The translations under genes were made by a program, and so were the position numbers. From positions 7,690 to 39,689 of the forward strand of contig JAQVTI010000007.1 in NCBI GenBank assembly GCA_028700115.1: a stretch of DNA of 32,000 nucleotides. The letters run 5' to 3'. The notes below the pieces were generated by a model. The model saw only the letters and a program-made list of their open reading frames with translations. It searched no databases and had not been told where the DNA came from. Of the stretch, positions 1 through 32,000 are shown piece after piece. Origin of the DNA: Candidatus Iainarchaeum sp. (lineage in GTDB: Archaea; Iainarchaeota; Iainarchaeia; Iainarchaeales; CSSED10-239). Numbering within the stretch: position 1 is the first letter of the stretch; each line of letters opens with the position of its first letter.

Positions 1-25
1 GCTCTACCAACTGAGCTAAGAGCCC
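1..25 (-). tRNA. 5' part of a tRNA gene cut by the window edge; by position probably the 16S-23S spacer tRNA (tRNA-Ala)
   Basis: Reverse complement of 1-25 = GGGCTCTTAGCTCAGTTGGTAGAGC, a 7-nt acceptor strand plus a canonical D-arm. It lies ~160 nt downstream of the 16S 3' end on the same strand, where archaeal rRNA operons normally carry tRNA-Ala. The anticodon is outside the window, so the isotype is inferred only. Confidence 0.6.
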
Positions 26-188
26 TTTTATTAAAATATTATATAAGAAAACACTTATAAATATATTTTTTTAAAATAAACATAAATAAATTGAAGAAAA
101 ATAGAGAGAATGTGGAGATTAGAAGTATTTGCTTAAAAAACTCTAATTTGAAAATTTCGAAAAAATAACTAAATAAAATAGTTATATA

Positions 189-1683
189 GGAGGTGATCCG
201 TCCGCAGGTTCCCCTACGGACACCTTGTTACAACTTAGTCTACCTCACGAAATATAGAATAACTTTAACCTTTAGTAGCTTAAAGTTCATCTACACTTCA
301 TTCAGTTGGCTTGATGGGCGGTGTGTGCAAGGCGCAGGGACATATTCACCGCGCGATAGTGACACGCGATTACTGGGGATTCCAGTTTCATGAGGGTGAG
401 TTGCAACCCTCAATCCAGACTTGGATCAAGTTTTTGAGATTACCACCCCCTTTCGGGTTAGAGACTCTTTGTCTTGACCATTGTATGCCGCGTGTTGCCC
501 AGAACGTTTGCACTATACTGACCTACCTTCGCCCATTCCTTCCTCACTGTTACCAGTGCAGTCTTGTTAGAGTGCTCTTTTTTGTAAACAAAAAAGATAG
601 CAACTAACAATATGGGTCTCGCCCGTTACCTGAGTTAACAGGAAGCTTCACAGTACGAGCTGACGATGGCCATACAGTAGCTCTCAGCGCATCAGGTAAG
701 ACCTTTAGCCTGACCGTCATCTTGCTGTCAGCCCTGGTAAAATATCTGGCGTTTCATCCAATTAAACCGCAGCATCCACCCCTTGTAGTGCACCCCCGCC
801 AATTCCATTAAGTTTCAGTCTTGCGACCATACTTCCCAGGCGGCGGATTTAATGGTTTCCCTTCGGCCCTGAGTAAACTCGTAGTTTACCCAACACCTAA
901 TCCGCATCGTTTACGGCTGGGACTAACCGGGTATCTAATCCGGGTTGCGCCCCCAGCTTTCGTGTCTCACTGTCAGATCCGTTCTCGTTAAGCGCCTTCG
1001 CCACAGGTAGTCTTTCTAGTATCTTAAGATTCTACTCCTACTCTAGAAATACTCTTAACGTCTCCCGGTCTCTAGTCATGCCAGTATCTCTTGCAATTCA
1101 ACAAGTTAAGCTTGCTGCTTTCACAAAAGACTTAACAAACCAGCTACACACGCTTTAAGCCAAATAATGCTGGATACCACTTGGGGATTACGTATTACCG
1201 CGGCGGCTGGCACGCATATTGCCCTCCCCTTATTCGCATAGTTATTCACACTATACAAAAGCTTGCAAAGCAAGCACTTGGAATCTCTTTATCACGGTTT
1301 CCCGCATTGTAAAAGTTTCGTAACTGCTGCACCCCGTAGGGCTAGGGACATTATCTCAGTTCCCTTCTCCGGGCTCCCTCTCTCAAGGCCCGTACAGATC
1401 TCAGGCTTGGTAGGCAATTACCCTACCAACTACCTAATCTGACGCAGTCCCATCCTTTCGCGACTTACCAGCATGAAGGTAAGACTTTTTAAAAAACAAT
1501 CATTCCAGATTTGTTTTTCTATAGAGCATTATCCTCAGTTTCCCAAGTTTTACTCTTCAAAAGGGTAGGTTGACCACGCGTTACTGAGCCGTTCGCCAAA
1601 ACTTCTCATAGCTGAAGTTTTTAGACTTGCATGTCTTAGTCAGATTCCAATAGCAGTATCCACCAGCAGGATCAGCTGGAATT
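189..1683 (-). rRNA. 16S (SSU) ribosomal RNA, archaeal type, apparently complete (~1.5 kb)
   Basis: The minus strand starts at 1683 with ATTCCAGCTGATCCTGCTGGTGGATACTGC (archaeal SSU 5' end). rc of 1324-1341 = CCCTACGGGGTGCAGCAG (archaeal 340-region signature). rc of 1195-1213 = GTGCCAGCCGCCGCGGTAA (515 region). The 3' end reads GTAGGGGAACCTGCGGACGGATCACCTCCT, ending near 189. It is a GC-rich island in AT-rich DNA. Confidence 0.95.
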
Positions 1684-1962
1684 ATTTTATATAATTTTGG
1701 AATTGGTTATATAATTTTGCACACAAATTTTAGTGAATTTAAGCATATAAAATTTGTTACTTTCTAATCTTTCCACATCAGACTCAAAAAAACTTGAGAC
1801 CTCATAAAAGATTTTACCTCAAAAATAATTTCGGTAAAATTTGTCTGCTTGAAAAAAACTTCTTGCAGTAAAATAATAATTGTACCGGCAAGTTTAAAAA
1901 GGTTTTGCTTTTTTCCTCTAAAAAATTAAAAAAAGCTTTAAAAAGACAGTTTTTTAAAAAAA

Positions 1963-2115
1963 ATATAATTTAAATATAAATATTATAAAAAAAAAATATA
2001 ATTTAAATATAAATATTATAAAAAAAATATAATTTAAATATAAATATTATATAAAAAAATATAATTCAAATATAAATATTATAAAAAAAAATATAATTTA
2101 AATATAAATATTATA
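1963..2115. repeat. Five-copy tandem repeat (25-nt core plus A-run, period 31-33 bp) between the eL41 gene and 16S
   Basis: The core ATATAATT(T/C)AAATATAAATATTATA starts at 1963, 1996, 2027, 2059 and 2091. Copies are separated by A6-A8 runs. Copy 4 carries a single T->C change. Each core contains TTTAAATA (plus strand) and TTTATATT (minus strand), both TATA-box-like. Confidence 0.9.
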
Positions 2116-2228
2116 TAAAAAAAATTTAAAAATAAAAAAAGTTAAGATTAAAAAAAATATTTAAATAAACTAAATTATTATATTTAAAATTAAATATATT
2201 TATTAAAAAAAAAAATAAGAAACTACAC

Positions 2229-2360
2229 CTATGATGCAGCTCTTTTTCTTAAATATCTTCTTTCTCTTTTCTTTTCTCTCATTTTCTTTTTCTTCCATTT
2301 CCATCTTTGTCTGGATTTAGTTTTTTTAAACCTACTTGAATCTTTCTTTCTTGTTCCCAT
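2229..2360 (-). CDS. rpl41e: ribosomal protein eL41 (43 aa; absent from the supplied ORF track)
   Basis: Manual translation of the minus strand from ATG (2360-2358) to TAG (2231-2229) gives MGTRKKDSSRFKKTKSRQRWKWKKKKMREKKRERRYLRKRAAS. The block RWKWKKKxMRxxKRERR matches my memory of archaeal L41e (RWKWxKKRxRRLKRERK). It lies in the rRNA/tRNA neighbourhood. Confidence 0.55.
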   Translation of the reverse strand: MGTRKKDSSRFKKTKSRQRWKWKKKKMREKKRERRYLRKRAAS

Positions 2361-2455
2361 TAATTTTCACATTTTATAAACATTATTTTTTTATAAATAT
2401 TTTTATAATAAATATTATTTTTTAAAAATTATTTTAAAAAATAAAAGTTTATCAA

Positions 2456-2528
2456 TGCTCTGGCCGGGATTCGAACCCGAGTCACTGGCTTGAAAGGCCA
2501 GTATGATTACCAACTACACTACCAAAGC
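2456..2528 (-). tRNA. tRNA-Glu (anticodon UUC)
   Basis: rc = GCTTTGGTAGTGTAGTTGGTAATCATACTGGCCTTTCAAGCCAGTGACTCGGGTTCGAATCCCGGCCAGAGCA. The acceptor GCTTTGG/CCAGAGC pairs. The anticodon arm is CTGGC-CTTTCAA-GCCAG (UUC). The T-loop is TTCGAAT. No encoded CCA. Confidence 0.85.
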
Positions 2529-2853
2529 ACATAAAGATAAATTGTTTTTATTTAAATATAATTAAAAACAGTATAATATAAATAAGTAACGATTTATTTA
2601 TATATTCTTTGTTTTTTTACTATATAATTATTACAACTATATAACTATGATAAAATAAATATATAAATATATTTATTTTTAAATAAACATAATCAAAAAA
2701 AATAAATTTTTTAAAATATAAAAATATTCTAAAAAAAGATACTATTTAAAAAGTTTTATTAATATCTTTATATATATAATATTAACTAATTTAAAAAAAA
2801 TAGTTGTAAAAAAATAAAATAAAAAAATAATATTTATTTAAAGGTGGATTAAT

Positions 2854-3006
2854 ATGGATAATGCAGCAAAAGAAAGAAGATTAAAAAATATATGGGTATG
2901 TATGGCTTGTAATAACACTATGAGATCTTCAAAAAAACCAGAAGCATGTAAAAAATGTGGTTCTACAAGAATAAGAGCTAAAAAGAAAGGAAAGAATGTT
3001 AAATAA
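2854..3006 (+). CDS. rpl40e: ribosomal protein eL40 (50 aa; absent from the supplied ORF track)
   Basis: Manual translation gives MDNAAKERRLKNIWVCMACNNTMRSSKKPEACKKCGSTRIRAKKKGKNVK. The CxxC...CxxCG zinc-ribbon pattern with basic flanks matches archaeal L40e (ICMxCNxxN...CRKCGxxxLRxK). AAGGTGGA sits 6 nt upstream of the ATG and is complementary to the 16S 3' end. Confidence 0.65.
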   Translation: MDNAAKERRLKNIWVCMACNNTMRSSKKPEACKKCGSTRIRAKKKGKNVK

Positions 3007-3034
3007 TTTTATAAATTAATAATAAATAAAAAAG

Positions 3035-4078
3035 TTAAAACCATTTTGATAAACTTTTTTGTTTTTCTTTTTCTTCTTTTTCTATAATAAATTTATTTAA
3101 AGTATTATTAATTCTTTCTTCAGAAAAATTAGCTTTATCAATTAATATATTTCTAATTTTATTTTCATCAAATTTACCTTTTATAATTTCTGGATTTTTA
3201 TTAATATTTGGATTTAAAAAAATATCCTGTATCTCTTTATAATCAAATGAAACATTTTTATTTTTTGATTTTAAATAAGAATTAATATCTTCAAAAGAAT
3301 TATATTCTTTAACAATTTTTAAAGCAGTTTTTGGACCTATTCCTTCTACTTTATCATTAAAATCTGTACCAATTAAAATAGACAACCAAATTAATTTTTC
3401 TCTAGAAATATTTAATTTCTCAAAAAGTTCTTTAGAATATATAATTTCTGGTTGTATATCTATATATATATTTTTATAAGGAATTTTTTTTTTCCCAGAA
3501 ACAGTTAAATTTCTCAAAAGATTTGGGGAGTTAAAAAGAAGAGAATCATAATCTTGAGATACTGTGTAATCTAAAATTCCTTTAGAAGTCATATATGATA
3601 TTTGAGCTTCAGCCTCTGATGGAGCATCAATATATGAAACCCCCATTGCTAATAATAATTCTTTAGATTCATTAATTATTTTTTTATTTAAAGAAACAAT
3701 TTGTCTAGAAAATTTAAAAATATCAGGCATATTTCCATCAATAGTTGCCTGTTCTAATTTTTCTTTTGCTTTTTCTTTTAAATTTTGCCTTCTATCTTTA
3801 GTTTTTTGCTTTAAATAATTACTTTTACCATCAAAAACAAAATATAAGTCTATATTATTTGTCATCAAGTTTAAAAGTCTATAAAAAAGACCATTTAAAT
3901 GCGAGGTAACTTCTCCATTTAAATTTTTTAAAGGTTCCCCATCTATACCTCTAATACTTGTTAAAAATTGATAAAGAATATTATATGAATCAAAACCAAA
4001 TTTTTTTAATTTAAATTCTTTTGTTAATTTAAATTCTTGTTTATATTCTTTTATTAAAGAACCAATTGCTACTCCCAT
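3035..4078 (-). CDS. fen: flap endonuclease 1 (FEN-1/XPG family)
   Basis: 347 aa. N-terminus MGVAIGSLI (archaeal FEN-1 begins MGVxIGxL). FVFDG (N domain), PSEAEAQ (I domain) and a GIGPKTALKIV helix-hairpin-helix are present. Confidence 0.9.
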   Translation of the reverse strand: MGVAIGSLIKEYKQEFKLTKEFKLKKFGFDSYNILYQFLTSIRGIDGEPLKNLNGEVTSHLNGLFYRLLNLMTNNIDLYFVFDGKSNYLKQKTKDRRQNLKEKAKEKLEQATIDGNMPDIFKFSRQIVSLNKKIINESKELLLAMGVSYIDAPSEAEAQISYMTSKGILDYTVSQDYDSLLFNSPNLLRNLTVSGKKKIPYKNIYIDIQPEIIYSKELFEKLNISREKLIWLSILIGTDFNDKVEGIGPKTALKIVKEYNSFEDINSYLKSKNKNVSFDYKEIQDIFLNPNINKNPEIIKGKFDENKIRNILIDKANFSEERINNTLNKFIIEKEEKEKQKSLSKWF

Positions 4079-4183
4079 TCATTATCACATAAAATATTAA
4101 TTAGAAAAGATATATAAATGTTTTTTTACATTATATTATTATAAAGTAATCTTTTTTTGTTATTAAAAAAAGAAATATATCAT

Positions 4184-4255
4184 GCATCCGTAGTATAGCG
4201 GTTAGTATGTGAGCCTTCCAAGCTTAGGACTCGGGTTCGATTCCCGACGGATGCA
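4184..4255 (+). tRNA. tRNA-Gly (anticodon UCC)
   Basis: GCATCCGTAGTATAGCGGTTAGTATGTGAGCCTTCCAAGCTTAGGACTCGGGTTCGATTCCCGACGGATGCA. The acceptor GCATCCG/CGGATGC pairs. The anticodon arm is TGAGC-CTTCCAA-GCTTA (UCC). The T arm is TCGGG-TTCGATT-CCCGA. Confidence 0.85.
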
Positions 4256-4282
4256 CTTTTAACTTATTTTTTAAATATACTA

Positions 4283-4900
4283 CTAGTTTATATCTTTTAA
4301 GAAATCATAAAATTCAAATCTATTTAAAATTTCTAAAATTGTTAAATAATTATTTAATCTATTGCCTTCTATAAAATATTTATCTATATTTTTATAAAAA
4401 GTATTATTTATGCTTTTACTATCTTTTAAAATATTATTTCCAGAAAGAATATTTCTCAAATAAATTTTACTATATTCTTTTGAGCTAAAAACTTTTGGAG
4501 CAGAAAAATAAAGACCTATATAAAAATTAATTTCCTTTAATTTATTTTTATCTATTAATCTATCTTTTTGAGCAATAGACAACTTATTTATTAATGAAAA
4601 TATCTCTTTATCTTGCTTACTTTCAAATTTATCAAATATATTATCTTTTTTTAAATTTGCAATTTTTCTTTTTTCTAAAAGTTTATTTATTTTTTCTTTA
4701 GAAACAGAATCTTCAAATTTTTTTTTAAAAAGGTCATAAAGATTATATAAATTATCTAATAATTTTTCTTCTTTTACAGTTAAATTTAATTTATTTGCAA
4801 GTTTTAAAAATTGTATTGCTTTTTCTTTAGTTTCATATTTTGGATTTTTTAAAGAATATTTTTCAATTTTTTCTATTTTTAAATTTTTTTTTTTAGGCAT
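4283..4900 (-). CDS. hypothetical protein, Lys-rich, predicted helical
   Basis: 205-aa ORF with no competing ORF. I recognise no motif. An A11 run lies directly after the start codon (4884-4894). Confidence 0.45.
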   Translation of the reverse strand: MPKKKNLKIEKIEKYSLKNPKYETKEKAIQFLKLANKLNLTVKEEKLLDNLYNLYDLFKKKFEDSVSKEKINKLLEKRKIANLKKDNIFDKFESKQDKEIFSLINKLSIAQKDRLIDKNKLKEINFYIGLYFSAPKVFSSKEYSKIYLRNILSGNNILKDSKSINNTFYKNIDKYFIEGNRLNNYLTILEILNRFEFYDFLKDIN

Positions 4901-4990
4901 ATTTTTTCAAATTTTATATAATTTATAAATATAATAATATTATAATTATATAATTTAATAAATAGATTGTTTTAATATTTATTAAAAAAA

Positions 4991-6379
4991 TCAAAAAAAA
5001 TAAGGAAGAATATTTAAAATTAATAATAATATTAAAATAATCCCAAAAAAAGTTCCAATTATTTTTTTTCTTTTTTCAATTTTTCTTTTTTTAGATAAAT
5101 ATTCAGAAAAAATTACTTTAGACATACCCCCACCATCAAAAGGATGTGTTGGTAAATAATTTACTGTTGCAATAATAAAATTTAATAATGCGCTCCATAA
5201 TAAAACATTATATATAGTTTTAAAAATATAATATTTTTTAGGAATAATATAATTTGGATCAGAAACAACTCCTACAGAAAAACCAACTCTTCCCATTTCA
5301 TTAGGTCTTAAATAAATTGTTTCTAAAATATTTGTATCTTTTGACATAATAATATATTTATTATCATAATCTAATTTTGTAGCATTAAGCAGATCATTTC
5401 TATTTCTAATATTAATATCATTAACAGAAATAATTACATCATTTACATCAAAAACACCATATGCAGGAGAATTATAACTAGTACCACAAATAGATGTTTC
5501 TTTTTCTACAGAATAAACATAAACAAGATCATCTTTTTCAATAGCAATGGAATTAGATAAATTTGTCATAGTTGGTGCAAATGCCAGAAATAATAAAAAA
5601 AATATAATAGCTAAAATAACATTACTCATAGGTCCAGCAGAATACATTCTTAAAAGATCTCTATCTTTAATTTTTTTTAATTGCTTTTCATCAGGTTCTA
5701 CAAATGCACCTAATGGTAAAATCCCTGCTAAAATAACTCCTATAGATTTTATTTTTAACTTTAAAGATCTTAATATAGCACCATGTGAAAATTCATGAAT
5801 AACTGCTGAAAAAATTAAAATTATCCAACCATACCATGGAATAAATATATCTACTTTAGGCATTTTAACCCCAGGAATAACAAGTCCTATTCCAGGACAT
5901 GCATTTGCTACTGTTCCTAGGAATAATTTAATTATAATATCATATGCAGAAAAAATTAAAGAACCTAAAGTAAATCCAGAAAGCCCCATAACCCCTGTAA
6001 GAATTATTAAAAAATATATAAATCCTTTTGAAATTAATGGATTATTTAAAAATAAACCTTTTGTTGAAAAATAAGAAATAATTATAAAAACAATAGAAGA
6101 TATTAAAAATAATAAAACTCTTTTCCAAACTTTTTTTAATTTATTTTTAGAAACATAATCTAAACCAAATGCCCCAAAACCAATAACTAATCCAATATCT
6201 GAAAAAACATATAATATTTTTTTGTTTTTTGCAATTTTATCTAAAAATTTAATAAATTTATTAGTTTTAAGTAATATTAATACACCTAAATAAATTTCTT
6301 TTTTAAAAAAAACTTTTGCAAATTTAGATGTAAAAAGCAATATTAAAATAATTAATAAAATTAATAAAAATGAGTTCAT
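4991..6379 (-). CDS. site-2 protease family (M50) membrane metalloprotease with an inserted PDZ-like domain
   Basis: 462 aa with multiple hydrophobic segments. HEFSH (HExxH) occurs in AVIHEFSHGAI. The second S2P signature is NYLPTHPFDGG (NxxPxxxxDG). A soluble insert (YGVFDVNDVIISVNDINIRNRNDL) looks PDZ-like. Confidence 0.8.
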   Translation of the reverse strand: MNSFLLILLIILILLFTSKFAKVFFKKEIYLGVLILLKTNKFIKFLDKIAKNKKILYVFSDIGLVIGFGAFGLDYVSKNKLKKVWKRVLLFLISSIVFIIISYFSTKGLFLNNPLISKGFIYFLIILTGVMGLSGFTLGSLIFSAYDIIIKLFLGTVANACPGIGLVIPGVKMPKVDIFIPWYGWIILIFSAVIHEFSHGAILRSLKLKIKSIGVILAGILPLGAFVEPDEKQLKKIKDRDLLRMYSAGPMSNVILAIIFFLLFLAFAPTMTNLSNSIAIEKDDLVYVYSVEKETSICGTSYNSPAYGVFDVNDVIISVNDINIRNRNDLLNATKLDYDNKYIIMSKDTNILETIYLRPNEMGRVGFSVGVVSDPNYIIPKKYYIFKTIYNVLLWSALLNFIIATVNYLPTHPFDGGGMSKVIFSEYLSKKRKIEKRKKIIGTFFGIILILLLILNILPYFF

Positions 6380-6477
6380 ATTTTCTCTTTATAATATATT
6401 CAATATAAAATAAAATATAAAAGGAAATATAAAGCTTTTGGAAAAAATTATTTTTAAAATTTATAATAAAAATAAAT

Positions 6478-8043
6478 TTATAACCATCCAAAAAGCATTA
6501 AAAGACCTAATAATAATATAATTGCACCTGCAACTAAATGGAAATATCTTATATTCTTTTGTTTCCATTCTCCAATATCTTGAATCTTACTTATCCCAAA
6601 ATAAACTATTAAAGTTATAATAATCATTGGAATAATAAATATAAGATTATATAATAATAACAAAGGAATAGACTTTAAAATATCAATTAAAGCAAGAGAA
6701 TTAGTTGCAACAACATAAGGTCCAATTGTACAAGGTAAAAGAAAAACAGTAACAAAAAGACCTACTACAAAAGCACCAATCGGAGAAGTTGCTTTTTTAA
6801 TTAATTTTTGTACTTTTGGTCTTAACCCCATAGGCATTTCAGTACCTATAGTCCCAGGTTTATAATTAAAGAAGTCTTTAATTTGTAAAACTCCTAAAAT
6901 AATTGCAATAATTGCAAAAACTTTATATGCAATAATAGATGTTGCACCAGAAAATGATTTAAATAAAGAAATAAAAATTAAGCCATATAAAAAATACATA
7001 ATAAATATAGATAAAGTAAATAAAAGACCTGATTTTAAAATTTTATTTTTATTATTAGAACTATAAGTTGTAATAGTTAATAAAAGCATTAATAAAACAG
7101 CAAAAGCACAAGGATTTACAGCATCTGTTAATGCAAGAGTAACAACTTTAAAAACACTTAATTTATCTTTATTTACTTTATTTGCTAAAATTGTAGAATT
7201 ATCTAAAACTTCATTACATTCTTTTTCAACAACACTACATTCTCCATTAAAATAAAATTTATAACCATCAAATTCAACAGCTTGATCAAAAGATTGTATA
7301 GCTCCTGAAAGTGGGATATAATTTTCATTAATACTAATAAAATTAATATCTTTTAAAATTAAAGAAACATCTTCTAAAGATAATAAATTATGTAAAATAT
7401 CATTAGAAATAATAGAAGAACTTGAAACTTTTTCTAAAGCTCTATCTTTTTTCCAAACTACAAAATTACCTTTTAATTTATTTAAATTAATATCAGAAAA
7501 ATAAGTTGAACCATTTTCATAAACTGAAAAAGGTAAAGGGCATTTATTATCTGTAATAAAATTTAAATTATTATCTATAAAATTATCAATTATAGAAGTA
7601 TAATAAAATATATTTTCTTTATTCAAAACTAAAAAAGGAATAGTTGTTCCAGAATCATATAAATCATCATAATCTAAAGCAAAAATAGTATTTTGTCTTT
7701 TTTGTTTAACTTCATATTCTATAATTACCAAATTAGGATTTTCTTTTAAGCCTTCTTTTAATAAAACAGGATCAATCTTTGCACAATGAGGGCAACCTAT
7801 TCCTGTAATATATACCCCACAAACTTCTTTATTATAATTTATAGAATTATTTCCATTTAAATCAGAATTTTCTAAATTATTATTTAAAAAATCCATACTA
7901 AAAATATTATCTGAAGAATCAATTTCACAAAGATTTTCTCCAGTATTTATATCTAAACAATCATCAGCAAATATAAATGTAGAAAAAAACAAACTTAAAA
8001 CAACTAATATAAACAAAAATAAAATACTTTTATAATTTTTCAT
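6478..8043 (-). CDS. secreted thioredoxin-like (CPHC) domain fused to a CcdA/DsbD-type thiol-disulfide transporter
   Basis: 521 aa with an N-terminal signal/TM segment. GIGCPHCAKIDP is a CxxC thioredoxin-fold motif. The C-terminal polytopic region carries the two CcdA/DsbD cysteines in DAVNPCAFAVLL and LLPCTIGPY. Confidence 0.7.
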   Translation of the reverse strand: MKNYKSILFLFILVVLSLFFSTFIFADDCLDINTGENLCEIDSSDNIFSMDFLNNNLENSDLNGNNSINYNKEVCGVYITGIGCPHCAKIDPVLLKEGLKENPNLVIIEYEVKQKRQNTIFALDYDDLYDSGTTIPFLVLNKENIFYYTSIIDNFIDNNLNFITDNKCPLPFSVYENGSTYFSDINLNKLKGNFVVWKKDRALEKVSSSSIISNDILHNLLSLEDVSLILKDINFISINENYIPLSGAIQSFDQAVEFDGYKFYFNGECSVVEKECNEVLDNSTILANKVNKDKLSVFKVVTLALTDAVNPCAFAVLLMLLLTITTYSSNNKNKILKSGLLFTLSIFIMYFLYGLIFISLFKSFSGATSIIAYKVFAIIAIILGVLQIKDFFNYKPGTIGTEMPMGLRPKVQKLIKKATSPIGAFVVGLFVTVFLLPCTIGPYVVATNSLALIDILKSIPLLLLYNLIFIIPMIIITLIVYFGISKIQDIGEWKQKNIRYFHLVAGAIILLLGLLMLFGWL

Positions 8044-8269
8044 AAAAAAACCTTCTTAAAATATATTATAAAAAATCTTTTTAAAATATATTATTAAAAC
8101 TTTAAAACATTTAAATAATTTCTTAAAAAATAAATTAAAAAAACCTATTATATAAATAAATATATAATTATATTTTTAAATATATTCTTACTAGCTTAAA
8201 AATTTTAAAAATATAATTATATAATTTAATTTCAAAAAAAATTAAAAAATAATATAAAATTATATAAAA

Positions 8270-9217
8270 CTAAAATTTAATTTTATAAGCACAAATCTTA
8301 TAAACAAGTTTTGCAAGAGTATAGCTTTCTGAAAAATAATCTTTTTTTTCTCCATTTGGGGCAAATTCTACTAAATCTAAAGCAATTACATTTTTTCTTT
8401 TAAAAATTTTTTCTAGAAAAAAATTAATTTGATTCCAATTAAATCCACCTGGTTCGGGTGTATTTGTATATTTAATTATAGAAGGATCAAAAAAATCTAC
8501 ATCAATTGAAATAAATACATGTTTTGGAAGTTTTTTTAAATACAAATCTAAAAATTTAGGATTTTTAAATAAATCTTTTGCATAAACTATATTAATATTT
8601 TTTCCATCTTTTGATTCTAAAAACATATGTTCATAAAAATCTTGAGATCTTACTCCAAAAATTACAGTTTCATGCTTTTTTGAAATAATTCTAGAAGTAC
8701 ATGCATGAAGCCAAGTATCTTCGCCCCAAGGTTCCCTTAAATCAGAATGAGCATCAAAAACAATTATCCCAAAATCAAGGTGTTTCTGTTCTAAAAAAGA
8801 TACTACAGAAATAGTTGTTGAATGATCTGAACCTAAAAAAATATTAAATTTATCTAAAGAAACATTTTTAGATAATGTGTCCAACATACTCTGTAAATCT
8901 AATATATAATTATTATGTTTCTGGAAGTTAAAAAAAGGATAAGTATATATTCCATAAAGATATGGTTCAAAATTTAATTCACAATCAAAATATTCTAATT
9001 CATATGAAGCTTTTAATATTTCTAAAGGACCTTTTTCAGCCCCAGAACCAACAGTTACTTTTCCTTTATATTTTATAGGAATAATATTTATCATTGAATC
9101 TTTTTTAGAACAATATTTTTTTGGAAGATTTAAAAATATAATATTTTTATTTAAAAAATTATCATTTATATTTTTATTTTTTTTAATAATTTTTAAAGTT
9201 TTATTTTTTAGAACCAT
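8270..9217 (-). CDS. speB: agmatinase / ureohydrolase family protein
   Basis: 315 aa with the arginase-fold Mn-binding motifs GSDHSTT, FDAHSDLR and SIDVDFFDP. It is the last gene of the dys-decarboxylase operon. Confidence 0.8.
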   Translation of the reverse strand: MVLKNKTLKIIKKNKNINDNFLNKNIIFLNLPKKYCSKKDSMINIIPIKYKGKVTVGSGAEKGPLEILKASYELEYFDCELNFEPYLYGIYTYPFFNFQKHNNYILDLQSMLDTLSKNVSLDKFNIFLGSDHSTTISVVSFLEQKHLDFGIIVFDAHSDLREPWGEDTWLHACTSRIISKKHETVIFGVRSQDFYEHMFLESKDGKNINIVYAKDLFKNPKFLDLYLKKLPKHVFISIDVDFFDPSIIKYTNTPEPGGFNWNQINFFLEKIFKRKNVIALDLVEFAPNGEKKDYFSESYTLAKLVYKICAYKIKF

Positions 9218-9240
9218 ATATATTTATATTTACAATAGAT

Positions 9241-10179
9241 TTATAACTTTAATTTATTAAAAAAATTAATAGATTGAGTTATATTTTCAGAAAAGGATTC
9301 ATTAAAACCAGGATCTATTAAATAAATTTTTTTAGTATTAATATTTATTAATACATTTTTAGGTAAAATATCAAATATATAATTATTATAAAAAGAATCT
9401 TTATTTTTAAAATATATATTTAAATTATATTTGACATTTTCAAAAATATTTTCTAAATCTTTTGAAATTTTATTAAATTCTGTTGAATTTATAATTTGTT
9501 TAGTTTTATTATATTCACTTATATAAAAACTTTTTAAATTTTGTAAATTACTATAATCTAAACAAATAAAATTAATAGCTTTATTTTTAAAAATCTTAAA
9601 ATAATTTGATGAAAAATATGCTAATTTTGGGGAAATAATATTTATTCCTTGACGTTCTAATAATTTTAATGCAACAAATTCTTCAAAACTTGGTAATTTA
9701 TAATTATTTCCTTGTTTAATATAAAATTTATGTATTTTATTTAATTTATCTTTAATTATTAAAAAAAATGAATTCTTTGTATTTAATGAATCTTCTTTTA
9801 ACTTATTTTTATAAGACATATTATATTTTGAAATTAAATAATTCCCTTTTGGATCTTTTATTTTTTTTAAAGAAGGATCTTTAATTAATTTTAAAAAAGA
9901 AGAAATTATACCTTTATTTTCTGAAAGTAATTTCTTAAAAGATAAATCATATGCTAATGCTTTTATTGCATGTCCTTTTGCATAATAATCTTTTTTAATT
10001 TTTTTTTCATAAATATAAGCATTATATTTTAAATTAAGATTATTAAATTCTTTTGAATAATATATTCTTTTTAAATCTAATTCATTAGGTAGATTAACAA
10101 AACTTATTAATTTAGTATTTCTTTTTTTAATTGTTTCTTTAATAATTTTATTTTTTCTAAATAAATTCATTATAATCAT
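9241..10179 (-). CDS. protein-kinase-like (PKL) fold protein, paralog A
   Basis: 312 aa. Ordered landmarks: KFYIKQ (beta3 Lys), SFEEF (alphaC Glu), FICLDY (hinge), DILPKNVLI (catalytic loop D..N), YLIDPG (DFG position). It shares a near-identical 43-aa block with paralog B. The start may be Met4. Confidence 0.6.
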   Translation of the reverse strand: MIIMNLFRKNKIIKETIKKRNTKLISFVNLPNELDLKRIYYSKEFNNLNLKYNAYIYEKKIKKDYYAKGHAIKALAYDLSFKKLLSENKGIISSFLKLIKDPSLKKIKDPKGNYLISKYNMSYKNKLKEDSLNTKNSFFLIIKDKLNKIHKFYIKQGNNYKLPSFEEFVALKLLERQGINIISPKLAYFSSNYFKIFKNKAINFICLDYSNLQNLKSFYISEYNKTKQIINSTEFNKISKDLENIFENVKYNLNIYFKNKDSFYNNYIFDILPKNVLININTKKIYLIDPGFNESFSENITQSINFFNKLKL

Positions 10180-10180
10180 T

Positions 10181-11098
10181 TTATAATTCTAATTTTTTAA
10201 AAAAATTAATTGCATTAATTGGATTAATTTGTAAATTTGACGAAAGTACAGGATCAATTAAATATATTTTTTTTGTATATATATTAATTAACGTATTTTT
10301 TGGATGAATATCTTTAATATATGATTTTGATTTTTCATCAATTTTACTATTTTCAACCATTTTTGAAATTTTAAAAATATTATTTACTATATTATTATAT
10401 TCTTTAAAAGACAATATATTTTTATTAGTATTATATTTACTATTAAAAAAACTATTTAAACTATGTAAATTTGTATAATCCAAACAAATAAAATTTTTAT
10501 AATCTCCATGATTCATAATACCAGAAACATTTCTAGAAAAATATGCTAATTTTGGAGATATAATATCAAATCCAATAGATTCTAAAAATTTTAAACATAT
10601 AAATTCTTCAAAACTTGGGGGGGATGTATCAAATCTTGCTTGTTTAATATAAAATTTATTAATTTTATTAGATTTATCTTTAATTAAAAGAAAATAAGAA
10701 CATCCTGTATTTAATGAGTTTTCTGATTTAAATTTATCAATAGATTTTAATGATTTTGAAATTAAATAATTACCTTTTGGATCTTTTATTTTTTTTAAAG
10801 AAGGATCTTTAATTAATTTTAAAAAAGAAGAAATTATACCTTTATTTTCTGAAAGCAATTTTTTAAAAGATAAATCATATGCTAAAGATTTTGTTCTAAA
10901 TTGTCTAAAATTAAAAGGGTATGCAGTTTTAGAATATTCTTTTTTAAAAGTATTATAATTTATTTTAAAATCTTTAAATTCTTTAAAAAAATTAACTTCA
11001 AAAATTCTTCTTAAAGGCATATCTTTATAAATTTTATAAGATAATAAATCTCTTTTTTTATTTATTAATTTTTTACCTATAGGACTATTAATTGGCAT
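10181..11098 (-). CDS. protein-kinase-like (PKL) fold protein, paralog B
   Basis: 305 aa. KFYIKQ, SFEEF, FICLDY, DIHPKNTLI (compare HGDLHPGN of small-molecule/atypical kinases) and YLIDPV are present. The stop is 1 nt from the paralog A start. Confidence 0.6.
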   Translation of the reverse strand: MPINSPIGKKLINKKRDLLSYKIYKDMPLRRIFEVNFFKEFKDFKINYNTFKKEYSKTAYPFNFRQFRTKSLAYDLSFKKLLSENKGIISSFLKLIKDPSLKKIKDPKGNYLISKSLKSIDKFKSENSLNTGCSYFLLIKDKSNKINKFYIKQARFDTSPPSFEEFICLKFLESIGFDIISPKLAYFSRNVSGIMNHGDYKNFICLDYTNLHSLNSFFNSKYNTNKNILSFKEYNNIVNNIFKISKMVENSKIDEKSKSYIKDIHPKNTLINIYTKKIYLIDPVLSSNLQINPINAINFFKKLEL

Positions 11099-11236
11099 AA
11101 ATAAATTTACATAAGAATGTTTTTAAAATAATTTATTATTTTATATATTAATATAATAATCATAATTTATTTAATTAAATTATATTTATTATTTATTTTT
11201 AAAAATAAATTTTAATTTTATTAAAAAAATAAATTT

Positions 11237-12283
11237 TTAGTCAACAAATATTATTTCAGGTTTTTCTAAATCAAATAAATCTGTTGAATAAATATAAGCT
11301 CCTGCATTTATAAAAAAAATTTTATCCCCAATCTTTGGTAAATTGCCTTCCTTAAAATAAACTCTATATCTAAAAATATCCTCAGAAGCAGGAGTTAATC
11401 CTTTTATAACATAAGATTTACCTTTTTCTTCTAAATCTTCATTTTCTACTAATAATTTAATATTTGTTACAATTGTATCCATTGAACAATTATATACAGA
11501 TGCATCTATAAATAAATTATTTGAAACTATATTTTTTATAGTTGCAATTAGTTTACCACAAGGAGCAGCAATAGCTCTTCCAGGCTCAATAATTAATTTA
11601 ATATTTAAATTATTAAAATATGTTTTAATATCAATAATTTTTTTATAAATAGATTCAATTGCAGAAGGTGAAATGTTTTTATAATCAACAGGAATTCCTC
11701 CTCCAATATCTAAATAACTAATAGCTTCTAATGTTTCTGGCAGAAGAGAATCTGTTATTTCTCTAATTATTGACCATTCAGATAAATTTTGTGTTTTTCT
11801 ATGAAAATGAACTCCAAGAGAAGATATATTTAAATTATTTTTAAGTTTAAAAATATATTCATTAATCTCAGTTGAAAAAAATCCATAAACAAAATACCTA
11901 CCTGTTGAGACAGTGTATTCTTTAAGTCTCATTCTTAAAAATAAATTCACTTTTTTATTATTTTTTTTAATATATTCTAAAAAAAAATCTAAATCTTTTG
12001 AATTATCAATTATAAAATTTATAATACCTTTTTTAAAAATTAAATTTAATTCTTCATAATCAGGACAATGAAGCATAAAATAAATTTTTAGATTATTTTT
12101 TATATATTTAAATTCATTAACATGATGTATTAAAAATCTAGAAGAAGTATTTTCTTCTAAAATATTTGTAATATATGGATTAGACTTTACACTATATGAA
12201 ACAATATCTGTAATCTTTTCTAAATTTTTATAAGATTCTAAAACTTTTTCTTTTGAAATTTCAAATCTTGCTTTTGAAAACAT
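11237..12283 (-). CDS. PLP-dependent decarboxylase, Orn/DAP/Arg decarboxylase family (fold type III); arginine or ornithine decarboxylase by context
   Basis: 348 aa. YSVKSNP (PLP-lysine motif, compare YAVKCN), DIGGGIPV (Gly-rich phosphate loop) and EPGRAI are present. A 4-nt gap separates it from the dys stop. Confidence 0.8.
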   Translation of the reverse strand: MFSKARFEISKEKVLESYKNLEKITDIVSYSVKSNPYITNILEENTSSRFLIHHVNEFKYIKNNLKIYFMLHCPDYEELNLIFKKGIINFIIDNSKDLDFFLEYIKKNNKKVNLFLRMRLKEYTVSTGRYFVYGFFSTEINEYIFKLKNNLNISSLGVHFHRKTQNLSEWSIIREITDSLLPETLEAISYLDIGGGIPVDYKNISPSAIESIYKKIIDIKTYFNNLNIKLIIEPGRAIAAPCGKLIATIKNIVSNNLFIDASVYNCSMDTIVTNIKLLVENEDLEEKGKSYVIKGLTPASEDIFRYRVYFKEGNLPKIGDKIFFINAGAYIYSTDLFDLEKPEIIFVD

Positions 12284-12287
12284 AATT

Positions 12288-13238
12288 TTATCCCTTATAA
12301 TTTTTTAAAAGACCATCTTCTTTTAAAGTTTCAATTGCAGAAATTAAAGCAAGTGGATATGTGATAGTAACATCTCCTATTACAGTCACAGCATCTGCTT
12401 CATCTTTTATTTTCCCCCAAGATTTAGCTTCATCTGTTGTTGCTCCTGATAAAGAACCAGATCTAGGAGAAGCTGTTGTCATATAAAGTGCATAATCAGC
12501 TCCACCATTAATTAAAGTTGTAAGAATAACATGCTGTTTAGAAACACCACCACCTAAAGCAATTATTCCTTTTTTTTCATCATGACTTGTTGAAAAAATA
12601 ATATTTTTAAAATCATCAATAATATCTACTTGAAAATCAGGATGATCTTGCTTAAATAAAAATAAATGAAAACCCATAGATCCATCTGTAATTGCAGGAC
12701 AAAAAATAGGAACATTATTTTTAGCTGCTTGATATAAAATTGAATTTTCATCATTTAATTTAAGCCCAATTTCTTTTAACATTTCTGAAATAGTCCAAGA
12801 TTTTTTAAGATTATATAATTCTAATAATATATCTTGTAATTTTGCTTCTAATGATGAATAATTTTTACTAGTAATATATATATTCCCAACTCTATTTTGA
12901 CCTCTTTCATAAAGTTCTTGATCATTTGAAGAAAATGATCCTAAAATAAATTTATCTCCAAAAGCTTTCATAATATCTTCTTCAATAGAACCTACAGTTG
13001 TAACAATTATATCACAAAGTCCAAGCTTAATATTTTGTGCAAAAAATCCTCTAAGTCCAGAAGTAACCATATTTGATGTAAATGACAAATATATTTTTGC
13101 ACCATTTTTTTTCATTTTAATAATTAAATCTGAAGCTTTTTTTAATTCATAAGATTGAAAACCGATAGATCCATAAGCATTAACTAAATCTTTAACATTT
13201 AGATTTTCTTTCCAAATAAAATCTTCTGTATATTGCAT
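12288..13238 (-). CDS. dys: deoxyhypusine synthase
   Basis: 316 aa. GGGVSKQH and the catalytic-lysine motif KSWGKI are present, with overall DHS-like length and layout. Confidence 0.9.
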   Translation of the reverse strand: MQYTEDFIWKENLNVKDLVNAYGSIGFQSYELKKASDLIIKMKKNGAKIYLSFTSNMVTSGLRGFFAQNIKLGLCDIIVTTVGSIEEDIMKAFGDKFILGSFSSNDQELYERGQNRVGNIYITSKNYSSLEAKLQDILLELYNLKKSWTISEMLKEIGLKLNDENSILYQAAKNNVPIFCPAITDGSMGFHLFLFKQDHPDFQVDIIDDFKNIIFSTSHDEKKGIIALGGGVSKQHVILTTLINGGADYALYMTTASPRSGSLSGATTDEAKSWGKIKDEADAVTVIGDVTITYPLALISAIETLKEDGLLKNYKG

Positions 13239-13397
13239 ATTTTATCAAATTTTTAATTTTTTAAAAAATTTATATTAATTTTATTAAAAAAACATAAATT
13301 AAAAACAATTATAAATAAGTTTTACTAATATATATTTATAGAATACATTTACTTTTAAATATATATGTAAATTGAGGTTTTTTAATTAAAATATTTT

Positions 13398-13820
13398 ATG
13401 GATACAAAAATTTGTGTAGGTGCAATAATTTATAATGACAAAAAAGAAATATTTCTAATGACTTCTATTAAATGGAAAGGTTATATTGTTCCAGGTGGAG
13501 AAATATTAAATAATGAAACAGAAATAAATGCATTAAAAAGAACTATTTTTAAAAAACTTGGAATAGAAATTGAAAATATCCAAAAAATAGGAGAAAAAAT
13601 TAAGCAACCAAGTTCTGATTTTATTAAAAATAATTCTTTAAGATTTAAGTTTATTGACTTTTTTGCAAAAGCAAAATCTAATGATATTGAGATAAATAAA
13701 GATATTAAAACATATAATTGGTTTAATATAGATTATGCTTTAAAAAATTTAGAATTATTAGATACAACTAGAGAATTTATTGAAACATTTAAATTATATC
13801 TTAGTGCAGAATTAATTTAA
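13398..13820 (+). CDS. Nudix-fold protein with degenerate catalytic box
   Basis: 140 aa. GEILNNETEINALKRTIFKKLGI aligns to the Nudix box GX5EX7REUXEEXGU, but REUXEE is replaced by RTIFKK. Confidence 0.6.
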   Translation: MDTKICVGAIIYNDKKEIFLMTSIKWKGYIVPGGEILNNETEINALKRTIFKKLGIEIENIQKIGEKIKQPSSDFIKNNSLRFKFIDFFAKAKSNDIEINKDIKTYNWFNIDYALKNLELLDTTREFIETFKLYLSAELI

Positions 13821-13843
13821 AAAAATATAATTTATAAAAAAAA

Positions 13844-14446
13844 TTAATCAAAAGTAGAAAAAGAAAGATCTAATTTTTTATTTGATAAAAAAAAATCTAA
13901 AATTTGTATTTCATCTTGTATACCATTATTATGCATGATTGCTTGAAATTTTAGAAATAAATTATTTGTTGCAAGAACATCAGACATTGCTCTATGTGCA
14001 TTTTTATTTTCTATATTAAAATAATTACATAATGAATTAAGTCTACAACTAACTATTTTAGGGAATATTTTTTTTGCAAGTTTATATGTACAAAGTGTTT
14101 TATTATCTATTTCTAAATTTAAATATTTATTTAAATTATTTTTCAAAAAAGAATAATCAAAATTTATATTATGCCCAACAATAATAGAATCTTTTAAAAA
14201 ATTATTTAAATCTGGTAAAACTTTATCAATTGTTTTTTGTCTATAAACCATTGAATCTGTAATTCCTGTAATTTCAGTAATTTGTACCGGAATTGGTATT
14301 TCTGGATTTACTAAACATTCAAATTTATCTATAATTTTATTATTTTTAACTTTAATTGCAGCAATTTCTGTAATTTTATCTTTTTGAGGAGAAAGACCTG
14401 TTGTCTCTAAATCTATTACTGTATATTTTTCTAGCATAAATACCAT
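13844..14446 (-). CDS. DEDDh 3'-5' exonuclease (DnaQ/epsilon-like)
   Basis: 200 aa. Exo I is VIDLETTGL, Exo II is VGHNINFDYSFL and Exo III is HRAMSDV. Confidence 0.8.
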   Translation of the reverse strand: MVFMLEKYTVIDLETTGLSPQKDKITEIAAIKVKNNKIIDKFECLVNPEIPIPVQITEITGITDSMVYRQKTIDKVLPDLNNFLKDSIIVGHNINFDYSFLKNNLNKYLNLEIDNKTLCTYKLAKKIFPKIVSCRLNSLCNYFNIENKNAHRAMSDVLATNNLFLKFQAIMHNNGIQDEIQILDFFLSNKKLDLSFSTFD

Positions 14447-14584
14447 ACTTTATATAAATATTTAAAAAAAGTATAATTTTAAATAAAATATTTATTTTAA
14501 AAAATGTAGTTGAAAATATTTAAAAAGAGAATGATTTAAAATACAAATAATTTATTTTAAAAATATTTGAAAAGAAAAAAAGAA

Positions 14585-14609
14585 AAAGATACTTTTTAAA
14601 AGTATCTTT
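14585..14609 (-). terminator. palindromic hairpin plus T-run downstream of ftsZ
   Basis: AAAGATACTTTTTAAAAGTATCTTT forms a 9-10 bp stem. It lies 32 nt past the ftsZ stop and is followed on the minus strand by TTTTCTTTTTTTC. Terminator function is inferred. Confidence 0.35.
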
Positions 14610-14640
14610 ATTTTTAATATTATTTATGTTTAATAGAAAT

Positions 14641-15750
14641 CTATAAAATATCTAAACCATAATTATCATCATAAGATTTAGAAAATTTTTGCCCAGAATT
14701 TTTTCCAGTAAACATTTTACTTCCTTTTATAAATGGAGATTTTACCCCAGTAAATATAGCAATTACTTCAATTTTATTTTCAAAAGTAGGATCTATTCTA
14801 GCACCCCAAATAACAGCAGCATTTGCATCTATATTTTCAGTTAATAATTCTCCAACACTATTTGCTTCTCCTAAAGTTAATTCAGTTCCGCCAGTAATAT
14901 GTATTAAACACCCAGTAGCCCCATTAATATCAACATCTAAAAGAGCATTTTTTAAAGTATCTTCAACAACTTCTTCAACTTTATTTACTGATTGTGATTC
15001 TCCAACTGCAATAACAGAAAGACCTTTTCCACCCATAACTGTTCTAATATCTGCATAATCTAAATTAATTAATGAAGGCTGTGTAATTGTTTCTGTTATT
15101 CCTCTAACTGTTCTTGCAATAACTTCATCTGCTACTTTAAAAGCATCTTGCATTGGTAAATTTGGAACTAATTCAACAAGTCTGTTATTATCAATTACAA
15201 CAACTGTATCACATACATCTTTCATTACATCAATTCCTTCTTCTGCTTTAATTAATCTTGCTCTTTCAAGTGCAAAAGGATATGTTACTATTGCAATAAC
15301 AATTGCTCCTTGTGATTTTGCAATTTGTGCAACAACAGGAGCTGCTCCAGTTCCAGTTCCTCCACCCATTCCAGCTGTTATAAAAAGCATATCTACTCCA
15401 TCTAAAACTTCTTCTAAAGCTCCTTTAGAAACTTCAGCAGCTTTTGCTCCAATTTCAGGATATGCTCCTGCTCCAAGTCCATTAGTTACAGACTTTCCAA
15501 TTAATAATTTTGTAATATCATCTGAAATAATCCCTAAATGTTGTCTATCTGTGTTAATTGCAACTAATTGTGCTCCAGAAACACCCATAGAACATATTCT
15601 ATTTACAGAATTATTTCCTGCCCCACCAATTCCAATAACCATAATTTTTGGTGCTGCAAATTCAGATTCTTTAAAAGTTTGTTCTTCTGAAGAACTTCTT
15701 TTATGTTCAACAGCATTTTCAACAATAGATCTCAAAAGACCACCCCACAT
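14641..15750 (-). CDS. ftsZ: cell division protein FtsZ
   Basis: 369 aa. GIGGAGNN and the tubulin signature GGGTGTGAAPV are present. Confidence 0.95.
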   Translation of the reverse strand: MWGGLLRSIVENAVEHKRSSSEEQTFKESEFAAPKIMVIGIGGAGNNSVNRICSMGVSGAQLVAINTDRQHLGIISDDITKLLIGKSVTNGLGAGAYPEIGAKAAEVSKGALEEVLDGVDMLFITAGMGGGTGTGAAPVVAQIAKSQGAIVIAIVTYPFALERARLIKAEEGIDVMKDVCDTVVVIDNNRLVELVPNLPMQDAFKVADEVIARTVRGITETITQPSLINLDYADIRTVMGGKGLSVIAVGESQSVNKVEEVVEDTLKNALLDVDINGATGCLIHITGGTELTLGEANSVGELLTENIDANAAVIWGARIDPTFENKIEVIAIFTGVKSPFIKGSKMFTGKNSGQKFSKSYDDNYGLDIL

Positions 15751-15876
15751 TTTTATAATTAATATTATTTATTTTTAAAAGGTTTAAATAAGAAAATAAC
15801 CTCAAAATACATTTTTTTTTAGAAATAAATAGATTTAAACATTTATTTCAATGTTATATATATAATACAAAGGCTT

Positions 15877-15884
15877 TTTAAATA
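15877..15884 (+). promoter_or_regulatory. candidate TATA box for the SRP RNA gene
   Basis: TTTAAATA matches the archaeal TATA consensus TTTAWATA. It lies ~20-25 nt upstream of the predicted SRP RNA 5' end. Confidence 0.45.
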
Positions 15885-15902
15885 TATCGTATATTAAAGT
15901 AC

Positions 15903-16181
15903 TTGTACAGGCTATCTGGGGGGTTTGTAGTCCCTTATTATACCGGAAACCTACACATGCCGGAGAGAAGTTGTTTGAAGGGAAATAAGCAATAAAATAT
16001 AACTTTATAAAATTGCTGAAAGTTCGTCCATTAAGATCGAATATTTAACTAATCCTGTCAGATCCGGAAGGAAGCAGCAGTAAATTAAATATTTGATGCT
16101 TTTTGGGGTTGCGGGCTGGAGATTTTATAATAGTTTTTATTTTATTGGACTGTTTTTCGACATTCAACACGCCTGTACAAT
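15903..16181 (+). ncRNA. signal recognition particle RNA (archaeal 7S RNA)
   Basis: CCTGTCAGATCCGGAAGGAAGCAGCAG is the conserved helix-8 GGAA tetraloop/SRP54-binding motif. The 5' CTTGTACAGGC (15903-15912) pairs with the 3' GCCTGTACAA (16171-16180) to close the molecule. At ~280 nt it is a GC-rich island with no ORF. Confidence 0.8.
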
Positions 16182-16487
16182 TAATATATTCTATTTTTAT
16201 ATTATAAAATTAATTATAATAATTCTAATCAAATAATAAAAAATATATTAATATAAGTTAACAACTCAAATAAATTTACAAAAAGTGTTATAATACCTCA
16301 TTATTTTAAAAAAAATGTTTAAATACATCTAAATTTAAAAATACCCCAAAATAAAACTATTTATGTTTTAATTTTAAATATTTTTTATAAATATAATAGA
16401 ATTTTTAAATATTATTATATATATTATAATAAAACAATACAAATATATTAACCAAAATAAAAAAAATACAAACAGGAGTTGTATAAA

Positions 16488-18410
16488 ATGTTAAAACAAA
16501 AAATAAAAATAAAATTTCCAGATAATTCAATTAGAGAAATTGAATCTGGAAAAACAGCTGAAGATATAATAAAGGAAGAAATTGGAGAAAGTTTACTTCA
16601 AGTAGCAATAGCTGTACAAATAAATAATGATATTAAAGATATAACAACTCCTATAACGAATAATTGTAATTTTAAAGTATTAACTTTTAAAGATAAAGAA
16701 GGAAAAGAAATTTTTTGGCATTCATCATCACACATTTTAGCACTTGCAGTAAAAAGATTATTTCCAGAAGTTAAATTAACAATAGGTCCAGCAATTGAAA
16801 ATGGTTTTTATTATGATTTTGATATAGAAAAAGCATTCTCTGAAGAAGATTTACAAAAAATAGAATTAGAAGCAAAAAAAATAATTAAAGAAAAATTAGT
16901 TTTTAAAAGAATTGAAGTAAATCTAAATGAAGCTAAAGAAAAAGCAAAAAATGAACCTTATAAATTAGAATTAATAAATGAAATAGAAAGTAAAGATGAA
17001 AAAATTAGTTTTTATTATCTAGGAGATGAATTTATTGATCTTTGTAAAGGACCACATATTAAACATTCAGGAAAAATAAAAAGTTTTAAAATTCTTAAAA
17101 ATTCAGGTGCATATTGGAGAGGAAATTCAGAAAACAAACAACTTCAAAGAATTTATGGGATTTCTTTTTCAACAAAAGAAGAAATGCAAAAATATCTTAT
17201 AATATTAGATGAAGCTACAAAAAGAGATCATAGAAAAATTGGAAAAGAACTTGATCTATATTCATTTCATGAAGAAGCTCCTGGTATGCCTTTTTTCCAT
17301 GATAAAGGATCTTTTATTTGGGATAAATTAGTTGAATATGTTTCTGAAATAATGTTTAAAAGAAATTATGAAATAAATAAAACCCCAATTATTTTAAATA
17401 AAAATTTATGGCTTCAGTCAGGTCATTGGGATCATTATCAAAATAATATGTATTTTACAAAAATAGATAAACAAGATTTTGCAGTAAAACCAATGAATTG
17501 CCCAGGAAATATATTAATTTATAAATCACATCAATATTCTTATAAAGATTTACCTATAAGAGCAGGAGAATTTGGTTTAGTTCATAGACATGAACTTTCT
17601 GGAGCTCTTTCTGGTTTATTTAGAGTAAGAGCATTTACTCAAGATGATGCCCATGTTTTTTGTACAGAAGAACAAATAAAAGATGAAGTTAAAGATTTAA
17701 TTGACTTTATGGATGAAGTATATAAAAAATTTGGATTTGAATATTCAATGGAACTTTCAACAAAACCAGAAAAAGCAATGGGTTCTGAAAAATTATGGGA
17801 ACTTGCAGAAAAAACTTTAAAAGAAGTTTTAGATGAAACTAAAAAAGAATATAAATTAAATCCTGGAGATGGAGCTTTTTATGGACCAAAAATAGATTTC
17901 CATCTAAAAGATGCAATCGGTAGAACATGGCAATGTGGAACTATACAATTAGATTTTCAAATGCCAGAAAAATTTGATTTAACTTATGAATCTAGAAATA
18001 ATGAAAAAAAAAGACCTGTTATGCTTCATAGAGCAGTTTTAGGAAGTGTAGAAAGATTTATGGGTATTTTAGTAGAACATTTTGAAGGTAAATTTCCATT
18101 ATGGATATCTCCTCTTCAAATAGCAATCTTACCAATTGCAGATAGACATTTAGATTATTCTAAAAAAATTGCAAAACAATTAAAAGAAAAAGGCTTTAGA
18201 ATAGAAATAAATGATAAAGCAGAGACAATGAATAAAAAAATAAGAAATGCACAAATTAAAAAAATAAATTATATCCTAGTTATAGGAGATAAAGAAGAAC
18301 AAAATCAAACAGTAAATATAAGAACAAGAGATGAAAAAATAATTGGAGAAAAATCAATTAATAATTTTATAAATGAACTTATAGAAGAAATTAAAGAAAA
18401 AAAATTATAA
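16488..18410 (+). CDS. thrS: threonyl-tRNA synthetase, bacterial/eukaryal-type architecture (TGS, N2 editing domain, class II core, anticodon-binding domain)
   Basis: WHSSSHILALAVKRLFPEVKLTIGPAIENGFYYDFD matches the E. coli ThrRS editing-domain block. FRVRAFTQDDAHVF is motif 2 and GAFYGPKIDF is motif 3. ATG 16488 is preferred over the track's TTG 16479 because CAGGAG sits ~10 nt upstream of it. Confidence 0.95.
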   Translation: MLKQKIKIKFPDNSIREIESGKTAEDIIKEEIGESLLQVAIAVQINNDIKDITTPITNNCNFKVLTFKDKEGKEIFWHSSSHILALAVKRLFPEVKLTIGPAIENGFYYDFDIEKAFSEEDLQKIELEAKKIIKEKLVFKRIEVNLNEAKEKAKNEPYKLELINEIESKDEKISFYYLGDEFIDLCKGPHIKHSGKIKSFKILKNSGAYWRGNSENKQLQRIYGISFSTKEEMQKYLIILDEATKRDHRKIGKELDLYSFHEEAPGMPFFHDKGSFIWDKLVEYVSEIMFKRNYEINKTPIILNKNLWLQSGHWDHYQNNMYFTKIDKQDFAVKPMNCPGNILIYKSHQYSYKDLPIRAGEFGLVHRHELSGALSGLFRVRAFTQDDAHVFCTEEQIKDEVKDLIDFMDEVYKKFGFEYSMELSTKPEKAMGSEKLWELAEKTLKEVLDETKKEYKLNPGDGAFYGPKIDFHLKDAIGRTWQCGTIQLDFQMPEKFDLTYESRNNEKKRPVMLHRAVLGSVERFMGILVEHFEGKFPLWISPLQIAILPIADRHLDYSKKIAKQLKEKGFRIEINDKAETMNKKIRNAQIKKINYILVIGDKEEQNQTVNIRTRDEKIIGEKSINNFINELIEEIKEKKL

Positions 18411-18469
18411 ATTTATAAGCATTTTATAAATAATATTTTTTCTTATTTTTTATTTTATTATTTATTTTT

Positions 18470-19774
18470 TTATTTATTTTTTATTATTTTAATATGTCTA
18501 AAAATATGTTTTTCTCTTAAAAAATATATTAAAATACCAATAAACATTATAGAAAGTGTAATAAATCCAATTACTATATTAAATTCAAGTAAAAATATAA
18601 ATGTAAAAATACAACCTAAAGTTGCAAGTATTGGTAAATGTCCAATATTTAATGGGACTCTGAAATAATTTTTTATTTTTAATTTATTTTTATCTTTAAA
18701 TCTAATTATAATCAATGATAAATTTACTAAAAAAAATATTAATAAAGAACCAAAATCAGTAATTTCAGTTATAAATTTCAATTGAGATAAAATCACAAAA
18801 AATAAAACAAATAAAATTACAACAATTAAAGAAATATAAGGAGTATTATTTTTAGAAACTTTAGTAAATATTTCAGGTAAAGCTTTTTTTTCACTCATCC
18901 CAAAAATCATTCTAGATGATGAAAATATCATAATTAAAACAGTACTCCCAGTTGCAGCAAGTGCAATTATACTTAAAATAATTCCTCCTAAATTACCTAA
19001 AGTAATATTTGCAACTTGTGTAATTGCAGAATTTGTCATTTGTGAAAAAGGTATTACATTAACAGCAACTAAACAAACTAAAGCATATAAAACAGAAGCA
19101 ATTACTAAAGAAATAATTATTGCTTTTGGAATATTTTTTTTAGGATTTTTAGATTCTTCAGAAAGACTAGAAACATCTTCAAATCCTAAAAATGCAAAAA
19201 ATATTAATGCAGCTGCAGAAATAATTCCATTAAATCCAAATGTAAATTCAAATACATTTACAGTACCTATACTTCCAATTCCTGAAAAAATAATAGCTAA
19301 AAGACCTAAAATTGTTAAAATTACAAAAACGGTTGCAAATTTCATTGTTCCTTTTACACTATATAAATTTATTAAAAAAGATAAAATTAAAATAATTAAA
19401 GCACCAACCAAAATAGGTAAATTAAAAAGTATTAAAAAATATTCCCCAAAACCTAAAGCAATTACAGAAATTGCAGAAATCATTACAAATACTTTTAAAA
19501 AACCTAATCCAAATGAAAACCATTTTTTATTAAATGCATTTTCAGAATAAGTATATTCCGCAGAATCTGTGGGATATCTTGAAGAAAGCTCAGCATATGA
19601 AAGACCAGTAAAACTTGCAACAATAGCAGCAATAATAAATGAAAGCCAAGTAGCATTTCCTGCAACTTGTGTTGCAAGACCAACTAAAACAAATATTCCA
19701 GCACCAATTATTACACTTAAAGTGTATATTATAGTTTCAAATAAAGTTATATTTTTTTTTAAATTTTTTTCCAT
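18470..19774 (-). CDS. amino acid/polyamine permease (APC superfamily)
   Basis: 434 aa with ~12 hydrophobic segments. The N-terminal IGAGIFVL motif and overall layout are typical of APC transporters. Substrate unknown. Confidence 0.75.
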   Translation of the reverse strand: MEKNLKKNITLFETIIYTLSVIIGAGIFVLVGLATQVAGNATWLSFIIAAIVASFTGLSYAELSSRYPTDSAEYTYSENAFNKKWFSFGLGFLKVFVMISAISVIALGFGEYFLILFNLPILVGALIILILSFLINLYSVKGTMKFATVFVILTILGLLAIIFSGIGSIGTVNVFEFTFGFNGIISAAALIFFAFLGFEDVSSLSEESKNPKKNIPKAIIISLVIASVLYALVCLVAVNVIPFSQMTNSAITQVANITLGNLGGIILSIIALAATGSTVLIMIFSSSRMIFGMSEKKALPEIFTKVSKNNTPYISLIVVILFVLFFVILSQLKFITEITDFGSLLIFFLVNLSLIIIRFKDKNKLKIKNYFRVPLNIGHLPILATLGCIFTFIFLLEFNIVIGFITLSIMFIGILIYFLREKHIFRHIKIIKNK

Positions 19775-19875
19775 AAATATTCATTTTTTATAATTTTATA
19801 ATTAATTATATTATCTTTACAAAATAGTTATAGAAAAAACATATAAAGATATCTTAAATATAAAATAGAATAAAA

Positions 19876-19957
19876 TGCAGGGCACAGGATTCGAACCTAT
19901 GAAGCACTAAGCAATGGATTTTGAGTCCATCCCCTTTGACCACTCGGGAAGCCCTGC
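19876..19957 (-). tRNA. tRNA-Leu (anticodon CAA), type II with long variable arm
   Basis: rc = GCAGGGCTTCCCGAGTGGTCAAAGGGGATGGACTCAAAATCCATTGCTTAGTGCTTCATAGGTTCGAATCCTGTGCCCTGCA. The acceptor GCAGGGC/GCCCTGC pairs. The anticodon arm is ATGGA-CTCAAAA-TCCAT. Confidence 0.85.
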
Positions 19958-20012
19958 TTATAAAAATATTATATATTAAAAGATTTAAAAATAGATTTAT
20001 TTAAAAAGAAAA

Positions 20013-20031
20013 AAAGAAGATAATCTTCTTT
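20013..20031 (-). terminator. hairpin plus T-run just downstream of the 239-aa gene
   Basis: AAAGAAGA-TAA-TCTTCTTT forms an 8-bp stem. It starts 5 nt past the stop codon and is followed on the minus strand by TTTTTCTTTTT. Confidence 0.35.
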
Positions 20032-20035
20032 TATT

Positions 20036-20755
20036 CTAATATTCAAAAACTGCAAAAATTTTATTTGTTTTTGGATCTATTTTAAAATTACTTTCAAAAA
20101 CTTTTAATTCACTAGTAGGATCCAAACCAAATTGTTTATGATTCTTAGAAATAGTTTGTTTAATTCTACTATTTAATTTACCTAATTGAGATTCAAAAGC
20201 ATCTCTTTTTTTAAAAGATAAAACTTCATTTATTGATTTTAATTTAGAATAATCAGGATAAACCATCACAGCATAACCATCTTTTCTATTAGACACACTT
20301 TTAATAGGTTCAATTACATTAATTCCAGAAGCTTTTACAATATTTGATTTTAAAGTCACATTAAGTCCAATATGATCATTTCCAGGATTCATTTTTCTAA
20401 GCACAACTGAATATTTTTCAGCACCTACGTTTAAAGAATATCTAGCATAAGTAGCTTTATCCCCTAAGGTAAAAATTCTATTTCTATTTATTAATTCTAA
20501 ACTAAATCTTCCTTTAGGATCTTTATATTTTGAAGGAATTCCTTTTCTAGAAATTAATCCAAGTTCTTTAGAAATTGCCATTAATTCTTTCATTAAACCT
20601 TTATTTTCTAAAAATAATTTTTTAGATTTAAAAGTTCCAATAACATCAAATTTAGTACCATGATGCATAGTTTGTTTTCTATCTTCTTTTATAGAATTTT
20701 TTTCTAGAACATTTTTTTTAATTTGATTTTCTCTAATTTTTTTAATTAAACGCAT
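20036..20755 (-). CDS. hypothetical protein; possibly a degenerate relative of the kinase-like paralogs
   Basis: 239 aa. KDPKGRFSLELI, KYSVVLRKM, GINVIEPIKSV and YAVMVYPDYSKL resemble KDPKGNYLISK, KFYIKQ, GINIISPKLAYF and FICLDYSNL of ORFs 9241/10181. No D..N catalytic loop is visible. Confidence 0.45.
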   Translation of the reverse strand: MRLIKKIRENQIKKNVLEKNSIKEDRKQTMHHGTKFDVIGTFKSKKLFLENKGLMKELMAISKELGLISRKGIPSKYKDPKGRFSLELINRNRIFTLGDKATYARYSLNVGAEKYSVVLRKMNPGNDHIGLNVTLKSNIVKASGINVIEPIKSVSNRKDGYAVMVYPDYSKLKSINEVLSFKKRDAFESQLGKLNSRIKQTISKNHKQFGLDPTSELKVFESNFKIDPKTNKIFAVFEY

Positions 20756-20774
20756 ATATTAACACATTCTAATT

Positions 20775-21191
20775 TTAACAAGAACCCTCTTTTAAAATAG
20801 GAATTTCTCCTGCAAGACAAGTATTTGAATAAGTTACACCATTAACAGCACAAACAGGTACATATTCCAGAGTACAAAATCTATTTGGATCTAAATTATT
20901 TAAATTAATAAATTCTCCTTTTTGACATTCATTATTAAATAATTTCCATTCCTCACATTCAGAACCATCTTCAAAAACACAAACTCCATAAGTTCCATTT
21001 TCAAAAGTTCTAAAATCTAAAGTTCCACCTAAATTATCACAATTTACAGAAGCAGGATTTGCAATTTGAACATTATCATTTCCTTCTCCTTGAGGAACAT
21101 ACATTCTAGTTTTAAAAAATATAATATAAACTAAAAATAAAACTAAAATAATACCTATTGCAATTAATGCAATTTTTAAACTCTTATTCAT
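20775..21191 (-). CDS. membrane-anchored/secreted DUF333-like domain fused to a Kazal-type domain
   Basis: 138 aa with an N-terminal TM segment. ANPASVNCDNLGGT...GVCVFEDGSECEEWKLFNNEC fits the DUF333 (putative hemolysin) pattern. CTLEYVPVCAVNGVTYSNTCLA...GSC fits the Kazal signature C..Y.PVC...G.TY.N.C. Confidence 0.65.
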   Translation of the reverse strand: MNKSLKIALIAIGIILVLFLVYIIFFKTRMYVPQGEGNDNVQIANPASVNCDNLGGTLDFRTFENGTYGVCVFEDGSECEEWKLFNNECQKGEFINLNNLDPNRFCTLEYVPVCAVNGVTYSNTCLAGEIPILKEGSC

Positions 21192-21280
21192 AAAATAACC
21201 TCTTTTATTTAAATATTATAAATGTATTAAGATGCAAATATTTAAAAAGAATGTTTTTTATTAAAGGTTTTTACCTAAAC

Positions 21281-21523
21281 TTAAAAATTAGAATAAAAAG
21301 CGCAGAGGACGGGATTCGAACCCGCGTAGTCGTAAGACTCTAGCTTAGCAGGCTTGAAGAATTGTGTGCTGTTTGTGACGTTAGTGTCGTTTGTAGATGC
21401 ACTAAACAAAGCAACTCTCAGCAATTGCCTTATCAACTTAGATGCATTAATTTTTTTCTTTTTAATAAAATCATACGTATGTTTATCAAGATTAATTTCA
21501 ATTCTTTTCTTTTTTTCTTTCAT
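21281..21523 (-). CDS. ribbon-helix-helix-like small protein whose C-terminal ~27 codons are tRNA-derived (reads through the att site)
   Basis: 80 aa. KKRIEINLDKHTYDFIKKKKINASKLIRQLLRVAL has a beta-strand/helix/helix RHH pattern. From ~FKPAKLES onward the reading frame is the tRNA fragment (GCG GGT TCG AAT CCC GTC CTC = AGSNPVL). The start overlaps the upstream gene by 26 nt. Confidence 0.4.
   Translation of the reverse strand: MKEKKKRIEINLDKHTYDFIKKKKINASKLIRQLLRVALFSASTNDTNVTNSTQFFKPAKLESYDYAGSNPVLCAFYSNF
21301..21356 (-). pseudogene. orphan 3' portion of tRNA-Ser(GCU): anticodon arm, long variable arm, T arm, 3' acceptor strand. Candidate att site.
   Basis: The minus strand reads CAAGC-CTGCTAA-GCTAG AGTCTTACGACTAC GCGGG-TTCGAAT-CCCGT CCTCTGC G. 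The partner acceptor strand GCAGAGG and a D-arm are absent from the next ~250 nt upstream. The anticodon stem has an A:A mismatch on its 5' (element-side) strand. Confidence 0.7.
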
Positions 21524-22502
21524 TTAAATCACATATTTTATCCCAATCATTAATTAAATCATAACCTTGATTATAATATTCATAAAATATATTTACTATT
21601 TCCTCTCTAGGAACAGGCACAATATCAGATAATTGTGATCTTTTAATAATATCAGGAGATGGAATATTATAAATTATAATTTTTTTATTTTTATCTTCAG
21701 TAATAAAATATCTATCGTGGATATCCTTTAGAGCATTATCATTTAAAATTTTGACATTAATATCTATATTTGTTAATTCTGATTTCAACTTTTTAAATAG
21801 TTTTCTGAAATCTAAATTAATATGATTTGGGGAAGTAATAATTTTAATAGACAAGACTTTATCCTTTGTATATTTAAATAAATAATCAAGGCCACTAGTA
21901 GAAAAATATTTATCAATCCAAAGTATTAAATTATTAGACCTTTCATGTATTAACTCTTCCATTGCTTTTTCATTTGAATATGGTTTATTTGGACTTATCG
22001 ATATAGAAGTAACTTCCTCGGATAACAAACCACTATCTTGATTAATAAAGTCTATACCTTCTGAAGTTATTGCTATGTGTCTACTACCTATATATTTTGC
22101 AAAACCATAATACTTTAAATAATCAAATACATAATAAAAATATAATTTATCTAAATTTAAATCATCAATAACTTGATTAAATAATACATAAGTAGAACTT
22201 TTAGATAATTGAAACAATTTATTTAAGATTTTAATTTCACATTCTTTCCTTCTTAAATAATCTGAATTATAATACTCTTTTTCAATCAAATTAGCACCAT
22301 TTTGAGAAATTGAATAGCCACCTCCTAAAGCTCTTGATTTAATTAACCCTTTATCCGATAAATACTTTAATTCTAAATGATTGATATTTAAGTTATTTTC
22401 TGAAATTACAGTATCTATAAATATTATAGAATTAAATATATTTATTGATTTTTTCTTAGCACTATCGTAAAATAATTTTAAAAATTTCAAGTTATATTCC
22501 AT
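21498..22502 (-). CDS. hypothetical protein: two wHTH-like repeats plus a C-terminal IHDRYFITED module
   Basis: 334 aa. LKYLSDKGLIKSRALGGGYSISQNGANLIE and FDYLKYYGFAKYIGSRHIAITSEGIDFI look like tandem winged-helix units. The C-terminal ~140 aa reads LILWIDKYF...IKIITSP...IHDRYFITED. No family can be assigned without a search. Confidence 0.55.
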   Translation of the reverse strand: MEYNLKFLKLFYDSAKKKSINIFNSIIFIDTVISENNLNINHLELKYLSDKGLIKSRALGGGYSISQNGANLIEKEYYNSDYLRRKECEIKILNKLFQLSKSSTYVLFNQVIDDLNLDKLYFYYVFDYLKYYGFAKYIGSRHIAITSEGIDFINQDSGLLSEEVTSISISPNKPYSNEKAMEELIHERSNNLILWIDKYFSTSGLDYLFKYTKDKVLSIKIITSPNHINLDFRKLFKKLKSELTNIDINVKILNDNALKDIHDRYFITEDKNKKIIIYNIPSPDIIKRSQLSDIVPVPREEIVNIFYEYYNQGYDLINDWDKICDLNERKKEKN

Positions 22503-22508
22503 ATTAAA

Positions 22509-23426
22509 TCATATCTTTATTTTTTCATAAACTTTATATGGCCAATTTTGTTCTTCAGAAATACAAGATGAAAAAGCACTTACAAAGAATAAATTTTCAG
22601 TAAATTTAGTCACATCATAATTACAATCTTTAATATTAAATACAGCTAAAATTAATCTGTTGAAATGAACAATATCTTCATTTGAGATACCTGAGAAATA
22701 AATTGAATTAATTATTAAATTTATATTATAAGTATTAACCCTATTTTCAAGATTATATTTTTTAAGAGTTTTTTTTAAAGCTAAACTAGAGGTATTATTA
22801 TTTTCATCAGCTATAGAATCATAACCTTTTGTTTTTTTATTTAATTTAATTTCTTTATTATAATTTAGTATATATTCTTCTTTAATTTGATTAAATTTGT
22901 CTCCAAATATCCAATACCCTAAATGATAATTTAGATAATTAGATTTTAATCCCTCTTTTATAATTTCTAATATATTAGTAAAATTATGATAAGGAAATAA
23001 AGGCCTATTTTTAATAGGTATAAAGTCCACAGATTGTAAGAAACTAAATAATATATCTATTTGTTTTTTATTTAGTTTAATATCAAATAAAATTTCAAAC
23101 CATTTAAAAGAAGGAATCAATGGATTACCTTTATTTGTTGTTTTCGAAGTCCATTTTATTTCTATAGAACCATCTTTTTTTTCATCAACTCTATCAAATT
23201 GATGAAAATCATTTTTATCTGGAATAGTTTCTAAGAAAAATGGCTTTATTTTTTTAATTTTATTTCTGATAGTATTATTACCTGTTACATCAGGATAAAA
23301 TATTTCTTCTAAATTTTTCTGAGTAAAATAATAATTTTCTCTAGAACCAAAAACAAATATACTAAATAAAACTTGTGAAGTTAATTTTTCATCTAATAAG
23401 TCCAATATTATATTTTTATAGGGCAT
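22509..23426 (-). CDS. hypothetical protein (ORFan), first gene of the minus-strand cassette
   Basis: 305 aa with no competing ORF and a 6-nt gap to the next gene. No motif recognised. Confidence 0.5.
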   Translation of the reverse strand: MPYKNIILDLLDEKLTSQVLFSIFVFGSRENYYFTQKNLEEIFYPDVTGNNTIRNKIKKIKPFFLETIPDKNDFHQFDRVDEKKDGSIEIKWTSKTTNKGNPLIPSFKWFEILFDIKLNKKQIDILFSFLQSVDFIPIKNRPLFPYHNFTNILEIIKEGLKSNYLNYHLGYWIFGDKFNQIKEEYILNYNKEIKLNKKTKGYDSIADENNNTSSLALKKTLKKYNLENRVNTYNINLIINSIYFSGISNEDIVHFNRLILAVFNIKDCNYDVTKFTENLFFVSAFSSCISEEQNWPYKVYEKIKI

Positions 23427-23598
23427 AATTTATCTTTCATTCTTGCTTACTAATTTAAAGTAAATTTAGTAATTATAACATTACTAATCCTATAAAAAAA
23501 ATAGGACCTCATAAACATCATAAGATATATATGATTACTAAAAAAAACTTTATTAGATAACTAATATAGTAATCAAAAAATATATAAAGAGGTGTATT
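23427..23598. promoter_or_regulatory. divergent control region with repeated TTACTAAT / TAGTAAT motifs
   Basis: TTACTAAT occurs at 23447-23454 and 23481-23488, and ATTACTAA at 23534-23541. The inverted form TAGTAAT occurs at 23467-23473 and 23567-23573. The first pair forms the imperfect palindrome TTACTAATTTAAAGTAAATTTAGTAA, centred on a TTTAAA element ~26-33 nt upstream of the minus-strand ATG. Confidence 0.5.
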
Positions 23599-23880
23599 AT
23601 GAAAAAATATGAAAGCGGACAGGTAAGTAAAGTACATACAGGTCCAAGATACAATTTGGTAGAATTAAAAACCCCTACTGAAACACTTCAGATTTCTGAT
23701 TGGAATAAATTTCCTATAAAAGAAAATGAAGAATATACTTTAGAACTTCAAGAAAATGGTGAATTTCTAAACCTTATTTCTATAGAAGACGCTAAAGGTA
23801 ATAAATTAGAAATGAATAAAAAAGATAAAATAATTAAATTAGCTAATAAAATAATATCTGAAGCTAAGGAGGTGATCTAA
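23599..23880 (+). CDS. hypothetical small protein
   Basis: 93 aa. AAAGAGGTG lies 5 nt upstream of the ATG. It is the first gene of the plus-strand module. Confidence 0.5.
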   Translation: MKKYESGQVSKVHTGPRYNLVELKTPTETLQISDWNKFPIKENEEYTLELQENGEFLNLISIEDAKGNKLEMNKKDKIIKLANKIISEAKEVI

Positions 23881-24161
23881 TGCCTCTTTCTTATTATAAT
23901 ACAAAAGATACTGTGCCTTTATCAAAATTAAAAGAAAGGTACATTACAACCTTTGTTGATAATCTTAAAGACTTTGAAGAAGAAATCATTCAAAATTATA
24001 ATAACTCAAATACAAAGTTATTCATAGAAAATGACAAAGCTTTTCTAATTATCAATGAATTTTGTTTTATAATTATATATTATACTAAAAAAATAAAAGA
24101 AAAAATAGTACAATGTGTGAATGGATGTGGTATAGATGCAAGAAAACATATTTCAAAGTGA
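23880..24161 (+). CDS. hypothetical small protein
   Basis: 93 aa. Start and stop overlap as TAATG with the previous gene. AAGGAGGTGATC directly upstream is a perfect complement of the 16S 3' end. Confidence 0.5.
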   Translation: MPLSYYNTKDTVPLSKLKERYITTFVDNLKDFEEEIIQNYNNSNTKLFIENDKAFLIINEFCFIIIYYTKKIKEKIVQCVNGCGIDARKHISK

Positions 24162-25731
24162 AGATCCTATTTTTTACAATCTTAATCAAGGAGAGTTTAA
24201 AGATAACTTTTATTTTGGAAAAGTTATATCTGTTAAAAGTCAGCAAACCAATTGTGTAATATTATCTGATAGAAACTTCTTTGTAGATTATGAATCAGTA
24301 AAAGTAAAAGAAGAAATTAATGAAAATGGACGTGTTAAAAAAATAAAAGTACCTATGGGCATTAATGAGATCACTGAAAATGGATTGCACTATAGAAACC
24401 CTATTATTGATTGTAGTAATTTTTGGTCAAATGAAGCAATAAATGAATTTATCTTAAACCAAGACCCAAGAATAGATAAAACAGAATTATTTAACCAAAT
24501 AAAAAACCAGTTAATAAAATATATGGATATACACGATTCAAGGATCTATGACTTAATTACAAGCTATATTATAGGAACTTATTGTTTTTCTTTATTTAAT
24601 TCCTATGGTTATTTATTTTTAAACTGCGAGAAAAACTCTGGAAAGACTAAACTTACAAACCTAATAGGATATATGGCTTTTAACTCTATAAACGCTACAA
24701 ACCCAACAGAATCATCTCTCTTTAGGTTATGTGAATCAAATAAACCTACTTTCTTGATTGATGATTTTGAAAGAATAGAAGATGATAAACAAAAATATAT
24801 CTCTCAAATACTTAAGACAGGATATAAGAAAGGAGGACAAACCCTAAGAACAGATACAAACAATAACAACCAAGTAAGATTATTTGACTTATACTCTCCA
24901 AAAGTAATTAATAATGTAGGAGAACTAGATGAAATTACTCTTTCAAGATGTATAGTAATAAGATTACTAAGAACAAAGACAGAAAAAGGAAGATTAGAAC
25001 CAAAAGAAACAAATAAAATATGGAAAGAAATAAGAGATAACTGCTATCTGTTTATTATGCAAAACTGGAAAGAGATTAAAGAAATATACACTAATTATCA
25101 AACAGATTTATTTAACAATAGAGATTTAGAAATTTCAAAAGGAATTTTAAGTATAGCTAAGTTTATTTCACAAGAAACACATCAAAATATTGAAAGTTAT
25201 TTATTAGATAGTTTTCAAGATAGAGATTACATAGATTATTCAACAAATAAAAATTATCTTTTATTTAAAACAATGTATGATTATGTAAAAGATACTAAAT
25301 TACACACAACTCTTGAGATAGAAACTTGGATTAAAATGGAATATCCAGATATTTTTGACAAAGATAAAAAAATGAGTTATTGGATAGGTAAAACTTTATC
25401 AAAAATACCTTTATTTAAAAATAATAAGTTAAGAAGCTCTAATTCCAGACAATATCTATTATCAAAAGAGATTATAAAAGATTATATGGAAAGACAAAAC
25501 TATCCTTTTGAACTGTCACAAATGTCAGAAACAGCACCAGTTTATCAAATAAATGATGATGAAGTAAAAGAGTTATCTGAAGAGATTAGAGATACTTGTC
25601 AGATTTGTAAACAACAAACTTTTGTAAAATATACAAGTATCAAAGATATTGGAAAGAACTATTGTGACAATTGTGTCAATAGTGACATTAGAAAGCAGAA
25701 GAGTAAAGAACTTTTAGATCAAATGTATTAG
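24136..25731 (+). CDS. P-loop NTPase of mobile-element replication type (DUF3631-like core) with C-terminal CxxC...CxxC zinc ribbon
   Basis: 531 aa. Walker A-like CEKNSGKT and Walker B PTFLIDDFE are present. The succession SSLFRL...PTFLIDDFE...ILKTGYKKGGQTLR...LSRCIVIRLLR matches my recollection of DUF3631 proteins found with phage/plasmid primases. The C-terminus reads CQICKQQ...CDNCV. Confidence 0.55.
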   Translation: MQENIFQSEDPIFYNLNQGEFKDNFYFGKVISVKSQQTNCVILSDRNFFVDYESVKVKEEINENGRVKKIKVPMGINEITENGLHYRNPIIDCSNFWSNEAINEFILNQDPRIDKTELFNQIKNQLIKYMDIHDSRIYDLITSYIIGTYCFSLFNSYGYLFLNCEKNSGKTKLTNLIGYMAFNSINATNPTESSLFRLCESNKPTFLIDDFERIEDDKQKYISQILKTGYKKGGQTLRTDTNNNNQVRLFDLYSPKVINNVGELDEITLSRCIVIRLLRTKTEKGRLEPKETNKIWKEIRDNCYLFIMQNWKEIKEIYTNYQTDLFNNRDLEISKGILSIAKFISQETHQNIESYLLDSFQDRDYIDYSTNKNYLLFKTMYDYVKDTKLHTTLEIETWIKMEYPDIFDKDKKMSYWIGKTLSKIPLFKNNKLRSSNSRQYLLSKEIIKDYMERQNYPFELSQMSETAPVYQINDDEVKELSEEIRDTCQICKQQTFVKYTSIKDIGKNYCDNCVNSDIRKQKSKELLDQMY

Positions 25732-25758
25732 TTCGTTTTTTAAAAAAGAGGTGTTTTT

Positions 25759-26187
25759 ATGGTAAAAAGTAAAGAGGGTAAGGAAATATCTAAAATGAAT
25801 GCAGTTAAACACGGACTTTATTTCAAATTTTCATCATTCTTTCCTTGTAACTTATGTGTTATTAAAGATAAATGTGAAGATTATGCTCCTGGTGGAAATT
25901 GTTCAATTGATAGTAATCAATTTAATAGACTAATGAAAAAAGATGTTGATGAATTAGAAGTTATAAAACAATTAATATCATATAATCAAGTAAGACTTAT
26001 GAGAGCAACAGAGCAATTATATAAAGTTCCACAACATATTGAACTTAGTCGGATTTCAGGTGAAATACGAAATCTTATTCAAACCTATCACATTATAAAA
26101 AATCGAAAAGAGGTTTTAAAGAATGAATCTGAAGTATTGCAATCATTGCCAAAACAAAGTAAATTGTCTTTATTACCAAGAGAATAA
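25759..26187 (+). CDS. hypothetical Cys-rich protein (N-terminal NAVKHGLY motif)
   Basis: 142 aa with a GAGGTG RBS. CNLCVIKDKCEDYAPGGNC is a Cys cluster. NAxKHGxY plus a Cys cluster reminds me of some small-terminase-like or DNA-binding MGE proteins; this is unverified. Confidence 0.45.
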   Translation: MVKSKEGKEISKMNAVKHGLYFKFSSFFPCNLCVIKDKCEDYAPGGNCSIDSNQFNRLMKKDVDELEVIKQLISYNQVRLMRATEQLYKVPQHIELSRISGEIRNLIQTYHIIKNRKEVLKNESEVLQSLPKQSKLSLLPRE

Positions 26188-26404
26188 CTTTTGTAGAATT
26201 GAAACAAAAGTGGAAGAAGATTTATTTGGTTTTGATAATGCTAAAAGAAAGGAATTGATAATGTTTTTAGATGCTCAAAATATCGAAAATGTAAATATAA
26301 ACAGTAAATTTTTTAAAAAAGTCAGAGAAGAATTAAAAGATTTAGTTTTATTTTTTGAAGAGTTAAAAGAAGAAAAGGAGAGTGAAAAGGATGCAGGACT
26401 TTAA
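26123..26404 (+). CDS. hypothetical Cys-rich small protein
   Basis: 93 aa. The N-terminus is CNHCQNKVNCLYYQENNFC. It overlaps both neighbours (65 nt and 23 nt). Confidence 0.4.
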   Translation: MNLKYCNHCQNKVNCLYYQENNFCRIETKVEEDLFGFDNAKRKELIMFLDAQNIENVNINSKFFKKVREELKDLVLFFEELKEEKESEKDAGL

Positions 26405-26744
26405 GAAATTAAGAGTGTGGCAGTTGAGCCGTGAGTTTGTTTCAGACATCTACAAGATAACAGCAAACTTTCCAAACCACGAACTCCATTCAATGGTAAA
26501 CCAGTTACGAAGAGCATCATACTCAATCCCTTCAAATATTGCTGAAGGCTGTGGAAAAGAAAGTCAAAAGGAGTTTAAAAGATATTTGAATATAGCACAA
26601 GGATCAATTAAAGAAGTAGAATGTTTTTTAATACTTACAAACGACTTGAACTATATCTCAGAAGAACAATTTAACGAAATAAATAAAAAGTTAGAAATAA
26701 TTGGAAAAATTAATTATAATTTAATTAAAAAAATTAATAATTAA
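26382..26744 (+). CDS. four-helix-bundle protein (23S rRNA intervening-sequence protein / Avd-like family)
   Basis: 120 aa. FKKLRVWQLSREFVSDIYKIT..FP..E..SMVNQLRRASYSIPSNIAEGCGK.S.KEFKRYLNIAQGSIKEVECFL is the hallmark pattern of this family. The 5' half is noticeably more GC-rich than its surroundings. Confidence 0.85.
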   Translation: MKRMQDFKKLRVWQLSREFVSDIYKITANFPNHELHSMVNQLRRASYSIPSNIAEGCGKESQKEFKRYLNIAQGSIKEVECFLILTNDLNYISEEQFNEINKKLEIIGKINYNLIKKINN

Positions 26745-26774
26745 AATAATAATCAGAATAAAAAAAATAAAAAA

Positions 26775-26799
26775 ATAAGATTTATCAATTAAATCTTAT
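26775..26799. terminator. hairpin between convergent genes
   Basis: ATAAGATTTA-TCAAT-TAAATCTTAT forms a 10-bp stem. It lies just after the four-helix-bundle gene and overlaps the stop of the convergent 353-aa gene. A-run and T-run flanks are present. Confidence 0.35.
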
Positions 26800-27846
26800 C
26801 TTATCAGTTACTTTTGCAATATAATCAGTAACATATCCTTCTTTTATCCTTATCTCTATAGCGTACTCTCTATCTTCAAAATCTGCATCACTATAACAGA
26901 CACTACTAAATTTAACTTCATAAGCATTATTTGCTAATATACCATCTAAAGTATAATCAGTTTGATCTACTTCTCTACAAATCACTTCATCTCCATCTCT
27001 AATATAGATATCAAAATAAGGATCTAAAATATCTATCCCATCTCCAGAGGTTATTTTTAATTTAATAAAATTTAATGAACAATAATCACTATATGTTGTA
27101 CAACGGGTATCATAATCCACTATATCTAATGTAATGTCATATCCTTTTTCAGCTTTTTCTAATAACTTAGCATATTCTGAAATAGCACTCTGTGCCCATA
27201 CAATTCTTTCATCTACATCATAATCAAATTTTTCTTTAAATAACTGCTTATCATCCAAAGAATATGAATTTAATCTTGCTAATTCTATATTCAGTATAGA
27301 ATTAATTTCAATTATTTTTTCAGCTATTTTTGCTAAATTACTTGAAGGAATTGTATATAATTCAGCCATAAGTGGATTTACAATTATTCTAAAATCAGTT
27401 CTATCAGAATTAAATTGAATCCATTTCTGTTCAATTAAAACATCATATTCAGAAGATAATTTAGTTATATTATTATTCATATCTGCTAATTTTAATTTTA
27501 ATATATCATAATTAACTTCTGTCATATCTGAAGCAGTAGAGAATTGTAAATCAGCAATTAAAAATTGTTTGTATTCTTTAGTATCTTCTTTATTTTGTTT
27601 CACACACCTATTTTTAGCATCAACTAGCTTACATTCGTAAAAGTTAGGACAACCATCTTCAACACAATTTTTACTTAATTTAACTGGATTTGTTACTTCT
27701 TCATTAGTTAATTCTGTAGAATTTAAATTAGTATCCATTTTAGTGACATTTTGGTTGTTAAATAAAACCAAAAACACACCTATTACAACAATTGCTAGAA
27801 TACCTATACCTACATATATCCATAAATTACTTTTATTTTTCGCCAT
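26785..27846 (-). CDS. membrane-anchored, Cys-containing extracytoplasmic protein of unknown function
   Basis: 353 aa. A single N-terminal TM segment (LWIYVGIGILAIVVIGVFLVLF) is followed by a Cys cluster (CVEDGCPNFYECKLVDAKNRC), a helical middle and a Cys-containing beta-rich C-terminus. It is co-oriented with res, 56 nt downstream of it. Confidence 0.55.
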   Translation of the reverse strand: MAKNKSNLWIYVGIGILAIVVIGVFLVLFNNQNVTKMDTNLNSTELTNEEVTNPVKLSKNCVEDGCPNFYECKLVDAKNRCVKQNKEDTKEYKQFLIADLQFSTASDMTEVNYDILKLKLADMNNNITKLSSEYDVLIEQKWIQFNSDRTDFRIIVNPLMAELYTIPSSNLAKIAEKIIEINSILNIELARLNSYSLDDKQLFKEKFDYDVDERIVWAQSAISEYAKLLEKAEKGYDITLDIVDYDTRCTTYSDYCSLNFIKLKITSGDGIDILDPYFDIYIRDGDEVICREVDQTDYTLDGILANNAYEVKFSSVCYSDADFEDREYAIEIRIKEGYVTDYIAKVTDKIRFN

Positions 27847-27902
27847 ATAATTTCCTCCTTAATTATTTATTAATAATTTGCACTAGAAATAAATAACTTA
27901 AT

Positions 27903-30167
27903 TTATAACTCTTTTATTTTACACAATATACTTTCTATATTTCTATTATGCACTAAAAAGAAATGAAGTTTACCTTTACCTAATTGTTCCCACACTTTTG
28001 AAATCTTTTCTTTATACTCTGTGTCTTCATTACTTACTCTATCTTCACCTTTCCATTCTAATGATAAAATATTACCTTTAGTTGTTAATGCAACGAAATC
28101 AGGATAAAATTTATTTTTTTTATAACCTTGTAAATAGAATGGATCTTTTTTTTCTCTATTTCTTATCCAAAACTTTATATTTGGTAATGAATCTAAATCT
28201 AATCTACTAATAAAATTAAGTTCTTCTTTGTTAAGTTTATCAATTTTTTCATAATAACTTTTGTTAAATTCTTGAGGAAGTTCCTCTGTTAAAGTTATAG
28301 TTTCAGAAAATTTATCAAATTTTTCTACTTTTATTTTACTATCCATTATTAATTTATTAAATTGTTTTTCTGTATAGTCTGTTAAAATATTATTAATTAC
28401 TTTATCTAATTCAGATAATAAAACATATCTATTAACTGATAAATCCTGAATGGTATACCCTTTAATTTCATCAATTGTTTTTTCTAAAAACTTAACTTTA
28501 TCGTCTTTATCAATCATTGTAAATTTCAGTTTTTTATCCAGCCATAATATTAATTCTTTTTTAGATAAATTTTTGTCTTTAAAAGTTAATTTTAATATTT
28601 GTTGAGCTCCTTTTATCCATTTATCTCCTTCTTTAATGTCTAAAATTGCCCTACCATCATTATCAACATTTATAGTAAAATTAAAATTGAATTTTTGTTT
28701 ATGCAATTCAAAATTATCTCCAATTAAATCTTCAAAAGTAAGCTCTTCGTTATTATAAGCCATTAATGGAACTGCAAAATCTTCCTTAACTTTTCTATCT
28801 ACATCAAATTCATATTTTTGTTTTCCCCCAATAGAACTAATTAAATCGAACTTACTATAACCATTATTTTCTAATCCTTTTATAATTTGTGACGTTGCTT
28901 CATTGAAATTCTTAGCAGATGCAAACACATAACTTCTATTTAATGCTTCATTGTTTTTCTTTTTTGCATAAGGCATCCTCATTATTCTTCCTATAATCTG
29001 TTCTACAGCTATTTTTGAACCAATATTTGCAACAGAAATTAAAATGTATGCAAAGGAACAATCCCAACCTTCAGCCAAAGCATTAACTGTTATAATATAC
29101 CTTATTTTACAAGAATTACTAAATAAATTAATTCCATCTAAATCATTATTTTTAGAAGTTTTTATTGCAATTTCATCTTCAGATATCTTCTTTTCTTTAA
29201 TTAAAAATTCTTTTATCTTACCAACAGTTATCTTATTGTCATCTTCTTTTTCTTGTTCAGCTTGTAAAAGAACTATTGGTCTAATCTGTTCTTTTTCTTT
29301 CTTAGATATAGCCTCTAATTCTTGTCTTCTTAATATTCCTTGAGAAATTGCGTTTTGCCATTGAGTATGACTTTCTAATACTAAAGGTAACTTAACCATT
29401 TCTTCTTCTTTAAGTTCAGATGAATGTATTTCAACTAAAATATTACTCTCTGCTCTTGGTGTTGCGGTATATTCAATAACAAAACAAGGATTTAATTCTT
29501 TTAAAAATGTGATAGATAATTCTGTTTTTGTTTTGTGTCCTTCATCAATAACTATTAAAGGATTACTTAATCTAATTACATTTGCTAAAGATTTAATTAC
29601 ACCAGATTCATCTTTTTCTAAATAATCCAAATCACTAATATTTTCAAAATGATTTAATAAAGCTCCATTTTCTTTATATACTTTATATTTGTTTTGTAAA
29701 GTTTTTTCTTTTCTAAATGCTTCAAGACTAGAAATAATTATACAAATATTATCTTCAACATCCTCTTTTCTTATTCTTAGTGCTTCTTCATTAGAAAATA
29801 TTTTTACATTATTATCAAAATAATCATCTAATATTTTTCTATGAATATCATTTCTATTTTTGAATTTATTGAGAGTTTGTGTTTTAATTGCTTCAGATGG
29901 AACAAACCACATTACAATTCCTTTTTCCATTTTTTCTCTTAAATAAATATTAAAAATAGAACTAATTGAACTACAACCTACTAATGTTTTTCCACCACCT
30001 GTAGGTATTTTTATACAAATAAAAGGAATCTCTTTACCAAAAAAATCTTCTTTATATAAATTATCTTGTATTGAAATAAATGCATGCTTTGGTCCAAATT
30101 TATTAGTTTCAGATAAATACAAATTGATTTTATCTAAAGTTTTAGTTTGATATTTTTTAAATTCCAT
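27903..30167 (-). CDS. res: Type III restriction enzyme, Res subunit (SF2 helicase plus PD-ExK nuclease)
   Basis: 754 aa. Motifs: PTGGGKT (motif I), VIDEGHK (motif II), YTATPR (motif III), QIIGRIMRMP (motif VI). The C-terminal YPDFVAL...LSLEWKG is a PD...ExK nuclease motif. The ATG abuts the mod stop (TGAATG). Confidence 0.85.
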   Translation of the reverse strand: MEFKKYQTKTLDKINLYLSETNKFGPKHAFISIQDNLYKEDFFGKEIPFICIKIPTGGGKTLVGCSSISSIFNIYLREKMEKGIVMWFVPSEAIKTQTLNKFKNRNDIHRKILDDYFDNNVKIFSNEEALRIRKEDVEDNICIIISSLEAFRKEKTLQNKYKVYKENGALLNHFENISDLDYLEKDESGVIKSLANVIRLSNPLIVIDEGHKTKTELSITFLKELNPCFVIEYTATPRAESNILVEIHSSELKEEEMVKLPLVLESHTQWQNAISQGILRRQELEAISKKEKEQIRPIVLLQAEQEKEDDNKITVGKIKEFLIKEKKISEDEIAIKTSKNNDLDGINLFSNSCKIRYIITVNALAEGWDCSFAYILISVANIGSKIAVEQIIGRIMRMPYAKKKNNEALNRSYVFASAKNFNEATSQIIKGLENNGYSKFDLISSIGGKQKYEFDVDRKVKEDFAVPLMAYNNEELTFEDLIGDNFELHKQKFNFNFTINVDNDGRAILDIKEGDKWIKGAQQILKLTFKDKNLSKKELILWLDKKLKFTMIDKDDKVKFLEKTIDEIKGYTIQDLSVNRYVLLSELDKVINNILTDYTEKQFNKLIMDSKIKVEKFDKFSETITLTEELPQEFNKSYYEKIDKLNKEELNFISRLDLDSLPNIKFWIRNREKKDPFYLQGYKKNKFYPDFVALTTKGNILSLEWKGEDRVSNEDTEYKEKISKVWEQLGKGKLHFFLVHNRNIESILCKIKEL

Positions 30168-31709
30168 TCAATACACCTTTATTTCATATGGTATTTGTTT
30201 AAATTTTATATTATTTTTTATTAGAATATTTTCATCAATTAAACATTTGTCAGCATAAATTATTTTTTTATTTTTATTCAAATTAATATTTCTTAAAAAA
30301 TCTTTTGTTAAGACATTCTTTCCTTTATCTTTAAACAATAAATAATATTCTGTATCGTTATAATTACCAATATAATTTTTATTAATCAATTTTTTATCTA
30401 AATTTGTATTTGATTCAATAAAGTAAATATATGTTGCCAATTGTTCAAAACTACATTCTTCATCAATTTGCCCATATTCATTAAATAATGGCTTATCAAG
30501 TTCACAATATTCAAAACCAGCTTTATAATCATATTTTTGTATTGCTCTTTTAATTCTCTCGACGGTAACTTCTTTGACTACTTTATCTTCCATTTCAACT
30601 AAAATAAACTTTCTATTTCCATTGTCTTCTTTATTTAAATCTAAAACTGCGTGACCAGTAGTTCCAGAACCTGCGAAGGAGTCTAAAACAATGCCGTCTT
30701 TATATTCAGAAAATTTTAAAAGATATTTTACTAAATCTACTGGTTTTGGATTATCAAAAACCCTTTCTCCAAAAAATTCTCCGACATCAACATTTGCCCT
30801 TTTTGCCGTTCCTTTATTTCTGATTATGGAAGAGATATAAACGGGTTTTACTTCATTCACAAAAACTTTTAACCTTGGAACATTATCGCCATTTGAACCC
30901 CAATAAATTTTTTTATCTTTAATTAATCTAAGCATTTCATCTTTATCATATTTCCATTCTCTCTTCCAAACTTTTCCAGTTGGAGAAGTTAATTCAAAAT
31001 ATTTCTCGCTATTTTTATTTGATTTTTCTTCTCTCGTTGAAACATTACCTGAAATCCAATCTCCTCGGGGGTCATTGTCTGCATTTTCAGTTTTATTGAT
31101 TATGTCGGGCAATTCTTCAATTTTTCTAAATCTTGTAGAATATTTGTCTTTATACAAGACTAAAATATATTCGTGGTCGGTTCTATACCTATGAACTATT
31201 TTCAATTTGCCCTCGTTAGAAGTTACTTTTTCCCAAATCATTAAATCTACATTTTCATTTCCAAATAATTCTTTAGAAAGTAGCATTAAATTATCTAATT
31301 CATTATCATCAATACTAATAAAGATTACACCATCTTCAGTTAATAAATCTTTTAATAATTTTAATCGCGGGTACATCATACAAAGCCATTTATCGTGTCT
31401 GCATAAATCTTCAGAATCCCTACCAACCACTTTTCCTAACCATTTCTTTATTTTAGGAGAATTTACTTTATCATTATACACCCAATTTTCATTTCCAGTA
31501 TTATATGGAGGATCTATATAGATACATTTAATTTTACCCATATAATATGGCATTAAAGCTTTAAGTGCCTCTAGATTATCTCCGTGAATAATTAAATTCT
31601 GAGAATTATTACCGACAGAATGAACTTTAACCTTTTTAAGAAGCCTAAAAGGAACTTCTTTATCGTGATTAACAACAGATTCTTTCCCTATCCAGTTTAA
31701 AGTAGGCAT
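30168..31709 (-). CDS. mod: Type III R-M DNA methyltransferase, Mod subunit (beta-class N6A/N4C MTase)
   Basis: 513 aa. IYIDPPYN (motif IV) near the N-terminus precedes DSFAGSGTTGHAV (motif I). This order is typical of Type III Mod. Confidence 0.85.
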   Translation of the reverse strand: MPTLNWIGKESVVNHDKEVPFRLLKKVKVHSVGNNSQNLIIHGDNLEALKALMPYYMGKIKCIYIDPPYNTGNENWVYNDKVNSPKIKKWLGKVVGRDSEDLCRHDKWLCMMYPRLKLLKDLLTEDGVIFISIDDNELDNLMLLSKELFGNENVDLMIWEKVTSNEGKLKIVHRYRTDHEYILVLYKDKYSTRFRKIEELPDIINKTENADNDPRGDWISGNVSTREEKSNKNSEKYFELTSPTGKVWKREWKYDKDEMLRLIKDKKIYWGSNGDNVPRLKVFVNEVKPVYISSIIRNKGTAKRANVDVGEFFGERVFDNPKPVDLVKYLLKFSEYKDGIVLDSFAGSGTTGHAVLDLNKEDNGNRKFILVEMEDKVVKEVTVERIKRAIQKYDYKAGFEYCELDKPLFNEYGQIDEECSFEQLATYIYFIESNTNLDKKLINKNYIGNYNDTEYYLLFKDKGKNVLTKDFLRNINLNKNKKIIYADKCLIDENILIKNNIKFKQIPYEIKVY

Positions 31710-31767
31710 AATTCTTTCATTCCTATAAAATTTACTATATATTATAGTATAAAAAAGATTTTAAATT

Positions 31768-31820
31768 GGTCACATTATCGTCATTTAAAGGTCGTCAGAT
31801 TAGATATACATTTTGTGACC
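31768..31820. promoter_or_regulatory. inverted repeat GGTCACA-N39-TGTGACC between divergent mod and wHTH genes
   Basis: GGTCACA lies at 31768-31774 and TGTGACC at 31814-31820. The direct repeat TCGTCA occurs at 31778-31783 and 31792-31797, around TTTAAAG. These GC-containing words stand out in AT-rich spacer DNA. Confidence 0.35.
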
Positions 31821-31830
31821 AAATATATTT

Positions 31831-32000
31831 ATGAGTAAAGAATTAATTTCATTTGTTCTTGCAGGAAAAAACCGAATAAATGTTTTATTAACACTTTCAG
31901 AAAACACATTAACCCCTGCTCAAATTCTTAAAAAAGCTAATTATACATATTTAACACACATTATTAGAACCTTAAAAGAACTCAGTAAAGTAGAATTAAT
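31831..32000 (+). CDS. winged-helix transcriptional regulator (ArsR/MarR-like), partial, continues past the window
   Basis: Manual translation from ATG 31831 gives MSKELISFVLAGKNRINVLLTLSENTLTPAQILKKANYTYLTHIIRTLKELSKVELI. This is the typical wHTH pattern (R..IL..L....T..EI......s...v...L..L). It is open to the window end. Confidence 0.5.
   Translation, partial: MSKELISFVLAGKNRINVLLTLSENTLTPAQILKKANYTYLTHIIRTLKELSKVEL

Follow-up and report, generated by a model that had tools for sequence, protein, structure and literature searches.

A tRNA-Ser(GCU) fragment in an Iainarchaeota genome as the probable attachment site of an element with a split SSV-type integrase gene

Genes and tRNA sequences at the junction

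The window (the whole stretch of DNA analyzed, 32,000 nt of contig JAQVTI010000007.1, Candidatus Iainarchaeum sp.) is extremely AT-rich, with ~15-28% GC outside the rRNA. The host is a DPANN archaeon of ~20% GC. To the left of the junction described below lie host genes: an archaeal 16S rRNA in full length (188-1682) and an archaeal SRP RNA (15905-16178), both found with Rfam, and genes for FtsZ, ThrRS, and a permease. The host flank nearest to the junction (19876-21191, minus strand; ARAGORN, Pfam, and synteny) consists of tRNA-Leu(CAA) (19876-19957, minus strand, called by ARAGORN), a 239-aa ORF, and the gene of a DUF333/Kazal protein (20775-21191, minus strand, recognized by its domain match). 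To the right lie element genes (ORFans, an Avd-like protein, Type III restriction-modification). The gene content on both sides agrees with the first-pass annotation, in which host-type genes were placed on the left and genes of a mobile element on the right.

On the minus strand, from 21354 to 21301, the sequence AGCCTGCTAAGCTAGAGTCTTACGACTACGCGGGTTCGAATCCCGTCCTCTGCG corresponds to the last 54 nt, at the 3′ end, of a tRNA-Ser(GCU) gene. As read from the sequence, the fragment starts with the final three nucleotides of the 5′ strand of the anticodon stem and continues with the anticodon loop CUGCUAA (21345-21351, anticodon GCU), the 3′ strand of the stem, a variable arm of 14 nt, the T arm (21309-21325), and the acceptor 3′ strand CCTCTGC with the discriminator G (21301-21308). 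The match to the 3′ parts of intact tRNA-Ser(GCU) genes in genomes and MAGs of Iainarchaeota (96.6% over 58 nt, E~1e-21) is far beyond chance. Matching intact genes are present, among others, in Ca. Forterrea multitransposorum, a member of the phylum Iainarchaeota, and in "Ca. ainarchaeum" MAGs.

An orphan 3′ half with neither acceptor partner nor D-arm had been described at this place, and a search for a complete tRNA had been proposed as a check; both the description and the absence of a complete tRNA hold. Over the whole window, ARAGORN called Glu, Gly, and Leu tRNAs only, with none at the fragment, and Rfam made no tRNA call there at either the gathering score or E<=10 (in E-value mode, just a T-arm match to tmRNA and a spurious match to a plastid UTR on the opposite strand appeared). 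The acceptor partner GCAGAGG has no occurrence in the window other than the complement of the fragment, and none of its G:U-tolerant variants (GYRGRGG) stands in a tRNA-like context. Two candidate sites for a 5′ half, at 23672 and 31913, which are the variants not plainly within some other feature, were inspected and set aside, since they have no D arm and are not tRNA-like. These searches and inspections also yielded no intron-containing or permuted tRNA in the window.

An ORF of 80 codons (21281-21523, minus strand) reads through the fragment. Codons 1-56 are encoded by the element, codons 57-75 derive from the tRNA sequence, and codons 76-80 with the stop come from the host flank. The reading through the tRNA was recognized in the first-pass annotation; its figure of about 27 codons taken from the tRNA has to be corrected, as the ORF tail has 24 codons at or beyond the junction (19 from the tRNA and five from the flank). 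On the basis of its in-frame fusion with a second half in a near-identical element copy (see below), the ORF is called int(N), the N-terminal half of a split integrase gene.

The window beyond the fragment (21355-32000) is the right-hand 10.6 kb of the integrated element, which continues past the window, as judged from the 99.6% match to the same copy. Immediately upstream of int, and on the same strand, two ORFans of 334 aa and 305 aa were called (21498-23426, minus strand). The 334-aa ORFan overlaps the start of int by 26 nt, which suggests an operon (305-aa/334-aa/int); a gene of 294-327 aa followed by Int(N) is found also in L031 and L037. A scan for sigma-70 promoters and terminators gave no usable signal in this AT-rich archaeal DNA. 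A backbone on the plus strand follows (23599-26744), with two 93-aa ORFs, a 531-aa ORFan, a 142-aa ORF, and an Avd-like four-helix-bundle protein (26382-26744; PF05635, E=4e-39; TIGR02436), and its order is kept in two other elements. Searches of the backbone ORFs by sequence in Pfam, PHROGs, NCBIfam, and the PDB gave nothing usable for the choice between virus and plasmid. The cargo is a Type III-like restriction-modification pair (27903-31709, minus strand; PF04851 and PF01555), made of a Res helicase (27903-30167) and an N6/N4 methylase (30168-31709).

A near-identical element with both ends, and its relatives

With the exact protein sequence of the methylase of the window, an ENA contig of 15,389 bp was found (L001) in which both ends of the element are present. 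Positions 21297-32000 of the window correspond to 15306-4594 of L001 at 99.6% identity (28 mismatches and 10 gaps). L001 contains an intact tRNA-Ser(GCU) at 92-176 and, at 15249-15302, the 3′ fragment with the same small ORF upstream of it; the att repeats are 15,127 bp apart, so that by comparison the full element measures ~15.1 kb. The attL of the window should lie ~4.4 kb past its end, and the second att copy and the C-terminal half of the integrase, Int(C), are seen in this 99.6%-identical copy. Look-ups by exact protein led to contigs of at most 15.4 kb, and pattern scans of JGI metagenomes, GTDB genomes, and IMG/VR to relatives but to no DNA of the window contig beyond 32,000. Another contig considered as a candidate for the attL (L036) ends before overlapping the window.

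In L001, attL and attR share an identical core of 29 nt, AGCCTGCTAAGCTAGAGTCTCACGACTAC, inside homologous repeats of 54 nt. The T arm and acceptor differ between the two, reading ACGGGTTCGAATCCCGTCCTCTGCG in attL and CTGGGTTCAAATCCCAGTCTCTGCG in attR, as expected after integration if the element supplies one 3′ part and the host supplies the other. With its flank, the 3′ part of host type occurs, 100% identical, beside an intact tRNA in two sequences of that same host, a 172-kb contig and a GTDB MAG (L015, L027). The intact tRNA at the far end, the fragment at the near end, and the intact genes at syntenic sites bear out the integration junction proposed for this locus, and the direct repeat with an intact tRNA-Ser(GCU) in L001 corresponds to the second copy for which a search had been recommended. 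By alignment to the intact genes and by the attL and attR of L001, the fragment at 21301-21354 (minus strand) is an attR, the displaced host 3′ part of tRNA-Ser(GCU).

The left edge of the duplicated segment is recognizable in the sequence. All attR copies read tCAAGCC there, with the boundary before AGCC, while the intact genes read gCTAGCC. The A:A mismatch in the anticodon stem, which had been taken as a sign of a crossover near the anticodon loop, is due to this edge falling within the stem. The early placement of the crossover agrees with the att comparison, since attL and attR of L001 are identical only over the 29-nt core and the exchange thus falls within it. If the attP had a C in the variable loop, as in L001, then the host-type T of the attR in the window would narrow the strand exchange to 20 nt that span the anticodon stem-loop and reach the 5′ side of the variable arm (21335-21354, minus strand; AGCCTGCTAAGCTAGAGTCT).

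The flanks of the window and of L001 are unrelated after the fragment, and the DUF333 homologue in the host of L001 has 53% protein identity to that of the window. With the element at 99.6% identity, essentially the same element thus resides in two host lineages. The tRNA 3′ parts of the two hosts differ at five positions. In four relatives (L021, L018, L013, and L005), an intact tRNA-Ser lies upstream of the same tRNA-Leu(CAA) as in the window; L021 presents a syntenic empty site, with a wHTH gene, the intact tRNA-Ser, the tRNA-Leu, and a ThrRS gene (76% protein identity).

Within a single metagenome (Ga0265294), one contig with an empty site (L016) and one with an occupied site (L019) are identical over 118 nt, comprising 33 nt of upstream flank and the whole tRNA, and separate exactly past the discriminator base, where L016 goes on with host DNA and L019 with Int(C). 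In P0064, an Int(N) homologue, the last residues are ...CVFASFCILET, which is the read-through translation of a flank of the L016 type. Empty and occupied alleles of one host thus coexist. Of the two forms that the first-pass annotation had suggested looking for, an empty site was found alongside an occupied one in this metagenome, and a contig with the circular junction (attP) of this exact element was not. At the locus of the host of L001 (L015), there are a second complete tRNA-Ser of chimeric appearance, a third partial att copy, and degenerate remnants. A single integration event does not fit as the source of this tandem arrangement of tRNA-Ser.

The reconstituted integrase and its N-terminal domain

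When the right and left ends of L001 are joined in silico across the core, the 80-aa ORF continues in frame into an ORF of 355 codons that ends at L001:1020. The resulting 355-aa sequence matches PF16795 (Phage_integr_3, "Archaeal phage integrase") over residues 188-345 (E=4e-27, 95.5 bits for a cutoff of 27), the integrase family PHROG 5127 (7e-34), and the catalytic domain of SSV1 Int (PDB 3UXU, 3VCF, and 4DKS; E=2e-9 to 7e-9). The segments SGVR219, K293-Y-C-R296, and NHY329 align to SGVR, KYFR, and QHY of SSV1, so that the R...KxxR...Y signature is present; this signature marks integrases of the SSV1 type, and YxxR those of the pNOB8 type (PMC8371274). On these sequence grounds, the 355-aa product is an SSV-type ("suicidal" or type I) tyrosine integrase, which would be expected to be catalytically active. 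The supposition that the true C-terminus of the small ORF lies at the other end of the element is borne out by this join, and the partitioned gene, flagged as speculation at the time, is reconstituted in L001 with the catalytic residues R219, K293-x-x-R296, and Y329 in one continuous frame. The SSV-type topology proposed with it, with an attP inside a gene that is split on insertion, is in line with the PF16795 match, the KxxR motif, and the split int.

The same can be seen in other elements. In a different one (Ga0643561_0002117), with an intact tRNA-Ser and a perfect direct repeat of 56 bp (11,753 bp between the repeats), the ends join to an ORF of 350 aa, and its Int(C) is 69% identical. 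A relative in tRNA-Thr(GGU) gives a joined ORF of 341 aa, with attL and attR taken from two different assemblies. Homologues of Int(N) and Int(C) co-occur on single contigs, at opposite ends of elements. The clade counts 62 Int(C)/Int homologues and 35 representative clusters with the N-domain; some copies of Int(C) have an ATG close to the tRNA. Some of the Int(C) halves are labeled "integrase [Candidatus ainarchaeum sp.]" at NCBI.

Two full-length genes were found. P0055 is an unsplit homologue of 337 aa (query coverage 98%), from a 7.6-kb contig that lacks any tRNA gene; behind the same N-domain, a tRNA-3′-like sequence is embedded in it, ...CTCGGGTTCGAATCCCGGTCGGAGCA. An AF2 model of P0055 has good confidence from about residue 72 on, and the best match of the model is SSV1 Int (3UXU/3VCF; TM 0.81-0.83 normalized to the target), before XerA and lambda Int, with ~21-22% identity to the SSV1 catalytic domain. 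P0097, of 330 aa and with the same N-domain, came from the exhaustive search with that domain. The unsplit genes seen are distant relatives (37% identity).

All 17 close homologues of the small ORF (76-136 aa) are of the Int(N) type. They share the first ~43 residues, which are followed by a variable linker and by a tail set by the targeted tRNA; the short ones all finish in translated tRNA 3′ sequence. The conserved domain (codons 1-43; 21395-21523, minus strand), delimited by alignment and AF2, has 19 invariant columns across 18 aligned sequences. In the AF2 model of the window ORF, an extended N-terminal segment precedes two helices (14-22 and 27-44), with no strand called in the monomer; pLDDT is 74-91 over the first 40 residues and the remainder is disordered. 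Searched against the PDB, a profile of the domain weakly matches the CcdA RHH domain (E=0.2), the sole Foldseek match of the model is the RHH protein CdbA (E=6.5, not significant), and a Pfam search of the ORF gave no match. The extended segment with two helices and the CcdA match, although below threshold, fit the label "RHH-like" first given to the ORF. The RHH-like N-terminus is the Int(N) domain of this integrase family.

Among 1.84 billion representative proteins searched with the N-domain, 33 of the 35 matches are short ORFs, so that nearly every sampled member of the clade is integrated and has its gene split. All 17 close homologues are short as well, and an active full-length form is predicted for the clade.

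Alternative readings and proposed mechanism

A tRNA half standing alone in the genome of a DPANN archaeon recalls the split tRNA genes of Nanoarchaeum, and the fragment could be conceived as a functional 3′ half, joined in trans to a distant 5′ half through complementary leader and trailer sequences and a bulge-helix-bulge. The nature of the host, the lack of a 5′ half or D arm nearby, and the start of the fragment near the anticodon arm would all suit such a gene. However, the sequence upstream of the fragment is the conserved coding frame of Int(N) continuing into Int(C), an intact tRNA-Ser stands at the other end of the 99.6%-identical element copy and at the syntenic site in relatives, and the break inside the anticodon stem coincides, in all attR copies, with the edge of the repeat. 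A trans-spliced tRNA gene was rejected, since the window contains no 5′ half and the element copy has an intact tRNA, and its probability is close to nil. Slightly less remote, though still highly improbable, is a stand-alone RHH regulator or antitoxin gene that abuts a tRNA remnant by chance and has no relation to an integrase. The two confident helices after an extended segment, the disordered tail, the weak CcdA match, and the shortness of most representative homologues (33/35) could all be read in this manner. Against it, P0055 and P0097, both full-length integrases, begin with the same N-domain, the short homologues all terminate in translated tRNA 3′ sequence, and Int(N) and Int(C) homologues occupy opposite element ends on the same contigs.

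The junction could also be a relic, that is, an old scar beside an immobile or unrelated island, with the 80-aa ORF as a decaying pseudogene or as a chance frame through GC-rich, stop-poor tRNA sequence. Both halves of an int gene split on integration are regarded as inactive in the literature (PMC8371274, PMC7253208), degenerate remnants exist at the locus in L015, and no circular form of the element was found. But two hosts whose flanks are unrelated share the element at 99.6% identity, a single metagenome contains both empty and occupied alleles, the frame across the junction is conserved with full ORFs reconstituted in three elements, and the N-domain keeps 19 invariant columns. A relic is, therefore, quite unlikely, if the least improbable of these three explanations.

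The preferred reading, to which we give a probability of about 0.9, is that 21301-21354 is the attR of an integrative element of ~15.1 kb inserted in tRNA-Ser(GCU), which encodes an SSV-type integrase split by the insertion. The circular form of the ~15.1-kb element would express int as the last gene of the 305-aa/334-aa/int operon. Its attP would be a 54-nt copy of the tRNA 3′ part within the int ORF, at codons ~57-75, between the RHH-like N-domain with its variable linker and the core-binding and catalytic domains. The integrase would recombine this attP with the last 54 nt of the tRNA-Ser(GCU) gene of the host, and the crossover would fall within the anticodon stem-loop or beside it; for SSV1 Int, cutting at the anticodon stem-loop is reported (PMC8371274). 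Integration and excision would be site-specific and pass through a tyrosine-DNA intermediate, to which the coexisting empty and occupied alleles and the 99.6%-identical element in different hosts point indirectly. In attL, a complete tRNA would be rebuilt using the 3′ part carried by the element, and Int(C), ~290 codons, would read out of it at the far end; in attR, Int(N) would read through the displaced host fragment to a chance stop five codons into host DNA.

The attL and Int(C) belonging to the window itself should lie ~4.4 kb beyond its end. The predicted attL is an intact tRNA-Ser(GCU), GCAGAGG...CCTCTGCG, on the minus strand at ~36.4-36.5 kb in window-equivalent coordinates. Past this tRNA, towards lower coordinates, one would expect TAACCGGTTTTGCTCGG..., with a frame of ~290 codons in phase with codon 75. 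The predicted attP junction of the circle would read ...CACAATTCTTCA, then AGCCTGCTAAGCTAGAGTCTCACGACTACACGGGTTCGAATCCCGTCCTCTGCG, then TAACCGGTTTTGC..., and the empty attB of the host of the window would be an intact tRNA-Ser followed by CTTTTTATTCTAATTTTTAAG.

For excision after the splitting of int, intact integrases from related incoming elements are invoked in the literature (PMC8371274), and the many related integrases seen here would permit such helper-type excision. An unlikely extension, though less so than any of the alternatives to the main reading, is that integration acts as a built-in switch. The ~80-aa N-domain, released by the cut of int at attP and expressed from the upstream operon, might serve as a repressor or regulator of the element; or else the N-domain and an Int(C) started from a tRNA-proximal ATG might rejoin non-covalently into an excision-competent enzyme. 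If so, a self-splitting integrase would stay mobile in DPANN populations in the absence of a helper element.

Comparison with known integration systems

The closest parallel to the split-integrase element is that of the fuselloviruses SSV1 and SSV2. The catalytic domain is homologous (PF16795; 3UXU, 3VCF, 4DKS) and R...KxxR...Y is common to both. In both, the attP lies near the N-terminal end of the int ORF, the target is a tRNA 3′ part including the anticodon loop, and integration divides int between the two ends of the element, with the short Int(N) at one and the long Int(C) at the other (PMC8371274). In the present elements, a tRNA target with direct repeats and a regenerated complete tRNA is found in L001 and Ga0643561_0002117, and an attP within int in these two and in the tRNA-Thr element; the window displays the Int(N)/attR half. 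The two systems differ in the host, here a ~20% GC DPANN archaeon and there a hyperthermophilic crenarchaeon, and in the gene content, the ORFs searched in the window including no recognizable fusellovirus gene. The N-terminus of SSV1 Int is not known to be RHH-like.

The suicidal integrases of the pT26-2 and pTN3 elements of Thermococcales, Archaeoglobales, and Methanosarcinales (Cossu et al. 2017; Badel et al. 2020, PMC7253208) likewise integrate into tRNA genes with a split of their own gene. They resemble the present clade in the switching of tRNA targets, here Ser(GCU), Thr(GGU), and the tRNA 3′ part embedded in P0055, and in that elements with close integrase relatives vary in their cargo. 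The present clade targets several tRNA genes, and its defence cargo is either Type III restriction-modification or Mrr-type nucleases.

With pNOB8-type (type II) integrases and those of the lambda/P4 class, there is a common tyrosine recombinase chemistry, a preference for tRNA 3′ ends, and flanking direct repeats. In those systems, however, the attP is not part of int and integration leaves the gene whole, whereas int is split here. The pNOB8-type motif is R...YxxR...Y, against KxxR here, and, with the gene split and this motif, membership in type II was discarded. The likeness to Nanoarchaeum equitans is limited to the occurrence of a lone tRNA half in a DPANN archaeon, the fragment here being a duplicated att remnant and not a gene half.

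Suicidal integration is known from fuselloviruses and plasmids of Sulfolobales and from elements of Thermococcales, Archaeoglobales, and a few Methanosarcinales, and a link with hyperthermophily has been considered for it (PMC7253208, PMC8371274). Full-text literature searches returned no description of suicidal integrases in DPANN or Iainarchaeota. The clade is found in AT-rich DPANN archaea with small genomes, probably Iainarchaeota, and a DPANN clade weakens the proposed tie between suicidal integration and thermophily. The alleles in Ga0265294 and the 99.6%-identical element in divergent hosts are population data on the persistence of an integrase that disrupts itself. For annotation, such elements account for "orphan" tRNA halves, for RHH-like ORFs of ~80 aa, and for N-terminally truncated "integrases" ~10-15 kb apart from them. 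In comparison with the systems above, the mechanism is already known; what is new lies in the lineage of the host, in a setting that is mesophilic and AT-rich, and in the RHH-like N-domain.

Alleles of the tRNA-Ser site and the host flank

Empty and occupied alleles of one tRNA-Ser site are both present in the metagenome Ga0265294 (L016:542-700, empty; L019:1-160, occupied). The two contigs are identical over 118 nt and diverge exactly after the 3' end of the tRNA, where L016 continues into the host flank whereas L019 continues into Int(C), the C-terminal part of the split integrase gene. The host flank of the window has an independent assembly in L003, a Logan contig of SRR22315503 (1413 bp), which matches the window from ~21324 downwards and ends within the T arm of the tRNA-Ser fragment. 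A break at that point is expected if that sample contains the tRNA 3' sequence twice, as attL and attR.

A probably rearranged tRNA-Ser locus

In the host of the L001 copy of the element, the tRNA-Ser locus appears rearranged (L015:2589-7010; Ga0265294_10000018), and the arrangement in L027 (JBAYPN010000026.1) matches it. Where L001 has the 15-kb element, L015 has two complete tRNA-Ser(GCU) genes that enclose a segment of 2.27 kb. One of them, the first, is of the attL type, and an Int(C)-like ORF of 243 aa comes after it. The other joins the host 3' half to a mismatching 5' half (GCAGGGT vs. TCTCTGC, which leaves U:U at 7:66). Another 2 kb along there is a third copy, which is only partial and comprises the tRNA 3' end with the initial 55 nt of Int(C). 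A single integration event is insufficient to explain the arrangement in L015 and L027, and the locus resembles a hotspot of integration in which remnants have been rearranged.

A possible start codon within the tRNA gene and integrases at other tRNAs

The T stem supplied by the element is ATGGG...CCCAT in L036:5929-6798 (P0001), L006, and L019, so that an ATG arises in frame within the tRNA gene. Judged from these sequences, translation from this ATG could yield an Int(C) of 289 aa that is complete except for the N-domain and linker, a possibility that may have a bearing on excision from the split state. In L001, the T stem has ACGGG and thus no ATG.

Other members of the integrase family (P0096, P0053, P0087) have tails that are encoded by att sequences of different tRNAs. 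Several of these resemble the translated reverse complement of a T arm (e.g., "PAGIWTRVA" and "GTGNRTRAP"), which suggests that int is antisense to the target tRNA in those members. P0053 is labeled Elusimicrobia bacterium GWA2_38_7; its source is probably a mis-binned archaeal contig.

SRP RNA, element backbone, and cargo

The window also contains an archaeal SRP RNA (15905-16178), scoring 105.3 bits, just over the Rfam gathering score of 96.5, and lacking ~40 nt of the model's helix; by its sequence it is a reduced form, as would suit the small genome of a DPANN archaeon.

A common backbone is present in three elements that are divergent in other respects (window 23599-26744; L034:14081-17233; L037:6167-9091). 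It encodes an Avd-like four-helix-bundle protein (PF05635/TIGR02436) and includes an ORF of 142-159 aa, an ORFan of 519-531 aa, and two short ORFs (~90-100 aa). Nothing in this backbone is recognisable as a replication, capsid, or packaging gene. The cargo varies: a Type III restriction-modification system in the window element, and Mrr/NA-iREase, LemA, NUDIX, and LigT in the second reconstituted tRNA-Ser element (Ga0643561_0002117).
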